DNA of 64,000 bases from an uncultured virus (IMG/VR IMGVR_UViG_3300034418_009100). Its lineage: Duplodnaviria; Heunggongvirae; Uroviricota; Caudoviricetes. Both the position numbers and the translations under genes were made by a program. How positions within the stretch are numbered: position 1 is the first letter of the stretch; each line of letters opens with the position of its first letter. The notes beneath the pieces were generated by a model that worked only from the letters and a program-made list of their open reading frames with translations, had not been told where the DNA came from and searched no databases. The stretch is from IMG/VR virus record IMGVR_UViG_3300034418_009100; one strand, 5' to 3'. This document shows positions 1-64,000 of the stretch, one piece after another.

Positions 1-22
1 TAATGTAGTACTTTGGTACTAC

Positions 23-51
23 TTGCACAATAATGATAAATCTGTTATAAT
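23..51 (+). promoter_or_regulatory. sigma70-type early promoter with upstream palindrome (5-22)
   Basis: TTGCAC-17 bp-TATAAT with extended TG; preceded by GTAGTAC-TTTG-GTACTAC. Confidence 0.75.
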
Positions 52-75
52 ACAGTTTTCCAAGAAGGATCAAAA

Positions 76-1236
76 ATGGCTACAGTAGCAGGCGTCAAAG
101 TAAAAGCAAAGAAACCACGTACAGTATCGTTTCACAGTAAACCCACTGACGGACCAGTTTGGGATACGGAACGAGCTAGGGAACTGCCACAGGAAGAATT
201 TGACCATTTGCTACGTAAAAGCATGAATTACTACAATTACCACTATACTCAAAAAGATTTGAAAAAGTATGTGGTTGAGTGGATGCGCTCAGGCGGCGAG
301 TTTACCAAGGAAGAAGTTAAAAAGTTCGAGCGTAGTAGCGACAGGTTACTGAGTATGACTGCCTGTAGTTTGGTTATGGCACATCGTCAAGGTATGCCAT
401 TCCGTGAACGCCATTTAGAGTTTTTGGACACAGAACTGACCCGTGTTTTGGAGGCTGTCACGGAGGACGAGCCTGCGGAGCAAAAGACCGAAGAGGTTGC
501 AGAAGCCTACAAGCCAACTATTCAAGATAGACTACAGGAAAAGACCAGCGAATTAATTGGCGAGATAGAAGGCTATTACGATGAATTAGTTACTAACGGT
601 AAAACTGAGTTCAAACCCTACGACTTCTTAAGTGGTAATAATGTAGTGCAAAGCCAATTGGGCAAGTACGAAGCACTATTCCAAGCACGCCGTGAAGAAC
701 TGGAACTGGCGCAGAAAAAAGCAGATCCGCAATTAGTTGAAGGATACAAGCACTACAAGGCACAGGACTATAAGCGACTGATTGCTTGGATTGACAAACT
801 GTTAGAAGCAGTTGAGCAGTATCGTGGTGTTAAAAAGGCTACCAAAAAAGCCCGTGTTAAGAAAGCACCCAGCAAAGAAAAGCAAATCAGTAAACTCAAA
901 TACTGCAAAGAAGATAAGACACTCAAGTTGGTTAGCGTTAATCCTGCAGAAATTATTGGTGCCTCTGAGTTGTGGGTCTACAATACCAAGACACGCAAAC
1001 TGGGCAAATACATTTCGGCACCCTACAAACAGTTGGGCGTCAAAGGAACCAGTATTGAAGGCTTTGACATCGACAAGAGTGTGTGTAAAACACTACGCAA
1101 GCCTGAGGAAAAACTTAAAGAGTTTGCCAAAGCAGGCAAGGTGCAGTTACGTAAATTCCTCGAAGATATTAGAGCAACCGAAACTAAACTTAACGGCAGA
1201 ATCAGCGCAGATGTGCTGTTACTAAAAGTTGCCTAA
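76..1236 (+). CDS. hypothetical phage protein, basic C-terminus
   Basis: 386-aa ORF with AAGGA RBS downstream of a sigma70 promoter; no recognised motif. Confidence 0.8.
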   Translation: MATVAGVKVKAKKPRTVSFHSKPTDGPVWDTERARELPQEEFDHLLRKSMNYYNYHYTQKDLKKYVVEWMRSGGEFTKEEVKKFERSSDRLLSMTACSLVMAHRQGMPFRERHLEFLDTELTRVLEAVTEDEPAEQKTEEVAEAYKPTIQDRLQEKTSELIGEIEGYYDELVTNGKTEFKPYDFLSGNNVVQSQLGKYEALFQARREELELAQKKADPQLVEGYKHYKAQDYKRLIAWIDKLLEAVEQYRGVKKATKKARVKKAPSKEKQISKLKYCKEDKTLKLVSVNPAEIIGASELWVYNTKTRKLGKYISAPYKQLGVKGTSIEGFDIDKSVCKTLRKPEEKLKEFAKAGKVQLRKFLEDIRATETKLNGRISADVLLLKVA

Positions 1237-1242
1237 AATCAC

Positions 1243-1279
1243 AGTCCTGTTGGCTAAATAAGGTTAACAGGACTTTTTT
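1243..1279 (+). terminator. intrinsic terminator with a late promoter (TAAATA 1255-1260) in its loop
   Basis: AGTCCTGTT/AACAGGACT stem followed by a T run. Confidence 0.7.
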
Positions 1280-2461
1280 ATGGCTACAGACAATACAGTA
1301 ATTGTTCCCGACTTACAAACTGACGGCAGTGTAAGAACGCAAAATCTTGGCATGGCTGGATTTATCAGCCAAGAAAGTGCCATTGCCGCTAACGAACAAA
1401 TACAAACACTCAATCAGCTACGCAACGAAATGATTGACTACATTCGTTTGCGTTTAGGCGATCAAATCGTTGACGTTGAATTAGATAAAGAACATTATGA
1501 TTTGGCTATCAAGCAGGCCCTGACCAAGTATCGTCAACGTGCTCAAAATAGCACAGAAGAAAGTTATGTATTTTTGGATCTAATTCCCAATGTACAAGAA
1601 TACATCCTACCCAACAACATTATGGAAGTGCGCCAAATCTTTCGTAGAGGAATTGGTAGCACAACTGGAACAACCGCTAGCCAGTTCGAACCATTTGCTT
1701 CAGGTTATTTAAACACTTACATGCTGGTAGCGGGACGTGTGGGTGGGCTGACTAACTACGAACTGTTTACTGCTTACCAAGAACTGGCCATGACCATGTT
1801 TGGTGGTTACATCAACTTTAACTGGAACCGTGTAACTAAGAAACTAACCCTAGTTCGTAAAATTCCCTACGATGGTGGTACTGACGTTAAACCAACTGCA
1901 CTAACAGCCGCAAGCACAGCCACTGGTGCAGTGATTACAATTACACTACCTACCAGCGCAACAACGTACCAGACTAACCTTGCAGTAGGAGACAGCGTTT
2001 ATATTCAAACCTGCCCGGTACAAGGCTATAGCAGTCAATATCGTATTGCCAGCATTAACAATGATAAGACCGTAATTACAGTTTTGGCTAATCAAACACT
2101 AGGTGATATAAGCGTAACAGGAACTAATTTATCCGCAACCACTTTCTTTATTCCGGAACCATTTTACGATGGAAACCAATTAGAAAGTGTGCTACTTTGG
2201 GTAAACAACTACAAACCAGACAGTATGTTGCTTAGTGACCCGCAGGTTTATCCTTGGTTGCAGGAGTATGCACTAGCATTTACAAAATCTATTTTGGGAC
2301 AGGCCCGTGGAAAATTTGCCAGTATTGCAGGACCTCAGGGCGGCACACAACTTAATGGTGCTCAACTATTGCAAGAATCACAGGCGGAAATGCTTCAACT
2401 TGAAGACGAACTCAAACGTTACATTGATGGCAGTCAACCATTGACATGGATTACAGGTTAA
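1280..2461 (+). CDS. neck protein (T4 gp13-like)
   Basis: LRLG..VDVELD N-terminus and GQARGKF..IAGPQGGTQLNG C-terminus typical of gp13-like proteins; upstream of sheath. Confidence 0.75.
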   Translation: MATDNTVIVPDLQTDGSVRTQNLGMAGFISQESAIAANEQIQTLNQLRNEMIDYIRLRLGDQIVDVELDKEHYDLAIKQALTKYRQRAQNSTEESYVFLDLIPNVQEYILPNNIMEVRQIFRRGIGSTTGTTASQFEPFASGYLNTYMLVAGRVGGLTNYELFTAYQELAMTMFGGYINFNWNRVTKKLTLVRKIPYDGGTDVKPTALTAASTATGAVITITLPTSATTYQTNLAVGDSVYIQTCPVQGYSSQYRIASINNDKTVITVLANQTLGDISVTGTNLSATTFFIPEPFYDGNQLESVLLWVNNYKPDSMLLSDPQVYPWLQEYALAFTKSILGQARGKFASIAGPQGGTQLNGAQLLQESQAEMLQLEDELKRYIDGSQPLTWITG

Positions 2462-2493
2462 TGTATAATAAGGACTCTTAGGAGTCCTTTTTC

Positions 2494-3090
2494 ATGATTA
2501 TTGGAATTTGTGGTTTAATTGGCGCTGGCAAAGATACTGCCGCAGACTATTTGGTAAATTGGCATGAATTTCGTCGTGACAGTTTTGCCGCAACTTTGAA
2601 AGATGCTGTTAGTGCAGTATTTGGTTGGGACCGAGAACTTCTAGAAGGACGTACCAAAGCCGCAAGAGAATGGCGTGAACAGATTGACACTTGGTGGGCC
2701 AATCGCTTAGACATGCCAGATTTGACCCCACGCTGGGTCTTACAGTATTGGGGTACAGATGTATTCCGCAATCATTTCCACCAAGATATTTGGATTGCTA
2801 GTTTGGAAAATAAACTGCGTCAGACCCGAGACAATGTAGTAATTTCAGATTGCAGGTTTCTAAACGAAGTTGAAAGCATTCGCAGGATTGGTGGCAGAGT
2901 AATTAGAATCGTTCGAGGACAAGATCCAGAGTGGTTTCATTTAGCACGAACTGATCCGCAGAGTATGCCTGCCCGATATCCCGGAGTTCATGCCAGCGAA
3001 TATAGTTGGGCACCCACAGAATTTGACCACATTGTAGAAAACAACAGCACTATCGACGAATTATATCGTGAACTTAAAAATCTGGTGTAA
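2494..3090 (+). CDS. deoxynucleoside monophosphate kinase (T4 gp1-like)
   Basis: IIGICGLIGAGKDT P-loop, SFAATLK, R..LQYWGT, ISDCRFLNE, HASE motifs. Confidence 0.9.
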   Translation: MIIGICGLIGAGKDTAADYLVNWHEFRRDSFAATLKDAVSAVFGWDRELLEGRTKAAREWREQIDTWWANRLDMPDLTPRWVLQYWGTDVFRNHFHQDIWIASLENKLRQTRDNVVISDCRFLNEVESIRRIGGRVIRIVRGQDPEWFHLARTDPQSMPARYPGVHASEYSWAPTEFDHIVENNSTIDELYRELKNLV

Positions 3091-3421
3091 TAGGACTTTC
3101 ACGCCAAGCACTACCTGATTGTTGTAGTTCTACCCTACAGTTTAGACATACAGTTTTTAAGTTAAACTCGTTATTGTTTTTTAAATTTCCATCTAAGTAA
3201 AAGACCGACATCTGACGATCAGGATACTTTGCCCTAAACCCGCATTTATCGCATACAGGTTTTTTTCTAAAGCCTGACTTATACCAAGCAGGTACTGGTT
3301 TTAATTTTTTACCTTTGCGTAAACAAATGTCGCAGAGTTTTCTATACCTTGTTTTACCGTTACTGTGATAGTTAATTGCTGCTAAATTTAGGTTACAGGT
3401 CTGACATAAGGGTCTTTTCAT
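3074..3421 (-). CDS. Cys-rich zinc-binding / degenerate HNH-like protein
   Basis: four CxxC pairs and a DGNLKNN..NLKTVCLNC HNH-like segment lacking the first His. Confidence 0.6.
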   Translation of the reverse strand: MKRPLCQTCNLNLAAINYHSNGKTRYRKLCDICLRKGKKLKPVPAWYKSGFRKKPVCDKCGFRAKYPDRQMSVFYLDGNLKNNNEFNLKTVCLNCRVELQQSGSAWRESPITPDF

Positions 3422-3521
3422 AAAGTTATTTAACTGTAAAACCTTTCGAAAGGGTAACCAAACTGGTAATATTTAAGGACTTCCGATAAATATCTGTATA
3501 AGTTTTATGAGGAAGTGAAAC

Positions 3522-6500
3522 ATGGCACTAGTTTCCCCAGGCGTACAAGTCAGTGTAATTGACCAAAGTTATTACGCACCAACACAATTAGGATCTGTTG
3601 CTTACATTTTAGTAGCAACAGCACAAGATAAAATTGCTCCGGGCGGCCTTACAATTGCCCCTGGAACAGATGTCGACAATGTAGGAACTATCTACAATAT
3701 TACAAGTCAACGAGACCTGGTAACCACATTCGGTACCCCAGTGTTTCAAACAACTTCCACTGGAAGTGCAATTAACGGAAGTGAACTAAATGAATACGGT
3801 CTGCTTGCGGCCTATAGTTTGTTAGGTGTAAGTAACTCGGTTTATATTCAACGTGCAAATGTTGACTTGGGCTCTTTAAATGGCACAACAAGCAGACCAT
3901 TAGCAGAACCAGCAACTGGCGCTTTGTGGTTAGATACAACTACAACGAATTGGGGTATATATGAATGGAATTCAGTGAATCAAGCATTTACTGCGGTTAC
4001 TCCTATTGTTGTTAACAGTAGTACTGACCTAGTAAGTAATTTAGCACCTAATGTTGGTATAGGAACAATTGGTAGTTATGCAGTAAACACTGTAGCGAAT
4101 ACTAGTCCAGTTTACTATAAAACATATGATAATACTTGGCAACTAGTTGGTAATGTAAGTTGGGAAGCTAAAATTCCAACAATTACCGGTACCACAAGTA
4201 GTACTGGTAACGTTATCACTGCTAACAGTAATATTACAATTAACACCACAAACGTTACAGTAGCAATTAATGCTAATTTAACAACAGTAGCGGCAAATAT
4301 TAATACTGCTGCTATTGCAGGTGTTACTGCTCGTGTAAGCAGTAGTAACCAATTAGTAATTCAGGTTACAAGATTAAGTGAAAGCGATGGCGCCACTGCA
4401 GACGGTAAAATTGCAATCAGCAACGGCAATAACACACCTTTGTCAGATTTAGGTATTACTGCTGGAACTTACAACGGACCATCAGTACAAATTAGTCCTT
4501 ATTATAGCGTACCAGAATTTCAAAGTTCTAATTTGGCAGCTGGCACAGGAAGACCAACAAAATCTGTATGGCATAAAGCAAGTAGAACTGGCGCAGGCCT
4601 AACTGCCGCAGTCAAACAATATAATGCAAGCACAGATACGTGGAACACACTTACAGTAAATGATTATGCAAACGTGTTTGCTGCAACATTTGCTTTAGAT
4701 CCAACTGGAGGTGGTAGTAATATATCTGAAGGTGCAGTGTTTGCACAATATGATCCTTTTGGAACTACAGAACCTGGCGCTTTGTTATGGTATAGAGATG
4801 CAACCAGTCCAATGACTATTACTGGTAACACCACATCACCAAGTGCAGCCAACGTTGGCGCAAGTTTTACACTAAAAACTCGTGCAAATGCTAGACTTGG
4901 CACAACAACAACTTATACAGTAACAATTAGTACTGCCACAGTTGCTGGATTCGTGGATGCAGTAAGTGCTGCAACTATTCCAAATGTCAGTGCAGCAATC
5001 AGCAGCACAGGCGCAATGACTTTAACTCATGATTTGGGTGGAGACATTGAACTAGTTGACGGCGCAGGCACACCACTAGCCAACGTAGGTATTGCTGATT
5101 CAGGTTCGACAAATGTCTACTACCTACATAGTAATGTTGGAGTAGAAACTTCTACTATTATTGGTTCTAACTGGAAGCCAATTGATAGAAAAAATTACTC
5201 AGTAAGTGCAACACAGATCTTTATTGCTCCTGATAACAACACTTATTGGTACTACAACACACCAAGTCGTGCTGATATCATGATAAGCAACGGCAGTGCT
5301 TGGGTAGGCTACAGAACACTGAGCAGTGATATCAGAGGTTATGATTTAACAACTACAAATAGTACCGGTCCTATCATTAGTGCTACAGAGCCAACATTAC
5401 AAGATGATGGTACCGCACTTGTGTACGGTGATTTGTGGATTGACACCAGTGATTTAGAAAACTATCCTGCACTTTACAGATGGCAAAGTGTCAGCGGCGT
5501 AGATCAATGGGTCGCAATCGACAACCAAGACAACACCGGCACCGATGGCATTATTTTTGCTGACGCACGTTGGGACACAGACGGCACAACCAATCCAGTG
5601 ACAGGCTCTATTCCTACTATTGCTGCACTTGGATTAAGCAGTTATGTTGACTTAGATGCTCCAGATGCAGCACTTTATCCACGTGGTATGTTGTTATGGA
5701 ACACAAGAGCCAGCGGATATAATGTTAAACAGTACAAGACAAACTACTTTACTGCTGCTGCATATCCAGGCGAAAGTTTGCCTAGTGTAGCCAATACTTG
5801 GGTAACTGCCAGCGGATTTGACAGCACAGGTGTTGTACCAAACTTTGGGCGCAATGCACAACGTGGAGTTGTTGTTGCTGCACTTAAGAGTGCAATTGAC
5901 AGCAGCACTGCACTACGTGAAGACAGCAATGCATTCAACTTGATTGCTTGCCCAGGCTATCCAGAGTTGATTCCCAACATGGTTGCACTGAATGAAGACA
6001 AAGAAAACGTTGCTTTTGTAGTAGGCGACACGCCAATGCGCCTAGCAGCAACTGGTACAGCAATTCAAGCATGGGCAGATAACACCAACGGTGCAACTGC
6101 TACAGGGGAAGATGGATTAAACACAAGTAGTCCGTACGTTGGACTATACTATCCAAGTGCATTGACGAACGATTTGGCTGGTAATCAAGTGGTTGTTCCT
6201 CCAAGTCACGTAGCACTACGTACCATTGTTAAGAGCGATAACATCAGCTATCCATGGTTAGCACCAGCAGGCACACGCCGTGGATTAATTGATAATGCAA
6301 GTGCAATTGGTTATGTTGATGCAGACAGCGGACAGTTTGTGAGTATTGGTGTAAGCCAAGGCATACGTGATGTGTTGTATGAAAACAAGATCAACCCATT
6401 TACAAACTTGCCAGGAACAGGGTTAGTGGTATATGGTCAGAAGACTATTGCTACAGAACCAAGTGCATTGGATAGAATCAATGTTTCTAGATTGGTAAAC

Positions 6501-6824
6501 TACTTACGTAATCAATTAAACATTGTGGCCCGTCCATTTGTGTTTGAACCAAATGATCCAATCACACGTAACGGACTGTTAGCAACAGTTAACAGTTTAC
6601 TAAATGACTTGGTGGCCAAGCGCGGTATTACAGATTACTTAAGCGTATGTGATACAACAAACAATACGCCAGAGCGTATTGCAAGAAACGAACTGTATGT
6701 AGACGTTGCCATACAGCCAACTAAGGCAGTAGAATTTATCTACATACCAATTAGATTGAAGAATCCAGGAGAAATTCAGGATGGCAATCTAGCAGCGGTA
6801 GCGAATCCAGGAACAGGAGCATAA
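3522..6824 (+). CDS. contractile tail sheath protein (gp18-like) with large central insertion
   Basis: MALVSPGVQVSVID start; WLAPAG..RG, LYENKINP, YGQKT, DRINVSRL, FVFEPND, PTKAVEFIYI motifs; TAAATA at 3487. Confidence 0.95.
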   Translation: MALVSPGVQVSVIDQSYYAPTQLGSVAYILVATAQDKIAPGGLTIAPGTDVDNVGTIYNITSQRDLVTTFGTPVFQTTSTGSAINGSELNEYGLLAAYSLLGVSNSVYIQRANVDLGSLNGTTSRPLAEPATGALWLDTTTTNWGIYEWNSVNQAFTAVTPIVVNSSTDLVSNLAPNVGIGTIGSYAVNTVANTSPVYYKTYDNTWQLVGNVSWEAKIPTITGTTSSTGNVITANSNITINTTNVTVAINANLTTVAANINTAAIAGVTARVSSSNQLVIQVTRLSESDGATADGKIAISNGNNTPLSDLGITAGTYNGPSVQISPYYSVPEFQSSNLAAGTGRPTKSVWHKASRTGAGLTAAVKQYNASTDTWNTLTVNDYANVFAATFALDPTGGGSNISEGAVFAQYDPFGTTEPGALLWYRDATSPMTITGNTTSPSAANVGASFTLKTRANARLGTTTTYTVTISTATVAGFVDAVSAATIPNVSAAISSTGAMTLTHDLGGDIELVDGAGTPLANVGIADSGSTNVYYLHSNVGVETSTIIGSNWKPIDRKNYSVSATQIFIAPDNNTYWYYNTPSRADIMISNGSAWVGYRTLSSDIRGYDLTTTNSTGPIISATEPTLQDDGTALVYGDLWIDTSDLENYPALYRWQSVSGVDQWVAIDNQDNTGTDGIIFADARWDTDGTTNPVTGSIPTIAALGLSSYVDLDAPDAALYPRGMLLWNTRASGYNVKQYKTNYFTAAAYPGESLPSVANTWVTASGFDSTGVVPNFGRNAQRGVVVAALKSAIDSSTALREDSNAFNLIACPGYPELIPNMVALNEDKENVAFVVGDTPMRLAATGTAIQAWADNTNGATATGEDGLNTSSPYVGLYYPSALTNDLAGNQVVVPPSHVALRTIVKSDNISYPWLAPAGTRRGLIDNASAIGYVDADSGQFVSIGVSQGIRDVLYENKINPFTNLPGTGLVVYGQKTIATEPSALDRINVSRLVNYLRNQLNIVARPFVFEPNDPITRNGLLATVNSLLNDLVAKRGITDYLSVCDTTNNTPERIARNELYVDVAIQPTKAVEFIYIPIRLKNPGEIQDGNLAAVANPGTGA

Positions 6825-6827
6825 GAC

Positions 6828-7445
6828 ATGGCAGTATCATCCTTAACAAGATTTACAGTACCTTTAGGCGGAGACCAAAGCGCCTCCACCCAAGGTCTGT
6901 TAATGCCAAAACTCAAATTTCGCTTTAGGGTGACATTTGATAATTTTGGTGTAAGTAACCCTAAAACAGAATTGACCAAACAAGTTATGACGTTTGCTCG
7001 ACCACAGTTGACGTTTGACCCGGTAGAAATTCCTGTTTACAACAGCCGTGTTTATATTGCAGGCAGACCAACATGGAGTGTGGTAAGCACAAGCCTACGT
7101 GATGACGCTGGCGGTAATGTAACACGTCTTGTTGGCGAACAGTTGCAGAAACAGTTTGACTTCATGGAGCAAGCAAGCGCAAGCAGTGGCATTGACTATA
7201 AGTTTATTACAAAATTAGAAATGCTAGATGGCGCTAACGGCAACATTGAACCAGTTGTACTAGAAACATGGGAAATGTATGGTTGCTTCTTAACAGATGT
7301 TAACTACAATGAAGCCGATTATGGAAGCAATGATCCAATGACGATCACAATGCAGATTCGTTATGACAATGCTATCCAAACAACAACACCAGGAGGCGTA
7401 GGCAATGATGTTGTCCGTGGCACTGGTACTGTTGTAACAGGTTAA
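6828..7445 (+). CDS. tail tube protein (gp19-like)
   Basis: directly follows sheath; KFRFRV, ETWEMYGCF, IRYDNA motifs; typical length. Confidence 0.85.
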   Translation: MAVSSLTRFTVPLGGDQSASTQGLLMPKLKFRFRVTFDNFGVSNPKTELTKQVMTFARPQLTFDPVEIPVYNSRVYIAGRPTWSVVSTSLRDDAGGNVTRLVGEQLQKQFDFMEQASASSGIDYKFITKLEMLDGANGNIEPVVLETWEMYGCFLTDVNYNEADYGSNDPMTITMQIRYDNAIQTTTPGGVGNDVVRGTGTVVTG

Positions 7446-7463
7446 TTTAAAACTTACCGTGAC

Positions 7464-7491
7464 AAAGACCCACTTACGAGTGGGTTTTTTG
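7464..7491 (+). terminator. intrinsic terminator
   Basis: ACCCACT-TACG-AGTGGGT followed by a T run. Confidence 0.85.
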
Positions 7492-7508
7492 TTGAATAAA
7501 TATTATAT

Positions 7509-9974
7509 ATGGCTACCTTATATAACAGCGATTTGAAACCTTTGGCATCTGGTGAGTACACACACTACTACGATCATGCCACAAAGTTGTTTCTTGCTGA
7601 CAATTTTAGACTAGCACCAAAACAAAAATTCCTTTACTATGTTTGTATAAACATAGATCAAAATGCTGTGCAAGGAATAATTCCTGGGTTTGGCGGCAAC
7701 GACCCTGCCAGTAGTCAAACTCTAATAGAACAATATGAAACTGGTTTGTTAGCCAAAAGAGTAGAACTTCCAAGGTTTGATATTAATACAAAAACTTATA
7801 ATGCTTACAATAGAAAAAATATCGTTCAGACACAGTTACGTTATCAACCGTTAAACATAACTTTTCATGACGATGCAGCAGATACAGTTACCAGATTTTG
7901 GAATGATTTTTATACATATTATTATAGAGATAGTGATTACGATGCTCAGTTATATAATGTACCACATAAATATCAGCCAAGGCCCAGAGAAGGATGGGGT
8001 TTTAGTCCACGAAATAGTAGTTTAAAACCTTTCTTACGTAACATTCAAATTTTCAGTCTACATAATAAACGTTTCACAGAATACCTGCTAATAAATCCAA
8101 TTATTGCTTCTTGGCGTCACGGTGACCATGACAGTTCTGCCAGCAACGAACTTATGGAAGCAACAATGCAAGTAGAGTTTGAAACTGTCAAATATAGAAC
8201 AGGATATGTAAATCCTGTTGATGTAAATGGTTTTGCTACAATACACTATGACGATACGCCTAGTCCAATTAGTAACAGTGTTACTAACATTTACAATGAT
8301 GCAGGGCTCATTGGAGTTCTTACAGAAGGAAGTCAAGATTTAGCACGGCCAGATGGTACAGGCAGTGGTCAAGGTATATTAGGTAGTGTGCTTGCTGCCT
8401 ACAGGTTTTATAACAATCTTAAAGATACAAATTTTAATCAACTTGGAAAAATTGTACTAGGTCAAGTTGGGGCAAGTATACTAGGTGGTGCAGTTAACAG
8501 TGCTGCACAGTCGATATTTTTTCCAACATTGTCGGGTACACCAGGATATGGTGCGACTTATGGCGGAAGTCAGACAGCAATTCCTACTGGATTAGCAGGT
8601 GCAACGGCAAGTACGTCTGCTGGGATTCCTCCTTTAAGTAATAGTGCAACAATTAATGGTCAATCAGCAAGTATCGTTGGCGGTGCGGCAACCAGCATTG
8701 TATCAGGATTAATCAACGATTATACAAGAGGTGTACAAACTGGAGGATCTACCCCGCCAAATTCATTAAGTACAGCAGTATATAGAGTTCAACAAACTAG
8801 TCCTTCGATTTCTGTAGATGCAAGATCTGGCCAACCGGTAACCAATGAGTACACTGCTTTTATTACAAATGCTGAAGGTACAGAAGTTATACAAGAATTT
8901 ACTACAGTAGGAACACAAAGCGGAGGATATGATAGCACGAACCCAGGATACAATGTAAAGTATGTCAGGGAAAGCGTGGATCAAAACGGACAAATTATAA
9001 GAACATACCAATATCAAGATGAAACTCTTGTAACTTTTAATGCAGCAGGTGACGCTATTCAAGTCAGTCCTGGTACAGGTGTAAATCCAAACAATACAAA
9101 CACAAACCCAGAAAGCACAAGGGATTTAGTAAGTGAAGGAGCCACAGTAAGTCCCACCGCAACACAATATTACACTGATCCTAATACAGGAATTACAAGG
9201 GTAGTAAATGGAGGTGTAAGTGGCCTAGTAAGAAATACACTTAGTGGAGGAGTTGGCACATTGTCTGGTTTGTATGTTGGTGGGCAATTATACGGCGGCC
9301 TTAAAGATGCTTTTGGTAGTGGTTTAATAGGTTCTACGGTAGCAGCAGGAATATCAGGAATAGCAGCAACAGGAATTGGTGTAGGAGTTAATAATTTAGT
9401 ACAGGGTGGGTTCGATTATTTCATGGGCACTCCAGGTCAATCCTTTAATCCACAGACAGGCACAGTTAGTAACATGGTAGGCACACCGATTGTTAGCAAA
9501 GGCCAGTACACTCCTCAGTATCCCAGTAACAACATTATCAGTCAAACTGATAACGGAGATGGAACTAAAACTGTTTACACTGCGGATGGTGGTTCTAGTG
9601 TTGTTAACAAGTCTGATGGAAGTATTGTTAGTTCGATAAAAGGCGCATACAACAACTTTACTAATTGGCTTGGTAGCTTTGGATCAAATCAAGATGCTAG
9701 TATCTTACTTCCAGATCCGGGAACCGGGGTATGGGTGGATGGTTCAGGAAACCCTGTCCTTGCAGCATCTGGCGGATCAGTGTATACTGGATCTGGACCT
9801 TCTTATGATGCAGGAACATTAGAAGCATGGTCAGCTTATGAAAATCAGTCAAATTATTTAGACGAATTGGGCCCAAGTTGGTCTACATCAGTAGTAAGTT
9901 ATGATAGTGGTTACGAACTTGATTATTTTGGTGATACATCAGGATGGTCTGATGCAGATTATTATTATGTTTAA
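7509..9974 (+). CDS. putative tail/baseplate protein: tube-like N-terminal domain plus G/S/T-rich extension
   Basis: ELPRF..YNRK..YQPLNITFHDD tube-fold-like motif; TAAATA at 7497. Confidence 0.55.
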   Translation: MATLYNSDLKPLASGEYTHYYDHATKLFLADNFRLAPKQKFLYYVCINIDQNAVQGIIPGFGGNDPASSQTLIEQYETGLLAKRVELPRFDINTKTYNAYNRKNIVQTQLRYQPLNITFHDDAADTVTRFWNDFYTYYYRDSDYDAQLYNVPHKYQPRPREGWGFSPRNSSLKPFLRNIQIFSLHNKRFTEYLLINPIIASWRHGDHDSSASNELMEATMQVEFETVKYRTGYVNPVDVNGFATIHYDDTPSPISNSVTNIYNDAGLIGVLTEGSQDLARPDGTGSGQGILGSVLAAYRFYNNLKDTNFNQLGKIVLGQVGASILGGAVNSAAQSIFFPTLSGTPGYGATYGGSQTAIPTGLAGATASTSAGIPPLSNSATINGQSASIVGGAATSIVSGLINDYTRGVQTGGSTPPNSLSTAVYRVQQTSPSISVDARSGQPVTNEYTAFITNAEGTEVIQEFTTVGTQSGGYDSTNPGYNVKYVRESVDQNGQIIRTYQYQDETLVTFNAAGDAIQVSPGTGVNPNNTNTNPESTRDLVSEGATVSPTATQYYTDPNTGITRVVNGGVSGLVRNTLSGGVGTLSGLYVGGQLYGGLKDAFGSGLIGSTVAAGISGIAATGIGVGVNNLVQGGFDYFMGTPGQSFNPQTGTVSNMVGTPIVSKGQYTPQYPSNNIISQTDNGDGTKTVYTADGGSSVVNKSDGSIVSSIKGAYNNFTNWLGSFGSNQDASILLPDPGTGVWVDGSGNPVLAASGGSVYTGSGPSYDAGTLEAWSAYENQSNYLDELGPSWSTSVVSYDSGYELDYFGDTSGWSDADYYYV

Positions 9975-9985
9975 ATAGAATAGAT

Positions 9986-10369
9986 ATGGCAGATACAACT
10001 TATAATCCTCAACAACCTAGTAACTTAGACAGTACTGGAACAAATAAAACTACAAGGTATTTTAATAATTACTTTACTCCGACAAACACAGTTAGCAGTA
10101 ATGTTAATGATGCAATTACCAGTTATTTTGAAGAACAAACAGGAAATCTAGAAAGTGCAAAACTGCTGGCCCAAGCAGTAATCGACACAGCACATGCACA
10201 GCGTGAAGACCCTATGAGTGTGCTAACACAATTTCAACAATTGTCTAACAATGAACTAAGTCCATTTTTAGCACTATATTTGAATACTACCAGAGTTCCT
10301 ACAAGTTTTTTAGGTATTCAAAATACTACACAAACATCGCCCTACATCAGTAGAAACATTCTTCCATGA
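9986..10369 (+). CDS. hypothetical protein (structural region)
   Basis: 127-aa ORF whose stop overlaps the next start. Confidence 0.7.
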   Translation: MADTTYNPQQPSNLDSTGTNKTTRYFNNYFTPTNTVSSNVNDAITSYFEEQTGNLESAKLLAQAVIDTAHAQREDPMSVLTQFQQLSNNELSPFLALYLNTTRVPTSFLGIQNTTQTSPYISRNILP

Positions 10370-10800
10370 GCAAATATGCACAAGGCAAGTTTCAAATACA
10401 AAATCCCAATAAGTACGTAGGCAAAGGTACACCTACTTACAGAAGCAGTTGGGAATTTGCTTTTATGCAGTTCTGTGACAACAATCCTGCAGTGCTACAA
10501 TGGGCCAGTGAAGCCATACACGTTCCCTACAAAAATCCTTTTACAAATAAAAACACAATTTACGTGCCTGACTTTTTGGTAATTTACGAAGATAAAAATG
10601 GCAAGCGGCACGGCGAAGTAATCGAAATTAAACCCAGTAAAGAAACTACCATGGAAGCTGCTAGAACAGTGAAGGACAAAGCCGCAGTAGCACTGAACAT
10701 GTTTAAATGGGAAGCAGCCCGTCATTTTTGCAAAGCACATGGCTTAGTTTTTAGAATAGTCAACGAACAAGACATTTTCCAAGGAACCAAAAAACGTTAA
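10366..10800 (+). CDS. head completion nuclease (T4 gp4-like, TnsA-type endonuclease fold)
   Basis: YRSSWE, WASE..VPY, YVPDF, IEIKP, KWEAA motifs. Confidence 0.9.
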   Translation: MSKYAQGKFQIQNPNKYVGKGTPTYRSSWEFAFMQFCDNNPAVLQWASEAIHVPYKNPFTNKNTIYVPDFLVIYEDKNGKRHGEVIEIKPSKETTMEAARTVKDKAAVALNMFKWEAARHFCKAHGLVFRIVNEQDIFQGTKKR

Positions 10801-10808
10801 ATAGTAGC

Positions 10809-11318
10809 ATGACTAAGAAATTAGAAGAACTGTTTAATCTGCCTGAGCCTGAAGACAACGAGCCTGAGCAAACTGTTAGCCCAGAAGAAGCCCGTGCAGC
10901 CATAGAGGCTAATCGCAGCGAACTTGCAGACATAGACACTGCTATCGACAAAATTGACCAAGCACTGCCCACAGTAAGAGACCTAAGTGCCAGCGACCAA
11001 GAGATGGACGAACTGGCAGAATTAGCCAAAGACAAGTTCAATGATCTTATGGATTTGGGTATGAACATGGAAGCACGTTTTAGCGGCACAGTGTTTCAAA
11101 CTGCTGGCACATTGTTGGGGCATGCTATCACAGCCAAGCAGGCCAAGTTGGATAAAAAACTGCGTATGGTGGATTTGCAGTTGAAAAAAATGCGGTTGGA
11201 CCATCAGATTAAGAAAGATCAGCAGTCAGGAGACGTGCCAGAACACGTTGAAGGGCAAGGAGTAGTGCTTGATAGAAATGCACTCTTGGCTGAAATTTTG
11301 AATAAACCCCGGCATTAA
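10809..11318 (+). CDS. helical protein, possible terminase small subunit
   Basis: coiled-coil character, DRNALL C-terminus, located in the packaging region; TAAATA at 10798. Confidence 0.4.
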   Translation: MTKKLEELFNLPEPEDNEPEQTVSPEEARAAIEANRSELADIDTAIDKIDQALPTVRDLSASDQEMDELAELAKDKFNDLMDLGMNMEARFSGTVFQTAGTLLGHAITAKQAKLDKKLRMVDLQLKKMRLDHQIKKDQQSGDVPEHVEGQGVVLDRNALLAEILNKPRH

Positions 11319-11357
11319 TTAGTCAAAAACGCTAAATATCGTATAATAGGAACAATT

Positions 11358-11975
11358 ATGAAAAGTTTTAAAGCCTATCTAACAGAATCAACACGCACCT
11401 ATGATTTTAAAGTGCGTATTGCAGGCGACCTTACAACAGAAGATGTTGATAAGATTAAAGTTGCACTTGAACAGTACAAAGTTGTCAGTGTAAGCAAACC
11501 AAAAAGTTCTCCAATTCACGAAACAGAACTATTTCCCAACATGGGCCCTGTGGCTATTAATGTAATGGAAGTCAGTGTTGCTTATCCTGCAAGAGATGAC
11601 ATGATCCGTGCAGTCATTAACACAGGTGCTGGCATCAGCGCAGACAGAATTCGTGTTAACGGTCCTGACGGTGCTTTTGAAAGCATGCTGGCAGGCACAG
11701 AGCAGAGCAATCAACCAACAGATGCTCCAGTGCTTGAAACACCAGACATGAAAGCAGCCGAAGTACCCAAAGACTTTACTGGCGATGCACGTATCCCTAG
11801 TTTGATTAAGGAACTAGAAGAAACAAAGAAATATGAATATCCCGAAGCAGCAGGCGGTGACACACCTGCAGCACAAACCACTAACGAGTTGCCAGTGGGT
11901 GAACTTAGTGCAATGGGCAGTACAAAACCAAATATACCTGACCCAATGAAAATGAAAGCAGGTAACGGAAAGTAA
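11358..11975 (+). CDS. putative internal head protein
   Basis: MKSFKAYLTE N-terminus resembling the T4 capsid-targeting sequence; TAAATA at 11333. Confidence 0.55.
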   Translation: MKSFKAYLTESTRTYDFKVRIAGDLTTEDVDKIKVALEQYKVVSVSKPKSSPIHETELFPNMGPVAINVMEVSVAYPARDDMIRAVINTGAGISADRIRVNGPDGAFESMLAGTEQSNQPTDAPVLETPDMKAAEVPKDFTGDARIPSLIKELEETKKYEYPEAAGGDTPAAQTTNELPVGELSAMGSTKPNIPDPMKMKAGNGK

Positions 11976-11979
11976 AACT

Positions 11980-14166
11980 ATGAGCAGCAACATCTATGAC
12001 ATCTTAAACAAGTTTAGCAGTTTAGAACAGCAACCTGAACCTAAGGTAGAACAAAAACCTCAAGTAAAATCTAAATTGCAAGAAAGCATTGATAGCCTAA
12101 GTGAAAAATGGGCAGGAGATGCAGAAGTCAAACAAACAGGACAGTATGCAGACAAAACTACTGGCGAACTTAAAAAGATGTTAGGTAGTTTGCACAAAAG
12201 TGGTCCACACAAGCGTGGTAGTGCAGAAGACAAAAAACAAAAACAAATTAACTTTGCCTTAAGAGCCAAAGGTGGTTGGAAAAAAGGTGAAGGCGCTGCA
12301 ATGAAAGAAGAAGGTGTGGCGGAAGGCAGTGGAGACAAACCCATTGAGCAAATGAGCCGTAGTGAATTGATAGATTATTTAGGTATGAGCAGAGAAGATG
12401 CTGCTGACATGACCAACAATGATTTGCGTGACATGGCCAATGACCAAGCAGGTGACTACGATGAAGATGACGGTCAACCAAGTTCCTACGAAGAGTATCA
12501 AGACTTGCATGGCGGTGACGATTCTGACTACGGTGACTTAGATGAAAAAGCACCTCCCGGCGCAAAAGCAGAGCGTATGGTCAAGCATATTAAAGCAGGC
12601 TATGCCAAAGACGGTAAACTAACAGACAAAGAACGCAGTATCGCTTATGCTACTGCATGGAAAGCACACAAAGCCGGTAAAGTAGAAGAAGCAGTTCAAG
12701 CACTACGTACTCTTGTTGATGCTGGTATGACACAACAACAGATCACAGAAGGCTGGGATGACATGCTCAAGGCTGTTGAGAAAAAGCACCGGCAGGATAA
12801 AGAAGAAAAAGGTACTGGCAAGTTTGATAAAAAGAAAATATCAACAGGTACAGTATACACACGCAAGTATGATGCTGATGGCATGAGCAACACAGATGAT
12901 GAAGTCAAACCAGAAGGTGAAAAACGTAAGCGTGGACGTCCTAAGAAGAATGCTTTTGAAAGCAAGTCTACTGCGGAAAAAATGATTGCTGAAGCATACA
13001 CTGCAGAAGGTGGTCCGCAACTTGTAGACATTCCTGCTTATCAGCGTAAAGCCTCAGGACAAAACTTTCCAATAGAAATTGCTGACTTAGAACCCAAAGG
13101 TGTAATCAGCAGCAAGCAAGGCTTAGCAGACTTAAAAGATAAATTAGGCATGCAAGAAGAAGACGAAGTCAGTGCCCGTGAGCCAGAGGACATGAAAGAA
13201 GACAGTCAACTGTCTTATGAACAGGATCTGCTAAAAAAGGGTGTTGGCGATCAAATGTACAACGAAATCGAAGCAGGCATGCAAGATTCGAACTTTAATT
13301 TAACAGCCAATGAACCTTTGTATCATGCACTGTATGATTATTATACAGACAATGGCGAAATGCCCTACGATGTAGCAAAAGCACGTACAGGTACTCCTGA
13401 TGAGTGGATCATAAACAAAATGCAGGAACTGTTTGGCAACACAGACCAAGAACAACAAAGACCAGAGGACAGCAACATGGATAAAGAACTAGAAGAAATG
13501 ATGAGACTTGCCGGCATGCAAGTAGAAACAAAAATGTCAGAAGATGACATGGAAGAAGGCAATAAATTTTCAGGCGAATTAGAAAAAGCCAAATCTGCTG
13601 GCAAAAAAGAATTTGAAGTCGACGGAAAAACTTACAAAGTTACCGAAGGCGAAGAATGCCCAAAGTGCCATTGCGATCCTTGCGAGTGTGATGACGAAGA
13701 CAAAGACAAAGTTGACGAGTGCGGTCCGGGATATGAAATGGATCAGGGCCAAGAAGGTCGCATGAACGTCAGCACTAACATGAGCAGCGACGGCAACAAG
13801 AGTGTTACTATTACTGCTGATGGTGAAGCCGCAGAAGAACTAATGCAGATGTTAGCACTTGCTGGTATGAAAGCCAAGCAGCCAATGCCACAAGAAGAAA
13901 ACGTACATCAGCAAATGGCTGCAGTTGAGGAAGAAAAAGATCCTCGCTATCAGGCAAATACAACTCCTGAAGAGGAAGTTATGCCTGTACAAACACAGAC
14001 CAAAGGTGGCAACGGTGAAGTAGCAGGACAAGAGAAAAAGATGCACAAAGACGGCGCTGCAAGATTTAGTGACAACCCACTTGCAATGAAAGAAGAAGTT
14101 GAAGATCTCGGCAACATGGGCATGGATCTAATGAAAGAATACGAAGCACTAAAGGTACAAAAATGA
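11980..14166 (+). CDS. large acidic modular head/scaffold-like protein
   Basis: 728 aa, E/D-rich, many hydrophobic-x-E sites, AT-hook-like KRGRPKK, CPKCHCDPCEC. Confidence 0.6.
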   Translation: MSSNIYDILNKFSSLEQQPEPKVEQKPQVKSKLQESIDSLSEKWAGDAEVKQTGQYADKTTGELKKMLGSLHKSGPHKRGSAEDKKQKQINFALRAKGGWKKGEGAAMKEEGVAEGSGDKPIEQMSRSELIDYLGMSREDAADMTNNDLRDMANDQAGDYDEDDGQPSSYEEYQDLHGGDDSDYGDLDEKAPPGAKAERMVKHIKAGYAKDGKLTDKERSIAYATAWKAHKAGKVEEAVQALRTLVDAGMTQQQITEGWDDMLKAVEKKHRQDKEEKGTGKFDKKKISTGTVYTRKYDADGMSNTDDEVKPEGEKRKRGRPKKNAFESKSTAEKMIAEAYTAEGGPQLVDIPAYQRKASGQNFPIEIADLEPKGVISSKQGLADLKDKLGMQEEDEVSAREPEDMKEDSQLSYEQDLLKKGVGDQMYNEIEAGMQDSNFNLTANEPLYHALYDYYTDNGEMPYDVAKARTGTPDEWIINKMQELFGNTDQEQQRPEDSNMDKELEEMMRLAGMQVETKMSEDDMEEGNKFSGELEKAKSAGKKEFEVDGKTYKVTEGEECPKCHCDPCECDDEDKDKVDECGPGYEMDQGQEGRMNVSTNMSSDGNKSVTITADGEAAEELMQMLALAGMKAKQPMPQEENVHQQMAAVEEEKDPRYQANTTPEEEVMPVQTQTKGGNGEVAGQEKKMHKDGAARFSDNPLAMKEEVEDLGNMGMDLMKEYEALKVQK

Positions 14167-14573
14167 GAGCAACTCAATTCTTAGAATCTATTAGTATTGA
14201 CGACAGTTTTGATATTGAGTTTGACGACTTTGTAATCGAAAGTCGTGTAATAGATTTTATGGATGATGGTGTTGTCGTTGAAGCAGACGAAAAAGCACTG
14301 GTATTGTTGGGTGTAAGCGGTGCCTTGTTAGAAGCAGAATACCAAGGACGCAAAGTACAACTTAACAAACCTATGCAGGGTGATGTTAAGAAGTTTAAAG
14401 TGTATGTAAAGAACCCCAAAGGTAACGTAGTTAAAGTTAACTTTGGTGATCCTAACATGCGTATTAAAAAATCTAATCCCAAACGTCGCAAGAGTTTTAG
14501 AGCAAGACATCACTGCGACACTAATCCAGGACCAAAGCATAAAGCACGCTACTGGTCATGCCGTAAGTGGTAA
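14163..14573 (+). CDS. conserved phage protein with basic C-terminal domain
   Basis: VNFGDPNM..RRKSFRARHHC..ARYWSCRKW motif recalled from large phages; ATGA overlap. Confidence 0.7.
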   Translation: MRATQFLESISIDDSFDIEFDDFVIESRVIDFMDDGVVVEADEKALVLLGVSGALLEAEYQGRKVQLNKPMQGDVKKFKVYVKNPKGNVVKVNFGDPNMRIKKSNPKRRKSFRARHHCDTNPGPKHKARYWSCRKW

Positions 14574-14574
14574 T

Positions 14575-14961
14575 ATGAAAATTAAAGACGTAATTACTGA
14601 AGCAATCGATCAAGCTGATATTACAGCACGTCAGCAAGAAGCCACACGGGGTTTACACAGATTCCAAGACATAAATGCAAGGGATAGAGTGTATGAACTA
14701 TATCGTGTTATGTTGGCAGCAGCCTGCAGCAACGGTGTAGATGAAATACCTGATCATGTAGATCCAGAAAGTTGGGCAGGAAGATTCAATATTGCTGCAC
14801 CACTAACGCAACAAGAACAAGACATGTTAATGGCTGCTTACAAAGCAATGGGCAGTCAGTACACCGACATTAACAAGGGCGACTTGCGTAGTTTGGAATT
14901 GGGTTCTGTAAACAAGAAGAGTCCCGTAGCAAAACCAAAGAAAAACAAATACGGCGTATAA
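14575..14961 (+). CDS. hypothetical, putative head-associated protein
   Basis: ATG at 14575 gives MKIKDVITE; preferred over the track start at 14443. Confidence 0.7.
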   Translation: MKIKDVITEAIDQADITARQQEATRGLHRFQDINARDRVYELYRVMLAAACSNGVDEIPDHVDPESWAGRFNIAAPLTQQEQDMLMAAYKAMGSQYTDINKGDLRSLELGSVNKKSPVAKPKKNKYGV

Positions 14962-15170
14962 TGGACGAAGTACAAGAAATTAAAATGCTGGCAGGCATCG
15001 CTAATCGTCCTCAATGGCAAGAATATACGCCTGTCCATGAAAAGAACATGAGTTACACTGGCACCGAAAAATCTCGACTAATGAAAAAACATAAAATTAA
15101 ACCAGGAACTGATGCCTGGTTTAAACTTTGGTTCTCTAAGCCATATATGACAGGCGAACGTCCTATTTAA
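14961..15170 (+). CDS. hypothetical protein
   Basis: 69 aa, TAATG overlap with the previous gene; IKPGTDAWFKLWF. Confidence 0.7.
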   Translation: MDEVQEIKMLAGIANRPQWQEYTPVHEKNMSYTGTEKSRLMKKHKIKPGTDAWFKLWFSKPYMTGERPI

Positions 15171-15690
15171 CGGGCACAGTCAATCCCAAATATTGATACC
15201 AACTATCGTGCGGCACATGCACTGCTCGCATTTTCCATTTGTTAATTAAATGAAAGTGATCAGGCCTAAACGGTTTCCGCAATGGTTTCCAATTCTTAGT
15301 GCCTTTTTTATGATTGCAGGGCTTGCAAGCAGTTACACAGTTTTCCCAGACAGTTTTCCCACCTTCTGCTCTGGGTACCACATGGTCAATAGTTAGTTCT
15401 TTTGCTTCAAACGTATCTGAACAATATTGGCATTGATACAAATCACGCAAAAATACATTTGAGCGACTGAACTTTGCAGCCTTTTTAAACTTAAAATAAT
15501 CTTTGGTAACGCAGACAGCAGGAACCTTCATAGTTATGTATTCACTGTGAATATCCCAGTCTTCGTATTCTTCTAAAATTGTTACTCTATCCAAAAAATA
15601 AAGTTTGATAGCGTGTTGCCAACTAACGACACTTAGGGGTAGTACACTAATTGGATTGTAATCGCTGTTTAATAGTAGCGTAGTTGACAA
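15163..15690 (-). CDS. HNH endonuclease (McrA/HNH_5 type)
   Basis: LLLN.DY.P, FSRSNVFLRD..CQYC, TIDHVVP..GG..WENCVTACKPCN.KKG. Confidence 0.9.
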   Translation of the reverse strand: MSTTLLLNSDYNPISVLPLSVVSWQHAIKLYFLDRVTILEEYEDWDIHSEYITMKVPAVCVTKDYFKFKKAAKFSRSNVFLRDLYQCQYCSDTFEAKELTIDHVVPRAEGGKTVWENCVTACKPCNHKKGTKNWKPLRKPFRPDHFHLINKWKMRAVHVPHDSWYQYLGLTVPVK

Positions 15691-15758
15691 TTAAAACCTC
15701 ATGGGGTTAGTTCATAAATATCTATTATATAGTATTTACTAACAAAGAGCAAGCAGAT

Positions 15759-17324
15759 ATGGCAAAAAGTTTGGAAGTTGTTTTAATCAAAAAACCAAAC
15801 AGTGTTGAGTCCTATACAGAACAGCAGATACGAGAAATTGCACGATGTGCTGATCCTGCAACAGGACCACAGTATTTTCTTGACAACTATTTTTACATAC
15901 AACATCCAACCCGCGGTAGAATGTTGTATAAGCCTTTTGAATATCAAAAAAGATTGGTAGACACTTATCACGGTTTTAGATACAGTATTAGTTTGATGCC
16001 TAGGCAAACTGGAAAATCAACAACTGCTGCTGGCTACTTGCTTTGGTATGCCATGTTTGTGCCCGACAGTACTATTTTGGTAGCGGCACATAAGTACACA
16101 GGCTCACAGGAAATTATGCAACGTATTCGTTATGGATATGAGAGCGTGCCAGACTTTATACGTGCAGGTGTTACTAGTTATAACAAAGGCAGCATAGATT
16201 TTGACAACGGATCTCGTATTGTAAGTGCAACAACTACAGAAAATACAGGACGTGGTATGAGTATTTCCTTACTGTACTGCGACGAGTTTGCGTTTGTGAG
16301 ACCCAGCATTGCCAAAGAGTTTTGGACATCCATTAGTCCCACACTGGCCACAGGTGGTAAATGTATCATTACCAGCACGCCAAACAGTGACGAAGACCAA
16401 TTTGCACTTATTTGGAGACAGGCAAACAAATGCCTGGACGAATACGGCAATGAAACAGAATTAGGCATTAATGGATTCAAAGCATTCAGGAGTCGTTGGC
16501 AAGAACATCCTGACAGAGATGAAAAGTGGGAGATAGAACAACGAGCACAGTTAGGCGAAGAGAGATTCAGACGTGAAATGGAATGCGAGTTTATTATCTT
16601 TGATGAAACACTGATTAATCCTATCGTACTAACTGAAATGGCTGGTATAGAACCTTTGGAAAAACAAGGACAGGTTCGTTGGTATAAGCAACCAGAACGA
16701 GGTAAAACTTATGTAGTGAGTTTAGACCCGAGTTTAGGCACGGGCGGGGACTATGCTGCCATGCAGGTGCTTGAATTGCCTACGATGAAACAGGTAGCAG
16801 AATGGCAACACAATAAAACTCCTATACAGCAACAGGTAAAAATATTGGCAGAAATTACCAAAACACTAGTGGAAACTGCTGGCACAGACAATGACGTTTA
16901 CTATAGTGTTGAAAACAACACCATCGGCGAAGCAACTCTGGTGGCTATTGCTGAATATGGTGAAGAAAATATCAGAGGTATATTCCTTAGTGAACCTGTA
17001 AAAGCAGGCGCAGCCCGTAGATACAGAAAAGGCTTTAATACCACAAACAGAAATAAATTGGCTGCTTGCGCTAAACTAAAAAATCTTGTGGAAAGCAAAA
17101 AAATCTTTTTGGCTAGTAAATCATTAGTAAGCGAACTTAAAGTGTTTGTGGCATCGGGCAGCGGATTTGCAGCCAAAATAGGCGAACATGACGACTTAGT
17201 TATGGCACTACTGTTAGCAGTAAGAATGGCTACGTTTTTACGTGAGTTTGACCCCAATTTAGACGATAAACTAAAAGATGCCAGTGAAGAACTTCTAATG
17301 CCTATGCCCTTTGTAATGAGTTAA
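15759..17324 (+). CDS. terminase large subunit (T4 gp17-like)
   Basis: PRQTGKST Walker A, LLYCDEFAF Walker B, TSTPN, LDP..G.GGDY, HDDLVMA. Confidence 0.97.
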   Translation: MAKSLEVVLIKKPNSVESYTEQQIREIARCADPATGPQYFLDNYFYIQHPTRGRMLYKPFEYQKRLVDTYHGFRYSISLMPRQTGKSTTAAGYLLWYAMFVPDSTILVAAHKYTGSQEIMQRIRYGYESVPDFIRAGVTSYNKGSIDFDNGSRIVSATTTENTGRGMSISLLYCDEFAFVRPSIAKEFWTSISPTLATGGKCIITSTPNSDEDQFALIWRQANKCLDEYGNETELGINGFKAFRSRWQEHPDRDEKWEIEQRAQLGEERFRREMECEFIIFDETLINPIVLTEMAGIEPLEKQGQVRWYKQPERGKTYVVSLDPSLGTGGDYAAMQVLELPTMKQVAEWQHNKTPIQQQVKILAEITKTLVETAGTDNDVYYSVENNTIGEATLVAIAEYGEENIRGIFLSEPVKAGAARRYRKGFNTTNRNKLAACAKLKNLVESKKIFLASKSLVSELKVFVASGSGFAAKIGEHDDLVMALLLAVRMATFLREFDPNLDDKLKDASEELLMPMPFVMS

Positions 17325-17339
17325 CATAAATACTAAACC

Positions 17340-18725
17340 ATGCTTGAAATAGAAAAAGTCTCAGAAAATTTATTTGATAAGATTCGTAGCCGTTTTACCA
17401 ATATTAATATTGGAGACGAAAACGCCAAGGCTACAGTCGACCCTACTAAGGCACGATTTTTTAACTTTGACTTTACATACAACGGTGAAAATTATGGCAA
17501 CATAACATTCAGTTTAGTAGATGAACAGGCAATTAAGGTATATTTTGATCAAGAGATAGACAAAGGCATGGACGCTGAGACACGTCAAGCATGGTACAGT
17601 TTTCTTAAGGACATCAGACTGTTTGCAAAAAGACACATGATGACTTTTGACATCAGAGATATAGCAAAATCAGGCTTAAACATAGCAGACCTAAAACACG
17701 CAAACAAAGACGCTGAAGTCTATGACGCAGGCGATATTCAAGTAACCGAAGGCAAACTTTATGGCACAACTCGCAGTTCCTATCAAAAGATGGAAAGTGT
17801 GAGAATCATAGCAAGGCATTCCAAGCCAGTGGACGAACAACAGCTCGGTGCAAGAGCACGAAATATTAGGGCACTCTACATTGAGAATTCTGAAGGCGAA
17901 CGTTTTAAATTACCCGAAGGCACCACACTAAATGGCGCAAGAGCATATGCCAGACACGTTATGAACGGCGGACAAGTGCATGACGAGTTCGGACAGCATA
18001 TTGGTCAGATGATCAAAGAGCTAACTGATCTTAAGTTGTTCGCACGTAATTGTCGTGGCAGAACTTTTGAGGATGCCGAAACTATGGCTATGGTTGAAGC
18101 AGCAGTTGATCATTATGGCACATTGCACCGAGACTTATTTTCTCTCAGAGGACAAAAAGGCTACACAAACTACAAAGAATCATGGACAGCAACAGAAAGT
18201 TTAGACAACGTTGACCTAGAAGCACTGAAAGAAAAGTTCACACGCAAAGTGTTTGACGAGCGTTTAATGGATGCACTGCCTGTTGTACAGCGTGCCTATG
18301 AAGAACGTAAGAACAGAGTAGGCGAAGAATTTGAGCAGTGGGCCAACAGTGTTATTGAAGAAGATGACGATGACAGTGTGTTTGCCAATTCACCCAACCC
18401 AGAACAAAGTGACTTTGATTTCAGCGGTGGTGATGCTGTGTTAGACAAACTGTTTACAGAAAATGGATTCCAATTCAAATTTCTAGACGGCAAGTACTAC
18501 TTCGAAAGCAATCAAGAAGTAGAACGTGCCAGAGACATTATTGCTGCTTACAATCCCAAAATGAAATTCCCGCCCATGGCTGTTTACAATTATGGCTACG
18601 GCACATATGGCAGTACCACAAACGATTACGAAACTGGTACCTACAGTTCTTTGGGAATGGAAGAAAGCGTACAAGAATCAGAAGATTTGAGTTTCCTCAA
18701 ACGTTTGGCAGGTTTAGCCAAATAA
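17340..18725 (+). CDS. hypothetical late protein
   Basis: 461-aa ORF after TAAATA at 17327; ends FLKRLAGLAK. Confidence 0.75.
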   Translation: MLEIEKVSENLFDKIRSRFTNINIGDENAKATVDPTKARFFNFDFTYNGENYGNITFSLVDEQAIKVYFDQEIDKGMDAETRQAWYSFLKDIRLFAKRHMMTFDIRDIAKSGLNIADLKHANKDAEVYDAGDIQVTEGKLYGTTRSSYQKMESVRIIARHSKPVDEQQLGARARNIRALYIENSEGERFKLPEGTTLNGARAYARHVMNGGQVHDEFGQHIGQMIKELTDLKLFARNCRGRTFEDAETMAMVEAAVDHYGTLHRDLFSLRGQKGYTNYKESWTATESLDNVDLEALKEKFTRKVFDERLMDALPVVQRAYEERKNRVGEEFEQWANSVIEEDDDDSVFANSPNPEQSDFDFSGGDAVLDKLFTENGFQFKFLDGKYYFESNQEVERARDIIAAYNPKMKFPPMAVYNYGYGTYGSTTNDYETGTYSSLGMEESVQESEDLSFLKRLAGLAK

Positions 18726-18789
18726 TTTGACGTTGCTCAAAAAGCACAGTAAACTACCGCTGTGCTTAAGAAAAAATTTACTTTTCCAG

Positions 18790-18819
18790 TTGACAGACTA
18801 AATACATTTGTTATACACT
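18790..18819 (+). promoter_or_regulatory. overlapping sigma70-type and late promoters for the SSB gene
   Basis: TTGACA-18 bp-TACACT with TAAATA (18799-18804) in the spacer. Confidence 0.55.
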
Positions 18820-18882
18820 TGCAAGGTGCAGTTGTATATCTAGGCACAACAAAGACCATCTTAAACATAAAGGAAAATTATC

Positions 18883-19857
18883 ATGGCAACATCTTTAGCA
18901 GAAATTAGAGCAAAGCTCGCAAGTCAAGAAAACCGCGGTAGCGGTAACACAATGGGCGGTGACAATGGCATTTATGCACATTGGAACATTCAAGAAGGTA
19001 CTACAGCCCGAGTACGTTTCCTCCCCGACGCAAACACCAAAAACACTTTCTTTTGGGTTGAACGACTAATGATTCGTTTGCCTTTTGCAGGCGTTAAAGG
19101 TCAGGTAGACAGCAAACCCACAGTGGTACAGGTACCCTGTGTAGAAATGTATGGTGACGCCTGTCCGGTTTTGGCAGAAGTACGTACTTGGTTTAAAGAC
19201 CCCAGTTTGGAAGACATGGGACGTAAGTATTGGAAAAAGAAAAGTTATCTTTTCCAAGGCTTTGTCCGTGACAATCCAATGGCAGAAGACAAGACTCCGG
19301 AAAATCCAATCCGTCGTTTTGTTATCAGTCCGCAGATTTTTAACTTGGTTAAAAACGCACTGATGGATCCAGAACTGGAAAACTTGCCCACTGACTACGA
19401 AGGCGGATTAGACTTTAACATCAAGAAAACTAGCAAAGGTGGTTATGCTGATTACAGCACCAGTACATGGGCTCGTAAAGAGTCTGCACTAACGCAAGAT
19501 GAATTGCAAGCAATTGAACAGTATGGACTATACAACTTGGGAGACTTCTTACCCAAGAAACCCAGCGACGCAGAGTTGAAGATCATCAAAGAAATGTTTG
19601 AAGCCAGTGTTAATGGCGAAGCATATGATGCAGAACGCTGGGGTGCATACTACAAGCCTGCAGGGTTCCAAACTTCCACAGCAGACAGTGCACCACGTAC
19701 CGAAAGTGCTCCTGCACCTGCACCTCGTCCTGCGCCTGTAGTAGAAGATGTAGAAGAAGAAGCAAGTGAGCCAGTCGCATCGGCTCCAGTAGAAGCCAAA
19801 CCCTCCAGCCAACGTGCTGAAGACATTTTGGCAATGATTCGTAACCGTCAAAAGTGA
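18883..19857 (+). CDS. single-stranded DNA-binding protein (T4 gp32-like)
   Basis: VRFLPD, CVEMYGDACPV, YWKKKSY, GGYADYSTS motifs; acidic/Pro-rich tail. Confidence 0.9.
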   Translation: MATSLAEIRAKLASQENRGSGNTMGGDNGIYAHWNIQEGTTARVRFLPDANTKNTFFWVERLMIRLPFAGVKGQVDSKPTVVQVPCVEMYGDACPVLAEVRTWFKDPSLEDMGRKYWKKKSYLFQGFVRDNPMAEDKTPENPIRRFVISPQIFNLVKNALMDPELENLPTDYEGGLDFNIKKTSKGGYADYSTSTWARKESALTQDELQAIEQYGLYNLGDFLPKKPSDAELKIIKEMFEASVNGEAYDAERWGAYYKPAGFQTSTADSAPRTESAPAPAPRPAPVVEDVEEEASEPVASAPVEAKPSSQRAEDILAMIRNRQK

Positions 19858-19881
19858 TCTAGTAGTCGCTTGTGTCAATTC

Positions 19882-19908
19882 AGTAGGGGAGACGGTCCCC
19901 TACTTTTT
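19882..19908 (+). terminator. intrinsic terminator
   Basis: AGTAGGGGA/TCCCCTACT stem followed by a T run. Confidence 0.8.
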
Positions 19909-19914
19909 ATATCT

Positions 19915-20760
19915 ATGAATCATTCCCCGTTTATTATTACTCGATTCACACACGGATCTGCTGGTAAATTTTTAAGTACTTTATTGCAAACAAGTGATTC
20001 TGTTGATCACTGGTCTGAAACAATTCAAAAAAATAAAACTAATAGAGTGCTGACTCATGGCATTACACTTGAATATGTTCGAAGAAGTTTTCCAGAAAAT
20101 CATTCTTTACATTTGCGAAATGAACCGATGGTTCCTTACAATACAGAATTGTACAGTGCAGGCTTTGAAAGAGGAAATAATGTATCATATGAGGACTATA
20201 TAAATTATGCAGTTGTAAATAATGATACTCGTTGTTTAGGATCGATAAAGAATAATTTATTTTTAAATATTATTTTTCATAAACCTATTATCCCTAATTT
20301 TTGTCATGGTGCAAAGGTTATTACTATTTTAACAACATCTGAGTATGAACAAACGTGGGTTAAACGTGCGTTGCAACAAAAACATTTTTTAGAAACTGAG
20401 GATTCTATCCTATACATTCCGAATTCGCCTATGCACTGTAATTTTTCATCTTTGCCTGTTGTGTTACAATATCAAAATAAATTTAAGTTTAGTAAATCTG
20501 AAAAACAATTGTTAATCGATACAATAAATTCTAGTTATAAAAACCGAGATTGGTACACAAATTCTAACAGGTTCTCCGAATTTGACAAGTCATTGAATTT
20601 AGATAATCAATTTATAGATTTGTCTGATATATTAAACATAGAAAAATTAATACCAAAGTTAAGTTTTATTTTTAATTATTTTAAACTAGGTAAAATTGAT
20701 GAAAAATTAATTAGAGACATGCATAAAATTTATTCTAAACATCATGAAACTTTTCGCTAA
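19915..20760 (+). CDS. AT-rich accessory protein, possibly sulfotransferase/P-loop-like
   Basis: ATG at 19915; FTHGSAGKFL N-terminal motif; visibly AT-rich. Confidence 0.5.
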   Translation: MNHSPFIITRFTHGSAGKFLSTLLQTSDSVDHWSETIQKNKTNRVLTHGITLEYVRRSFPENHSLHLRNEPMVPYNTELYSAGFERGNNVSYEDYINYAVVNNDTRCLGSIKNNLFLNIIFHKPIIPNFCHGAKVITILTTSEYEQTWVKRALQQKHFLETEDSILYIPNSPMHCNFSSLPVVLQYQNKFKFSKSEKQLLIDTINSSYKNRDWYTNSNRFSEFDKSLNLDNQFIDLSDILNIEKLIPKLSFIFNYFKLGKIDEKLIRDMHKIYSKHHETFR

Positions 20761-21703
20761 AGATTATTCAAACATTTTGAATAATAAAATTGATTTTAGT
20801 AGCCATACTGTACAGTTAGTAGATCATTTGGGGGGATTTGACAAAAATAATGAAAATTTAATATTGAATTATTTAAATGATTGTAATATCAAGAATAAAT
20901 TTAAAATTATGTACATAACCGATGACTTTAATGAAAGGTATCGGAATTTAGATATAAATTTTTCTGTAGATTTACAAAATAGATTGAATCTTCGACATTT
21001 TAAAAAATACAAAAATCACCCGGCAGTAAAAATTGAAAATTTTTTATGTAGTTTTAACGGTTCAGACCATGTAAGCAGACGACTACTAACGGCTATTCTT
21101 TATAAATTTGGATATTTTAAAAAAAACTATTGTAGTAAAAATTTTGTTTACTCATTAGATCAACTAGAAGGCTATATATTTGGTTATTGCAAAGACCGCG
21201 AACAATTTTATAGAAAGTTTTTTTTATCCGAAAGTTTTGATACTTTCAATGAAACAATCTATTCTTTCGGTCACATACGGTACGATCATAGAAATAACAT
21301 CTATAATTTAGAAAATAAACTAACTAAAAGTTTTATTCATATAGTAAGCGAAACATTGGCTACAAGTTATTATCCGTTTGTAACTGAAAAATTTTTGTAT
21401 AGCATCGTTACTAGAGGATTGTTTTTATCATATGCACAACCAGATTGGCACCGACACATAGAAAAATATTATGGGTTTAAATTATACACAAAATTATTTG
21501 ATTATAGATTTGACAGTATAAAAAACCCAGTAGAAAGATTGGTCGAATTAGTGACTATGATTTCGAAATTTTCAAAACTAAACAATGATGAACTGTATGA
21601 TATGTATTTGATGGAGTTAGATACTATAGAATTCAACTATGATCATTATTTTAGTGGTCGTTACTTGGAACAATTAAAACAGCATACCAACACATTTATT
21701 TGA
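20744..21703 (+). CDS. AT-rich accessory protein, glycosyltransferase-like
   Basis: FIHIVSET..FVTEKF, GFKLY..FDY.FD motif shared with 29149..30240. Confidence 0.5.
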   Translation: MKLFAKDYSNILNNKIDFSSHTVQLVDHLGGFDKNNENLILNYLNDCNIKNKFKIMYITDDFNERYRNLDINFSVDLQNRLNLRHFKKYKNHPAVKIENFLCSFNGSDHVSRRLLTAILYKFGYFKKNYCSKNFVYSLDQLEGYIFGYCKDREQFYRKFFLSESFDTFNETIYSFGHIRYDHRNNIYNLENKLTKSFIHIVSETLATSYYPFVTEKFLYSIVTRGLFLSYAQPDWHRHIEKYYGFKLYTKLFDYRFDSIKNPVERLVELVTMISKFSKLNNDELYDMYLMELDTIEFNYDHYFSGRYLEQLKQHTNTFI

Positions 21704-21839
21704 TCAAAGTACAATATTTGACAAAAAAACTTTTTTAAATGAAATCAAAAAATTATATTCTTTATTAGATTTGGATGATTTTAATGAAGAGGCTACTAGC
21801 ATTTTTTATACAAAGTATGCTATACTACACAACATATAA
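21678..21839 (+). pseudogene. start-less 3' remnant of a displaced accessory gene
   Basis: open frame ..FDQSTIFDKKTFLNEIKKLYSLLDLDDFNEEATSIFYTKYAILHNI* resembling the C-terminus of 19915..20760. Confidence 0.5.
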
Positions 21840-21848
21840 GGAACTATC

Positions 21849-22925
21849 ATGGCAAAACCATTTGACGTAAGCAAATTTAGAAAAACAATCACAAAAAGTA
21901 TTGACGGTATCAGTATTGGATTTAGGGATCCAGATACTTGGGTTAGTACAGGTAACTATGCTCTCAACTATTTGATTAGCGGACAGTTTGACCGAGGAGT
22001 GCCAATTGGCAAAGTTACAGTATTTGCAGGTGAGTCAGGTGCAGGCAAAAGTTTTATCTGTAGTGGTAACTTGATTCGCAACGCACAGGAGCAGGGTATC
22101 TATGTTATCTTAGTTGACACTGAAAACGCCTTGGATGAGAAATGGCTGCATGCACTTAATGTAGATACGTCAGAAGCAAAATTATTAAAACTAAACTTAG
22201 CAATGATTGATGATGTTGCTAAACTAGTAACTGATTTCGTTAAAGAATATAAGACCTTGCCAGAAGATGATCGTCCCAAGGTATTGTTTGTATTAGATTC
22301 ATTGGGCATGATGTTGACACCAACTGATGTTAATCAGTTCGAATCAGGTGATCTAAAAGGCGACATGGGCCGTAAGCCTAAGGCACTAACAGCATTAGTG
22401 CGTAACTGCGTGAACATGTTTGGTGACTTGAACATTGGTTTAGTAGCAACTAACCACACCTATGCCAGTCAAGATATGTTCGACCCAGACGACAAGATCT
22501 CAGGCGGACAAGGCTTTATCTACGCAAGTAGTATTGTAGTTGCCATGCGTAAACTCAAACTCAAAGAGGACGAAGACGGCAATAAAGTGTCAGAAGTTAA
22601 AGGTATTCGTGCTGCCTGTAAAATTATGAAAACACGTTATGCCAAGCCTTTTGAAAGCGTACAGGTAAAAATTCCTTACGAAACAGGCATGAATCCCTAC
22701 AGTGGGCTAGTTGATCTGTTTGAAAGCAAGAGTTTGTTGGAAAAAGAAGGCAATCGGCTTAAATATGTCTTAGCAAATGGTACTGAAATCAAACAATTCC
22801 GTAAGGCTTGGGAAAAGAACGAAGACGGGTGTTTAGATCAAGTTATGGAAGATGTAGTTAAAAATCCGCATAAAGATCGAGGACAGGCCATTTCTCTTGA
22901 AGAGGAAACTACTAATGACGATTGA
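21849..22925 (+). CDS. uvsX: RecA-family recombinase (UvsX-like)
   Basis: GESGAGKS Walker A, VDTENALD, VLDSLG, TNHTY, ISGG. Confidence 0.93.
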   Translation: MAKPFDVSKFRKTITKSIDGISIGFRDPDTWVSTGNYALNYLISGQFDRGVPIGKVTVFAGESGAGKSFICSGNLIRNAQEQGIYVILVDTENALDEKWLHALNVDTSEAKLLKLNLAMIDDVAKLVTDFVKEYKTLPEDDRPKVLFVLDSLGMMLTPTDVNQFESGDLKGDMGRKPKALTALVRNCVNMFGDLNIGLVATNHTYASQDMFDPDDKISGGQGFIYASSIVVAMRKLKLKEDEDGNKVSEVKGIRAACKIMKTRYAKPFESVQVKIPYETGMNPYSGLVDLFESKSLLEKEGNRLKYVLANGTEIKQFRKAWEKNEDGCLDQVMEDVVKNPHKDRGQAISLEEETTNDD

Positions 22926-23145
22926 TGTTGAAGTTTTGACAGAAACTTATTCAACCCTTAAACAATATATTCCACAAAAAGACAGGCAAGAAGCCAGCGA
23001 TACTCTTATGAGTATCCTGGTAGACTATCTTGGCGACACTGAAATTAAAGAGTTCAGTGGCATTGACGCATATACAAAACGTAGTTACGATGAGTATGCA
23101 GGTCAGTTTGATGACGATGAGGAATACGAAGACTACGAAGACTAA
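22915..23145 (+). CDS. small acidic hypothetical protein
   Basis: ATG at 22915 with GAGG RBS; lies between uvsX and uvsY. Confidence 0.7.
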   Translation: MTIDVEVLTETYSTLKQYIPQKDRQEASDTLMSILVDYLGDTEIKEFSGIDAYTKRSYDEYAGQFDDDEEYEDYED

Positions 23146-23147
23146 CC

Positions 23148-23600
23148 ATGTGGTATAATCGAGTGGTTCAAGACTTGGGTAACATACCTGAGTTTATTAA
23201 TTTTTACGAAAACGAATTACAAGAAGCCAAGTACGACTGCGGTGTCAAAGGACATTTGGAACGTAACATTGCAAACTTACCTGGTATTACTGAACACAGG
23301 TTCAATCAACTGCAAGAAATAGAAGCAGTGTTAAACTTTCTTAACATACAGTTACGCAAAATTCGCAAAAAGCATTTTCAAAAGTATCTTGAAAACTATG
23401 CAAGAGCATTAAGCAGTCGCGATGCTGAAAAGTATGTTGACGGTGAAGATGAAGTTATTGACTTTGAAACTATTATCAACGAAGTAGCACTTGTTAGAAA
23501 CAAATGGCTTGGCCTAATGAAAGGCCTTGAAAGCAAAAACTTTATGTTAGGACACGTTAGTAGGCTAAGAACAGCCGGTATGGAGGACATTACACTATGA
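23148..23600 (+). CDS. uvsY: recombination mediator (UvsY-like)
   Basis: helical 150 aa, DAEKYVDGEDE, adjacent to uvsX. Confidence 0.7.
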   Translation: MWYNRVVQDLGNIPEFINFYENELQEAKYDCGVKGHLERNIANLPGITEHRFNQLQEIEAVLNFLNIQLRKIRKKHFQKYLENYARALSSRDAEKYVDGEDEVIDFETIINEVALVRNKWLGLMKGLESKNFMLGHVSRLRTAGMEDITL

Positions 23601-24394
23601 TAAGTACTGATACCATGCAAGAAAAGGTAGTTTTAGTTACCGGAGGCTTTGATCCTTTACATTCCGGACACATAGAATACTTTAAGGCCGCCCGTGCTTT
23701 AGGTACTAAATTGATTGTGGGTGTAAACAGTGATCAATGGTTGGTGCGTAAAAAAGGACGACCATTTATGCTACAGGAAGAACGCATTTTAATTATCAGT
23801 GCGTTGGCATGTGTAGATGAAGTCTTGGTCTATGACGATGAAGATGACAGCAGCATAGATGCTATCCGACGCACATTAAAAAAATACCCTGCACATGAGA
23901 TTGTTTTTGCCAATGGTGGCGACCGTACCAAAAGCAATATACCCGAAATGGCTATTGTAGATCCAAGAGTGGAATTTGTGTTTGGCGTTGGTGGCACAGA
24001 TAAAATGAATTCCAGTAGTTGGATCTTAATGGACTGGAAAAGTCCCAAAGTAGAACGCAATTGGGGTTACTATAGAACTATCTATGAGCCTAACAAGCAC
24101 GTTAAAGTAAAAGAACTTACTGTAATGCCTGGAGAACGTTTAAGTATGCAACGACATCAGGATCGTGCAGAACATTGGTTTGTGGCAGAAGGCACTGCTA
24201 CAGTATATACTGTAAACCGCAGTTCAGACTATGAGTTGTTGGGTGAGTTTCACGAACATCAAGCACTACACATCAGTCGTACTCAATGGCATCAATTGTG
24301 TAATGAAGGCGAAGTTCCGTTAAGGGTTGTCGAAATACAGTACGGTGAACGCTGTGAGGAAGAAGACATAGAGCGCAAACAAAAGGGGCAGTAA
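23597..24394 (+). CDS. cytidylyltransferase-like domain fused to a mannose-6-phosphate isomerase-type cupin
   Basis: TGGFDPLHSGH, FANGGDRT; ERNWGYY..LSMQRH..RAEHW..EIQYG..EEDIER. Confidence 0.85.
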   Translation: MISTDTMQEKVVLVTGGFDPLHSGHIEYFKAARALGTKLIVGVNSDQWLVRKKGRPFMLQEERILIISALACVDEVLVYDDEDDSSIDAIRRTLKKYPAHEIVFANGGDRTKSNIPEMAIVDPRVEFVFGVGGTDKMNSSSWILMDWKSPKVERNWGYYRTIYEPNKHVKVKELTVMPGERLSMQRHQDRAEHWFVAEGTATVYTVNRSSDYELLGEFHEHQALHISRTQWHQLCNEGEVPLRVVEIQYGERCEEEDIERKQKGQ

Positions 24395-24409
24395 TTGCCC
24401 CTTTTTGTT
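24378..24409. terminator. bidirectional terminator between convergent genes
   Basis: AAAAGGGGCA-GTAAT-TGCCCCTTTTT. Confidence 0.8.
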
Positions 24410-24410
24410 A

Positions 24411-24500
24411 TTAGACGTACCAGTTTGACCTAGACTGATCAACTCTGGCTTGAGCTAGTTTTTCGCACCAGTTGAAGAACCAAGATTTAAATGCGGCCAT
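24411..24500 (-). CDS. 29-aa small protein MAAFKSWFFNWCEKLAQARVDQSRSNWYV
   Basis: GGAGG RBS; overlaps the upstream stop; not in the ORF track. Confidence 0.5.
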   Translation of the reverse strand: MAAFKSWFFNWCEKLAQARVDQSRSNWYV

Positions 24501-24663
24501 GTTGTGTGCCTCCATAGTTACGCATGTCAAATTCACGCATTAGTCGTTCAATATCTGCCACAGTCTGTGGTGCACGGCTAGAAATATAGTGGTCCATTTG
24601 ACTTTGGTAAGTCGCAGTTTTTACGCCAAGCTTTTGTAAAGCCTGCTTAATTTTTTTCATCAT
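24487..24663 (-). CDS. 58-aa small protein
   Basis: MMKKIKQ..YQSQMDHYISSRAPQTVADIERLMREFD..; AAGGA RBS; loosely reminiscent of DUF3563; not in the ORF track. Confidence 0.65.
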   Translation of the reverse strand: MMKKIKQALQKLGVKTATYQSQMDHYISSRAPQTVADIERLMREFDMRNYGGTQHGRI

Positions 24664-24681
24664 TTTGTGATTGTCCTTATA

Positions 24682-24822
24682 TTAAAAATCTAAAATTTTG
24701 TATGCTTCACGTGCATCAACTCCGCACTCAGGACAGTTGGCATACTTTGGTAAGTCATCAAACTTGCCCATTGTTTCTTCGTCGTGAACGTGTCCGCATA
24801 TCTCGCAAACATATTGGTTCAT
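24682..24822 (-). CDS. rubredoxin (46 aa)
   Basis: MNQYVCEICGHVHDEETMGKFDDLPKYANCPECGVDAREAYKILDF: CxxCG..FDDLP..CPxCG; AGGA RBS; not in the ORF track. Confidence 0.9.
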   Translation of the reverse strand: MNQYVCEICGHVHDEETMGKFDDLPKYANCPECGVDAREAYKILDF

Positions 24823-24960
24823 TTTTGGTGTTCCTATATATTAGTAGAAACTATATCAGTGTTTCTACTGAGTATTTAGCTCAGTGTTTCTACTAATATA
24901 AGATATGATTATTCATTCTCCCTGTTCATTAATAAATATATTATTACTATACCAAGAAAT

Positions 24961-25980
24961 ATGAGATACCAAGAATTCCTTACAGAAGCAGTTCAAAAAG
25001 ACCAAGTAGTTGCTGCATTAAAAAGTGCGGGTTTTGAAGACGTTAGAATTAAAGGCAATCTAATTGCAGTTCTAGTTCAAATCCCAGCAAAGCAGAAAAA
25101 AGATGCGTTCAGAGTAGCACTATTACAAGACATTGAACGTGTCATGCAACAGGCATTTCCAGAAGATGGCGCTAAAATTGTGCAAGCTCAACGTTTAAAA
25201 AGCAGCATCGGCGGGGTTGTGTTTGATGCCAGTCCTATTGGTATTTTAGTTAAGGATATTGGTGCTCAGGGTGATCAAAGTGCCGGTGTTGCTAACGAAA
25301 TTGAGTTGGCCAGTATGATTGAAAGTGTAATTCAAAAGTACGGTAATGCTAATGTTACATTTGTTGATCCAAGAGGTAAGGAACTTACACTTCAAAACTG
25401 CTCAGAAGTACAAATAGCAGGACGCGATACCAAAGGCAGAAAAAAAGCAGACGTGGTACTACGTAGCGAATCTGGTGATTTGCCCATCAGTATTAAGAAA
25501 TTAAATGCAGATGCTTGGGAAAGTGCCGATAAACTGTTTGGTGGTAAGGCCAGTGCAGTATTGCAAAATCTTCAGGATCAGGGTGTTATCAAACTTAAGC
25601 AAAGCAAAGATGATGAAGGCAACACAATCTACAGTTTAGATAAAGAAATTGTAGTAGAGCCTACTGAAGAAGAAAGCATGCAGGCAATATTTGGCAGTGA
25701 TATCAATCCTGAAGGTGGTGTGGTAATTCAGACTTTCAAACCTGAGCACTTTAGACAAGATGGCAATAATGTATTTGTACAGTGCCATGCAATTATCAAA
25801 GAAAAAGCAGATATTCCAGAAAGCCACATGATGGTATGGTTAATTAGAAACGACAGAACTAGGAAAAATCCGCTACCAGGCCTGCGTACACTGGGTGTAA
25901 CACTGAAACGTGGTATTGGCGCTCGGGGTGACAAACCTGTTATTTTGGTTGACCGATCTGGTAATGTATTAAGGAGATAA
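24961..25980 (+). CDS. putative PD-(D/E)XK-like nuclease-fold protein with capsid-targeting-like N-terminus
   Basis: MRYQEFLTE start; GVANE..KADVVL..ISIKK; TAAATA at 24933. Confidence 0.55.
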   Translation: MRYQEFLTEAVQKDQVVAALKSAGFEDVRIKGNLIAVLVQIPAKQKKDAFRVALLQDIERVMQQAFPEDGAKIVQAQRLKSSIGGVVFDASPIGILVKDIGAQGDQSAGVANEIELASMIESVIQKYGNANVTFVDPRGKELTLQNCSEVQIAGRDTKGRKKADVVLRSESGDLPISIKKLNADAWESADKLFGGKASAVLQNLQDQGVIKLKQSKDDEGNTIYSLDKEIVVEPTEEESMQAIFGSDINPEGGVVIQTFKPEHFRQDGNNVFVQCHAIIKEKADIPESHMMVWLIRNDRTRKNPLPGLRTLGVTLKRGIGARGDKPVILVDRSGNVLRR

Positions 25981-25983
25981 AAA

Positions 25984-26259
25984 ATGTGGAAATCTACAGC
26001 AACCGTTACTAGTAGCACAGGATGGACATTAGAGCAAATTGCCGTCGCTGTTCAACTATTTGAAAAAGAATTAAACAATGGAAATATTGCAGAACCACCC
26101 CTGCCAGATGAACAAATAGGGTCTTTCGATGAAAGTGGATCTCAGTTTATAAGGTATTACCAAACCGAGGCAGATGCAAATTATTGGATAAATTTATTTG
26201 AAACAACAGTGACTGACCATCCAACATACACTTGGGTCCTTGAAGAAGTGTCTGAGTAA
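25984..26259 (+). CDS. hypothetical protein
   Basis: 91 aa, AGGAG RBS. Confidence 0.7.
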   Translation: MWKSTATVTSSTGWTLEQIAVAVQLFEKELNNGNIAEPPLPDEQIGSFDESGSQFIRYYQTEADANYWINLFETTVTDHPTYTWVLEEVSE

Positions 26260-26278
26260 TGTTATCTGCAGTTAACTG

Positions 26279-26307
26279 TTGACATAAAATCCCCGTTACT
26301 ATATAAT
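26279..26307 (+). promoter_or_regulatory. consensus sigma70 promoter of the tRNA array
   Basis: TTGACA-17 bp-TATAAT. Confidence 0.9.
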
Positions 26308-26316
26308 AAGTCTATT

Positions 26317-26393
26317 GCGCTTGTAGCTCAGTTGGTTAGAGCAGTGGACTCATAATCCATTGGTCGCGGGTTCGAGTCCCTCCGAGCGCACCA
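26317..26393 (+). tRNA. tRNA-CAT (elongator Met or Ile2)
   Basis: cloverleaf, CT-CAT-AA loop, GTTCGAG, encoded CCA; 1:72 paired so not an initiator. Confidence 0.9.
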
Positions 26394-26402
26394 GGTTAAC
26401 AT

Positions 26403-26489
26403 GCCCGGATGGCGAAATCGGTAGACGCCTCAGACTTAAAATCTGATATCCGCATGGGTGTGCCGGTTCGAGTCCGGCTCCGGGCACCA
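26403..26489 (+). tRNA. tRNA-Leu(TAA)
   Basis: TCAGA-CTTAAAA-TCTGA, long variable arm, CCA. Confidence 0.95.
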
Positions 26490-26614
26490 CGAGATTATTA
26501 TGAGTTTAGGTTCATTATACCTTTTGATTCAGTTCTTTAATAAACAAGAAATTTGTTTTTGGGACATTCACCAAGATTAATTTTGGATAAGTACAGTACT
26601 TCAAGGAGAACTGT

Positions 26615-26761
26615 ATGGCAGCAAAATCGAAATTAGGTGAAAAACCCCAAGTCAAATTAAAAATTGAAAAGCGTACCAGTCAAGGTGGCAAAGTCAAACG
26701 CTCGAGCATGAACAAAGGTCGAAAGCGTGGTTTTAAAGCATACCGTGGTCAGGGACGCTAA
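26615..26761 (+). CDS. 48-aa highly basic protein
   Basis: MAAKSKLGEKPQVKLKIEKRTSQGGKVKRSSMNKGRKRGFKAYRGQGR; AAGGAG RBS; not in the ORF track. Confidence 0.8.
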   Translation: MAAKSKLGEKPQVKLKIEKRTSQGGKVKRSSMNKGRKRGFKAYRGQGR

Positions 26762-26771
26762 GTAAACACGT

Positions 26772-26848
26772 TCCCTGGTAGCTCAGTAGGTAGTAGCAAC
26801 GGACTGTTAATCCGTGTGTCGTTGGTTCGAGCCCAACCCGGGGAGCCA
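26772..26848 (+). tRNA. tRNA-Asn(GTT)
   Basis: ACGGA-CTGTTAA-TCCGT, GCCA end. Confidence 0.95.
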
Positions 26849-26855
26849 TTATTTC

Positions 26856-26884
26856 TTGACAACTGTAGTTTTTGCATATATAAT
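26856..26884 (+). promoter_or_regulatory. consensus sigma70 promoter
   Basis: TTGACA-17 bp-TATAAT. Confidence 0.9.
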
Positions 26885-26902
26885 ACAGACATAGAGAGAT
26901 AG

Positions 26903-26978
26903 GCCGTCTTAGCTCAGCAGGTAGAGCAACGGATTTGTAACCCGTAGGTCGCCAGTTCGATTCCGGCAGACGGCACCA
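26903..26978 (+). tRNA. tRNA-Thr(TGT)
   Basis: TT-TGT-AA loop, cloverleaf, ACCA. Confidence 0.93.
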
Positions 26979-27076
26979 TATTAAAGCATATCTAGTCGTA
27001 TGTTGAGCCTATTAGGCCTACAACGGTGTACGATGAAATTGCTGTGTTGTAGTGGCATGGTATGCTTTAATATGGT
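26975..27076 (+). ncRNA. stem-closed cassette E1
   Basis: ACCATATTAAAGCATAT...GTATGCTTTAATATGGT terminal stem around a hairpin cargo. Confidence 0.65.
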
Positions 27077-27080
27077 AAAT

Positions 27081-27165
27081 GCCCCTTTGGCGTAATTGGT
27101 AGCCGCGCTGGATTTAGGTTCCAGTACCGAGAGGTGTGAGGGTTCGAGTCCCTTGGGGGGCACCA
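27081..27165 (+). tRNA. tRNA-Leu(TAG)
   Basis: CTGGA-TTTAGGT-TCCAG, long variable arm, CCA. Confidence 0.95.
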
Positions 27166-27173
27166 TATAGTGT

Positions 27174-27247
27174 GCAGGATTCGTATAGTGGTAATACCTC
27201 AGCCTTCCAAGCTGATGCGAGGAGTTCGATTCTCCTATCCTGCTCCA
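27174..27247 (+). tRNA. tRNA-Gly(TCC)
   Basis: TCAGC-CTTCCAA-GCTGA, TCCA end. Confidence 0.95.
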
Positions 27248-27250
27248 AGT

Positions 27251-27327
27251 CGGGGTGTAGCACAGCCTGGTAGTGCGCTTGGTTTGGGACCAAGATGTCG
27301 GAGGTTCGAATCCTTTCACCCCGACCA
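27251..27327 (+). tRNA. tRNA-Pro(TGG)
   Basis: CTTGG-TTTGGGA-CCAAG, CCA. Confidence 0.95.
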
Positions 27328-27334
27328 TTAAGTT

Positions 27335-27410
27335 GGATCGTTAGCTCAGATGGTAGAGCGTCGGCTTTACACGCCGAATGTCGGCAGTTCGATCCTGTCA
27401 CGATCCACCA
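27335..27410 (+). tRNA. tRNA-Val(TAC)
   Basis: TCGGC-TTTACAC-GCCGA, CCA. Confidence 0.95.
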
Positions 27411-27428
27411 TGCTAAATAATCTACCCT

Positions 27429-27502
27429 GGGGGATTAGTGAAGTGGGATCACGCCAGATTTGCATTCTGGAATCAGGAGTTCGACTCTCCTATCCTCCAC
27501 CA
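27429..27502 (+). tRNA. tRNA-Ala(TGC)
   Basis: CCAGA-TTTGCAT-TCTGG, G3-U70 pair, CCA. Confidence 0.95.
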
Positions 27503-27522
27503 ATTAATACTTTAGTATTATA

Positions 27523-27551
27523 TTGACAGTAATTCAGATTTCACATACAAT
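27523..27551 (+). promoter_or_regulatory. sigma70 promoter with upstream TAATAC-N4-GTATTA palindrome (27505-27520)
   Basis: TTGACA-17 bp-TACAAT. Confidence 0.85.
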
Positions 27552-27562
27552 ACACTTAAGTT

Positions 27563-27623
27563 GACGCACATTAGAGATAAGACGGTACTGGTTCGAAACG
27601 GGACTCCTCGTCTAGTGTGTTTC
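27563..27623 (+). ncRNA. stem-closed cassette E2 (short outer stem)
   Basis: GACGCACATTAGA...TCTAGTGTGTTTC; starts just after the promoter and ends 2 nt before tRNA-Glu. Confidence 0.5.
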
Positions 27624-27625
27624 TT

Positions 27626-27700
27626 GCACGGTTCGTCTATCGGTTAGGACACTGGCCTTTCACGCCGGTAAGAGGGGTTCGATTCCCCTACCGTGTACCA
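27626..27700 (+). tRNA. tRNA-Glu(TTC)
   Basis: CTGGC-CTTTCAC-GCCGG, CCA. Confidence 0.95.
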
Positions 27701-27705
27701 AACAT

Positions 27706-27783
27706 AGTACGGTGGCAGAGTGGCCCAATGCACGGGACTGCAAATCCCGAAAACCGTCGGTTCAAATCCGACCCGTACTTCCA
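27706..27783 (+). tRNA. tRNA-Cys(GCA)
   Basis: CGGGA-CTGCAAA-TCCCG, TCCA end. Confidence 0.95.
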
Positions 27784-27784
27784 G

Positions 27785-27997
27785 AACGTTCCGTGTAGCA
27801 ACGGATACTCCGACCCGGAGGATGAGAAGTGGTGTAGCAACCACGGGTGGTTCCAGTCCAACCGAACTGGCGCTGGCAATGCGATAACGGTCCCCGTCGG
27901 GGAGCGGGTGGAAGGCGTGCGTGATGGTATGCTGTTTAACCGAAAGGTGACAGGGTGCTTGATGCGCTATAATTACCGCCGGGGGATGCAGAGCATT
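27785..27997 (+). ncRNA. unidentified GC-rich structured RNA
   Basis: multiple hairpins, twin GTAGCA loops, GAAA tetraloop, long-range pairings; follows tRNA-Cys directly. Confidence 0.65.
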
Positions 27998-28023
27998 TGT
28001 TAACTTAACAAAGGAGAAGATGT

Positions 28024-28272
28024 ATGCAGTTTATTACATTAAATCAAAGGCACCATCTAGGCCGTCGAGGTTTTAAATACGCATTTGTGTTTAAGACCTA
28101 CTCTCAAGAACGGCCTAGCGAATATGCAATTAGTGAAATGGTAAGGAAAGCAGAAGGCATGGGGTATGATAACACATTCTATGGCAAGAGTCCTGGCAAT
28201 TGCGAGCGCAGGCCTTACTACGTCGGATTTAACAACGAAACAACTGCAACATTGGTACAATTGCAGTTATGA
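28024..28272 (+). CDS. hypothetical protein
   Basis: 82 aa, AAGGAG RBS. Confidence 0.7.
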   Translation: MQFITLNQRHHLGRRGFKYAFVFKTYSQERPSEYAISEMVRKAEGMGYDNTFYGKSPGNCERRPYYVGFNNETTATLVQLQL

Positions 28273-28287
28273 TAAAAGGAGAAAGCA

Positions 28288-28428
28288 ATGAAGCCAAAAC
28301 AAATCGCTAGGCAACGTAACCGCTTCGTTGCTTTGGCATTAATGAGAAAAGCGGGCGCACATCGCAAGTCTAACAAGGCCTTGCGTAGACAACACAAAGC
28401 GTCCTTAGATCAGTCGGTAGAGCAGTAG
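28288..28428 (+). CDS. 46-aa basic protein
   Basis: MKPKQIARQRNRFVALALMRKAGAHRKSNKALRRQHKASLDQSVEQ; AAGGAG RBS; not in the ORF track. Confidence 0.7.
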   Translation: MKPKQIARQRNRFVALALMRKAGAHRKSNKALRRQHKASLDQSVEQ

Positions 28429-28514
28429 ACCATATAAAAACACATCGTCCTAGAAGCAGTGAGATGAAGACACAATAGGCTCACAAGGGGTGTCACGGTG
28501 TGTTTCTATATGGT
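28429..28514 (+). ncRNA. stem-closed cassette E3 with pseudoknot-capable cargo
   Basis: ACCATATAAAAACACATCGT...ACGGTGTGTTTCTATATGGT. Confidence 0.65.
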
Positions 28515-28584
28515 TTGACAAAAGGTGGTATGTAGTCGTTGTCAATGCGGCGAGGACCGGGATTCCTTTCTCAGCAACACTGAG

Positions 28585-28686
28585 ACCATATTGAAGCACA
28601 TTGCCCGCCGTGGTAGGGGAATCGCAAACAGATTGATCACTGTTGCCGATGAGTGGTTCGAATCCAACAGTGTGCTTCAATATGGT
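28585..28686 (+). ncRNA. stem-closed cassette E4 with T-loop-containing cargo
   Basis: ACCATATTGAAGCACATTG...CAGTGTGCTTCAATATGGT; interior GTGGTTCGAATCCA. Confidence 0.7.
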
Positions 28687-28689
28687 AAT

Positions 28690-28776
28690 GGAGATGTAGG
28701 AAAATTGGTAACCCCAGCGGACTGTAAATCCGCCGCCCGAAAGGCACTGTGTGTTCGACTCACACCGTCTCCACCA
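28690..28776 (+). tRNA. tRNA-Tyr(GTA)
   Basis: GCGGA-CTGTAAA-TCCGC, long variable arm, CCA. Confidence 0.95.
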
Positions 28777-28850
28777 TATTGAAGCACATTCTAGGCACGA
28801 TCTTTACTGCAGGTGCCGACGAAAAAGAGACGAGTGTGCTTCAATATGGT
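28773..28850 (+). ncRNA. stem-closed cassette E5 with pseudoknot-capable cargo
   Basis: ACCATATTGAAGCACATTC...GAGTGTGCTTCAATATGGT; overlaps the Tyr CCA and the Asp 5' end. Confidence 0.7.
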
Positions 28851-28922
28851 CTGTTAGTTAAACGGTTATAATAATGGCCTGTCACGCCGTAGTCAGGGGT
28901 TCGACTCCCCTACAGACCGCCA
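28848..28922 (+). tRNA. tRNA-Asp(GTC)
   Basis: ATGGC-CTGTCAC-GCCGT, GCCA end. Confidence 0.95.
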
Positions 28923-28928
28923 AATAAA

Positions 28929-28957
28929 TTTACATACTGATTATAAATCAGTATAAT
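28929..28957 (+). promoter_or_regulatory. sigma70 promoter with palindromic spacer
   Basis: TTTACA-17 bp-TATAAT; TACTGATT..AATCAGTA inverted repeat. Confidence 0.75.
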
Positions 28958-28966
28958 TACTTTAAA

Positions 28967-29053
28967 GGAAGGTTGGCAGAGTGGTAATGCACCGGATTGC
29001 TAATCCGCCGCTCAGAAATGGGCGCACAGGTTCGAGTCCTGTACCTTCCGCCA
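28967..29053 (+). tRNA. tRNA-Ser(GCT)
   Basis: TT-GCT-AA loop, long variable arm, GCCA end. Confidence 0.93.
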
Positions 29054-29057
29054 TATT

Positions 29058-29133
29058 GCGGGATTAGCTCAGTTGGTAGAGCGAATGCTTGCCAAGCATT
29101 AGGTCGTCGGTTCGAACCCGATATCCCGCTCCA
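29058..29133 (+). tRNA. tRNA-Gly(GCC)
   Basis: AATGC-TTGCCAA-GCATT, TCCA end. Confidence 0.95.
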
Positions 29134-29148
29134 CTTTAGTTTATAACT

Positions 29149-30240
29149 TTGATTAATATATATTCTGCTGGTCATGTTTATGGTTTAGAGTTTTTGCCTG
29201 AATCTTATGAAATCTTTAATAATTTAGAAAAAATAAAACTAGCACCAGGCGCACGTCTTGCATTTATAAGCAACGCAGATATCTGGTATTCTTTACCAAG
29301 AGAATTTTTTGATGTAGTTGTTTTTTGGACAACTGAATCGTTATCTTGGGAAAGAACTCAAAACAAACCCATTGTCCCTTTGTCAGATAAAGATATTATT
29401 TTCAGCAGTAGCAAAGGGCCAAACAATGATATGGATCTGCTTTATTGGTATGATTATGTATCTGGGATTTATAAATCAAAGTTTAAAAAATTTTTGCCAA
29501 GCCTTGAAATATCAAATCATAAGTTGTTTTGTAGTTTAGGTAAAGCCAGATTGCCAAGGACTTATGCTTATTGTAAATTCCACGAATTAAATCTAATAAA
29601 ATCTAATCATATAAGTTTTGTTTCACGTAAAATTTATAAAAATATAGAATCCCCTGACAATATGGATTTTGAAGGTCAATCTAAAATGGCAGATTTTGTT
29701 GCAAATTCTTCTATTGACCTACAAGAACCTATAAAAATTAATTTCAAAGATGATTGGAATATCAGTAAGAGGCAAAATGATTGGTATACAAAACTTAGAA
29801 ATACAAACGTAAATGTTTCTGCAATTTTCCCAACTAAAGTGATAAATCAGTCTAGTTTGCTTTTTGTATTTGAAACGGAAATGCATAATTTAGAACACTT
29901 TTCAACAGAAAAAACAGTAAAGGCACTTATTAGTGGAAGACCATCTATTATAATTGCATCTCAAGGTTATCTTGATTATGTTAAAAAACTAGGGTTTAAA
30001 ACATGGGACGGGATTATCGATGAAAAATATCAATATTATTCATGCCATAAAACAAGAATAGACAAAGCAATAAACGAAGCACAACGTTTTTTTTCAACCG
30101 ATGTACTCGGTAGCAAATGCCTACAAAAACAAATTAAAGACATTGCAGTTTACAATAGGAATCATTTATTTCAAACCGACTGGAAATATAACCAAAAAAT
30201 TGCTTGGAACAAAATTTTAAAAAAACTGAAAAATAAATAA
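29149..30240 (+). CDS. AT-rich accessory protein, glycosyltransferase-like
   Basis: FVFETE..FSTEKTVKAL..GRPSIII..LGFKTW..IIDE.Y; start codon uncertain. Confidence 0.55.
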   Translation: MINIYSAGHVYGLEFLPESYEIFNNLEKIKLAPGARLAFISNADIWYSLPREFFDVVVFWTTESLSWERTQNKPIVPLSDKDIIFSSSKGPNNDMDLLYWYDYVSGIYKSKFKKFLPSLEISNHKLFCSLGKARLPRTYAYCKFHELNLIKSNHISFVSRKIYKNIESPDNMDFEGQSKMADFVANSSIDLQEPIKINFKDDWNISKRQNDWYTKLRNTNVNVSAIFPTKVINQSSLLFVFETEMHNLEHFSTEKTVKALISGRPSIIIASQGYLDYVKKLGFKTWDGIIDEKYQYYSCHKTRIDKAINEAQRFFSTDVLGSKCLQKQIKDIAVYNRNHLFQTDWKYNQKIAWNKILKKLKNK

Positions 30241-30241
30241 T

Positions 30242-30314
30242 CAATATTATAAAGGAGAACCACCAAATGGGGGCGCCGCGGTTGCAATTATCATGATAGT
30301 TCTTTATAATATTG
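30242..30314. repeat. 13-bp inverted repeat around a GC-rich interior (possible diverged cassette E6)
   Basis: CAATATTATAAAG...CTTTATAATATTG. Confidence 0.5.
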
Positions 30315-30336
30315 TAAAGAAATAAGGAGACACACT

Positions 30337-30510
30337 ATGAAGCAAGCAGTATATCGCAATGCTGTAAATCAGCGCGACGAATGGATTTGTGACGATCCTA
30401 AAAAGACCAAGTACATAGACGGTGTCCAATATCTTACGGTTCGCCGACCTGACAGTGAACGTCTAGTCCTTATTAGAAAGGACAGTTTAATTCGGGTACA
30501 AACCAAGTAA
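30337..30510 (+). CDS. 57-aa hypothetical protein
   Basis: MKQAVYRNAVNQRDEWICDD..IDGVQYLTV..; AAGGAG RBS; not in the ORF track. Confidence 0.7.
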   Translation: MKQAVYRNAVNQRDEWICDDPKKTKYIDGVQYLTVRRPDSERLVLIRKDSLIRVQTK

Positions 30511-30525
30511 CATTAAATATCTTGT

Positions 30526-31551
30526 ATGAGAATTATCGAAGAAGTAAAGTTGGATTTCAAAGACGTACTCTTTGTTCCAAAACGCAGTACTTTGACTAGT
30601 AGACGTGAAGTTGACTTAGTTAGGAATTTCGAGTTTAAACACAGCAAATACAAATACAGTGGCATACCCATCATGGCATCAAACATGGATGGAGTTGGCT
30701 CATTTGAAATGGCTCGAGCCCTAACTGAACACCAACTGTTTACCTGTGTAGTTAAAAGTAAAGGCTATGCTGACTGGGCTCAGAACTGGCCAGCATTAAC
30801 CCAAGACACCGTGGCAGTAAGCACAGGTATCACAGAAGCGGACAGTAAGAGGTTAGACATAATCTTACAGCATTGTCCCGACATACAGTTTATCTGTATT
30901 GATGTTGCCAACGGTTATCACGAACACTTTGGCGACTTTGTAGAACAAGTCAGGCAACGCTATCCAAACAAAACTATTATTGCTGGTAACGTGGTTACCG
31001 CAGACATGACGCAAGAACTTATCATGAGAGGAGCAGACATTGTCAAAGTCGGAATCGGACCGGGATCGGTATGTACAACTAGGTTTCAAACTGGGGTTGG
31101 TTACCCGCAACTTAGTGCGATTATTGAGTGCAGTGATGCGGCTCATGGGCTCAATGCCCATATTATTGCTGATGGCGGTTGCACTAGCCCAGGCGATGTG
31201 GCTAAAGCATTTGGCGCCGGCGCAGACTTTGTCATGCTTGGGGGCATGTTAGCCGGACACACAGAAGGCGGCGGCGACATTGTTGACGGTAAGATCAAGT
31301 TTTATGGCATGAGTTCAGACACTGCTATGGACAAGCATAATGGCGGTGTTGCCAGTTACCGCAGCAGTGAAGGCAAAACTGTTACTATGCCGCACAAAGG
31401 TATTGTTGAACACACTGTATTAAACATACTAGGTGGACTACGTAGTACCTGCACTTACGTTGGCGCCGTTAACTTAAAAAATCTCAGTAAGTGTACCACC
31501 TTTGCAAGAGTTACACAACAAACAAACGACGTTTATGGAAAACCACAATGA
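30526..31551 (+). CDS. guaC: GMP reductase
   Basis: [55 protein letters not shown]. Confidence 0.95.
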
Positions 31552-32522
31552 GTTTCAAAGAAGAAATTTTAAAATACAGTAGACAAGATCGGATTGCACC
31601 CTTAAGTGATTGGTTCGACAATGCGCTCAGTGAACTAATTGATTTTGATGTTTATCCTTATTCAGATAAACTAGATGAGATAGGTAAGATTCTAGTTAAA
31701 AATCTCGTAGCGTATAGAGAAAAATATAACGTCAATGATGTTGTAATTGGTATGAGTGGCGGAGTGGACAGTGCTCTTACTGCGGCCTTGTTTAAACGGG
31801 CAGGTTATACTGTATGGGGATTTACACTACCAATTCATCAAAAGCCTGAAGAAACAGAGCGTGGCATGGCAGCATGTCGGGCCTTTGACATTATTCATAA
31901 GCAGATTGACTTGACTGAGTCTTACGAATTTATGTTAAAGCAGACTCGACTGTTTGATCCAGAGATCGACAATGAAGAGGCAAAATTACGTCGAGGTAAT
32001 TTGCGTGTACGTCTACGTATGATGACCTTGTACAACATGGCCAGTGCCGTGCGAGGGTTTGTGGCCAGTACAGACAACTATAGTGAACTGGCTGCAGGTT
32101 TTTGGACATTACACGGTGATGTAGGCGACGTTAGTCCTATTCAAAGTCTTAATAAGAGTTGGGAGGTACCTAAACTAGCAGAGATCGCGGGCGTACCTCA
32201 AGAAACTGTGTTTGCTACACCTACAGACGGATTAGGTATCAGCAACGGTGATGAAGATCAATTTGGATTTAGTTACTTAGAGTTTGATATTGTTTTACAT
32301 CGTATTGGACAGACTACTATTACCTCTTCCAACCGACAGGAGATTTTAGAATCACTAGCAGTGCCTGATGAGGACTTAGAAAAAGTAAATCGTATTTTAG
32401 ATAGAATACAGTCAAGTGCATTTAAGCGAGCAAATCCATTTAACCTATTGCATCCCGCACAGCCCACAAGGTTTCAACAACTAGAAACCATTGACACGGC
32501 TGTGTGGAATCCTGTAAAATAA
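31548..32522 (+). CDS. nadE: NH3-dependent NAD+ synthetase
   Basis: [48 protein letters not shown] at 31548. Confidence 0.9.
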
Positions 32523-32543
32523 ATATTCTATCAACAATATTTT

Positions 32544-32978
32544 ATGATTTACGAAATACGAGATGAACAAGATCCCTACAGTTATCTATTAGCAGAAGAT
32601 CCAGTAAGGGCACACATTCCATTAGCAGAACGTTTTGGAAAAAATCGCCATGTATTTGCCTTGACTGATGAAAATGTAGTAACTGCTATCGTATGTAGTA
32701 AGTTATGTCATGGTGTACCTGCCAGTGAACAGGAATTGTTAGCAGACAACGCAAACAATCCTAACACTATTGTGTTTTATACTATCTGGAGCTATAAATC
32801 CGGATCAGGACAACAATTAATAGCAGAAGGTCTTAAAATTGCCAAAGAAGCATTTACTAATGTAGAGCGTTTTGTCACACTAAGTCCTCCGACGGAACTT
32901 GCACGCCGCTTTCATTTACGTAATGGTGCCACAGTGTTTAGAGTAAATCAAGATACTGTTAACTACGAGTACAAATAA
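32544..32978 (+). CDS. small GNAT-fold protein resembling the malonyl-CoA decarboxylase core
   Basis: TIVFYTIWS..GSGQQLI..FVTLSP. Confidence 0.5.
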   Translation: MIYEIRDEQDPYSYLLAEDPVRAHIPLAERFGKNRHVFALTDENVVTAIVCSKLCHGVPASEQELLADNANNPNTIVFYTIWSYKSGSGQQLIAEGLKIAKEAFTNVERFVTLSPPTELARRFHLRNGATVFRVNQDTVNYEYK

Positions 32979-32980
32979 TT

Positions 32981-33721
32981 ATGGTACAAATAAAAAACTA
33001 TTTGGTAGGGTGTGTTAGGCCAGTAGTAAACTATTGGGGTTATTGGCAGGGAACAGGTCCAAACCCAAATTGGGAAAAAGACTATAAAAGTTATGCTGAC
33101 ATGTATAAAATTAGTCGCCAAAGCGCCAAAAAGTTTCTACAAAGCACTTGGAAAGAAGTAGCATTAAAATCTCCGGTGCTTGATGCACGAATGAATCAAA
33201 TTGCAACATACTATGCAATTAAAGAAATGTGGCATCAAGAACCATGCAACATATTGTTCATGGGTTCAGACACTATGTTTATTAAGCCAACTGAATTTTT
33301 TGGAAAATACCGAGAAATGCGTTTGTTTAATTATACTGATCCTAAATCACACCCAGAGCATACGCACTATCTAAATGATGATATTAGATACTATCCTGCT
33401 ACTATGGACTCTAGTGTTTGGGAACTGGGCGAACAACTTATGGCCAAATGGTTTAGTCATAAAGAAAGCGATTGGAGTTGGGGGCAACTTCTTCACAATC
33501 ATCAGATCTGGAGTCAAGGACTGACTCCTGAGCAAATGATAGATCCTACTATGGCTTTTCAGGTAGTAAGTTTAGATGAAAATCATTCAAATTCATTTAA
33601 TGGGTGTACTTTAGCAGAAGCAAAAGTCTTACATTTTCACGGCAGTAGAAATGCAGGAGAGCGTAATGCAGTAATGTTGGACATTGCAAAACAAATGGAC
33701 ATTGACGTTGATTCAGAATAA
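32981..33721 (+). CDS. putative GT-A fold glycosyltransferase
   Basis: ILFMGSDT degenerate DxD, KVLHFHGSR; first gene of the sugar cluster. Confidence 0.5.
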   Translation: MVQIKNYLVGCVRPVVNYWGYWQGTGPNPNWEKDYKSYADMYKISRQSAKKFLQSTWKEVALKSPVLDARMNQIATYYAIKEMWHQEPCNILFMGSDTMFIKPTEFFGKYREMRLFNYTDPKSHPEHTHYLNDDIRYYPATMDSSVWELGEQLMAKWFSHKESDWSWGQLLHNHQIWSQGLTPEQMIDPTMAFQVVSLDENHSNSFNGCTLAEAKVLHFHGSRNAGERNAVMLDIAKQMDIDVDSE

Positions 33722-34673
33722 AAGATTTTTAATTACAGGTGCAACGGGTTTTATTGGCAGTCATTTAGTAGAATATTTTTCTCAGCACAATAATCAAATT
33801 GTCTGCGGTGTAAGGAAAGACACAAAAAATTCGTCACGCCTGAAGCACATTGAAAATTTAGAATTTGTTGAGTATGGTCTTAAAGAACCTTGTAATCATC
33901 TAAGATCACAATTACTTAACATAGACTATATTTTGCACGTTGCCGCAAACCCTAGTTCAGAAGCCAGCCTACAAGATCCAATTGGCGCAATATTTGATAA
34001 TGTGGTGGGTACGGGATATATTTTAGAACTAGCACGAGAATTAAATCTTAAACGATTTGTATATTACAGTACAGCAGAAGTATTTGGTCCAGTCAGATTA
34101 GGCAATGACAGCAAAGAAGATGATCCTTACAACTCTAACAATCCATACGGAGCAACTAAAGCCGGAGGTGAAGAACTTGCGGTTGCTTACAGTTCAAGTT
34201 TTGGCATACCGACATCAGTAGTCCATCTCAATAACTCGTTTGGTGAAAGATGTCAAAGCACTCGTTTCCCAGTAACCACAATTAAAAAGATATTAAACAA
34301 CGAAAAACTTGTAATTCATACAGGTGCAGATGGACATATTGGTGGCCGGCGCTGGTATTATGTTAAAGATGTAGCCGAACATACTGATTTTATTTTACAA
34401 AATCAAAAAAGCCATTGTGAAAAATGGAATAGTGCTGGTGCTGAATTCATTGATAATTTATCGTTTGCTAAGATGATTGCACAAAGTTTGAAAAAAGAGT
34501 TACGTTATGATCTTGTGCCAGTAGACAGACCAGGACATGATGCTTATAATCTAGTCAATCCCGATAAACTTTATCGTGAAGGATATAAGAACACCAGTAC
34601 CACACAGGAAAAAATAGACAACATGGTAAAATGGTATTTAAATAATACTCAATGGTTGGAAAACGTTCAATGA
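33684..34673 (+). CDS. NAD-dependent epimerase/dehydratase (RmlB-like SDR)
   Basis: ITGATGFIGSH, STAEVFG, PYGATK; start codon uncertain. Confidence 0.9.
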   Translation: MQNKWTLTLIQNKRFLITGATGFIGSHLVEYFSQHNNQIVCGVRKDTKNSSRLKHIENLEFVEYGLKEPCNHLRSQLLNIDYILHVAANPSSEASLQDPIGAIFDNVVGTGYILELARELNLKRFVYYSTAEVFGPVRLGNDSKEDDPYNSNNPYGATKAGGEELAVAYSSSFGIPTSVVHLNNSFGERCQSTRFPVTTIKKILNNEKLVIHTGADGHIGGRRWYYVKDVAEHTDFILQNQKSHCEKWNSAGAEFIDNLSFAKMIAQSLKKELRYDLVPVDRPGHDAYNLVNPDKLYREGYKNTSTTQEKIDNMVKWYLNNTQWLENVQ

Positions 34674-35611
34674 GTAAGAAGATTGTGTATGTTACAGGTT
34701 GCCTGGGATTTATTGGCTACCACGTAACTCGGGCCTGTTTAGAGCAAGGGTGGTATGTTAGAGGAGTTGACAAAGGCACTTATGCAGCCAATTGGAACTT
34801 ATTACCAGAGTTACAAAAGTATAAAACTTTTACTTTTGAACATAAAGATATCAATGACATTGACAGGATCTATGACAGTGACTATTTTATTAACACTGCT
34901 GCCGAAACACACGTAGACAACAGCATTGAAAGTTCAGACGAATTTGTACACAGTAACATCGATGGTGTTCATCATTTGCTCAAATTGATCAATCAAAAGA
35001 AACTGCAAAAACCGATATTTTTGCATTTTAGCACTGACGAAGTCTACGGTGATATAGAGCAGGGCAGTCATACAGAACAAGACTTGTTACGTCCTAGCAA
35101 TCCTTACAGTGCCACCAAGGCCGCTGCCGACATGCTGGTGATGGCCTGGGGCAGAACCCATAATTTGCCTTACATAATTGTACGCCCCACCAATAACTAT
35201 GGCATAGGCCAGTATGTAGAGAAACTTATACCTAAAACTTGTAAATTTTTTACAATCGGCAAACGAGTTGATCTACACAATAATGGGACTCCTGTTCGTA
35301 CATGGTTACATGCTTCTGATACTGCTAGTGCAATTATTAAAATTATTGAATCTGGCGTAACTAATGAAATTTATAATATTTCTGGTAATTTAGAATTACA
35401 AAACATTGAAGTGGTTAAAAAAGTTTCCAAAATAATGCACAACACCGACGATGTTTCCTCTTATATAGAAGATTCGGTTAGAAAAGGGCAAGATGTTAGG
35501 TACAGTATAGATGATTCCAAACTTAAAAAACTTGGATGGCGACCACAGGCAGAGTTTGACACGGAGTTGAAAAAAATAGTAAAATACTACAAGAACAATT
35601 TTATTTGGTAA
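34670..35611 (+). CDS. rmlB: dTDP-glucose 4,6-dehydratase-like
   Basis: VTGCLGFIG, AAETHVDNSI, STDEVYG, PSNPYSATKA, NNYG..Q..EKLIP. Confidence 0.88.
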   Translation: MSKKIVYVTGCLGFIGYHVTRACLEQGWYVRGVDKGTYAANWNLLPELQKYKTFTFEHKDINDIDRIYDSDYFINTAAETHVDNSIESSDEFVHSNIDGVHHLLKLINQKKLQKPIFLHFSTDEVYGDIEQGSHTEQDLLRPSNPYSATKAAADMLVMAWGRTHNLPYIIVRPTNNYGIGQYVEKLIPKTCKFFTIGKRVDLHNNGTPVRTWLHASDTASAIIKIIESGVTNEIYNISGNLELQNIEVVKKVSKIMHNTDDVSSYIEDSVRKGQDVRYSIDDSKLKKLGWRPQAEFDTELKKIVKYYKNNFIW

Positions 35612-35612
35612 T

Positions 35613-36932
35613 ATGGAACACATTCTTAAACAGGTTCGCGAATACGTTGAACAAAAACAATCTAATAAGTCCTGGACTGCAGGTAAAGACTTTGTAAACT
35701 ATGCAGGCGCACACTATGATGCTGAAGAATACGTAGCAGGTGTAGAAAGTTTGCTTAACGGTTGGTTGGCAATGGGCACGGCAGGTATTGAGTTTGAACG
35801 ACGGTTTCCTTCACAGTTCGGCAAAACACTGGGTATTGTGACCAACAGTGGATCCAGCAGTAACTTGCTGATGATGGCTTCGCTTACCAGCAAACGTGGT
35901 TATAACTTGCCTAAAGGCACAAAAGTTTTGATGCCTATTGCAGGTTTTCCTACTACACTTAATCCTACCCTACAAGTAGGATTCTTACCTCAGTTTGTAG
36001 ACATTGAATTAGACACATTAAACATTAATTTAGACCAAGTTGAACGTGCATTAGCCAATGATCCAGAAATACGTGTAATTACTTTTGCACACGTCTTGGG
36101 TAATCCTCCTAACATGGATCAGTTAATGGATCTTGTGCGTAAACACGATTTAATTTTGTTAGAAGACTGTTGCGATGCACTGGGCAGTACGTGGAACGGT
36201 CAACCTCTTGGCAGTTTTGGTTTAATGGCATCATGCAGTTTTTATCCTGCACACCATATGACCATGGGTGAAGGTGGATTTGTTGCTACCAATGATCCAC
36301 AACAAGAAGTTATATTACGCAGTTTCCGTGAATGGGGCCGCGGTTGTTACTGTGTTGGTCCAGAGGCAAACAAACTGAAATGTGGTACTTGCGGCAAACG
36401 ATTTAGCGAATGGATTCCTGCCATGCCAGGAGAAATATTTGACCACAAGTATGTTTACGATGAGATTGGTTATAACCTAAAACCCATCGAACTACAATGT
36501 GCCATGGGCTTGAAGCAGTTGGACAAATTGCCAGAAATACATCAACTACGCCGCCGCAACTACAAATTGTTACTAGACATTTACAAAAAGCACGAAGAAT
36601 TTTTTATCTTACCTTATGCACAACCAGGCTCGGATCCATCATGGTTTGCTTTTCCCTTAACAATAAGGCAGGGCGCACCATTTAGTCGTAGTGATATAGT
36701 AGACTATTTGGAAGAAAACCTTATACAGACACGCCCGTATTTTGCAGGCAATATTATGCTACAACCTGCGTACAGCCATTTGATGGATCCGAATGTGGCC
36801 CGAAACTTAATGCCCAATGCTACACACGCCATGACTCATACTTACTTTCATGGCACCAGTCCTGTGATTACAGAACAGCAAATTCAGTACATTGGAGAAA
36901 TTGTAGACGGCTTCTTAAGTTTGTTTAAGTAA
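35613..36932 (+). CDS. rfbH: NDP-4-keto-6-deoxyglucose 3-dehydratase (E1, RfbH/DdhC)
   Basis: NSGSSSNL, EDCCDALGS, SFYPAHHMTMGEGG (His in place of Lys), WGRGCYC..TCGKRF, DHKYVY..GYNLK. Confidence 0.92.
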   Translation: MEHILKQVREYVEQKQSNKSWTAGKDFVNYAGAHYDAEEYVAGVESLLNGWLAMGTAGIEFERRFPSQFGKTLGIVTNSGSSSNLLMMASLTSKRGYNLPKGTKVLMPIAGFPTTLNPTLQVGFLPQFVDIELDTLNINLDQVERALANDPEIRVITFAHVLGNPPNMDQLMDLVRKHDLILLEDCCDALGSTWNGQPLGSFGLMASCSFYPAHHMTMGEGGFVATNDPQQEVILRSFREWGRGCYCVGPEANKLKCGTCGKRFSEWIPAMPGEIFDHKYVYDEIGYNLKPIELQCAMGLKQLDKLPEIHQLRRRNYKLLLDIYKKHEEFFILPYAQPGSDPSWFAFPLTIRQGAPFSRSDIVDYLEENLIQTRPYFAGNIMLQPAYSHLMDPNVARNLMPNATHAMTHTYFHGTSPVITEQQIQYIGEIVDGFLSLFK

Positions 36933-36952
36933 TAATATAGAAATGGTAACAG

Positions 36953-37612
36953 ATGATTAACAACGCTATTGAAGTAAGAGAATATCAAGGAAACTCTTGG
37001 TACTGGCCCAAACAAGACGGTATTGATGAAAATTCTTGTTGGGACTATCTTACAAAACGATCAGAAGTTCCTGATAGAATAAGTGAACTAGTAAGCAATA
37101 GACAAGTGGTAGTACAAGCAGGTGGTAACTGCGGGTATTATGTTAAACCATATGCAAGAAACTTTCAAACAGTTTACACTTTCGAGCCAGACCCTACTAA
37201 TTTTCTTTGTTTATGCATGAACGTTCCAGAGATTAACGTTATAAAAATGCAAGGGTGTTTAAGTAACAACCATGCACTATTAGGAATGGAAAATCATAAA
37301 CTTGGACAAGATGTTGGAGCCGGACACGTAGTTCCGGGAGGAGTTTTCCCCTCATTTAGAATTGACGATTTAGCACTAGAAGAATGCAATCTGATTCATT
37401 TAGATATTGAAGGCTTTGAGTTACAAGCATTGCGTGGTGCTGTCGACACTTTAGAAAAATTTAAGCCTGTGGTAGTTGTAGAAATTTTTGAAGACTGGGC
37501 TAATAGATACGATAGTAGTTTCATAAAATTAAAATCTTTTTTGTTCAGTTATAATTATGAACTAAAAACTCAAATTGATGGGGATTTAGTTTTTAAACAT
37601 AAACAAGGATAA
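36953..37612 (+). CDS. FkbM-family methyltransferase
   Basis: VQAGGNCG, TFEPDP, IHLDIEGFE..LRGA. Confidence 0.88.
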   Translation: MINNAIEVREYQGNSWYWPKQDGIDENSCWDYLTKRSEVPDRISELVSNRQVVVQAGGNCGYYVKPYARNFQTVYTFEPDPTNFLCLCMNVPEINVIKMQGCLSNNHALLGMENHKLGQDVGAGHVVPGGVFPSFRIDDLALEECNLIHLDIEGFELQALRGAVDTLEKFKPVVVVEIFEDWANRYDSSFIKLKSFLFSYNYELKTQIDGDLVFKHKQG

Positions 37613-37615
37613 ACA

Positions 37616-38623
37616 GTGAGAGTATGTGATTGGATCCCCCAATATCTGCGTTCACAAGGAGTAGAACGTGTTCATGGCTTAATGGGCGGCGGTGCAAGCG
37701 GACTCAATGATGGATTTATTAAAGCAGGAATGCCTTATATTTGCTACCATCATGAGCAAGGTGCTGGACATGCTGCCATTGGTGAAACAAAGTTTACTGG
37801 CAAAGTCAGTGTAGTAAATCCTACCACCGGTTGTGCTGGTACTAACTGCGCTACCAGCGTGCTTAATGCTTGGCAAGACAGTGTGCCTGTAATCTTTATC
37901 AGCGGCAACGTTAGACTTGATGCCTGTAGTGGATATATCAACGAGCAACGTGGTATACAATTACGCAAGTATGGCGTACAAGAACACCACATTGTGGACA
38001 CGTATGCTACAATGACTAAATGGAGCGTGTTTGTTACAGATGTACGAGATGTTGCTTATACACTAGAACGTGCAATGTGGTTAGCACAGGAAGGCAGACC
38101 TGGTCCTGTTTGGATTGACATCCCCAGCGATATACAGAACGCTCCAATGCCAGAAGATGTTAAACATTTCGAACCTCCTGCTAGTGCCAAACTTCCTGTA
38201 GACTTCGAGTTTGTAAAAAAATCTATAGAAATGAGCGAACGTCCGCTTATACTTGCGGGCTACGGTATTAGACAGAGCCAAACAGTTGACTTGTTCAATG
38301 AATTTATTGAACGATATGAAATACCATTTGCCAGTACGTATGGTGCAAGGGATTATACTCCTGGCAACCACCATTACAGCATGGGCACAGTAGGCATTAA
38401 AGGCAGTCGTGCAGGTAACTTTGCAGTACAAAATTGTGATTTATTGTTAATATTAGGTTGCAGTCTTGGCAGTAGTGTAGTAGGATATGATCCTAAACAG
38501 TTCAGTCCCTATAGTTACAAGATTATGATAGACATAGACAACAACGAATTGAACAAGGATATTGTGTCAATCGATGCTAGATATCTTTGTGGACTAGAAA
38601 AGTTTTTTGGAGCAATGCTATGA
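37616..38623 (+). CDS. TPP-dependent enzyme, N-terminal and central domains (acetolactate synthase/YerE-like)
   Basis: HHEQGAGHAA, TTGCAGTN, AWQDSVPV, GRPGPVWIDIPSD. Confidence 0.9.
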   Translation: MRVCDWIPQYLRSQGVERVHGLMGGGASGLNDGFIKAGMPYICYHHEQGAGHAAIGETKFTGKVSVVNPTTGCAGTNCATSVLNAWQDSVPVIFISGNVRLDACSGYINEQRGIQLRKYGVQEHHIVDTYATMTKWSVFVTDVRDVAYTLERAMWLAQEGRPGPVWIDIPSDIQNAPMPEDVKHFEPPASAKLPVDFEFVKKSIEMSERPLILAGYGIRQSQTVDLFNEFIERYEIPFASTYGARDYTPGNHHYSMGTVGIKGSRAGNFAVQNCDLLLILGCSLGSSVVGYDPKQFSPYSYKIMIDIDNNELNKDIVSIDARYLCGLEKFFGAML

Positions 38624-39369
38624 CAAGAACAGAATGGTTAGCTAAATGCCTACACTGGAAAACTAAATGGCCTGTCATGCAGCCCGAATACCGTGCTGAC
38701 AATGAAACTAACTCTTTAAACATTTATGCAGTTTTAGATTGGGTTAACAAGCATAGTGATTCAAAACAAGTACTAGTAGGTGATGCTGGTAGCATTAGTT
38801 ACGCAGGACCTACCGCACTGGAAGCAAAACCGGGACAACGTTTGGTATTCAGTCCTGCACAAGCAGACATGGGCTGGGCAGTACCTGGTGCTATTGGTGT
38901 TGAACTAAACAATGGTGCAGGTAGAGGAACAATATGCATTACCGGCGATGGCAGTTTTATGAGTAACTTACAGGAACTGGCTGTAATTAGAGAACATAAT
39001 CTCAATGTGCAGATTGTTATCCTAAACAACGGCGGCTACCTCAGTATCAAAAATACACAAAGCAAATACTATGAAGGTCGTGTATTTGGAACTAGTGCTG
39101 GAAAAGGTCTTTGGTTCCCCGACTTTGCTAAAATAGCAGACTCATTTGGTTTTGAATATTTTCAATTAAAGAGCAAGGACGACTTAGATCGGTTTGCATT
39201 TAGAATGAGTAAGACTGGCGGTCCTATTATATGGGACTGTGTTTGCCATATGGATCAAGAAATATTGCCTGCACAAGGATTAAAAGATGGACGTCAGGCA
39301 GGCCTACACGACTTGGTACCATTCCTACCAGAAGAAGAACTTAAGTCGGAATTACTTGTAGATTTGTAA
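38620..39369 (+). CDS. TPP-dependent enzyme, C-terminal TPP-binding domain
   Basis: MGWAVPGAIG, GDGSFMSNLQEL..LNNGGY; ATGA overlap and GGAG RBS. Confidence 0.9.
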   Translation: MTRTEWLAKCLHWKTKWPVMQPEYRADNETNSLNIYAVLDWVNKHSDSKQVLVGDAGSISYAGPTALEAKPGQRLVFSPAQADMGWAVPGAIGVELNNGAGRGTICITGDGSFMSNLQELAVIREHNLNVQIVILNNGGYLSIKNTQSKYYEGRVFGTSAGKGLWFPDFAKIADSFGFEYFQLKSKDDLDRFAFRMSKTGGPIIWDCVCHMDQEILPAQGLKDGRQAGLHDLVPFLPEEELKSELLVDL

Positions 39370-39376
39370 ATACTGT

Positions 39377-39766
39377 ATGAGTTATACAGACCCTTTTGTA
39401 AAAGTCGCATACGACTTAATAATGGAAGGGGAAGAATTAGCAAATTGTGTACTGCCTAATTCAGTAGAAGAATATGTTGTGCTTATGTTTGCCAAAAACT
39501 TCCAGCGTACAGACATTGGTGTAAATCCAGTAGCAATACAGATGTTAACGGCTTGTCAGCATAAGGGCACAGACCAATACCAACCAATAGCCGACGAGTG
39601 TTTGTTAATCCACAGTTATCCATTAAATCGTAAACGTTGGCCCACAAAAACTTATTATATGGAAATGGGTATGACTGCCTATGGTTTGGCTAATATCGAA
39701 ATAATGGAGTCAAACTTTGAACCTGCCAGTCGTGTGCTACGCAGAGTGTTCAAAAATTTTGGTTAA
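39377..39766 (+). CDS. hypothetical protein
   Basis: 129 aa after TAAATA at 39367. Confidence 0.7.
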   Translation: MSYTDPFVKVAYDLIMEGEELANCVLPNSVEEYVVLMFAKNFQRTDIGVNPVAIQMLTACQHKGTDQYQPIADECLLIHSYPLNRKRWPTKTYYMEMGMTAYGLANIEIMESNFEPASRVLRRVFKNFG

Positions 39767-39834
39767 ACTACAATTTGACACATAATCTATAATATGCTAT
39801 TATTACACACTCAACTATCCATTGAAGGTGTAAT

Positions 39835-39990
39835 ATGTTTGAATCTATCGAAATTCGCAAAGCCGCAAACGGTTTTATTCTTGTAGTTCATACTGAGGAT
39901 GAAGACAAAGAATTTGTCTATGATACCAGCCGTAAAGCCATGCGAGTAATCAAACAGTATTTGGAAGCAGATCGCCAGGCTGAAGACTAA
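39835..39990 (+). CDS. 51-aa hypothetical protein
   Basis: MFESIEIRKAANGFILVVHTEDEDKEFVYD..; own promoter TTGACA(39775)-17-TATTAT; not in the ORF track. Confidence 0.7.
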   Translation: MFESIEIRKAANGFILVVHTEDEDKEFVYDTSRKAMRVIKQYLEADRQAED

Positions 39991-40062
39991 TACTTTAGTA
40001 CTAATACCTAAGTATTACACCGGGTGTTGCTGAAAAACAACACCTTTTCGGCGTGAAAAACG

Positions 40063-40109
40063 GTAGTACTAAGGTAGTACTTGCTCGAAATTCCCTATTT
40101 CGCTATAAT
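40063..40109 (+). promoter_or_regulatory. early promoter module, copy 1
   Basis: GTAGTACTAAGGTAGTAC-TTGCTC-17 bp-TATAAT. Confidence 0.8.
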
Positions 40110-40141
40110 TATGGCATAAGTTAACGAAACAGGAGCAGACA

Positions 40142-40411
40142 ATGACCCAAGTATATGACCAACTCACTGATAGACAAAAGCGTGAAGTTCGTATGTATGG
40201 CGTTACCGAAGCAGGTATGCGTGAAGCAGTAGAGTCCAGCATCACTTTTAAGCACTCTGGTCCTGCTATGATGGCGGCAAGTTTGATAAGCGATGCCCAA
40301 GAAATGGTTAATACTGAATACGGCGAAGTTGACTATATGCGAGCAGAAGATGCCCGCCAGGCGCTGAATCGTGCCAAGTGGATCTTGTTTGAATATGTTA
40401 TGGAAAAGTAA
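40142..40411 (+). CDS. hypothetical early protein
   Basis: 89 aa, AGGAG RBS. Confidence 0.8.
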   Translation: MTQVYDQLTDRQKREVRMYGVTEAGMREAVESSITFKHSGPAMMAASLISDAQEMVNTEYGEVDYMRAEDARQALNRAKWILFEYVMEK

Positions 40412-40454
40412 TACTAAGGTAGTACTTGACGATAATTCGCCATTTTGCTATAAT
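40408..40454 (+). promoter_or_regulatory. early promoter module, copy 2
   Basis: GTAATACTAAGGTAGTAC-TTGACG-17 bp-TATAAT. Confidence 0.85.
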
Positions 40455-40487
40455 TATGGCATAACGTAACAGAAGTAGGAGCTGACA

Positions 40488-41507
40488 GTGAGTACATACA
40501 TCGAGATTGTTGAAGGCACTTATCGCAACCAGAATTGTGCTGGCATGCAGTTTGAACTGGTTAAACAGTTTGAGCGTGGTGCTAAGAAAAGTTTTGTAAC
40601 AGTCAAAAATCAAGGTCAGTTTCCTGGCTGTCCTGAGAGCATTCGCATTGCCTGCGAAGGTCCAATGAGTTATCAATTTGTAGGAGATGCACCTGTGCAG
40701 AGTGAAGTAAAAGATCCTACCGTTCAAGAAACGGATGAGGAAGCAATCAGTCGCATCCGTGAGCGATTTGAAATCCTTACGGAGATGACCAAGGCGGCTA
40801 CCACTGGTAGCATTCGTGCTATGATTGTCAGCGGCCCTCCCGGCGTTGGCAAGAGTTTTGGCGTTGAGCAAGAAATTGAAAAGGCTACCTTGCTGGATCA
40901 ACTGGCTGGACGCAAGATCCGTGCTGAAGTGGTTAAAGGTAGTGCAACCGCTCTTGGCTTGTACAGTACTTTGTACAAGTATTCGGACGAGAATTGCGTG
41001 GTTGTGTTTGACGACTGTGACAGCATTTTGTTGGATGACGTCAGTCTTAACCTGCTGAAAGGCGCATTAGATTCGGGCAAGAGTCGTAAGATTTCTTGGT
41101 TAAGTGACAGCCATTTGTTGCGCCGTGAAGGCATTCCGGACAGTTTCCAGTTTAAGGGTTCGGTAATCTTTATTACCAACCTCAAGTTCGACTCAATGAA
41201 GTCGCAGAAACTTCGGGACCACTTGGACGCACTGCAAAGCCGTTGCCACTATTTGGACCTGACCTTGGACACCATGCGTGACAAGATCCTCCGTATCAAG
41301 CAGATTGCCAGCGATGGCGAACTATTCCGTGATTATGAGGAGATTGAAACTGTGGCACAGGACGAGATCCTGGCGTTTATGGACGATAACAAGAATCGTC
41401 TGCGTGAGATGTCGTTGCGTATGGCGCTGAAGATTGCTGACTTGCGTGTCAGTTTCCCCGAGCGTTGGCAAGTAATGGCTCGTACTACTTGCATGAAGCC
41501 GGCTTAA
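40488..41507 (+). CDS. AAA-type P-loop ATPase
   Basis: SGPPGVGKS Walker A, VVVFDDCD Walker B, IFITN sensor 1, ALQSR Arg finger. Confidence 0.88.
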   Translation: MSTYIEIVEGTYRNQNCAGMQFELVKQFERGAKKSFVTVKNQGQFPGCPESIRIACEGPMSYQFVGDAPVQSEVKDPTVQETDEEAISRIRERFEILTEMTKAATTGSIRAMIVSGPPGVGKSFGVEQEIEKATLLDQLAGRKIRAEVVKGSATALGLYSTLYKYSDENCVVVFDDCDSILLDDVSLNLLKGALDSGKSRKISWLSDSHLLRREGIPDSFQFKGSVIFITNLKFDSMKSQKLRDHLDALQSRCHYLDLTLDTMRDKILRIKQIASDGELFRDYEEIETVAQDEILAFMDDNKNRLREMSLRMALKIADLRVSFPERWQVMARTTCMKPA

Positions 41508-41597
41508 ATACAAGAACGGGAGACTTGGGGCTCATATCAAATATCCCCTCAGTCTTAAACAACCAACTGGTGTCCCTAAACAACTTGAGATTCAATT

Positions 41598-42278
41598 ATG
41601 GCAACTAAAACTAAATCTGAACAACACGAAGAACTTATCCAAACTCTTAAGTTCACACCCCGAACATATCGTGTAAGCCTAACTGGCTATGGTGGCGAGA
41701 TTGTTCTTGGAAGTGTGCCCCGAGAGACCTATGAGTACTTTCGTGACAATGAAATTGATGTAGAAGAATATGCTGGCGGCGGATGGGGTTGGGATGATGA
41801 CGAAGACAGTCCTGAAGTTCCAGAAGAGCATCGTTTTGTAGAACCTGGCAGTTATTATGATTGCGATGACATTGCTCATGAAGTAGGTTGCGAGTTTAGC
41901 GAATACAATTACATTACTATTTCGGATGAAAATGGTGATGAAGTTTGGAGTTGCAAACTGGATTATGAAGAATTGGAAAAGCACGGTGTTGAAGTCGAAT
42001 ACACCGAAGAGTTCATGTGCAGTGACAGGCCGGACAGAGAAAACACTGTGGGCTTTATTGGTCAGAGTGTAGAAAAAGGTACATTCTTCGATGGCGATTT
42101 AGGTTTAACTGCACCATTGGATCTAGCCAAATTAAAAATCTATGTCTACGAAGTTGAAGGTTGGGAATTAATTGCCAACGTAACTTACGGCGATGAAGAC
42201 ATTGAGGGTACAGATGGATATGATACTCGCGGTAAAAGCATGGAAATGAAATTTTACGACACTGGAGACGAGGATTAA
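41598..42278 (+). CDS. acidic hypothetical protein
   Basis: 226 aa, D/E-rich. Confidence 0.75.
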   Translation: MATKTKSEQHEELIQTLKFTPRTYRVSLTGYGGEIVLGSVPRETYEYFRDNEIDVEEYAGGGWGWDDDEDSPEVPEEHRFVEPGSYYDCDDIAHEVGCEFSEYNYITISDENGDEVWSCKLDYEELEKHGVEVEYTEEFMCSDRPDRENTVGFIGQSVEKGTFFDGDLGLTAPLDLAKLKIYVYEVEGWELIANVTYGDEDIEGTDGYDTRGKSMEMKFYDTGDED

Positions 42279-42282
42279 GTTT

Positions 42283-42356
42283 AGGGTTGCCAATATTCAG
42301 TCAGCTCCTGAGGCAACCTTTTTAGGCCCTGTCATTTTTATGGCAGGGCTTTTTTT
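42283..42356 (+). ncRNA. 3'-UTR hairpin with anti-RBS loop followed by an intrinsic terminator
   Basis: GGTTGCC/GGCAACC stem, loop contains GTCAGCTCCT; GCCCTGTCAT/ATGGCAGGGC plus T run. Confidence 0.55.
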
Positions 42357-42383
42357 GACTTCTTTACTAGGATAAATTATAAT
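42355..42383 (+). promoter_or_regulatory. sigma70 promoter
   Basis: TTGACT-17 bp-TATAAT. Confidence 0.8.
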
Positions 42384-42388
42384 ACTGT

Positions 42389-43453
42389 ATGGAGCAAACT
42401 TTTCTTTACGTAGAAGACTACATCGAATTTATTTCTGGTTGGCGTACTCGTGGCGGCAAATTGTTAGGCTTGTTTCAAAATCAACAGAGTCCACTCAGCC
42501 TTGCCAGATATGATGTGCAGATTTTATCCAGTCTGGGCGAACAAACTGCACTCAGCCAGAAACCTTACACAGACAAACAGGCAGCTCTTGCAGTAAAGAT
42601 TGTTACCAAGTATCGTAAACAGTTAGGCAATTTACCCGATCCTGTTTACATTCCTGAAGTGTTAGATAACTTCAGGTTAGGTATTAGACAAGTAGATAGA
42701 AGTCGCAAAATTTATATTGAAGACGATAAAATTATTGTTCGCTTTCCCTTTGATGGTTCATTGATCGAGCAACTACGAGACTTGGCCAAACTAAGTCAAG
42801 GTGAATGTAAATGGAATCCCGTTCAAAAGGTGTGGTGTGGTGCCTTAACAGAATTTAATGTAAACTACATTGTGGCTTTAGGTCGAGCACAACAGTTTGA
42901 AATCAGTGATGAAGTATTGGCACTGCAACAACAAATTCAAGCGGCAGAACAAACTGACTATCGCATTGAACTGGTCCGGGATCGCGATGGGTGCTACACT
43001 ATTACAAATTCAGAACAATCATTAATAGACTATTTGGAGCAACAACTTGGTAGTCACTGTTGGACCAACTTGGTCGGATTGTGTGATTATGCACAAGTGT
43101 GCGGTTATGCGATAAGTACAGAAGTAGAACAAGAACTTGCAGACAAAGTCAAACCTGACTATTATCGAGAAACTGTAAACTTTATTAAGAACAGAAAATT
43201 TGGCATTGCCAAAGAAGAGTTCAAACACGTTTTAGAGTATGCACGGTTGACCAACAGGTTGCCTGTGTACTACTATGATCCCACTTCATTGGATAAAACA
43301 GATACTGAAGAGATTGTTTATCTTAATATTGGAAGTCGTGATCCGGAATTAATGAATAAAATTAAACTGTTGGTAACTCATAGCAGTTTATTAATTGGTA
43401 GCAGACGTCAGGGTTGGGCGCAAAATGCAGAAAAGGTAATTGAATTACTATAA
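42389..43453 (+). CDS. hypothetical protein coupled to the helicase gene
   Basis: 354 aa, TAATG overlap; VRFPFD..KWNPVQKVW is loosely HARP-like. Confidence 0.7.
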   Translation: MEQTFLYVEDYIEFISGWRTRGGKLLGLFQNQQSPLSLARYDVQILSSLGEQTALSQKPYTDKQAALAVKIVTKYRKQLGNLPDPVYIPEVLDNFRLGIRQVDRSRKIYIEDDKIIVRFPFDGSLIEQLRDLAKLSQGECKWNPVQKVWCGALTEFNVNYIVALGRAQQFEISDEVLALQQQIQAAEQTDYRIELVRDRDGCYTITNSEQSLIDYLEQQLGSHCWTNLVGLCDYAQVCGYAISTEVEQELADKVKPDYYRETVNFIKNRKFGIAKEEFKHVLEYARLTNRLPVYYYDPTSLDKTDTEEIVYLNIGSRDPELMNKIKLLVTHSSLLIGSRRQGWAQNAEKVIELL

Positions 43454-44907
43454 TGGAATGTAGATTAATTATTCGTGACGAAGTTAATGTTAAACTGGAA
43501 GGTTTAGACTTAGTCACACGCAAAACACTGGTAAACAAATTCAAGTATGAAATACCTGGAGCACGTTACTTGCCAGCAGTGAGACTGGGACGCTGGGATG
43601 GTAAGGTTCCCTACTTTAATTTAGGTGGCACAACCTACATCAACTTACTGCCCGACATCCTACCTGAACTTGAAAGTCGTGGCTATGACATTGAAGTAGA
43701 TGATGTCCGTGACTACAGAACTACATTCGAGTTTGACAAAGTAACAGAGTCAACGTTTGCAGATATTGCTTGGCCCAAAGGACATCCTGCGGCAGGTGAG
43801 CCTATTGTATTACGGGATTACCAAATTGAAATTATCAATAAGTTTTTAGAAAATCCACAGTGTATACAGGAAGTGGCCACAGGCGCAGGCAAAACTATTA
43901 TGACCGCGGCGCTAAGTGCAAGTGTGGAGCAGTATGGTAGAACTATTGTTGTTGTGCCCAGTAAGAGTTTGGTCACACAGACAGAAGCAGACTATGTCAA
44001 CATGGGTTTAGACGTTGGTGTGCTGTTCGGTGACCGTAAAGAATATACAAGAAAGCACACAATCTGTACTTGGCAAAGTCTAAACGCATTACTAAAAAAT
44101 ACACGCAACTACGAAGCAGATGTTACAATACAGGAGTTTGTGGAAGACGTAGTCTGTGTAATGGTAGACGAAGCACACAGTGCCAAAGCAGATGCACTAA
44201 AAAGTTTGCTGACCACAGTGTTTGCCCGCATACCTATTCGTTGGGGACTAACTGGTACCATACCTAAAGAAGATTTTGCTTTTCAGGCACTGAACTGTTG
44301 TATTGGTCCTGTGGTAGGAAAACTTAGTGCCAGCGAACTTCAAGAAGCAGGACACCTCAGTAACTGTCACGTAAATATTGTACAGTTATCGGATTACGTA
44401 GAATACAAAGATTATCAAAGCGAACTGAGATATCTATTAGAAACAGATTCCAGACTAGATTACGTCAGTGAACTTGTAAACCGTATTGCAGAATCGGGCA
44501 ATACATTAGTTCTTATTGACAGGGTGGGTCCTGGCAAGGAACTGGCAAGTAAAATCAACAACGCCGTTTTTGTCAGCGGCGCAACCAAAGCAAAGGATCG
44601 AAAGGACGAATATGACGAGATTGCTACTAGCACCGATAAGGTTATTGTTGCGACTTATGGTGTGGCCGCTGTGGGTATTAACATTCCTAGGATTTTCAAT
44701 TTGGTTCTTGTGGAACCCGGAAAGAGCTTTGTACGTGTTATCCAGTCAATTGGCCGAGGCATTAGAAAGGCAGAAGATAAGGACTTTGTCCAGATCTGGG
44801 ACATTACTTCCACCTGTAAATTTGCCAAAAGACACCTCACTAAACGAAAACAATTTTACCGAGATGCACAGTACCCATTCGCCGTTGAGCGAGTAGATTG
44901 GCAGTAA
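43453..44907 (+). CDS. uvsW: superfamily 2 helicase (UvsW-like)
   Basis: WDGK, LRDYQ, ATGAGKT, VDEAH, GLTGT, QSIGRGIR. Confidence 0.9.
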   Translation: MECRLIIRDEVNVKLEGLDLVTRKTLVNKFKYEIPGARYLPAVRLGRWDGKVPYFNLGGTTYINLLPDILPELESRGYDIEVDDVRDYRTTFEFDKVTESTFADIAWPKGHPAAGEPIVLRDYQIEIINKFLENPQCIQEVATGAGKTIMTAALSASVEQYGRTIVVVPSKSLVTQTEADYVNMGLDVGVLFGDRKEYTRKHTICTWQSLNALLKNTRNYEADVTIQEFVEDVVCVMVDEAHSAKADALKSLLTTVFARIPIRWGLTGTIPKEDFAFQALNCCIGPVVGKLSASELQEAGHLSNCHVNIVQLSDYVEYKDYQSELRYLLETDSRLDYVSELVNRIAESGNTLVLIDRVGPGKELASKINNAVFVSGATKAKDRKDEYDEIATSTDKVIVATYGVAAVGINIPRIFNLVLVEPGKSFVRVIQSIGRGIRKAEDKDFVQIWDITSTCKFAKRHLTKRKQFYRDAQYPFAVERVDWQ

Positions 44908-45564
44908 ATGATATCACGTGATAAATTTATACGTTATTTAGAAACAGTAGATTACCTTTACGTTGGTAATATATCTGCTGATTGGAATACAATTCTGGAT
45001 GAATGTTATGCATTAGTTGACAAAAGTCCAACTTATTGGAATTCAGTATGTGCAGAAGGTTTGAAAGATTGGGGAGGAGTCCAAGGTGCAGAAAAGTGGA
45101 CCGTAACAACAGATGGTGCCGCCGCAGTTGGATACACAAGCCAAAATACTAAATCATGGGGCACAACACACGACAAACCACAGTTGCATATGGAATGGGA
45201 AAAAATTGTAAAAGATTGGTTGCCATTAGAGCATGCTATAAGCAGACCGTCTTTGCAAAAACCTGGCAATGTTTTGCCATGGCACAGAGACTATTTTGTG
45301 ATGTTTAAAAAACATTATCCAGAAGAATCTGAATATGTAATTAGATTTATTGTTTTTATGAAGGATTGGGAGCCCGGCCATATGTTTAATGCCGGCGACT
45401 CTATTTTTTCAAATTGGAAGGCAGGAGATGCTATTGTTTATCATCCTACTAGATACCACATAGGCGCGAATGCAGGAATGACAGACAAATGGACTCAAAA
45501 TGTTACTGGTGTTCTTAAAGAGCAAATAAATTTTCCAGCATTAGATTTAGGTAAAATATGTTAA
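44908..45564 (+). CDS. putative 2OG-Fe(II) oxygenase/cupin-fold protein
   Basis: QKPGNVLPWHRD (HxD), WKAGD..YHIGANAG (distal His). Confidence 0.65.
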   Translation: MISRDKFIRYLETVDYLYVGNISADWNTILDECYALVDKSPTYWNSVCAEGLKDWGGVQGAEKWTVTTDGAAAVGYTSQNTKSWGTTHDKPQLHMEWEKIVKDWLPLEHAISRPSLQKPGNVLPWHRDYFVMFKKHYPEESEYVIRFIVFMKDWEPGHMFNAGDSIFSNWKAGDAIVYHPTRYHIGANAGMTDKWTQNVTGVLKEQINFPALDLGKIC

Positions 45565-46412
45565 TAGGTCATAAACCATTAATTATTCCGGAAATTATAA
45601 ATTTTATTGATAATATTTTTCCTAATATTACTTGGGAAAAACTAATGCAAGTGGAGCAGCAAGATTTAGATCTTGCTTGGAGAACTTGGTTAACTGATAG
45701 TCCATGTCATGAAATTAAAGGTTTAGATCAATTTAAATTAAGTTCTTTTTGCCCGGGTACCAGTGATGCATTCGGTGAATTTATTGCAAGATATCCAAAC
45801 AGGACAGTAAGGGTAAGTAGAAGCGATTTTATTTTAACTAAAATACTTTGCAAAACTTGGAATAGAAAACTAGTGTATCTAGAGGATGCACCGCTTGAAA
45901 TAAACGACTGTATAATTTTGAGTATGCCATATAGCGGAAATGGTAGCGAACTACCCGATCAGGACCAATTATTGGACAATGCAGATAAATTAAATGTTCC
46001 TGTGTTTGTGGATGGAGCTTATTTCGGAATCTCAACCTCAGTAATTTATCCATTAGATAGAAAATGTGTAACCGACTTTACTACAAGTTTAAGTAAAAAT
46101 ATGGTAAGTGATCCTTTGCGATTAGGTATAAGATTTACCAAAGAAAAAATAGATGACGGTATTACTGCTACTCTATTGGGTAGTAATGTTTTTGATAGAC
46201 TTGGTGCATATTTGTCTATACAACTCTTAAAAAACTTCCCCCATAAATGGTTGATTGAAAAATTCCATAACAAGTCATTAAAAATCTGCCAAGATCTTAA
46301 ATTACGACCCACCAAAACAATTACTTTAGCGTTGGGACCGGAATCAATGATAGAATTCCAAAGAGGTGATTATGTTCGAATCTGTTTAACAGACGAATTA
46401 ATTGCAGATTAG
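45558..46412 (+). CDS. truncated fold-type-I PLP-dependent enzyme-like protein
   Basis: VPVFVDGAY, TSLSK..LRLG. Confidence 0.6.
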   Translation: MLIGHKPLIIPEIINFIDNIFPNITWEKLMQVEQQDLDLAWRTWLTDSPCHEIKGLDQFKLSSFCPGTSDAFGEFIARYPNRTVRVSRSDFILTKILCKTWNRKLVYLEDAPLEINDCIILSMPYSGNGSELPDQDQLLDNADKLNVPVFVDGAYFGISTSVIYPLDRKCVTDFTTSLSKNMVSDPLRLGIRFTKEKIDDGITATLLGSNVFDRLGAYLSIQLLKNFPHKWLIEKFHNKSLKICQDLKLRPTKTITLALGPESMIEFQRGDYVRICLTDELIAD

Positions 46413-46466
46413 ATATTGACATATTTTTATAAGAGTGTATACTTTGCGTAACACTATTAATATTAT

Positions 46467-46970
46467 ATGAGACTATTAACATTAGACAATACCAGTTACG
46501 AATTAAATGATATACCAGAAGAAGTAGATGACATACGTTTTTGCGTATTAGATAATTCAGATCCCAAAGACCCTGACTACTTTTTTATTCCTTTAATCTT
46601 TTTAGAAAGTTTTAACAGCCCTGCTCTCGTCTTAAAGATAGGCAACGCTACTATAAAAATGCCAATTGATTGGCAACTGCTAATAGGCGAAAAGGACTTG
46701 GGCGACTTAGAAGTAGTTCCTCTTACTAGCATCAACGACAGAGGATTTAGTGCGTTTGCTTTTAATCCATTAACAAGTTTTAGGCCAGACTTCTTTCCTG
46801 TAGAAGTTGTTGACATCTATCAGGACGTTAAGTGGTACTTTCCTAAACTAAAACCAGGACAGATGTTGGCCGTTCCTTTAGAAACAGGCGTAGAAAAACC
46901 TATGTGTGTTTATTTTGTTAAAGACATCAGTAGGCAAAGTGAGGTTGTTAACTATACAAAAGTATGGTAG
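46467..46970 (+). CDS. hypothetical phage protein
   Basis: 167 aa behind TTGACA(46416)-16-TATACT. Confidence 0.8.
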   Translation: MRLLTLDNTSYELNDIPEEVDDIRFCVLDNSDPKDPDYFFIPLIFLESFNSPALVLKIGNATIKMPIDWQLLIGEKDLGDLEVVPLTSINDRGFSAFAFNPLTSFRPDFFPVEVVDIYQDVKWYFPKLKPGQMLAVPLETGVEKPMCVYFVKDISRQSEVVNYTKVW

Positions 46971-46971
46971 T

Positions 46972-47235
46972 ATGAGCGACTTAACTGAAAGACCGTACAT
47001 TTACGAATCGCCGGATGGCGGTAAAACCATATACAGGCGATATGCAGGCGAAACTGCGAGGGAGTTAATTGGTTACAAATACGAACCAACTGACCAAGAA
47101 CAGTTAGAAGTTTACCGAGAAATGATGGTTTTGGCTCGGACACATCCAGGCTTGGCAGAAGAATTAGAACGTGTTAAAATGTATTACTATCTGTTAAAGC
47201 AACAAAACAATGAAGTTTTTTGGCATCCAGTATAA
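46972..47235 (+). CDS. hypothetical protein
   Basis: ATG at 46972; YIYESPDGGKTIYRR. Confidence 0.7.
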   Translation: MSDLTERPYIYESPDGGKTIYRRYAGETARELIGYKYEPTDQEQLEVYREMMVLARTHPGLAEELERVKMYYYLLKQQNNEVFWHPV

Positions 47236-47699
47236 TGGACAAACTATCGATTAACAATGAAATGGCTCAGTTCGACACAAAGAACAGACAGTTCTATGAC
47301 GAACTTACACCAGAAGAACAAAAGAAGTTTAGCACTTACTTGATGCTACGTTATGGTGCCAGCGTAGAGGGTAGTGCTGACTTTCAAGAATGGTACTTAC
47401 GTGTAACTAACGAAAGGTTGAATGTAAACTTTTTTGATTTAAATAAACATCCTAAACTGCAATGGTTATTGGCTACCACAGTTAGTCCGGGTATGGGTCG
47501 GCAACGACATTATTGGCAGGCTGCAAAAAAGAAAGAAGGATCAAACAGTAAAGCAGTAAAGTTTTTGCAAAAGATATATCCAGAACGTAAGCAAGATGAA
47601 ATAGAACTACTAGCCGCAATCAATGATACTAAGTCTTTAAAACTGTTGGCACAAGAGTCTGGCATGACAGACCAGGACATTAAACGGGAATTAGGGTGA
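47235..47699 (+). CDS. putative clamp-loader small subunit (gp62-like)
   Basis: KKFSTYLMLRY..HPKLQW..RHYW..KKK pattern; replication context. Confidence 0.55.
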   Translation: MDKLSINNEMAQFDTKNRQFYDELTPEEQKKFSTYLMLRYGASVEGSADFQEWYLRVTNERLNVNFFDLNKHPKLQWLLATTVSPGMGRQRHYWQAAKKKEGSNSKAVKFLQKIYPERKQDEIELLAAINDTKSLKLLAQESGMTDQDIKRELG

Positions 47700-48379
47700 C
47701 GTATACCTGTAGGTATTGCAACAAAAGTTACAGTAAAGAAAGCACATTGGCTGCACATCTTTGCGAGCCCAAGCGCAGGTATCAACAACAGAATGAACAG
47801 GGAGTACAGATAGGATTTAAAGCCTATTTGAGATTTTATGAACTTACACAGGGTAGTGCAAAACTAAAAACATATGAAGATTTTGTTGGCAGTCCTTATT
47901 ATATGGCTTTTGTTAAATTCGGCAGACATCTTGTGGCAATACGTTGCATTAATACTGCCAGCTTTATTGATTGGTTATTAAAAAACAATAAAAAGATTGA
48001 TCACTGGACCAAAGAGTCCATGTACACAGAGTGGATGTTAGAATACATTCGTAAAGAAAATGTTAAAGACGCATTAGAACGTGCTTTACGTGAAATGCAG
48101 TTACTAGCAGACACAGATGAAAAATTGAAGGGAAATTTTAATGACTACTTTAGATTGGCTAGCAGTAATCGTGTGGTTAAGCAAATTTGTGATTGTCGTG
48201 TCACTGCTTGGATTGTGTTTAATTGCGATAGCGGAATACATTTCCTCGAAACGCTCAACGAAGAACAAGTCGGAATGATCTTGCCTTACATTGATCCAGA
48301 CTTTTGGCAACGTCGTTTCACAGACTATGTTGCAGACACAGAGTGGGTCAAAGATATACTAGCAAAGGCAGGCCTGTGA
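47696..48379 (+). CDS. zinc-finger protein
   Basis: YTCRYCNKSY..LAAHLCE. Confidence 0.75.
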   Translation: MTYTCRYCNKSYSKESTLAAHLCEPKRRYQQQNEQGVQIGFKAYLRFYELTQGSAKLKTYEDFVGSPYYMAFVKFGRHLVAIRCINTASFIDWLLKNNKKIDHWTKESMYTEWMLEYIRKENVKDALERALREMQLLADTDEKLKGNFNDYFRLASSNRVVKQICDCRVTAWIVFNCDSGIHFLETLNEEQVGMILPYIDPDFWQRRFTDYVADTEWVKDILAKAGL

Positions 48380-49257
48380 TGCTAATGCCGTACTTGATAT
48401 TGGAAATAGATTTTGTAGGCGGAACCCATGGTAATTTCTTAGAGTTTATTCTTAACCTGTGTTTAACGAATAAAAAATTGGGGATGCCTTTTACTCAAAT
48501 AGGAACCAGTCATAAAAAAAGTTATGTGGAAAAAGCGCAGTCAGTTCACAGCGACCATTATATGACAGAAAAAATTCCGTTTAAAGGAAATAATATTATT
48601 GTTATAGAGATTGATAAAAAAGTTAACTTACTTAATTTACAATCTATAATATTATACCGTGCTGGCGATAGAAAAATAGAAACTCACGATTTACACATCA
48701 AAACTTTTCATAAATTAAACATTAAAATGTATAAATCTCTACTTCAAAATTTATGTAAAAGTTATAATGTAAATTTGTCCGAATTGGAACCTAACTGTCC
48801 TAGACATATTCTAAGAGAGTTTTTTAAACACGCATATAGAGATAACAGTTTATTTGGTCCGACAGACGGACAAGAAGAGTTCATTAATTCTTTAATCAAA
48901 GAAGGAAAAAAATTATATAGATTTCCAGTTTCATCGTTTTATAATTACGAAAATTTTGACAGGGAAATTAAAAACATCCAACAATTTTATAATTTTAATT
49001 TTTTAAATTATGAATATAAAGAAGAGCACCGAGAATTTTTGCATTATTTAGAATATTTCTTAAGTTTAAATATCCTACCGGATAAAATAATAAATGCAGT
49101 TGAACATGAGTTAGATCTAGAATTTGATAATTTGACTATTTTACAAGAAAGTTATATTAACGGAAATCTAGAACGTATTTTTAATAAAGAAATGCCATTT
49201 TTACAAGAAAAATATTTTATCAACACAAGACAAATTATCGATTACTTGAAAACATGA
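48379..49257 (+). CDS. AT-rich accessory protein, possibly sulfotransferase/P-loop-like
   Basis: ATG at 48379; DFVGGTHGNFLE resembles the motif in 19915..20760. Confidence 0.5.
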   Translation: MLMPYLILEIDFVGGTHGNFLEFILNLCLTNKKLGMPFTQIGTSHKKSYVEKAQSVHSDHYMTEKIPFKGNNIIVIEIDKKVNLLNLQSIILYRAGDRKIETHDLHIKTFHKLNIKMYKSLLQNLCKSYNVNLSELEPNCPRHILREFFKHAYRDNSLFGPTDGQEEFINSLIKEGKKLYRFPVSSFYNYENFDREIKNIQQFYNFNFLNYEYKEEHREFLHYLEYFLSLNILPDKIINAVEHELDLEFDNLTILQESYINGNLERIFNKEMPFLQEKYFINTRQIIDYLKT

Positions 49258-49835
49258 AATTTCGTTCAGACATTGACATTGACTTTGCAGACAGAACAAA
49301 GATCTTGGACATATTGCCACATACTAGTGCCAGTATAATTAAGGATGGTTCCATCTCAAAACACAACACAGGTGTGTACTTTACAGAAATACCGCAAGAT
49401 CCATTTACAGGATATGCCAGCATAGACTATGAACGAGCAGAAGATTTGGGATATTTAAAGTTAGATTTTCTTAATGTAAACCTGTACAGTCAAGTCAAAA
49501 GCGAACAACATCTATTAGAGTTGATAGAGCAAGAACCTGAGTGGGACAAACTGTATGATAGAGCATTCTGTGAGCAGTTAATTCACATAGGTAATCATTA
49601 CGATACACTGATCAAGATGCCTGAAGCAGTTAACAGTATTCCTAGAATGGCCATGTTTATCAGTGTAATCAGACCTGCCAAACGCCACTTAATAGGACAG
49701 GCCTGGGGTGAAGTTAGGAAAACTGTGTGGCAACGTCCCGAAGACGACAGTTATTATTTTAAGCAGAGTCACGCAGTTGCTTATGCTACACTGGTAGCAG
49801 TCAACATGAATTTGCTAGGGAATTCTGCGGACTAG
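49254..49835 (+). CDS. minimal DNA polymerase III alpha (DnaE)-like catalytic core
   Basis: SDIDIDF, KHNTGVY, YLKLDFL, IRP, YYFKQSHAVAYA within 193 aa. Confidence 0.85.
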   Translation: MKFRSDIDIDFADRTKILDILPHTSASIIKDGSISKHNTGVYFTEIPQDPFTGYASIDYERAEDLGYLKLDFLNVNLYSQVKSEQHLLELIEQEPEWDKLYDRAFCEQLIHIGNHYDTLIKMPEAVNSIPRMAMFISVIRPAKRHLIGQAWGEVRKTVWQRPEDDSYYFKQSHAVAYATLVAVNMNLLGNSAD

Positions 49836-50189
49836 GGTAATACTACGGCGCTTACTGCGCTTTTGTGCATTTTCTTTTAGGCTGATTGTGGGCCCATACT
49901 TGATATCTACATCCTTGCTGATAAAAGTCTTTAAGCAGACCCTAAAAGGAGCCCAGTCTTGTTTAATGAAAAGATTTATAGGAACCATCCTATTACTTTC
50001 CCACCACCAAGTATCTGCTAGTTCCAAATAAACCTGCTTTTCTTCTTGGGTTCTTAGGATACCATAGTCGTAGATAGTAGTAATACTGTCGTCACAATTC
50101 TGAATTATGCCTATGTATTCATTGCCGCCGTAGGTCAAAAGACTTAAAAAAGGATACTCTTCTAGTAGTTTTTGGTAGTATTCTTCCAC
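49815..50189 (-). CDS. hypothetical phage protein
   Basis: 124 aa; YPFLS..EYIGIIQN..WWWESNR; minus-strand TAAATA just upstream. Confidence 0.75.
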   Translation of the reverse strand: MEEYYQKLLEEYPFLSLLTYGGNEYIGIIQNCDDSITTIYDYGILRTQEEKQVYLELADTWWWESNRMVPINLFIKQDWAPFRVCLKTFISKDVDIKYGPTISLKENAQKRSKRRSITLVRRIP

Positions 50190-50252
50190 AGTGATATTTA
50201 TAGTTCGAAAATAAGTCAGAACTTACTTATGGCGAATCCGCTAAATACACTA

Positions 50253-50774
50253 ATGCAGCAAATCTACAGTTATCTTTATGACAATACTATCAACGTCCAG
50301 TATGACATAGACCCTACTGTTGAGCAAAGGAATCGTGTAGTGTATACCAGAACTATTAATTTGTATAAAAATATAGACAACATTGTCAAACTCAAGGTAT
50401 TGAATTCGGACCAAAAGCCTGTGAATATTACAGGCTATACATTGACCTTTAACATGGTGGATGATTATGTGTATGCTAATGCCAACGTAGTTCTACAAAG
50501 TAATGTTACTATCAGTAATGCTAATTTGGGATTATGTACAGTTACAATAAGTAGCAACGATTTGGTGCAATTAGATAGAGAAAAATACACTTTCAATGTA
50601 TTGGTAGATAATGGTAGTGCAAACATTGCTGCTTATGTAGATGATAATTGGGGCGCATCGGGACAAATATTTTTAAGTAATTCAGCCTATCCTATTAATC
50701 CTCCAGTAAACTTAGACCTTGGACAAGTTGGTGATGGAGTTACCAGTGCTACATTTAATTTTGGGAACATATAA
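50253..50774 (+). CDS. putative virion/baseplate beta-rich protein
   Basis: ATG at 50253 after TAAATA at 50242; LNSDQKPVNITG. Confidence 0.6.
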   Translation: MQQIYSYLYDNTINVQYDIDPTVEQRNRVVYTRTINLYKNIDNIVKLKVLNSDQKPVNITGYTLTFNMVDDYVYANANVVLQSNVTISNANLGLCTVTISSNDLVQLDREKYTFNVLVDNGSANIAAYVDDNWGASGQIFLSNSAYPINPPVNLDLGQVGDGVTSATFNFGNI

Positions 50775-51898
50775 TGAGTAAAGTTGTACAATGGAAACGT
50801 GGTAACGTTACAGTAAATGACAGTTATACTGGCGCTGCTGGCGAAATTACCATCGACACAGATAATTGGAATCTGCGTGTTCATGATGGAAGCACTGCAG
50901 GAGGCTATACGATCGACAGTACCAGCGGCGGAAGCAGTTTCAGCAATTTAAGTGTATCGGGGTTTGGAAATATTGGTAACGTTGTTATAACAAACAATCA
51001 AGTTTATGCTAATACTGGAAATATTAAACTACAGTCCAGTAACACTAGTGTAGACGGAATATTCATTCGCGGCGATAACGGCAGAATCGGTTTTAATACT
51101 GAACCTTGGGAAGATGGCGTTGGTTATGATGTTACTTTTGGTAATAGTTCTTTGTATTCAAGAGAATATTGGGCATCAGCCAACTATACAAATGGTTACC
51201 AATTCTTAACTCCAGAAGGAAGGACTGGATTTAGTCATGCCTATGATACATCACAAGGCAACGTTAGTTTAATTCAACTTAGACATGATAGTACAGTAGT
51301 AGCTAAATTTCAAGACAACAATACTTCACAATTGACAGGGAACCTTGTTGTCACATCCGATGGTTCAACATTTGGTTCATTCCCTAATGCTTTTGTGCAA
51401 ATGTATGGTAATGTCGACAGTTATCAACAACTGGTAGAACAAAACCTAAGTGACGGCACTAGTGCCAGCACAGATATTGTAGCAACTGCTGACAACGGTG
51501 ACGACAATATGCATTTCATCGACATGGGTATTGATGGTAGTAATTACAGTGATCCTGCATTCTTTGGTGACGTTGCAACTAAAAACGATGGTTACTTATA
51601 TGTGGTAGGCAATGATGTCACAGGTCCAAGCCTAGGCAACGTAGGTAACCTAATCTTAGGCAGTACCAATGGTTTGGTAAAAACTTTTGTAGGTAATATT
51701 GCACAGGCAAACGTTGTTACAACTGCTAGTGAGTCAGGATTTACAGTAAACAAAGGTGCGTTTGTGGTTGCAGCCAATAGTGCTCCTGCTGCTAACAACA
51801 GTACAGGAGTTGCCGGTACTATTGCATGGGATGGTGACTATGTTTATGTTTGCGTGGCCACAGACACTTGGAAGCGAGCCAACCTTAGCACCTGGTAA
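50774..51898 (+). CDS. tail fibre-like protein
   Basis: VQWKRG..YTGAAGEITIDTD..LRVHDGSTAGG N-terminus; GTIAWD..YVYVCVATDTWKR C-terminus. Confidence 0.75.
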   Translation: MSKVVQWKRGNVTVNDSYTGAAGEITIDTDNWNLRVHDGSTAGGYTIDSTSGGSSFSNLSVSGFGNIGNVVITNNQVYANTGNIKLQSSNTSVDGIFIRGDNGRIGFNTEPWEDGVGYDVTFGNSSLYSREYWASANYTNGYQFLTPEGRTGFSHAYDTSQGNVSLIQLRHDSTVVAKFQDNNTSQLTGNLVVTSDGSTFGSFPNAFVQMYGNVDSYQQLVEQNLSDGTSASTDIVATADNGDDNMHFIDMGIDGSNYSDPAFFGDVATKNDGYLYVVGNDVTGPSLGNVGNLILGSTNGLVKTFVGNIAQANVVTTASESGFTVNKGAFVVAANSAPAANNSTGVAGTIAWDGDYVYVCVATDTWKRANLSTW

Positions 51899-51918
51899 AT
51901 ACTAAAACGGATAGCAAA

Positions 51919-52212
51919 ATGAAGATAGCAGAAATACTTAGAGCAGTTGCTGACATTATCGACTTAGCACAACAAGATACAGTGCCACAAGAGCCTGTGG
52001 TTGCCGTTGTAGACAACAGCCAAGAAAATCAAGAGATTGATCAGTTAGCCAAGTTGGCAGGTATCACACAGGCCAGCACCACACCAGACGAACAAGTATT
52101 TCCTGTAGTAGCCAGTTTTCCTGCAGGCACAGACATGCACCGCAGTAAAAATCCCGCAGACATGCGTAGCGACAGTGTAAGTTTATATCCAGGTTATGGA
52201 GCATGTGACTAA
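51919..52212 (+). CDS. hypothetical late protein
   Basis: MKIAEIL start; TAAATA at 51896. Confidence 0.7.
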   Translation: MKIAEILRAVADIIDLAQQDTVPQEPVVAVVDNSQENQEIDQLAKLAGITQASTTPDEQVFPVVASFPAGTDMHRSKNPADMRSDSVSLYPGYGACD

Positions 52213-53402
52213 TGGCAGCAATTGATGTAGTCTACAAAGGTCTTACAGGCTTATACAGTACACTAAGTTTAGACACTGCTAATACACTAGCAGAAGTACG
52301 CACGGCTGCTATTTCAGACGAAACACTGGACAGCAGTTACTACGGTAACTTAATACTGTTGGCCAATAACTCAGTCGACAGTGGACTATTGGGTTCCAGC
52401 ACACTAGCAGACGTTGGATACACTGCTAACTCTGTATTTTTCTTTCACACCATACAAACAGGTAATCTGCAACTACGTCAAGAACGTAGGTTAGACATAC
52501 AACAACTAAAACGTCGTGGAGGCACCGCAGCAAATGTAAACATTCCTGCTTACAGAAACAGAAATACCTATGACGTTGACACACTGCCTGCCAAGTATGT
52601 GGGCAACGTCAGCACACCAAATGTTCATCCAGACGGCCTATTGGAAGGACGTCCATGGGCCACAGTTAGTTTAATCAGCAATCCAACATCAATTAGTGAA
52701 GGTATTGACAGTGACACACTGTTGACATTTGAAGTTTGGTATGATGCAGCAGATACCAGTACGCTTATCCCCAGTGCCACAGACGAAGGACAAATCACAC
52801 AATGGACTGATAAGTCTGGCCAAGAACATAATGCCAATCCAGATGGCGGCAGTGCTAAACCAACTTACGAAAACACAGAAACACTTAACGGTTATGGTTA
52901 TATAGAATTTGATGGTACAGACAGTCTGACAGTTAACCCATTTACAACACTGGCCAGCAAAGCAGGATATACTGTGTTTATATTAGCCAAACAGAGCACA
53001 ACTTCGGGTACACAAACATTAACAGTTACTGATGAAAGCGATTTGCTGATCAAAGGTGGTACTGGCAACTTTATTGTAGGTATGAATGGTGCTACAGGCG
53101 ACAGTGGAGTTGCTGCAAACACAAGTTGGATTATTCACAGTTTGGTCTACGATGGTACAGGATCTACCAACAGTGATAAATTACTGTACCGTATCAACAA
53201 GGCCAACACCAGTCTATCATTTACAGGCACCATTGCTGGTAATACCAGTGCCAGCAACAAGGAATTGTTTATTGGAAACGATGAAGGCGGCACCAACGGA
53301 TTGGCAGGTAATGTAGCAGAAGTAATTATGTTTAGTAAAACACTGAACAACATTGAGTACAGGAACGTAGAAAACTATCTATCAACCAAGTGGGGATTGT
53401 AA
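52212..53402 (+). CDS. virion protein with LamG/ConA-like C-terminal domain
   Basis: VWYDAAD..QWTDKSG, FDGTD, GNVAEVIMF..VENYLSTKWG. Confidence 0.7.
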   Translation: MAAIDVVYKGLTGLYSTLSLDTANTLAEVRTAAISDETLDSSYYGNLILLANNSVDSGLLGSSTLADVGYTANSVFFFHTIQTGNLQLRQERRLDIQQLKRRGGTAANVNIPAYRNRNTYDVDTLPAKYVGNVSTPNVHPDGLLEGRPWATVSLISNPTSISEGIDSDTLLTFEVWYDAADTSTLIPSATDEGQITQWTDKSGQEHNANPDGGSAKPTYENTETLNGYGYIEFDGTDSLTVNPFTTLASKAGYTVFILAKQSTTSGTQTLTVTDESDLLIKGGTGNFIVGMNGATGDSGVAANTSWIIHSLVYDGTGSTNSDKLLYRINKANTSLSFTGTIAGNTSASNKELFIGNDEGGTNGLAGNVAEVIMFSKTLNNIEYRNVENYLSTKWGL

Positions 53403-53405
53403 ACC

Positions 53406-54971
53406 ATGGCAACTAGTGCAAATACTACACCCTACATACACCCTTTCCCCAACTATCAACTAAATGACCTGCATCAAAGCATGGAATACAATGCTGCTGG
53501 TCAGCCTATTATACGCACCGGAGTGGGCAGTATAAATGCACTCAGTGCGTGGGGAGAAAATTTAACTGTAGCTCTACAACCAATTTTGCAATTGGATGCA
53601 CTATACGGCTTGGACGCAGATAGATTTCAAACCTACGCCGCCGGCGGCGGAACTGCGGTGTCTAACAGTGATGAGATGTTTGAATGCACTTCAAGTGCCA
53701 CACTCTACAGTTATGGTGTGCTACGTTCAAGGCGTTTTTTAAGATATAGAGCAGGACAGGCCAATATGGCACGTTTTACTGCCATGTTCAGCGGCACAGC
53801 AGGCACCAGTCTTAGAGCAGGACTGTTTAATCAAGAAAGTGCACTGCAGGTCGGTGTTAACAATGGACAGTTCGGTGTGTTACACTTCTATGGTGCCAGA
53901 GCAGAAATCAGACAACTCACTATTGCAACAGCAAGCTCGGGTGGTACAGCCACTGTGACCGTAAACAGTGTGGCCTATAACGTCACATTGGTCAATGGTG
54001 AAACCGCAATTCAAACAGCAGCACGTATTGCTAGAGAATTAGACGGTGTGGCCACTGGCTGGATCGTAGAATCCAAAAGTGCTAAGGTAGTGTTTTTAAG
54101 TGAGGCTACCGGTCCTTTAGCCGGCACTTACAGTTATTCTTCCACAGGCACAAGCACAGGCACGTTCAGTCAACTAGAAGCCGGAGTTGTGGGCACAGAA
54201 AACTGGATTTATCAAAGTGATTTTAGCCTAGATAGTTTGGACGGCACCGGGCCCAGTGGTATGACCATTGATACAACAAAACTCAATGTGTTCCAAATTG
54301 ATTTTAGATGGCTTGGCGCAGGCAGAATAAGATTCAGCATTGAAAACAGTCTGACCGGTGGCATAATGCCATTTCATGAAATCAGTTGGAGCAATGAAAA
54401 CACTTTACCCTGGAGTCATAATCCCAATTATAAAATAGGCTATGTGGCCTACAACATTGGCGGCTCAGAATCGGCTTGGGTGCGTGGTGCTTCCATGGGC
54501 TGTTTCAACGAAGGCTTTACTACCAAAAACGACTATACCAGAAGTTTCAGTAACTCAAAAAGCAGTTTATCCAGCGGCACTATACATCAACTGTTTTCAA
54601 TTCGCAACCCAATCACTGACAATGAAATCATTAACACCAGAGAAATCATTATACAGGATGTTTCGGTTGCACACCAAGGCAACGACCCTATAGAAATATT
54701 GTTATTTCTAAATGCCAATTTGGCCACAGGCACACAGACTTACATAGAACTGCCGGAAGCCATTCCCACAGTCAGTACCACAACAGGCACATTTACCACC
54801 ACCAACAACACACCAGTAGCCAGTTTTGTTGCTGGCATTAATGGATATCAACAATACAATTTGGAACCATATAGAATCACTGTGGCTGCTGGAGATTTTG
54901 TGTCGGTGGCAGTGCGATCTGCACAGTCAATTAGTCAAATTGCTGGTGCCATAGTTTGGATAGCAGACTAA
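53406..54971 (+). CDS. putative virion structural protein
   Basis: 521 aa, beta-rich, T/S/G-rich; IDFRWLGAG. Confidence 0.6.
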   Translation: MATSANTTPYIHPFPNYQLNDLHQSMEYNAAGQPIIRTGVGSINALSAWGENLTVALQPILQLDALYGLDADRFQTYAAGGGTAVSNSDEMFECTSSATLYSYGVLRSRRFLRYRAGQANMARFTAMFSGTAGTSLRAGLFNQESALQVGVNNGQFGVLHFYGARAEIRQLTIATASSGGTATVTVNSVAYNVTLVNGETAIQTAARIARELDGVATGWIVESKSAKVVFLSEATGPLAGTYSYSSTGTSTGTFSQLEAGVVGTENWIYQSDFSLDSLDGTGPSGMTIDTTKLNVFQIDFRWLGAGRIRFSIENSLTGGIMPFHEISWSNENTLPWSHNPNYKIGYVAYNIGGSESAWVRGASMGCFNEGFTTKNDYTRSFSNSKSSLSSGTIHQLFSIRNPITDNEIINTREIIIQDVSVAHQGNDPIEILLFLNANLATGTQTYIELPEAIPTVSTTTGTFTTTNNTPVASFVAGINGYQQYNLEPYRITVAAGDFVSVAVRSAQSISQIAGAIVWIAD

Positions 54972-55000
54972 TTGACTATTCACGGTTTTTGCTGTATAAT
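54972..55000 (+). promoter_or_regulatory. sigma70 promoter for primase-helicase
   Basis: TTGACT-17 bp-TATAAT with extended TG. Confidence 0.8.
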
Positions 55001-55008
55001 TACAATTA

Positions 55009-56025
55009 ATGTTTAATACTGTACAAGACGCAGTCCTCGGTTTACTACCTCCGAAACGACGTCGTAGCCAAAGTGGTTGGTTAAGTTTCAACGCGGTCTG
55101 TTGCAGTCACAGAGGTGAATCAGCAGACACACGTCAACGTGGTGGTGTAATGACACAGCCCGATGGTGCAGTCAGTTATCACTGCTTTAACTGTCAGTTC
55201 AAAACTGGCTACAAGCCAGGAGCGCCTTTGGGATTCAAATTCCGACGTTGGCTCAAATGGTTGGGCGCTGATGATGCAGAAGTAAACCGTTTGGTCATTG
55301 AAGCACTGAGAGTCAAAGACTTGGTGCAGCCAGAGAGCCAAGAGCCCGAACCCATAGACATAGAATTTGAAGCCAGACAGTTGCCCAGTGAAGCCAAAAG
55401 TTTTATGGCCCTAGCAGACTTTTATGAACTCAATGAGTGGCGTGATGTGCCCACAGCCTACAAAGACAGTGTGGCCTATGTACACAGTAGAAACATAGAC
55501 ATGCAACGCTATGAGTTTTACTGGACTCCGGCAGTAGAACACAAACTCGGCCATAGAGTCATAGTGCCGTTTTACTATAAAAGAAAAATTGTGGGCTGGA
55601 CTGCTAGAGCACTTAACAGCGGTATAAAACCCAAGTACCACAGTGACCATCCCAGCAACTTTGTGTTTAACTTGGACCAACAACTGTACGACAACAAGTT
55701 TGTCATAGTCTGTGAAGGCGTGTTTGATGCACTAGCCATAGATGGTGTGGCAGTGTTGGGCGCAGACATCACAGAGACACAGGCAGAACTGATTGAAAGT
55801 TTAGGTAGAGACATAATCGTTGTACCAGACTGGGACTCTGCAGGCAGCAAACTCATAGACAGAGCTGTAGAGTATGGATGGGCGGTAAGTTTTCCCTTAT
55901 GGAGAGAACAGGCCAAAGACATCAGTGAAGCAGTTGCCAAGTATGGAAAACTGTATGTGTTAAAAGACATATTAAATAACAAACAGACAAACAATCTTAA
56001 AATAAAAATAATGAGTCGTCAATGA
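55009..56025 (+). CDS. DNA primase (gp61-like)
   Basis: N-terminal Zn ribbon (CC..YHCFNC), VIVPF..GWTAR, TOPRIM VCEGVFDA..PDWD.AG. Confidence 0.9.
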   Translation: MFNTVQDAVLGLLPPKRRRSQSGWLSFNAVCCSHRGESADTRQRGGVMTQPDGAVSYHCFNCQFKTGYKPGAPLGFKFRRWLKWLGADDAEVNRLVIEALRVKDLVQPESQEPEPIDIEFEARQLPSEAKSFMALADFYELNEWRDVPTAYKDSVAYVHSRNIDMQRYEFYWTPAVEHKLGHRVIVPFYYKRKIVGWTARALNSGIKPKYHSDHPSNFVFNLDQQLYDNKFVIVCEGVFDALAIDGVAVLGADITETQAELIESLGRDIIVVPDWDSAGSKLIDRAVEYGWAVSFPLWREQAKDISEAVAKYGKLYVLKDILNNKQTNNLKIKIMSRQ

Positions 56026-57452
56026 GCAAAGAGTATACACCAGAACTACAGAAACTATTTTTAGAAATGGTCATGCAAAATCCTGAAAGTTATTTGAGGG
56101 TGCAGAACATTTATAACTTTGAAAACTTTGACAGAACACTACGCAGTGCTGCCAAGTTTATCAGCGAACACGTCAAAGACCATAACGCCATGCCCACTGC
56201 TGAGCAGGTCGAAGCAGTGACACAGGTACAGTTACGACCAGTACCAGACTTGCAGGACAATCATTATGATTGGTTTATGACAGAGTTTGAAGGATTTACT
56301 CGCAAACAGGAACTGGAGCGAGCAATTCTTAAATGTGCGGACATGCTGGAAAAAGGTGACTATGATCCAGTAGAAAAAATCATCAAAGACGCAGTGCAGA
56401 TCAGTCTGACCAAGGACATGGGCACAGACTATTTTGAAGATCCCAGAGCCAGGTTAATGAAGATCAAAAGCAACAACGGACAGGTAAGCACTGGCTGGCC
56501 CACAATGGACAAACGTTTGTTTGGTGGTATGAATCGAGGCGAACTCAACATCTTTGCAGGTGGCTCGGGTAGTGGTAAATCGTTGTTTATGCAGAACATT
56601 GCTATTAACTGGATCACACAGGGACTGAACGGTGTGTTCTTAACACTGGAACTTAGTGAAGAACTGTGTGCTATGCGTATGGATAGTATGGTAGCAAATG
56701 TCAGTACTAAGGAGATTTTCCGAGACTTAGACACTATCGAAATTAAACTAAAGATGGTGGGCAAGAAGTCTGGTAAAATGCGTATCAAGTACATGCCAGC
56801 ACAGAGCAACGTAAATCAAATACGTGCTTACCTAAAAGAACTGGAAGTGCAGACAGGACAGCGAACAGACTTTATCATGGTAGACTACTTAGATTTGGTC
56901 ATGCCAGTCAGTGCCAAAGTGTCGCCCAATGATTTGTTTGTTAAGGACAAGTATGTATCGGAAGAACTTAGAAACTTGGCTAAGGAGTTTAACATCTTAA
57001 TGGTAACTGCAAGTCAGTTGAATCGTAGTGCAGTGGAAGAAATTGAATTTGACCATAGTCACATCAGTGGTGGTATCAGTAAGATCAATACTGCTGACAA
57101 CGTGTTTGGTATCTTTACAAGTCGTGCAATGCGTGAGCGTGGTAGGTATCAGATACAGTTGATGAAAACTCGTAGTTCAAGCGGTGTAGGACAGAAAGTA
57201 GACTTGGACTTTGACCTAGAGTGTTTGCGTATCACAGATCCAGGTGAAGAAGCACAGGGTACTCCGGGCAGTTTGAAGCCACAGACCGGCAGTATCATGG
57301 CACAGATCAAAGCCAAGAGCACAGTAGACGAAGATACTGATACAAAACCACAACGTGCTACAGGAACACCTGTGTGGGAACAACAACCTCAGGTAGCAGG
57401 TGAAGCACAGAGTACAAAACTCAAGCAGATGTTAGCAGGGCTTAAAAAGTAG
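56022..57452 (+). CDS. replicative DNA helicase (DnaB/gp41-like)
   Basis: GGSGSGKS, TLELSE, MVDYLDL, TASQLNR, MKTR. Confidence 0.93.
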   Translation: MSKEYTPELQKLFLEMVMQNPESYLRVQNIYNFENFDRTLRSAAKFISEHVKDHNAMPTAEQVEAVTQVQLRPVPDLQDNHYDWFMTEFEGFTRKQELERAILKCADMLEKGDYDPVEKIIKDAVQISLTKDMGTDYFEDPRARLMKIKSNNGQVSTGWPTMDKRLFGGMNRGELNIFAGGSGSGKSLFMQNIAINWITQGLNGVFLTLELSEELCAMRMDSMVANVSTKEIFRDLDTIEIKLKMVGKKSGKMRIKYMPAQSNVNQIRAYLKELEVQTGQRTDFIMVDYLDLVMPVSAKVSPNDLFVKDKYVSEELRNLAKEFNILMVTASQLNRSAVEEIEFDHSHISGGISKINTADNVFGIFTSRAMRERGRYQIQLMKTRSSSGVGQKVDLDFDLECLRITDPGEEAQGTPGSLKPQTGSIMAQIKAKSTVDEDTDTKPQRATGTPVWEQQPQVAGEAQSTKLKQMLAGLKK

Positions 57453-57456
57453 AATA

Positions 57457-58461
57457 ATGTTAAGATATGAAGACATAAAACAAGTCCATTTAGAAATTTC
57501 TTCACTATGCAATGCTAGGTGTCCTTTATGTCCTAGAAATTTTCGTGGCTATAATTATAACGATGGATATATTGAAAGGAATCTAACGTTAGATGACGTA
57601 AAAAAAATATTTCAAGTTGACTTTTTAAAACAATTATCTAAAATACGAATTAACGGGAATTTTGGAGATATCGTTATGAATCCAGAAGGACCAGAAATTG
57701 TCAAATATTTTAAATCTGCTAATTCTAAACTTCAAATTACTATAAGCACTAACGGAAGTGGCAGATCTAAGAATTTTTGGCACCGGCTTGCTGAAAATGC
57801 AGAGATAGATTTTTGTTTAGATGGGCTAAAAGACACTCACACATTGTACCGGCAAAATACAGATTGGAAAACTATTATAAAAAATGCACAACATGTTATT
57901 AAAAACAATGGTGTAGCCAACTGGAAATTTATTTTATTTGACCACAATAAACATCAAGTCGAAGAAGCAAAAAAACTAGCAATGGACCTTGGATTTAGAC
58001 AATTCAAACTCGTCGATCATGGAAGGAATACGGGACCCGTTTTTGATAAAAAAGGAAATTTATCGCATGTAATTGGAAATTATAAAGGAGAGACTAGTTT
58101 TCCAATTTTGTTTCATAAGAAAAAAACAGACATGGTTCTTGTTGAAGATATTATAGAAAACAGAGAACCAAAATTTAATATAAAATGTCAAACAAAAAAA
58201 GATTCAGAAATTTATATAACATCAACTGGTGAAGTTTATCCTTGCTGTTTTACAGGATTTAGTCCTAGGACATATGGGCACGGAGAATATCATGAAGCCG
58301 TTAATCAACAGATAAAAGATTTGCTACCAAAAAATAATAATGCTTTAGAAAATACATTAGAGGAATGCGTTAGTTGGTTTAATAAAATTCAAAATAGTTG
58401 GAAAATTCAGTCATATGAGCAGGGAAGACTTATTGTTTGTGATGATAATTGTGGATTATGA
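57457..58461 (+). CDS. radical SAM protein with C-terminal SPASM/twitch-like domain
   Basis: CNARCPLC, STNG, C..IYI..GEVYPCC..CDDNC; AT-rich. Confidence 0.9.
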   Translation: MLRYEDIKQVHLEISSLCNARCPLCPRNFRGYNYNDGYIERNLTLDDVKKIFQVDFLKQLSKIRINGNFGDIVMNPEGPEIVKYFKSANSKLQITISTNGSGRSKNFWHRLAENAEIDFCLDGLKDTHTLYRQNTDWKTIIKNAQHVIKNNGVANWKFILFDHNKHQVEEAKKLAMDLGFRQFKLVDHGRNTGPVFDKKGNLSHVIGNYKGETSFPILFHKKKTDMVLVEDIIENREPKFNIKCQTKKDSEIYITSTGEVYPCCFTGFSPRTYGHGEYHEAVNQQIKDLLPKNNNALENTLEECVSWFNKIQNSWKIQSYEQGRLIVCDDNCGL

Positions 58462-58491
58462 TACTAAATATAACTAATCCGGAGTGAATTA

Positions 58492-58740
58492 GTGCAACGC
58501 AAGACTCGTAGCATATTAGAAGAATTAGACACCTTTAGATCGCCTAAAGACCGTGAAAATCTAATAGAATCACGTGCAAATCACGTAATTCAGGGTGCTA
58601 TCAACCTCATAAATTTCATTCGTGAAAACTATGACGCCACTCAGTCTGAAGAGTTAGAACGTAGATTGCTTAACAGTATCAGAGCACAAGATTCTTCCAA
58701 ATTCAGCCGTGGCGTAAAACGTATCAAAAATGAAAATTAA
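58492..58740 (+). CDS. hypothetical late protein
   Basis: 82 aa, GGAG RBS, TAAATA at 58465. Confidence 0.7.
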   Translation: MQRKTRSILEELDTFRSPKDRENLIESRANHVIQGAINLINFIRENYDATQSEELERRLLNSIRAQDSSKFSRGVKRIKNEN

Positions 58741-59362
58741 AGACGTTATTGTAGAACAGGGTGTAGGTCAAGAACTGTGGCGTCGAGCTACACTGCGTCC
58801 TGAGCAAAAACGGGAACTCGAGCAACTTGAAACAATGTTAGTAAGATTAACAAAACTACCGTTGCAACGAGTACAAAAGAACAGTAAAGATATTTTAAAG
58901 CAATACAAAGAACTTTTGAATCGTAACGATGATTGGGAAAAAGATCCTATTGGCAGAGAAGTAGCATTAGCAAAAGCAATTAGTCCTTATTATCCGGATA
59001 CGGCCGAGCAAATTATCGCTGCGTATAGTGGTGAGAAAAAAGAAATAAACAAAACGCAGCAACAGCCATCAGCCGCAGTACAGACAAAACAACCGGCACA
59101 ACAAACTAGACAATCGGTTATCCCTAGAGAACAAGGATTTGTTACCACTGTGATTGCACCAACAGCAGGTGGTGATAGAAAGTTCTGGTATGATGGAAAA
59201 AACTGGAAAGAATATTTTGGGTCAAATTGGCCAAACGATCTTCAAACATCGCAATCAGTGACAGATGACAGAGTAATTGATTACATCGCAAAACAAGTTG
59301 CATTAAAGAATACCAGTAAAGTTCCTTACGGAACAACTAAACAAACTAAAAGAAAATCATGA
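58730..59362 (+). CDS. hypothetical, putative head-associated protein
   Basis: MKIKDVIVE start. Confidence 0.65.
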   Translation: MKIKDVIVEQGVGQELWRRATLRPEQKRELEQLETMLVRLTKLPLQRVQKNSKDILKQYKELLNRNDDWEKDPIGREVALAKAISPYYPDTAEQIIAAYSGEKKEINKTQQQPSAAVQTKQPAQQTRQSVIPREQGFVTTVIAPTAGGDRKFWYDGKNWKEYFGSNWPNDLQTSQSVTDDRVIDYIAKQVALKNTSKVPYGTTKQTKRKS

Positions 59363-60627
59363 AGTTATTTGAAATCCGTAACACGGCCCCTCGTTGGCAA
59401 CTGTGCGAAGCTGCAGAAGGTAAAAATCTACACCTTGAACATATTGAGGATTTGGTATTCAACGAAGGATACTTGGGCGCACAACGTGCTTTAAACTATC
59501 TTGAAAGCCTGCGTCAAATGTTAGCAGAAGGTGCTGGCCCTGCTAGTGCTCGTATTACAGTTAAATGGGACGGTGCTCCGGCAATTATCTGCGGCACAGA
59601 TCCTGTAGATGGTCGTTTTTTTGTGGGCACTAAGTCTGTGTTTACAAAAACAGAGCCCAAGGTCTGCAAAACACCAGGAGACATTAAAAAGTTTTATGGT
59701 GATAGACCCGAACTGTCAGAAAAACTCAGCCTTGCCTTAAAGTATCTGAGCAAATTAGGCATTGGCGGTGTGCTACAGGGCGACTTAATGTTTACACCTG
59801 GTGACATTGAACAAACACAAATTGACGGTGAAGATGTCTATGTGTTTACACCCAATACTATCAGTTACGCAGTACCTGTTAACAGTGAATTAGGTCAGCG
59901 CATCGCTAGTGCCAAAATAGGAATTATTTTCCACACTGCTTATGATGGCAGCAGTCTACCAGAAATGACTGCCAGTTTTGGCGCTGAGGTATCCGGGCTT
60001 AACCGCAGTCGTGATGTGTGGTTTGATGACGCTACATACAAAGATTTGACTGGTGTTGCCAGTTTAACACCACAAGAAAATAGACAGATTGCGTCAGTGT
60101 TACGTGCTGGTGCTACTACACTACAAAAATTACAGAAAAACAAGTTCGACGTCATCTTAGGTAATCCAGAGTTTAGTCAGTATATCAAGCCTTTTATCAA
60201 CAACATGGTCAAAGGTGGAGAACAGGTTGGAGAGCCTATTCAGTTTTTAAATGACTTCTTGGAATTTTATCGTGGCAAGATGCAAGACCAAATCGAAAAA
60301 CTAAAAGGCGGACCTGAAAGCCGAGCAGCCCAAGCACGTATTGAAAAGATCCAGCAAAACGAGCAGTTTGTGGAAGATAACACCAACACACTGCTGGGTA
60401 TATTAGCAGTCTATAAACGTATTATTGAGGCAAAAATGCTGATTTTACGCAAACTACAGACTATAGAAAGCATTGGCACTTTCTTAAAAACCGACACAGG
60501 CTATAGAGTTACCGCACCAGAAGGGTTTGTTGCCATAGGACACGATGGTGGCGCAGTTAAACTGGTAGACAGAATCGAATTTAGCCGTGAAAACTTCCTG
60601 GCCACCAAAGCCTGGAGCAAAACCTAA
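59359..60627 (+). CDS. ligase-like nucleotidyltransferase-fold phage protein
   Basis: TVKWDGAPA (motif I KxDG), LQGDLMF, PEGFV..AVKLVDR.EFS. Confidence 0.6.
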   Translation: MKLFEIRNTAPRWQLCEAAEGKNLHLEHIEDLVFNEGYLGAQRALNYLESLRQMLAEGAGPASARITVKWDGAPAIICGTDPVDGRFFVGTKSVFTKTEPKVCKTPGDIKKFYGDRPELSEKLSLALKYLSKLGIGGVLQGDLMFTPGDIEQTQIDGEDVYVFTPNTISYAVPVNSELGQRIASAKIGIIFHTAYDGSSLPEMTASFGAEVSGLNRSRDVWFDDATYKDLTGVASLTPQENRQIASVLRAGATTLQKLQKNKFDVILGNPEFSQYIKPFINNMVKGGEQVGEPIQFLNDFLEFYRGKMQDQIEKLKGGPESRAAQARIEKIQQNEQFVEDNTNTLLGILAVYKRIIEAKMLILRKLQTIESIGTFLKTDTGYRVTAPEGFVAIGHDGGAVKLVDRIEFSRENFLATKAWSKT

Positions 60628-60704
60628 CCTATCCCAACCATTTTTTTCCAAAGGCATAAATAATTGTATGCGTTTCGACGCAGACTTTTTAAAGGAATAA
60701 GAAA

Positions 60705-61091
60705 ATGGCAGTATTTACACGTACAAATGGTAGCGCCGAAACAGTAGTAAGCGTTGGTGCAGTTTCTGTTAGCGCAGAAACATCCAGTACACCAATCATG
60801 GTTGGTGTTGGCCCAAGCCCAATTGAATTCAGAACCCTAGTAGCAAACGCTACAATGGCCGCTGAAATGGGTACAGGCGAAGCAGTTGAAGCTCTACTCA
60901 AGTGGTTAGGCACAACTTCGACAATCCTAGGATACCAAGTTGACACAACAACACTAAGTGTTATGACACAAGCAGCCGACACAACAAGTTGGACAGCAGC
61001 AAATGCTAACACCGCTCTAGACGGTGATAGTATTATTAACATCCGTGTTCAAAGCGTTAACGACACAGGCTTTAAACTAGCAACAAGTTAA
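60705..61091 (+). CDS. small putative structural protein
   Basis: MAVFTRTNG; TAAATA at 60657, AAGGA RBS, own terminator. Confidence 0.7.
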   Translation: MAVFTRTNGSAETVVSVGAVSVSAETSSTPIMVGVGPSPIEFRTLVANATMAAEMGTGEAVEALLKWLGTTSTILGYQVDTTTLSVMTQAADTTSWTAANANTALDGDSIINIRVQSVNDTGFKLATS

Positions 61092-61107
61092 TTCTACGGA
61101 AATTAGC

Positions 61108-61140
61108 AAAGAAGGCAGCAATTATGCTGCCTTTTTTGTT
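61108..61140 (+). terminator. intrinsic terminator
   Basis: AAGGCAGCA/TGCTGCCTT plus T run. Confidence 0.85.
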
Positions 61141-61158
61141 GGCTATAAATATTTGACC

Positions 61159-61560
61159 ATGCGTGATATATTAATGACCACACTGGTAGACATTACCAAC
61201 ACTGGTGTAATCAAAGGTGAAAGCCCGGAACGTGATCAAATGCGTAACTGGCAGTCAGTGCTACAGGTCTTGGGACTGCGTACACAAGTAAATGTTATAG
61301 CAGGTCCTGAAGTGTTCCAGTTAGAAGACCTTGAAGGTTTAGACTTTGGTGAAGATTATCGGGGACAGCACAACGTATGGGCCATGCGTTTTTGTGAAAT
61401 GGACGCCAACGACATTTATTCAGTCAAAGAACTTAGAGAAGATTTCAATGAAGTGCCTGTTATTGTAGGATTAGAAGAAACTGCACGCTTCATGCTGCCT
61501 ATATTTTTCAGCTACGGCACACTAAAAAACATACACTTTAGATATAACGAGCACAGATAA
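61159..61560 (+). CDS. hypothetical late protein
   Basis: TLVDITNTG; TATAAATA at 61144. Confidence 0.7.
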   Translation: MRDILMTTLVDITNTGVIKGESPERDQMRNWQSVLQVLGLRTQVNVIAGPEVFQLEDLEGLDFGEDYRGQHNVWAMRFCEMDANDIYSVKELREDFNEVPVIVGLEETARFMLPIFFSYGTLKNIHFRYNEHR

Positions 61561-61649
61561 ATATTAGTTGATGCTACGGCACCACTAGGCACTCTTTATG
61601 GCTCACACTGGCTTACTAAAAAAGCATCGTATAACTATACGAGAATATA

Positions 61650-61910
61650 ATGTCATCTACAGAGATAGAGAAAAAGAACCTGGAGGCGCACGTAGAACTA
61701 TGTGCTGAAAGGTATGAAGCTTTGGACCACAAATTAACAAACTTGGACAACAGGTTAACCAAAGTCGAAGAGCACGTTATTGCGATACGTGATAACATCA
61801 CTCAAAAAACAGGTGGCATTAACAAACAGACAATCACAATGTTAAGTGGAGTAGCCGGAATACTGCTAACTACTATACTAGGATTGTTATTACACTTGGC
61901 AACCAAATAA
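61650..61910 (+). CDS. coiled-coil protein with a C-terminal transmembrane helix
   Basis: LEAHVELCAERY coiled coil; ITMLSGVAGILLTTILGLLLHL. Confidence 0.75.
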   Translation: MSSTEIEKKNLEAHVELCAERYEALDHKLTNLDNRLTKVEEHVIAIRDNITQKTGGINKQTITMLSGVAGILLTTILGLLLHLATK

Positions 61911-61911
61911 C

Positions 61912-62130
61912 GTGAAGATCGTCGAAGTAACCAAATCATTCTCAGTGGCTATCACTAACGAAGAAGCAGACTTGTACATCAAGTTTGACACAGATACGCC
62001 CATGATGAAACGTCATGAAATGACTGAGCAACAAATAATAACGGCCAATCAACTAGTAAACAAAGATTTATTAATACGTAAAAAGAATGAAGACGGCCAA
62101 ATCATCTATAGAAAAAGAAGTAGCAGGTAA
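61912..62130 (+). CDS. hypothetical protein
   Basis: 72 aa in an operon. Confidence 0.65.
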   Translation: MKIVEVTKSFSVAITNEEADLYIKFDTDTPMMKRHEMTEQQIITANQLVNKDLLIRKKNEDGQIIYRKRSSR

Positions 62131-62617
62131 ACTGCTGGTAGACGTTGCGTTTGAACGAGCACATCGTTGGACAGAACGCGAGTTCAATCAACTAAGATAC
62201 AAAGAAGATTTTATCATACATGTACCCATGTCTAAACGTTCGTGGGCAGTGGGCAAATTTGATCTAACCTTAGTGGGCGATCATCGTTGGCACTTAACTG
62301 ATAGAGACCGAATTGACCTAACGTTTTACAGCAGAAAAGCCGCAGTATTTTATGCGTACTTTACTCAACGTCGACAGTACAAATTAGCGGATCCTCTGGT
62401 TAGATCGGATCAGGATGTTGCCAAATACAGAGATGAACTAGAATTTTATAGCCAAAAACTTGCAAAACAATTGAAAAATAAAAAAATAACATTTGACACA
62501 CAACTGTATCAAAGCAGGTATTTAGAAAGTCGAGCACGGTACAATAGTGCTAGAAAAGAACTAGAAAAAACTCTAAACCAAACTAAATATACTAAAGTTT
62601 GGGACCAAATATTATGA
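62087..62617 (+). CDS. hypothetical protein
   Basis: 176 aa in an operon. Confidence 0.65.
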   Translation: MKTAKSSIEKEVAGKLLVDVAFERAHRWTEREFNQLRYKEDFIIHVPMSKRSWAVGKFDLTLVGDHRWHLTDRDRIDLTFYSRKAAVFYAYFTQRRQYKLADPLVRSDQDVAKYRDELEFYSQKLAKQLKNKKITFDTQLYQSRYLESRARYNSARKELEKTLNQTKYTKVWDQIL

Positions 62618-63312
62618 ACTTAAAAGAATTAGCACCAAAGCCTACAAAGCGATTTAACAAAGTTATGGAAAGCCGTTTCGGCTTCGCCATCGACTATGAC
62701 AACCTAAGTCCAGTTAAGGCACAAAAGATGAGTTTCGCCATTGGCGAGCAACTAACAAAAATCCGTCAAAGTTACGGAGCACATACCGCAGAGCAAAACC
62801 CCAAGTATATGGAAATGCTCATGGTACGTGAAGGCTTAGATGCTTGGTTGGCAGAAAACTTTGATGGAGAAGTTGAGCCTCAACAGCAACTAACAGAAGG
62901 TGAATTAGAAACCGCTGAAGTAGTATTGGCTGCAAAAGACATGCAGGACAGTGTACAGGCAATGGTTGAAGACGCCAGCAAGATGCTTAACGAGCAATTG
63001 CCCCCATTGTTAGATACCATCCGTGACCAAGTTGGTGTAGCACAAGGTGATCAGTTTAGAAATACTGTAGCACCAGCACTGCAAACACTATTAGATCAGT
63101 TAAACACAGCACGTGACACACTAGATCAAGCAAGCCGCGCACTAGCAGGTGAGCAAACTGCTGAGCCAATGTCCATGGGCGGTGAAGAACCCGCTGCCGA
63201 ATTACCTGGTGGTGATGAAGACTTAAGCGACCTAGACAGCGAAGATGATGGTTTTGCTACCAGCGACGCTGCTGCAGGTGGTGAAGAAGAAATGGGCAGA
63301 GAGCGCCGCTAA
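62614..63312 (+). CDS. hypothetical head/scaffold-like protein
   Basis: ATG at 62614; LTE site, acidic tail ending MGRERR. Confidence 0.7.
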   Translation: MNLKELAPKPTKRFNKVMESRFGFAIDYDNLSPVKAQKMSFAIGEQLTKIRQSYGAHTAEQNPKYMEMLMVREGLDAWLAENFDGEVEPQQQLTEGELETAEVVLAAKDMQDSVQAMVEDASKMLNEQLPPLLDTIRDQVGVAQGDQFRNTVAPALQTLLDQLNTARDTLDQASRALAGEQTAEPMSMGGEEPAAELPGGDEDLSDLDSEDDGFATSDAAAGGEEEMGRERR

Positions 63313-63689
63313 TGCGTCTAAGCGAATTTGCAGGAGACAACCCAGACAGGAGCAGTGACTTATATGCAAATGTAGTCACTGCTCTTAGTCTCATGCAGAA
63401 TCAAATTAAAGATAAAAAACTTAAAGCAGAAATTCCCACAGAACTGGTATTACGATATATTCGTAATACTGGAATGGCTGGTTTTAGTTATCAGGACCTT
63501 GTTGCTGCTAATTCCCAAGAGCCAGCAATGAAATCAATAGTAAAAAATATCACACCAGACACTGTTACTGTAAACACTGACACTGCTGCAGACGTTGAAA
63601 ATCCAGACGAAGTAGCGCAGGCAGTAGACAACCCAGAACAAGTTGTTTCGAACATGGCCAAAGACGCCATGGCTCGTAGACAAGACTAA
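63312..63689 (+). CDS. hypothetical protein
   Basis: MRLSEF start, TAATG overlap. Confidence 0.7.
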   Translation: MRLSEFAGDNPDRSSDLYANVVTALSLMQNQIKDKKLKAEIPTELVLRYIRNTGMAGFSYQDLVAANSQEPAMKSIVKNITPDTVTVNTDTAADVENPDEVAQAVDNPEQVVSNMAKDAMARRQD

Positions 63690-63725
63690 TTAAATACTGT
63701 ATAATATTTTTTTTAGGAAGATACT

Positions 63726-64000
63726 ATGGCGTATTCTGATAAAGTTCTGGACCACTATGAAAACCCCCGTAACGTAGGCAGTTTTGCCAAAGATGAGCCA
63801 GGCGTTGGCACGGGCATGGTTGGTGCTCCGGCTTGCGGTGACGTCATGAAATTACAGATCAAAGTAGACAACGGTGTAATCACAGATGCACGGTTTAAAA
63901 CTTATGGGTGCGGTTCGGCAATTGCAAGTTCCAGCTTAGTTACAGAGTGGGTCAAAGGAAGAACATTAGATTCTGCTGCCCAAATCACCAATAGTGAAAT
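63726..64000 (+). CDS. iscU: Fe-S cluster scaffold IscU (truncated by the window end)
   Basis: MAYSDKVLDHYENPRNVGS..GMVGAPACGDVMKLQI..ARFKTYGCGSAIASSS; not in the ORF track. Confidence 0.95.
   Translation, partial: MAYSDKVLDHYENPRNVGSFAKDEPGVGTGMVGAPACGDVMKLQIKVDNGVITDARFKTYGCGSAIASSSLVTEWVKGRTLDSAAQITNSE

Follow-up and report, generated by a model that had tools for sequence, protein, structure and literature searches.

Phage tRNA clusters have for decades been known to host stable small RNAs of unknown role, such as the species 1 and species 2 RNAs of T4, and more recently they have been seen to neighbour giant RNAs such as GOLLD. To our knowledge, the function of the two T4 RNAs is still unknown. 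Helices that serve RNase III processing include the stems flanking 16S and 23S rRNA and sites of the T7 early region such as R1.1, and we know of no need for a conserved stem sequence at any of them. tRNA punctuation operates in mitochondrial transcripts, in the tRNA-linked pre-miRNA hairpins of murine gammaherpesvirus 68 and in engineered tRNA-guide RNA arrays. Among repeated elements, PeSL (promoter-early stem-loop) cassettes flank protein genes and consist of a terminator-like hairpin and a promoter, and integron attC sites are conserved in structure and not in sequence. Finally, a preprint describes UG27 reverse-transcriptase ncRNA units of 135-167 nt, which keep structure but not sequence and lie beside a reverse transcriptase and two accessory genes (bioRxiv 10.64898/2026.09.22.753630).

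Here we analyzed the tRNA array of a 64,000-nucleotide stretch of DNA from an uncultured virus (IMG/VR record IMGVR_UViG_3300034418_009100), referred to as the window. An earlier note on this DNA had proposed that five segments of the array (E1 to E5) are closed by one common stem around unrelated interiors. We find that they all belong to a phage-specific, uncatalogued family of tRNA-array spacer hairpins, four as intact copies and one in truncated form. All features given below are on the + strand. tRNA-Thr(UGU) (26903..26978; ARAGORN and Rfam tRNA) has ACCA as its last four bases, and these are the first four of the intact hairpin E1 (26975..27076). The 18-bp stem of E1, ACCATATTAAAGCATAT / GGTATGCTTTAATATGGT, encloses a two-hairpin cargo of about 66 nt and ends 4 nt short of tRNA-Leu (27081); E1 scored 50.6 bits against the family model R1 on the + strand and 40.0 bits on the - strand. 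Intact hairpin E3 (28429..28514; 58.9 bits with R1) has an A.C mismatch at position 9 of its stem and U.G at position 17. It is separated from E4 by a conserved 70-nt module (28515..28588), with homologues in loci L057, L065 and L009, whose 3' end forms a microhelix of 5-6 bp followed by ACCA. The homologues carry a compensatory change in this module (CTCAG/CTGAG versus GCCAG/CTGGC), and the same ACCA starts the 19-bp stem of intact hairpin E4 (28585..28686; 58.7 bits with R1), whose cargo resembles a cloverleaf and has part of a T arm, GGTTCGAATCC, beside the 3' arm. tRNA-Tyr (28690..28776; ARAGORN and Rfam tRNA) is placed between E4 and intact hairpin E5 (28773..28850; 59.6 bits with R1), in which a 19-bp stem encloses about 40 nt of cargo. 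The ACCA of tRNA-Tyr forms the start of E5, whose last 3 nt lie within tRNA-Asp (28848..28922); at the base of the E5 stem, the first three bases of tRNA-Asp, GGT, pair with the CCA of tRNA-Tyr. The use of a preceding tRNA's ACCA by the left arms of E1 and E5, and the end of E5 inside tRNA-Asp, are thus as the note had described them.

E2 (27563..27623) differs from the other four. It retains an inner stem, CACATTAGAG / CTCGTCTAGTGTGTTTCT, and the ends of its cargo, both of which align with intact elements of loci L073, L051 and L126, while the outer ACCATAT / ATATGGT arms are gone. By alignment, a sigma-70-type promoter, TTGACA-17-TACAAT (27523..27551), stands in place of the outer 5' arm, with a predicted start of transcription a few bases 5' of E2; on its other side E2 adjoins tRNA-Glu (27626). 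As judged from sequence, E2 is a true relative of the family and a decayed copy rather than an intact cassette. The claim of one common stem for all five segments therefore holds for E1, E3, E4 and E5, whereas E2 is truncated and its fold was no better than that of shuffled sequence (z -1.04; 27/200 shuffles equally good).

As + strand RNA the intact hairpins fold with z-scores of -5.13 (E1), -3.93 (E3), -4.43 (E4) and -6.87 (E5). The arm consensus ACCATATWRAARCAYA, with up to 2 mismatches allowed, occurs 9 times in the window, and 8 of these occurrences are exact matches that make up the paired arms of E1, E3, E4 and E5; shuffled sequence gave a mean of 1.18 occurrences, and 0/100 shuffles reached 9. 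Direct reading of the stems gave T opposite G at position 17 in all five segments, along with the compensatory variants GCATA/TATGC, GCACA/TGTGC and ACACA/TGTGT. Their interiors share no repeat, except that E1 and E3 are 79% complementary to each other over 19 nt. In the predicted fold of a 527-nt precursor, E3, E4 and E5 are local hairpins, with tRNA-Tyr as a cloverleaf between the last two, and we rejected on this ground a pairing of the arms of neighbouring units around tRNA-Tyr. The + strand of the array carries four near-consensus sigma-70-type promoters; no intrinsic terminator was found on it, and the elements lack a U tract. RNA libraries make up 3 of the 24 listed runs, with 6-7% of sampled words present in each. 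Their contigs on the array are mostly tRNA look-alikes of other organisms, with a few exact 150-nt contigs (26490-26767; 27555-27704); these libraries consist of assembled contigs only, so RNA ends are unreadable in them, and they give no informative cover of E3-E5.

The family extends far beyond these five copies, as both the common stem and the unrelated interiors do. It has at least 200 copies in contigs of uncultured freshwater phages (IMG/VR), and all copies examined were within or adjoining a tRNA array, which bears out the placement in tRNA precursor transcripts that had been suggested for the window. A search for the paired-arm pattern alone gave at least 125 viral loci and at least 138 unique elements. 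At loci having a tRNA, 129/134 elements were no more than 300 nt from it, and 96/134 started on a tRNA NCCA; the next tRNA contained the end of the element, or lay at most 12 nt from that end, in 58/134. Model matches in five whole viral records were confined to the tRNA array. Prokaryote genomes (596 Gb) yielded no more than 6 loci, each on a contig from a metagenome-assembled genome, and megablast and blastn searches of 50,697 deposited phage records returned just tRNA matches or chance matches of 24 nt. At gathering thresholds, Rfam 15 passed 15 tRNAs and no element in the window, in agreement with the note, which had recognised no named family. At E <=10 (26200-29250), the elements reached only mir-653 (20.9 bits against a threshold of 77) and, on E4, tRNA-Sec (20.4 bits, E = 1, threshold 47). 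In twenty related loci, the Rfam matches listed (150 of 311) were all to tRNAs and GOLLD, the latter being found in two related arrays. We found no description of this hairpin family in the published literature.

Across the family, the stem is rich in A/U and makes about two helical turns (18-22 bp), with a length of 18-23 bp in 81% of 201 copies and in 89% of 38 copies. The ACCA that begins its 5' strand belongs to the tRNA ahead of it or to a different small RNA that ends in ACCA, and its 3' strand runs up to the next tRNA or stops a few bases short of that tRNA. Such a helix, placed between mature RNAs of a precursor, has the dimensions of an RNase III processing helix (about 20 bp or more). 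Covariation, which the earlier note had put forward as a check on the stem, is clear: 96.2% of cells are paired, and the covariation score of 0.224 compares with 0.096 in shuffles (0/500 reached it) and with at most 0.080 when partner columns were slid. Compensatory changes were also present at positions fixed by the search pattern, in copies found by the model alone. The U.G asymmetry that the note had read in the window recurs on the transcribed strand throughout the family: position 17 is T.G on the tRNA strand in 88/88 informative copies, and positions 12, 15 and 17 together hold 127 G.U-type cells and 0 A.C-type cells. The same bias toward the G.U type was seen in a p46-anchored set that was chosen independently of the stem. 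That non-Watson-Crick pairs at these three positions are of the G.U type on the tRNA strand only points to a role at the RNA level. Position 9, however, is a sense-strand A.C mismatch in 64/134 copies, and since A.C is G.U on the opposite strand, this position either argues the other way or marks a distinct feature.

Comparison of related loci revealed that units move. Between loci L015 and L066, identity breaks and resumes inside an arm, and one unit is placed elsewhere; whole stem-plus-cargo units recur between different tRNA pairs, and cargos differ at orthologous positions, which bears out the swapping that the note had suggested looking for in related phages. Within one genome, E4 and E5 have identical arms and different cargos, and related phages differ in whether they have the hairpin at their tRNA-Lys/tRNA-His junction. 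Hairpin-bearing and hairpin-free versions of that junction have no spacer in common from which a target-site duplication could be read. These comparisons show that their repetition makes the arms points of recombination, at which units and neighbouring genes are shuffled from phage to phage. Identity that breaks inside an arm, units that recur between different tRNA pairs, identical arms around differing cargos and the varying presence of the hairpin would all fit a hairpin that is at heart a DNA-level recombination module or selfish repeat, whose arms persist by mediating exchange and spread of array segments between co-infecting phages, with transcription and folding as by-products; PeSL cassettes of T4-type phages offer a parallel. 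Exchange of this kind, however, needs identity between copies and not pairing within a copy, whereas strand-specific G.U pairs and compensatory changes are the outcome of selection on an RNA helix. Copies are moreover confined to tRNA arrays, with ends tied to tRNA processing sites, and the five carrier records lack the tyrosine integrase PF00589 (0/5; controls, 14/14 genomes), the Y1 (IS200-type) transposase PF01797 (0/5; control, 6/14 reference genomes) and the reverse transcriptase PF00078 (0/5). We consider this explanation improbable.

The stem might also be passive structured filler, in that any stable spacer hairpin would prevent tRNA misfolding and leave no naked RNA for Rho or RNase E, with shared sequence reflecting descent and gene conversion. 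It is consistent with such a role that other, unrelated closed-stem RNAs of these arrays likewise start at tRNA CCA, that the cargo is dispensable and that the hairpin itself can be absent: it is missing at 6/45 related p46-tRNA-Lys junctions and is therefore not required for maturing the flanking tRNAs. Yet between phages whose large terminases are 59-60% identical, the stem sequence is as conserved as that of neighbouring tRNAs, the specific A.C and U.G pairs are maintained, and helix length is held within a narrow 18-22 bp, which makes filler a very unlikely account of the family. Conservation of sequence beyond pairing suggests a sequence-specific partner or gene conversion; RNase III is not known to need it.

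The apex ranges from a 3-nt loop to about 190 nt. Cargos of 30-190 nt are unrelated between copies and GC-richer (GC 0.49 for cargos versus 0.40 for the window), and they fall into 129 unrelated classes among 201 copies, with no motif in common but the T loop. Sixteen 'empty' hairpins have an apex of just 4-15 nt; the cargo is optional. As a class, interiors are mildly more structured than shuffles (mean z -0.54). A T-loop motif is present in 25/230 cargos, about a tenth; T-arm motifs are sense in 21 cases and antisense in 2, mostly adjoining the 3' arm, and sense T arms beside the stem occur in at least 10 unrelated cargos. ARAGORN and Rfam tRNA called no element a tRNA, and ARAGORN called none of the 11 longest cargos. 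The E3 cargo is more than 95% conserved in three other flank contexts, and E2-type cargo is likewise conserved in several contexts. Judged from GC content, conservation of the E3 cargo and T-arm orientation, the cargo is not pure filler.

We also considered the cargos as antisense RNAs. Against tRNAs of the same locus, the longest complement averaged 7.10 nt versus 7.12 nt in shuffles (177 cargos), and we rejected this role; a 13-nt complement between E4 and tRNA-Glu is a single case that 4/100 shuffles reached. For E3, a complement of 13 nt was found at 43796 within an ORF for a UvsW-like helicase, longer than that in 100/100 shuffles. The complete relative G006 carries the same cargo and lacks the site, and we regard this target as chance; a one-mismatch counterpart in G008 lies inside an unrelated gene.

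Immediately upstream of E3 is p46, a basic 46-aa ORF (28288..28428) whose stop codon is 1 nt 5' of E3. It overlaps a tRNA-Lys remnant (28399..28430), recognised by repeat search and by comparison with intact genes in loci L046 and L055, which keeps the acceptor 5' strand, the D arm and the 5' strand of the anticodon stem; everything from the anticodon loop to position 74 is deleted, and the remnant is joined straight to E3. No intact tRNA-Lys is among the window's 15 tRNAs (ARAGORN). The p46 stop codon lies inside tRNA-Lys, and in relatives p46 precedes and overlaps tRNA-Lys, which the hairpin then follows. Searches of Pfam, PHROG and NCBIfam gave no match to p46, nor did PDB sequences at E <=10, and we rejected homology to ArfA on these results; in the Atlas, p46 reached hypothetical clusters only, together with a weak DUF7230 lead.

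A dedicated phage or host protein might use the conserved stem, including the A.C pair of position 9 and the U.G pair of position 17, as its docking site, with the apices acting as decoys, tRNA top-half mimics, aptamers or guides. This idea overlaps our preferred explanation, given below, and differs in that the cargo and a specific partner would carry the function. It draws on the stem sequence being kept, beyond pairing, across the divergent phages just described, on the cargos conserved in several contexts and the sense T arms, and on non-Watson-Crick pairs (64/134 copies at position 9, 88/134 at position 17) that are far commoner than a transitional state would be. In addition, the conserved, very basic p46 is found upstream of 18/76 hairpin-followed tRNA-Lys genes and of 0/37 without a hairpin. 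Against these points, the candidate partner p46 is absent upstream of 58/76 hairpin-linked tRNA-Lys genes, the many cargo classes share only the T loop, empty hairpins exist, antisense complementarity to same-locus tRNAs is not in excess, and the best antisense match of a window cargo, that of E3, is not conserved. We regard functional passengers with a docking partner as possible but rather unlikely.

Our preferred explanation, which we hold with about even confidence, is that the hairpin serves as a spacer module within the transcript, at which tRNA-processing enzymes and probably also host RNase III would cut to free stem-capped small RNAs. The unit would be co-transcribed with the tRNAs from the sigma-70-type promoters of the array, and an RNase P cut at the downstream tRNA, along with 3' maturation of the upstream tRNA, would help separate the tRNAs. 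The two-turn helix would most likely be cut by the host's double-strand-specific RNase III; phage RNase III was found in 0/5 large carrier records (two are complete), and a host enzyme would thus be required. Through these cuts the apex would be freed as a stable small RNA with the inner half of the stem as its cap, so that the stem may be a processing and stabilising handle and the apex an optional, exchangeable passenger. Several findings weigh against this explanation: the A.C mismatch at position 9, the conservation of stem sequence beyond pairing, the junctions that lack the hairpin and the mild structure of the interiors. A bolder version, which we think unlikely, has the 19-bp stem, with its fixed A.C and U.G pairs, read by a dedicated factor, perhaps p46, and new passengers (tRNA top-half mimics, decoys or aptamers) loaded and then freed by tRNA-processing enzymes, making the tRNA arrays of freshwater jumbo phages a small-RNA expression platform. 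If true, bacterial viruses would have their own version of tRNA-linked small-RNA precursors, one whose cargo can be swapped.

In this family, nature supplies hundreds of variants that share a constant stem and precise junctions with tRNA ends and in which the apex is optional. One short construct is thus enough to study how the RNA is processed, how stable it is and which partners bind it. Should the stem prove to be a dedicated signal for processing or docking, it would explain how passenger RNAs are added to phage tRNA operons, and it could be put to use as a small part that lets designed RNAs be released from bacterial tRNA arrays. If it is just a recombination-prone spacer hairpin, it still documents the reshuffling of tRNA arrays between phages.

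How does the family compare with the systems described at the outset? Like MITEs, REP and attC elements, it has inverted-repeat ends around a variable or short centre, and some of those elements are also transcribed and fold as hairpins. In contrast to them, it shows unrelated interiors in each genome and strand-specific G.U pairs. Unlike MITEs, its copies are not dispersed in the five whole records, and their interiors are unrelated; REP/BIME elements work with RAYT, whereas the Y1 transposase is missing from the carrier records, and integron attC differs both in the integrase, also missing there, and in that the arm sequence itself is conserved in the hairpin family. Bacterial Y RNA (YrlA) with Ro differs as well, since weak YrlA matches fell on tRNAs and not on elements, and Ro/TROVE PF05731 was found in 0/5 carrier records. 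UG27 arrays are similarly phage-borne, sequence-diverse hairpin units gained and lost singly (bioRxiv 10.64898/2026.09.22.753630), while the family studied here has a constant stem sequence, resides in tRNA arrays and is not accompanied by a reverse transcriptase in the five records. PeSL cassettes are likewise repeated intergenic stem-loop modules and points of modular shuffling in phage genomes, but the present hairpins are in tRNA spacers, have variable apices and are free of terminators and U tracts.

The T4 species 1 and 2 RNAs (rnaC and rnaD) are, by annotation, small non-tRNA RNAs in a phage tRNA cluster, on the tRNA strand and directly after a tRNA, and rnaC, a well-folding RNA (z -4.41), has a T arm near its 3' end, as do about a tenth of the cargos. 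The T4 cluster differs in that its best match to R1 was 7 bits (E = 2.5, filters off), and it is without a shared ACCA-anchored 19-bp stem or a family of exchangeable interiors. RNase III helices resemble the stem in that they too span about two turns, separate mature RNAs on one polycistronic transcript, are formed by sequences bordering the released RNA and have a non-canonical pair near the middle. The hairpin family departs from them in that its cleavage is inferred, its stem sequence is conserved across many phages and it starts exactly on the tRNA CCA. In tRNA punctuation, RNAs between tRNAs are freed by tRNA-processing enzymes, as we propose for the hairpin family. Those systems need no conserved stem, whereas the family described here is bacterial and phage-borne and carries a family-wide handle.

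According to the earlier note, five segments of the window's tRNA array are closed by one shared stem, and eight exact copies of the arm consensus indeed pair up as four of these hairpins: E1 (26975-27076), E3 (28429-28514), E4 (28585-28686) and E5 (28773-28850). A ninth match, with 2 mismatches, lies outside the paired elements; shuffled windows contained a mean of 1.18 arm matches, and nine were reached in 0/100. All four have folds far more stable than those of shuffles (z -3.9 to -6.9), and the overlaps with tRNA ends that had been noted are exact. The claim holds less well for E2 (27563-27623), which folds no better than its shuffles (z -1.04). When aligned, E2 has an intact counterpart in three other phages and retains the inner stem and the ends of the variable interior, or cargo; its outer 5' arm is replaced by a promoter and its outer 3' arm by the start of tRNA-Glu. 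This alignment shows E2 to be a decayed copy of the family element.

The window comes from a large uncultured myophage; among its genes are those for a tail sheath, a T4-type large terminase and a UvsX-like recombinase. The terminase shares 57% identity with its counterpart in Pseudomonas jumbo phage PA5oct, which is the nearest relative among deposited phages. The stretch was found in DNA runs labelled freshwater metagenomes, and a 167-kb viral record (G001) has 79% of its sampled words in common with it. In another related record, G004, the large terminase gene (216545-219566) was matched as two segments separated by about 1.4 kb (residues 1-276, 78% identity; residues 274-520, 66%), an arrangement suggestive of an intron, intein or homing element inserted in the gene. 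The flagged region falls within an array of 15 tRNA genes on the + strand (26317-29133), which contains four near-consensus sigma-70-type promoters and in which no intrinsic terminators were found; tRNA-Lys is absent among the window's tRNA genes. Between tRNA-Leu and tRNA-Asn lies a 48-aa basic ORF (26615-26761) that matches phrog_17967 (E = 1.6e-5) and has relatives in two other viral loci, L039 and L058. Positions 26490-26767 are covered by two exact 151-nt contigs from an RNA library.

The family extends well beyond the window. A paired-arm pattern scan of IMG/VR gave at least 125 loci, with 138 unique elements among the matches listed; a covariance model, R1, built from 88 of these found about 68 further copies, which are diverged and lie within those arrays too. 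Another, independent sample took a neighbouring 46-aa ORF, p46, as its anchor instead of the stem, and here the hairpin lay 3' of tRNA-Lys in 39 of the 45 assessable unique loci. Among the matches listed, 134 elements belonged to loci with a tRNA; 129 of them had one within 300 nt, and 96/134 started on the NCCA of a tRNA (Lys 66, Leu 9, Glu 7, Thr 7, Ile 4, others 3). At the 3' side, 34 elements overlapped the start of the following tRNA by 2-3 bases, and a further 24 stopped at most 12 nt away from it. R1 matches were confined to the tRNA array in five whole viral records (two complete, 364 and 400 kb); a MITE was rejected because the copies in these records are not dispersed. The same pattern run over 596 Gb of prokaryote genomes returned only six loci, all on contigs of metagenome-assembled genomes, and the deposited phage genomes searched gave no family match. 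The family is thus almost absent outside phage tRNA arrays. The earlier note had not recognised it as a named family, and a search of Rfam 15 gave no match to the elements.

We then considered the stem as an RNA helix, orienting elements by the tRNA strand. The positions left free by the pattern covary: position 8 (A-U 78, U-A 42, G-C 9), position 12 (A-U 94, G.U 20, G-C 18), position 15 (C-G 105, U.G 19, U-A 9) and position 17 (U.G 88, C-G 33, U-A 13). In the 88-sequence alignment, derived from a pattern that fixes 11 of the 19 pairs, 96.2% of cells are paired, and the covariation score is 0.224 versus 0.096 in shuffles (0/500 as high) and at most 0.080 with slid partner columns. Copies found by R1 alone show compensatory changes also at the pattern-fixed positions, and the p46-anchored set gives the same covariation picture. 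Wherever the pair at position 17 is non-Watson-Crick (88 copies), it is U.G on the tRNA strand; positions 12, 15 and 17 together hold 127 G.U-type cells and 0 A.C-type. The exception is position 9, in the middle of the helix (28437 with 28506 in E3), where an A.C mismatch on the sense strand is the commonest state (64/134 copies; 25/44 in the p46-anchored set), whereas the other variable positions use G.U intermediates on the same strand. Helix length is narrow, at 18-22 bp. We conclude that selection acts on the stem as an RNA helix. Furthermore, the stem sequence is conserved beyond pairing between phages that share only 59-60% terminase identity; this, with the fixed A.C and U.G pairs, leaves room for a specific protein partner.

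The apex is far less constrained. Sixteen loci carry "empty" hairpins of 40-53 nt, most of which fill the spacer from tRNA-Lys to tRNA-His exactly, and the longest cargos reach about 190 nt and contain several arms. The interiors are unrelated, as they had appeared to be in the window: among 201 copies we counted 129 mutually dissimilar ones, with a T-loop as the sole common motif (21 sense versus 2 antisense). In a wider set this motif occurs in 25 of 230 cargos, that of E4 being of this T-arm-bearing kind, and the T stem usually abuts the 3' arm as in tRNA. Interior GC is 0.49 compared with 0.40 for the window, and the folds of interiors are slightly more stable than those of shuffles (mean z -0.54; 7% below -2). 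Cargos are not antisense to tRNAs of their own array, and the one notable antisense match that a window cargo has is not conserved.

Between the closely related phages L015 and L066, whole units have been replaced, with sequence identity resuming within an arm. We infer from this that units are exchanged as modules and that the arms are the recombination points. Judging from homologous loci, some cargos are clearly maintained, namely that of E3 and the E2-type unit. The E3 cargo recurs at >95% identity in three other flank contexts, where the stem shows double compensatory changes at its positions 18 and 20, and the E2-type unit stands 3' of tRNA-Lys with three different downstream neighbours across loci. 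Comparison of homologues also delimited a conserved 70-nt module, 5' of E4 in the window (28515-28588) and present in L057 (2930-3004), L065 and L009, that invariably has a family hairpin on each side. Its end is formed by a microhelix of 5-6 bp (loop CAACA) followed by ACCA; the microhelix stem shows compensatory change, and ARAGORN made no tRNA call on the module.

The ORF p46 (28288-28428, +; relatives L164-L243) encodes a conserved, very basic protein with the consensus MKRKPIVRERNCFVRLALFRKAGAHRKSNKALRR and has 192 relatives in viral contigs; it matched nothing in protein family databases or PDB and nothing named in the Atlas. It is encoded directly 5' of tRNA-Lys(UUU). In 17/18 and 47/47 unique loci of two sets the p46 stop codon falls within that tRNA gene, so that RNase P cleavage at tRNA-Lys would leave a non-stop p46 mRNA. 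ArfA and BrfA follow the same non-stop logic. In the window, the tRNA-Lys gene joined to E3 is deleted from the anticodon loop to position 74, and the remnant (28399-28430) is truncated just after the p46 stop codon.

These arrays hold other RNAs as well. Directly 3' of tRNA-Cys lies a structured, GC-rich RNA (about 215 nt; 27784-27998) that is conserved in 10 related loci, with several helices that appear compensatory by eye and invariant blocks including GATGAGAAGT, GCGCTGGCAATGCGA and CTATAATTACCGCC. It matched no Rfam family at E up to 10 and is put forward as a candidate novel non-coding RNA from phage tRNA arrays. At least two further families have the reverse design, a conserved interior within a variable 19-21 bp closing stem (L040 2799-2921; spacers of L056, L031, L063 and L046). 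Because these stems also start on the upstream tRNA's CCA, finishing in TGG(T), CCA-end pairing appears to hold generally for the passenger RNAs of these arrays. GOLLD RNA occurs inside two related tRNA arrays (L034 2113-2577, -, 211.6 bits; L020 1212-1674, +, 201.7 bits), in both directly followed by a family hairpin (L034 2024-2108; L020 1682-1767).

These results demonstrate units placed between tRNAs, whose helix spans about two turns and pairs in a strand-specific way, and whose apex is optional and exchangeable. We propose that the unit would be co-transcribed with the tRNAs. Stable helices block 3' exonucleases, and a helix beginning on the CCA would leave no single-stranded trailer after the upstream tRNA, whose 3' end would therefore need an endonucleolytic cut, most simply by host RNase III within the helix. 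RNase P would cut at the downstream tRNA, and the inner half-stem and apex would remain as a stable small RNA. The predicted fold of a 527-nt precursor retains E3, E4 and E5 as local hairpins and places a tRNA-Tyr cloverleaf between the latter two. The five carrier records encode no RNase III, tyrosine integrase, Y1 transposase, Ro protein or reverse transcriptase.

In the literature, judged from abstracts and preprint passages, we found no description of the family. The T4 tRNA cluster does not match R1, although T4 rnaC has a T arm near its 3' end, like the T-arm-bearing cargos. Phage tRNA clusters are already known to contain passenger RNAs that are processed, and hairpins in their spacers; what distinguishes this family is its family-wide handle and swappable apex.

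Follow-up and report, generated by a model that had tools for sequence, protein, structure and literature searches.

A single-copy gene for a ~210-nt knotted phage RNA, conserved without a fixed neighbor

What is encoded by the GC-rich stretch that directly follows a tRNA-Cys gene of an uncultured phage, and what might its product do? The window analyzed here (64,000 nts) corresponds to the first 64 kb of the virus record G000, which is 124.6 kb long and is estimated to be 35% complete. G000 represents a jumbo-phage fragment with T4-type terminase, RecA-like, and NAD-synthase genes. Fifteen tRNAs were called within the 64-kb window, and a permuted tmRNA (tag ANDEVFALAA) is located outside it (G000:C1:117050-117444). 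The main features of the locus are as follows:

27523..27551, + strand: candidate sigma-70-like promoter, by consensus match (11/12) only
27706..27783, + strand: tRNA-Cys(GCA), CCA encoded, directly abutting the 5' end of the RNA
27784..27997, + strand: the whole RNA gene, by covariance-model bounds (full-length match of 201 bits, single copy in G000), with putative mature ends

A sequence-only reading of this DNA had placed a GC-rich structured RNA directly after tRNA-Cys, and both parts of this description are correct: the first base of the RNA is the one after the CCA of this tRNA, and its GC content is 58%, as compared with 40% for the window and 55-57% for the adjoining tRNAs. The candidate promoter is predicted to drive a unit composed of a short spacer, tRNA-Glu, tRNA-Cys, and the knotted RNA, and no terminator was found within 26200-29300. 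Folded alone, the window RNA yielded a z score of -0.8, with 44 of 200 shuffles being as stable. Since its single-sequence fold is no better than those of shuffles, the case for this RNA rests on its relatives.

A BLAST search with the window RNA and one relative (L033) against 50,697 GenBank phages returned only chance matches of 19-25 nts. The doubled GTGTAGCAAC of the window exceeds chance (1 match, 0/100 shuffles), and this pattern was found at 28 viral loci, 11 of which carry relatives of the RNA. Four viral patterns and one metagenome pattern were used in addition. An anchored parse resulted in at least 411 locus hits among 579 loci, many of these contigs being counted twice and the copies from the window itself being included. 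At least 248 distinct cores were obtained, and the 248 cores listed form at least 77 clusters at 90% identity and at least 24 at 80%. The diverged members were yielded by two patterns without the 5' pseudoknot strands, while most patterns demanded the GGGUGG strand, and therefore the conservation of that strand is overstated. For one pattern without the 5' pseudoknot strands, 10 of 109 stretches were chance matches, and the covariance model gave none of them a full-length match. A pattern able to recover 128 of 160 known cores had 0 matches in 185,579 prokaryote genomes of GTDB; with this recovery rate, diverged cellular copies may exist.

The absence of a credible ORF, as previously noted, stands, though an ORF of 128 aa with a GTG start (27617-28003) crosses the RNA. 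This ORF had no match in Pfam, its frame contains a stop in 207/220 relatives, and the RNA lengths across relatives span all three frames (77/53/90). Thus, a protein-coding gene was rejected for lack of a conserved open frame. With the covariance models of Rfam 15, nothing was matched over 27784-27997 at gathering score or E ≤10, and hence no described family; this includes tmRNA, RNase P, and SRP, whose signatures had been reported as absent. When six relatives were searched against Rfam at E ≤10, the only match was to permuted tmRNA (22.7 bits, cut-off 47), and it starts within the upstream tRNA of L033. None of the ribozyme models matched the window RNA or the six relatives at E ≤10. The literature searched contains no description of the RNA, and four motif strings were absent from its texts. 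Moreover, PMC10690425 includes a catalogue of viral candidate RNAs (29-151 nts), and six RNA motifs were absent from the searched part of its supplements, whose remaining files could list a fragment.

Several other elements were observed around the RNA gene. The spacer between promoter and tRNA-Glu (27556-27625) is closed by a helix and includes a T-arm-like GGUUCGAAAC; it folds no better than shuffles, but two RNA runs contain near-identical contigs that cover it. Inside the tRNA array, 26615-26761 contains a 48-aa basic ORF with a weak match to phrog_17967, a phrog without known function. Elements at 26975-27078, 28584-28686, and 28772-28852 (z of -5.2, -5.1, and -7.0, respectively) have long related inverted arms, CCAUAU...AUAUGG, and differing interiors, and a looser element is located near 28428-28515. 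Two of the inverted-arm elements begin at a tRNA 3' end, and arms resembling theirs were also found 3' of the RNA in several relatives. The element at 28584-28686 contains a degenerate fold that resembles a tRNA and scores 20 bits with the tRNA-Sec model (cut-off 47).

The core fold was examined on alignment A1, which contains 55 type-A sequences from 67 representatives at 90%. Under the fold model, 95.4% of cells are paired and 36/52 pairs show two-sided change; none of 500 shuffles scored as high, and slid controls reached 34-43%. These changes, together with the distinct cores described above, provide the covarying homologues on which the proposal of an unnamed phage ncRNA depended, and with conserved relatives and no Rfam match the proposal holds. 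RNAalifold independently recovered P1-P5 and P8. The fold consists of eight helices (P1-P8) and three long-range pairings (PK1, PK2, and a kiss between loops L1 and L3), and its elements are arranged in the order P0, P1, UA, P2, an A/G-rich linker, P3, a seven-base strand, P4, P5, the 3' arm, and AGCA. The elements of the core are:

27787-27788 with 27823-27824, + strand: P0, a tentative and weak 2-bp helix that closes the three-way junction P0/P1/P2
27790..27805, + strand: P1 hairpin, 5/5 pairs with two-sided change, loop L1 at 27795-27800
27808..27820, + strand: P2 hairpin, 3/4 pairs with two-sided change, loop at 27813-27816
27829..27844, + strand: P3 hairpin, 5/5 pairs with two-sided change, loop L3 at 27834-27839
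27845..27851, + strand: strand for both pseudoknots, 27845-27848 for PK1 and 27849-27851 for PK2
27853..27870, + strand: P4 hairpin with an 8-nt loop, 4/5 pairs with two-sided change
27871..27883, + strand: P5, a stem of 3 bp and a strongly conserved loop of 7 nts

The first pair of P0 is CG in 52/55 sequences, and the second is GU in 45, CG in 4, GC in 2, and unpaired in 4. The P5 loop has what we take to be a T-loop-like pattern. The hairpins CCGT-GTAGCA-ACGG (P1, 27790-27805), GTGGT-GTAGCA-ACCAC (P3, 27829-27844), CCAGT/ACTGG (P4), and CGC/GCG (P5), as well as the GCGG/CCGC pairing (P7), had all been seen in the window sequence, and compensatory changes keep each of them; the long arm capped by ACC-GAAA-GGT is also present, at 27939-27948. 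The three long-range pairings of the fold had not been noted, and a long-range pairing that had been suggested, CTCCGAC(27808)/GTCGGGG(27896), did not survive the comparison: it is paired in 79.4%, as compared with 78.6% for shuffled columns (95/500 shuffles as high), and CTCC of the first strand pairs locally with GGAG in P2, closing the GACCC loop used in the pseudoknot.

In PK1, the P2 loop (27813-27816) pairs with 27845-27848; the variants are GAUCC/GGAU in 3 cores and GUCC/GGAC in L391, L434, and L448, and 4 cores are mismatched. In PK2, 27849-27851 pairs with 27861-27863 in the P4 loop, and both sides have changed in 2/55 aligned sequences. The few variant sequences thus lend thin support to PK1 and PK2. 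The RNAalifold helix GGUGGU/ACCGCC was rejected, as it has no two-sided change and is broken in the pseudoknot variants. A fourth knot might be formed between GC of the P5 loop and GC of the 3' tail, but it is invariant and therefore lacks support from covariation, 10 rows being offset there by the aligner.

For the L1-L3 kiss, the mean complementary run was 3.64 over 69 distinct cognate pairs and 3.07 ± 0.07 when shuffled; 0/2000 shuffles were as high, and 64/69 combinations had a run of at least 3, all of these values including the effect of relatedness. Examples of co-changing pairs of L1 and L3 are UGUC/GACA, AUCA/UGAU, AACG/CGUU, and UAGC/GCUA. The window's own kiss is among the weakest, with two G-C pairs. 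The twin GUAGCA loops emphasized by the sequence-only reading are indeed present in the window, but they are not family-wide and were rejected as a family motif: GUAGCA occurs in both loops in 8 of the 248 cores listed, and in P1 alone in 5. It seems that the twin loops are one lineage's near-self-complementary solution to the kissing contact.

The remaining part of the RNA is composed of the following elements:

27888..27991, + strand: 3' arm, with P6, a 7-nt bulge, P7, an internal loop, and P8
27888-27896 with 27980-27991, + strand: P6, 8/9 pairs with two-sided change
27897-27903, + strand: 7-nt bulge of the 3' arm
27904-27907 with 27976-27979, + strand: P7, 1/4 pairs with two-sided change
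27908-27913 / 27969-27975, + strand: internal loop of the 3' arm
27914-27919 with 27963-27968, + strand: P8, 4/6 pairs with two-sided change
27920..27962, + strand: variable distal arm, a lineage-specific stem with a GAAA cap; the arm folds at z -3.1
27992..27995, + strand: conserved 3' tail AGCA, whose AGC was demanded by the parse

At the base of the distal arm (27920-27962), a bulge (27920-27922) and tandem G-A (27923-27924 with 27961-27962) form a kink-turn-like pattern, which occurs in 104 of the 180 type-A arms listed; the assignment follows what we take to be the kink-turn consensus, a 3-nt bulge and then tandem G-A pairs. The 3' arm is modular, with two unrelated forms (type A and a branched type B), and is very short in other members; beyond P7 it is substituted or missing in some relatives, its length ranging from absent to >90 nts. 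A branched type-B arm in which a CUGA.../AAC internal loop recurs was observed in L001, L015, L021, L053, L080, L105, L106, and L275, and several carriers of type-B arms are away from tRNA arrays. A U-rich stretch follows the AGCA tail in 135/220.

One possible role of the RNA is that of a tRNA clamp like T-box or RNase P, in which UGGU would hold the CCA end and an L1-stalk-like arm the elbow. P6-bulge-P7-loop-P8 parallels E. coli 23S helices 76-78, GGGUGGU presumably resembles the T-box sequence, and the gene usually lies among tRNAs. The invariant UGGN of T-boxes is free to pair with the tRNA NCCA; here, however, UGGU has become CCUU jointly with a matching change of the P4 loop (L391, L434, and L448), which means that UGGU pairs internally, and a T-box leader was rejected. 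In addition, the candidates meet 4/6 core residues of the double T-loop, the arm is missing or substituted in some members, and the covariance model had no match at the E. coli rRNA locus; these observations also led us to reject an L1-stalk-like reading of the arm. A tRNA clamp is therefore very improbable.

The covarying loops may also be read as contacts between molecules, in which case the RNA would form an RNA-only oligomer or cage like manA, ROOL, and GOLLD, different chains being joined by the L1-L3 kiss or by a pseudoknot. L1-L3 covaries, L3 is palindromic (UAGCUA) in five cores, and both the setting (phage, near tRNA genes) and the size match manA (<200 nts). According to the accessible part of 10.64898/2026.07.01.735769, manA cages are held together by kissing loops, and, in that of PMC12286853, pairings of ROOL and GOLLD first seen by covariation proved to be intermolecular. 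On the other hand, the three long-range pairings link nearby elements and could be closed within one chain, a fixed geometry fits poorly with the variable length and two unrelated forms of the outer arm and with the insertions of up to 61 nts found in relatives just after the 27845-27851 strand, beside PK2, and no Rfam match to manA, ROOL, or GOLLD was obtained. Hence, we consider a cage unlikely.

At the genome level, the model detected exactly one copy in 22/26 records, all 22 carriers being single-copy. Since 21 carriers had been selected by the presence of the RNA and the four records without it are fragmentary (29-50% complete), this ratio describes copy number, not prevalence. Among relatives selected by terminase, 1/4 such records, which are 29-50% complete fragments, has the RNA. 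By the identity of their terminases to that of the window, the carriers can be divided into at least two groups: one of 57-77%, including phages of 285-365 kb, and one of 35-36% (G016, G017, and G020). For 111 of the 126 members with long flanks, a tRNA or tmRNA is present in the locus, and the RNA may have a tRNA-linked role for this reason. Of these 126 members, 71 begin within 10 nts after a tRNA, which is of 11 kinds; the downstream count of 46 is approximate, because a few 3' ends are mis-set. G003, G005, G007, and G020 have no tRNA within about 4 kb of the RNA, and in three of them the RNA starts 0-7 nts after a stop codon. G005, which is 89% complete, has no tRNA anywhere, though the missing 11% may hide some. 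A single copy, two distant phage groups, and sites far from tRNA together indicate that neither tRNA processing nor gene regulation is an obligatory role of the RNA.

In L099, the gene is split by a homing-endonuclease-like ORF (L099:544-1341; phrog_314 match, E 2e-14), which lies behind a 5' fragment and directly ahead of a complete copy whose P1/P3 type differs; this arrangement is consistent with selection that keeps the RNA intact. It was also observed upstream in L428, L103, and L549. As to other neighbors, the next gene 3' of the RNA in L015/L026, L021, L053, and L062 starts with MARITSEKAVE..., and its product presumably resembles the RNA polymerase omega subunit. In G020, a permuted tmRNA (L663:8724-9001) and the RNA are about 4 kb apart, and the terminase gene at G007:C1:332608-335117 was matched as two pieces ~960 nts apart, possibly owing to an intron or insertion.

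Does the RNA exist as a free molecule? Assembled contigs with relatives of the RNA were present in 6/7 runs (five RNA runs and one guessed to be RNA, from six studies) and none in X1; contigs of these runs also cover protein genes, and strand, level, and ends are not readable from them. The CCA of the tRNA is still included in contigs ending at 27780-27781, and these ends could be breaks of the assembly. It is quite improbable that the RNA is never freed and acts solely as a cis element (antitermination or stabilizing) on long transcripts. Such an element could be expected from the consistent sense-strand location in the unit (684/684 tRNA calls are on the strand of the RNA), from the frequent position right after a tRNA or stop codon, and from the lack of its own promoter, no fixed -10 box having been found in 108 upstream stretches without tRNA. 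Nevertheless, the place in the unit varies, including a 3' end just ahead of a new promoter in 14/220, the downstream genes are unrelated among the 126 members with long flanks, and processing of a flanking tRNA would free the RNA. A cis-regulatory leader or riboswitch was likewise rejected, on account of the varying downstream neighbors and the alternative GGUGGU/ACCGCC helix without two-sided change.

Without a dedicated promoter, something must make the 5' end of the RNA, and this counts for a ribozyme of a new class, which would cut its own 5' flank (self-release and trimming of the upstream tRNA) or another RNA in trans. The cleavage site would be just 5' of the conserved first helix or on the trans target. 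The core is compact and multiply knotted with invariant unpaired bases, an A precedes the conserved first C in 219/247, and this C is located 2-5 nts past the tRNA CCA in 87/88 flush cases. However, this offset is not fixed, the RNA persists without an adjacent tRNA, no ribozyme model was matched at E ≤10, and no HDV-type first helix is present at the junction. Furthermore, the RNA is single-copy, whereas a cis-acting tRNA-maturing ribozyme, in the available part of PMC10879173, is needed at each tRNA. Both versions of the ribozyme, with the cleavage site that goes with them, are thus rather improbable.

Taken together, the locus is a single-copy gene of a ~210-nt knotted phage ncRNA that is conserved without a fixed neighbor. 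Being single-copy and position-independent, with invariant unpaired bases and no promoter of its own, the RNA is probably released as a stable molecule that acts in trans. Our preferred reading is a structural RNA that is processed and works in trans, probably serving a conserved protein or complex of the host as decoy or scaffold; we assign it a probability of roughly 45%, the exclusion of cis roles being the reason for a decoy or scaffold. The RNA would be cut by host RNases from a longer transcript made from a host promoter, being released when the 3' end of the upstream tRNA is processed or the A/U-rich flanks are cut. P2, PK1, PK2, P4, and P5 may be stacked as one rod with the P5 loop as its cap, P1 and P3 being clamped through their loops and the invariant unpaired bases providing tertiary or partner contacts. 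Such a compact, nuclease-resistant particle could act in trans, probably by binding and tying up this host target. As the RNA occurs in distant phages without a common neighbor gene, the partner is more plausibly a host one than a phage one, if there is a partner at all.

How does this RNA compare with known systems? Its family and fold match nothing searched, while the broad kind, an ornate phage RNA, is already known. The P4 pseudoknot of RNase P RNA is formed by a GAAAGU-type segment and a 3' conserved region. In the knotted RNA, the GAAGU segment runs into P3, the bases past the 3' tail are variable, and Rfam gave no match, and thus RNase P RNA was rejected. RNA C and RNA D of T4 (rnaC, 139 nts, and rnaD, 119 nts; NC_000866.4), the stable RNAs with which the sequence-only reading compared it, are non-tRNA genes flush with a tRNA in a tRNA cluster. 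The likeness in position is real, since the window RNA lies in a tRNA cluster, on the tRNA strand, and downstream of a shared promoter (by consensus only), but homology was rejected, as covariance model R1 had no match in the T4 tRNA region (L458) at E ≤1. Unlike T4 RNA C, the knotted RNA has no tRNA-like T-arm at its end, and unlike both T4 RNAs its family also occurs outside tRNA clusters.

Theta (HDV-like) ribozymes, as described in the available part of PMC10879173, are also pseudoknotted RNAs beginning at a tRNA 3' end, where the cleavage-site G opens a nested double pseudoknot of the HDV type. In comparison, the knotted RNA is much larger, has another helix order, occurs once per genome, and is found also without tRNA; an HDV-like ribozyme was rejected because the 5' end forms a helix of at most 2 bp, the offset from CCA is 2-5 nts, and Rfam has no match. 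The 3' arm shares with the L1 stalk (E. coli 23S helices 76-78) a helix, a 5' bulge, a short helix, and a 3' loop; however, 2/6 core residues and the register differ, and the arm is dispensable in the knotted RNA. The core of the double T-loop module that binds the tRNA elbow is given as AGNNA ... UGNNA in the portion of PMC3664808 consulted, and the module (L1 stalk, RNase P, T-box) was rejected here, as the candidates YGNG(N)A and UAYAA meet only four of these six residues.

The closest likeness in kind is to manA (RF01745), GOLLD, and ROOL. manA is phage-borne, under about 200-250 nts, and has covarying loop-loop contacts, but the available part of 10.64898/2026.07.01.735769 describes it as a putative 5'-UTR element, whereas the knotted RNA has no fixed downstream gene. 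GOLLD and ROOL are ornate, pseudoknotted, phage-encoded, and often near tRNA genes (PMC12286853, in part), and are several times longer. Homology to all three was rejected, since neither the window RNA nor six relatives matched them in Rfam at E ≤10. Covarying kissing loops are shared with them, and L1-L3 could be formed within one chain or between molecules alike. No demonstrated job is given for manA, ROOL, or GOLLD in the consulted parts of 10.64898/2026.07.01.735769 and PMC12286853. With T4 RNA C/D, these are the few phage RNAs of this type described so far. The knotted RNA adds to them an unusually dense new fold, with three long-range pairings within a core of ~100 nts, and one intact gene that is maintained by at least two distant large-phage groups; if either catalysis or a decoy target proved true, it would be a categorically new RNA. 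As it is short and covaries well, with natural minimal and expanded variants, it makes the role of stable non-tRNA RNAs in phage tRNA clusters testable.

Follow-up and report, generated by a model that had tools for sequence, protein, structure and literature searches.

A terminator-proximal hairpin complementary to the ribosome-binding site of an NrdC.10-family ATPase gene in tailed phages: evidence for conserved pairing and a predicted role in autoregulation

Results

The stretch of DNA analysed here (the window) corresponds to the initial 64 kb of a 35%-complete viral record of 124.6 kb (genome G000), whose relatives reach 374 kb. The gene under study (40488..41507, + strand, GTG start at 40488) encodes a 339-aa AAA+ ATPase of the T4 NrdC.10 family (phrog_1250). 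In profile searches the protein matched phrog_1250 as well as weak AAA models, and it was found to be 35% identical to T4 NrdC.10 and 42% identical to a PA5oct protein. In the available part of its source, NrdC.10 is noted as a conserved ORF with an AAA motif and of unknown role (PMC1524935). A structure model of the ATPase has a small beta-rich N-terminal domain joined to an AAA+ module (pLDDT 80); structure searches returned generic AAA+/P-loop fold matches only, and no solved structure of a relative was found when one was sought by sequence.

Transcription of the ATPase is predicted to start from a sigma70-type promoter, TTGACG-17-TATAAT (40426..40454, + strand, 11/12 match), giving a leader of about 27 nt that is weakly structured (z = +0.7). 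As the first-pass annotation had noticed, the ATPase shares a repeated early-promoter module, which contains this promoter, with ORF40142 (40142-40411), and ORF40142 lies on the same read-through transcript as the ATPase. Copies of the module are found at 40067-40109 and 40412-40454 of the window and at eight further places in G000 (10 copies), with a TACT(A/T)A(G/A)GTAGTA-type dyad directly 5' of the -35 box that is likely a protein-binding site, albeit a putative one. We infer the "early" class of the ATPase operon from its host-type promoter. Further upstream, at 33684-39369, is a cluster of ORFs which, judging from their translations, resemble nucleotide-sugar and cell-surface genes and include two NAD-dependent epimerase/dehydratase-like ORFs, an aminotransferase-like ORF, an FkbM-like methyltransferase and a thiamine-diphosphate enzyme split into two ORFs at 38587-38623.

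Downstream of the ATPase stop codon lie a weak hairpin (41518..41554, + strand; z = -0.4) and an acidic 226-aa ORF (41598..42278, + strand), which has close homologues in this lineage only and is the last gene of the predicted operon. This ORF is followed by the hairpin of interest (42283..42320, + strand) and then, as had been claimed, by an intrinsic terminator (42324..42357, + strand) made up of a 12-pair stem (42324-42351) and a U tract, the first strong terminator past the ATPase promoter. Since a strong promoter lies upstream and no strong terminator precedes that at 42324-42351, a single transcript is predicted to span the hairpin together with both genes, the ATPase and the 226-aa ORF. 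The promoter of the next operon (ORF 42389 and a helicase; 42355..42383, + strand) overlaps the terminator U tract, and in the window (42350-42383) as in most relatives the U tract runs into the TTGAC -35 box of that promoter.

The hairpin was first proposed to carry, in its loop, an exact complement of the ATPase ribosome-binding site (RBS), and the complementarity proved exact: GTCAGCTCCT (42300-42309) is the reverse complement of AGGAGCTGAC (40477-40486), directly 5' of the GTG at 40488. The predicted helix is 11 bp long with a terminal U-G pair, and joins the anti-RBS element GTCAGCTCCTG (42300..42310, + strand) to the Shine-Dalgarno (SD) sequence and spacer of the ATPase, TAGGAGCTGAC (40476..40486, + strand), in a duplex of -20.8 kcal/mol, or a net -14.9 kcal/mol once both sites have been opened. 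The GGTTGCC/GGCAACC stem was also recovered, with 42283-42291 pairing with 42312-42320 (z = -2.9 by itself and -5.3 when the terminator is included). Presentation of the entire 10-mer in the loop held only in part, as the hairpin, which folds into an outer 9-bp stem, a 5-nt bulge and an inner 4-bp stem, has a predicted loop of just 7 nt (UCAGCUC, 42301-42307). Because the inner stem (UCAG/CUGA) holds both of its ends, the 10-mer is partly paired, at an opening cost of about 2.9 kcal/mol. In relatives the sequence of the presenting stem varies freely while its pairing is kept, and among 43 elements the stem arms were found to covary (own arms -13.3 vs swapped arms -6.7 kcal/mol).

By themselves, motif counts say little. 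Scanning the window for AGGAGCWGAC with one mismatch allowed gave 7 sites against 4.6 expected, a number reached in 17/100 shuffles and thus not unusual; the exact 10-mer would be expected 0.06 times in the window (both strands) and 5e-5 times in the 110-nt intergenic gap by a Markov estimate. The case for the predicted element is made by its conservation and covariation in relatives, described below, and not by such counts. An Rfam search gave nothing at the gathering threshold (best E in the window 0.61; 0 hits in 5 loci). Two candidate features were considered and rejected, namely an antisense ORF using the reversed SD, for which the window offers just a 41-aa TTG ORF and the relatives no matching ATG, and an internal promoter at 42196-42224, whose 9/12 match is at chance level and whose -10 box is altered in L006.

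A first set of 80 loci was reduced to 63 distinct loci by dropping duplicates and the truncated L043, and 56 of these had a predicted terminator within 5 kb. When 5 kb downstream was searched for the best contiguous helix with the ATPase start region, this helix fell in the 55-nt pre-terminator window in 37/56 loci, where window coverage would give 0.87. An unrelated motif was used to pick a second set, which contributed 39 distinct loci that were new; 19 of them had a terminator, and the best helix preceded it in 7/19, against 0.80 expected; three of these seven represent one lineage and three are weak U-rich matches. As the loci of both sets are related, such counts are not independent events, and a control on the minus strand did not discriminate (mean best -19.1 vs -18.3). 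In all, 47 distinct elements reached -14 kcal/mol or better, with helices of 7-12 bp, a negative net energy in 47/47 (median -10.5) and a mean predicted unpaired probability of 0.70, so that models predict both an accessible loop and a favourable net pairing. The element is located at the first predicted terminator in 43/47 loci. One loop word was traced to 104 distinct viral contexts, and 16 of the 17 that had a terminator were at an ATPase locus. The distance that would be bridged varies widely, from an element only 6 nt past the ATPase stop codon to one 4.4 kb away across translated genes (L036); in seven loci (L010-12, L017, L027, L074, L077) it starts 6-10 nt past the stop, and the minimal forms among them (L010-12, L017, L027) do without the protective 5' stem.

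The compensatory changes that the first-pass annotation had suggested looking for were found, as head and tail sites change jointly in relatives. Own head-tail pairs averaged -17.7 kcal/mol compared with -14.1 for swapped pairs, with 0/100,000 permutations as good; kinship inflates this permutation result, and the ATPase tree therefore carries more weight. One head/tail state on the tree is the AGGAGCT/AGCTCCT type. A 24-row clade mostly has GGAGCCAACC/GGTTGGCTCC, and nested in it are a switch to GGAGCTAA/TTAGCTCC (4 rows, support 100/100) and a further group with GGAGCAA/TTGCTCC (support 100/100). Elsewhere a group with ACGACACGGA/TCCGTGTTGT has a sister group with ATTACACGGA/TCCGTGTAGT, while L027 pairs as GTTAATCCACA/TGTGGATTAAC upstream of the SD. 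The second set adds, from a lineage of 53-55% identity, CATCCACGCAAA/TTTGCGTGGATG, whose exact pairing of 12 nt lies 5' of the SD. Within the spacer, position +5 is paired in 24/30 combinations and position +6 in 18/30, an imperfect pairing that hints at another constraint; G-C at +6 occurs in the window lineage alone and A-U in 14/30 combinations.

These data bear on the simplest alternative, in which the match is due to chance or is a neutral inverted copy that happens to lie next to a normal terminator. Short words resembling an SD are frequent, the raw motif count does not exceed shuffles and some relatives have no element; still, the position of the element, the covariation and the several unrelated sequence solutions all oppose this reading, as does the finding that the reversed SD comes without an antisense ORF start in relatives. 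At the level of sequence comparison, position and covariation in relatives contradict a chance origin of the match, and this alternative is hardly credible. It could also be proposed that the pairing promotes expression, with a closed loop protecting the 5' end or returning terminating ribosomes to the start. In L027 and L241 the helix is just upstream of the SD and leaves it free, and in the seven loci with the shortest distance a ribosome terminating on the ATPase would presumably unwind the element. In most loci, however, the helix covers the SD itself, and in most, the window included, the element follows the stop codon of another gene, which makes an expression-promoting role very unlikely.

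The pairing is not universal. No helix of -14 or better was found in 9/56 loci, and in a clade of 51-56% identity the element was missing in 12/12 usable loci. L009 is the one case in which the ATPase is followed by a terminator of its own, and here the match has decayed to -9.1; a hairpin with a GTTAGCTCT loop persists ahead of a second terminator (L009:7780-7815), does not match the L009 RBS and is possibly a relic of the element. One clade has an invariant loop, TTTGTTAGCTCCTTT, yet 8/8 readable RBSs differ in the spacer after AGGAGC. Pairing in this clade covers 7-9 bp only, and something else therefore appears to conserve its loop. In five other loci (L233, L237, L244, L249, L273) perfect AAAGGAGC-loop-GCTCCTTT hairpins were seen past the GGCAATGTCAATAAGTCC motif described below; their SD-like arm is locked with its complement, and the ATPase RBS of these loci does not match.

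In cultured NrdC.10 phages, T4 included, the best helix was not pre-terminator in 9/9, and among these nine it lay in a 3' UTR hairpin only in the Pseudomonas jumbo phage PA5oct (MK797984.1, L222:5152-5173). This hairpin lies 11-33 nt past the stop codon of the NrdC.10-like gene, and its 3' arm can pair with the gene's own RBS (-17.9 kcal/mol, with G-U pairs), a single unreplicated case. The sequence of the 5' arm is similar to that same RBS, and the hairpin abuts the SD of the next gene. It is a possible cultured test case or a chance arrangement, and no environmental relatives of the PA5oct protein were found when sought.

Like the ATPase, other early genes were initially proposed to be shut off by the same loop. 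The part of this claim that concerns the ATPase RBS, conserved and covarying, stood; its extension to a class found no support in whole genomes or in the homologues of ORF40142. In four genomes (G000, G001, G002 and G004; 35-100% complete) to which a simple ORF caller was applied, the ATPase start region ranked 1/163, 1/370, 4/401 and 5/502, respectively, against the genome's own loop, and only the ATPase family kept a score of -18 kcal/mol or better in every one of them. The other promoter-led GGAG genes (14, 13, 19 and 9) had no preference for their own genome's loop in 4/4 genomes, and the top secondary matches were not homologous between genomes. As earlier claimed, CAGGAGCAGAC (40130..40140, + strand), the RBS ahead of ORF 40142, matches with one internal mismatch, and this ORF ranks 3/163 in G000 (-17.6, mismatches allowed), followed by ORF78417 at 4/163 (-16.9). 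The ORF40142 RBS has not been kept as a target in relatives: the start regions of its homologues (33 distinct ones) have 14 different GGAG+4 motifs or none, only 7/33 distinct cases are near an ATPase, and the G002 homologue scores only -13.0. ORF40142 is a possible lineage-specific second target. A search for a second AGGAGCTAAC target in five fragments (16-25% complete) found just the element and one ATPase RBS. Because the ATPase family alone keeps a strong match and the ORF40142 homologues have generic, variable RBSs, a class-wide reading is not supported, although incidental secondary targets may exist.

A broader form of this idea is that of a general anti-SD RNA that silences early genes of the phage, or genes of the host, whose RBSs are of the AGGAGC type. 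Consistent with it, ORF40142 and ORF78417 are both module genes, two promoter-led G001 genes carry GGAGCCAG, which matches the loop of that clade, and the invariant loop is conserved beyond the clade's own RBS; the complement of that loop is common as an RBS in other viral contigs, with an ATG directly after it on the other strand in 50/104 non-terminator loci. Besides the lack of an own-loop advantage and of homologous secondary matches, this proposal must contend with the 4/7 G000 module genes with a readable RBS that pair at just -10.8 to -13.6, and with clades that pair upstream of the SD through sequences unique to the ATPase leader. We consider it improbable.

A second conserved hairpin was seen downstream of the ATPase in 64/96 distinct viral contexts, in which GGCAATGTCAATAAGTCC is closed by a freely covarying stem. 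It is located 19-32 nt past the ATPase stop codon in L015, L018, L022-24, L026, L036 and L039, and occurs also in the L231-L350 set and upstream of a small ORF in 170-kb T4-like records (L253). No Rfam match was found for it. The window counterpart, at about 41518-41554, is divergent and has the same position as in relatives, its homology being putative. The hairpin looks like a putative protein-binding or processing site.

Discussion

Both sites have changed together repeatedly in evolution, and the tail of the mRNA therefore probably pairs with its own head; pairing of the two sites as such, whatever its mode, is close to certain. We infer that the pairing is intramolecular, that repression comes from a block to 30S binding and that the purpose is to cap the dose, and we give a probability of roughly 55% to this reading, in which the 3' tail hairpin would close in cis on the ATPase RBS of its own message, prevent 30S loading and limit the amount of ATPase made per transcript. 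The short ATPase leader would be open during transcription, allowing ribosomes to load; once the terminator has been reached, the loop would capture the ATPase RBS and block further 30S binding, so that the early AAA+ ATPase would be translated mainly while its message is still being synthesised. Blocking of 30S is suggested as the mode since a helix of 7-12 bp is far shorter than the ~40-nt icaR duplex cut by RNase III. A search for RegA found no match anywhere, its controls among them, and carries no information.

The main competitor is a mechanism in trans, in which the terminator-protected 3' end would be excised, build up as a small RNA like CarZ or OppZ and repress the ATPase RBS on other copies of the mRNA, a delayed negative feedback. 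A hairpin followed by a U-tailed terminator is the usual anatomy of 3'-derived small RNAs, and the phage element has it. Action in trans would operate whatever the operon length (6 nt to 4.4 kb), and a span of 4.4 kb across translated genes, as in L036, is demanding for intramolecular pairing. In addition, the putative conserved hairpin past the ATPase stop codon in many relatives could mark processing, and CarZ has the same layout, with the 3' UTR of an operon set against the 5' UTR of its first gene, in the available part of its description (PMC7398697). Pairing in cis is nevertheless favoured, though not decisively, by the minimal forms that lack a 5' stem, by the position at the first terminator, by the decay of the match in L009, the one case where a terminator separates the two sites, and by the lack of a second conserved target. 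Phage-encoded Hfq had no match in 5/5 phage records (2 of them at least 90% complete), which may point in the same direction, and the only internal promoter from which such an RNA might arise, at 42196-42224, is the chance-level candidate altered in L006. We regard the trans mechanism as possible, at well under even odds.

If closure in cis is adopted, a more speculative extension would be a phage-wide timer, in which a self-closing mRNA keeps its RBS open until the polymerase arrives at the operon end, so that operon length (6 nt-4.4 kb, from inserted cargo genes) would set the number of ATPase molecules per transcript, several unrelated pairs would represent reinventions, and PA5oct might retain a decoy hairpin, opened by ribosomes, as a survivor. 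This proposal is tentative, and we would not bet on it in its full form.

Tail-to-head mRNA repression of the bacterial type rests on few cases, namely icaR, the type I toxin mRNAs and CarZ/OppZ. A large phage family offers many natural compensatory pairs on one target, clades that pair upstream of the SD included, and with these pairs the choice between cis and trans as well as the effect of transcript length become testable in short reporter constructs. The arrangement could also be turned into a compact, portable device for pulse expression, and it would mark the widespread, uncharacterised NrdC.10-family ATPase as a protein that needs tight dose control.

No literature description of the element was found; the hairpin may be among the 10,000 unnamed candidates of Fremin et al. 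2023 (PMC10690425), and six motif words had no match in four supplement files of that study. Likewise, in the available part of a review of phage small RNAs (PMC12197685) no such tail-to-head case was found.

Among known systems, the type I toxin mRNAs aapA and hok are, as far as the available part of the source describes them, silenced as full-length messages by pairing of their 5' and 3' ends, which sequesters the SD over a long distance (PMC6733600). They code for short toxins, are opposed by an antisense antitoxin, use co-transcriptional blocking hairpins and are activated by 3' trimming. In contrast, the phage message has a 339-aa ATPase as its product, a weakly structured leader and no antitoxin that could be seen, and a search for a strong antisense promoter at the ATPase 5' end found none. 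CarZ and OppZ of Vibrio cholerae are autoregulatory small RNAs derived from 3' UTRs; they are reported to be RNase E products that are bound by Hfq and act in trans (PMC7398697, in part). Like CarZ, which is complementary to carA, the phage element is located at the operon 3' end ahead of an intrinsic terminator and is complementary to the 5' region of the first gene; for the phage element, processing, Hfq binding and a discrete RNA are putative.

The closest parallel is the icaR mRNA of Staphylococcus aureus, in which an anti-SD motif in the 3' UTR blocks initiation by base-pairing with the SD region of its own mRNA; the available part of that report leaves open whether the pairing is in cis or in trans (PMC3868564). 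In both systems a 3' UTR motif is complementary to the SD region on the same transcript, a predicted one in the phage, where no strong terminator lies between the two and the pairing has been maintained in evolution, imperfectly so in one clade. The differences are those of scale and evidence. As described there, icaR is a single bacterial gene with a long 3' UTR and a ~40-nt duplex cleaved by RNase III, whereas the phage element belongs to an operon, with up to several genes, of a phage of lytic type, forms a 7-12 bp helix from a hairpin loop and is supported by covariation. The phage element, which belongs to no Rfam family, is predicted to work like icaR and has the layout of CarZ.
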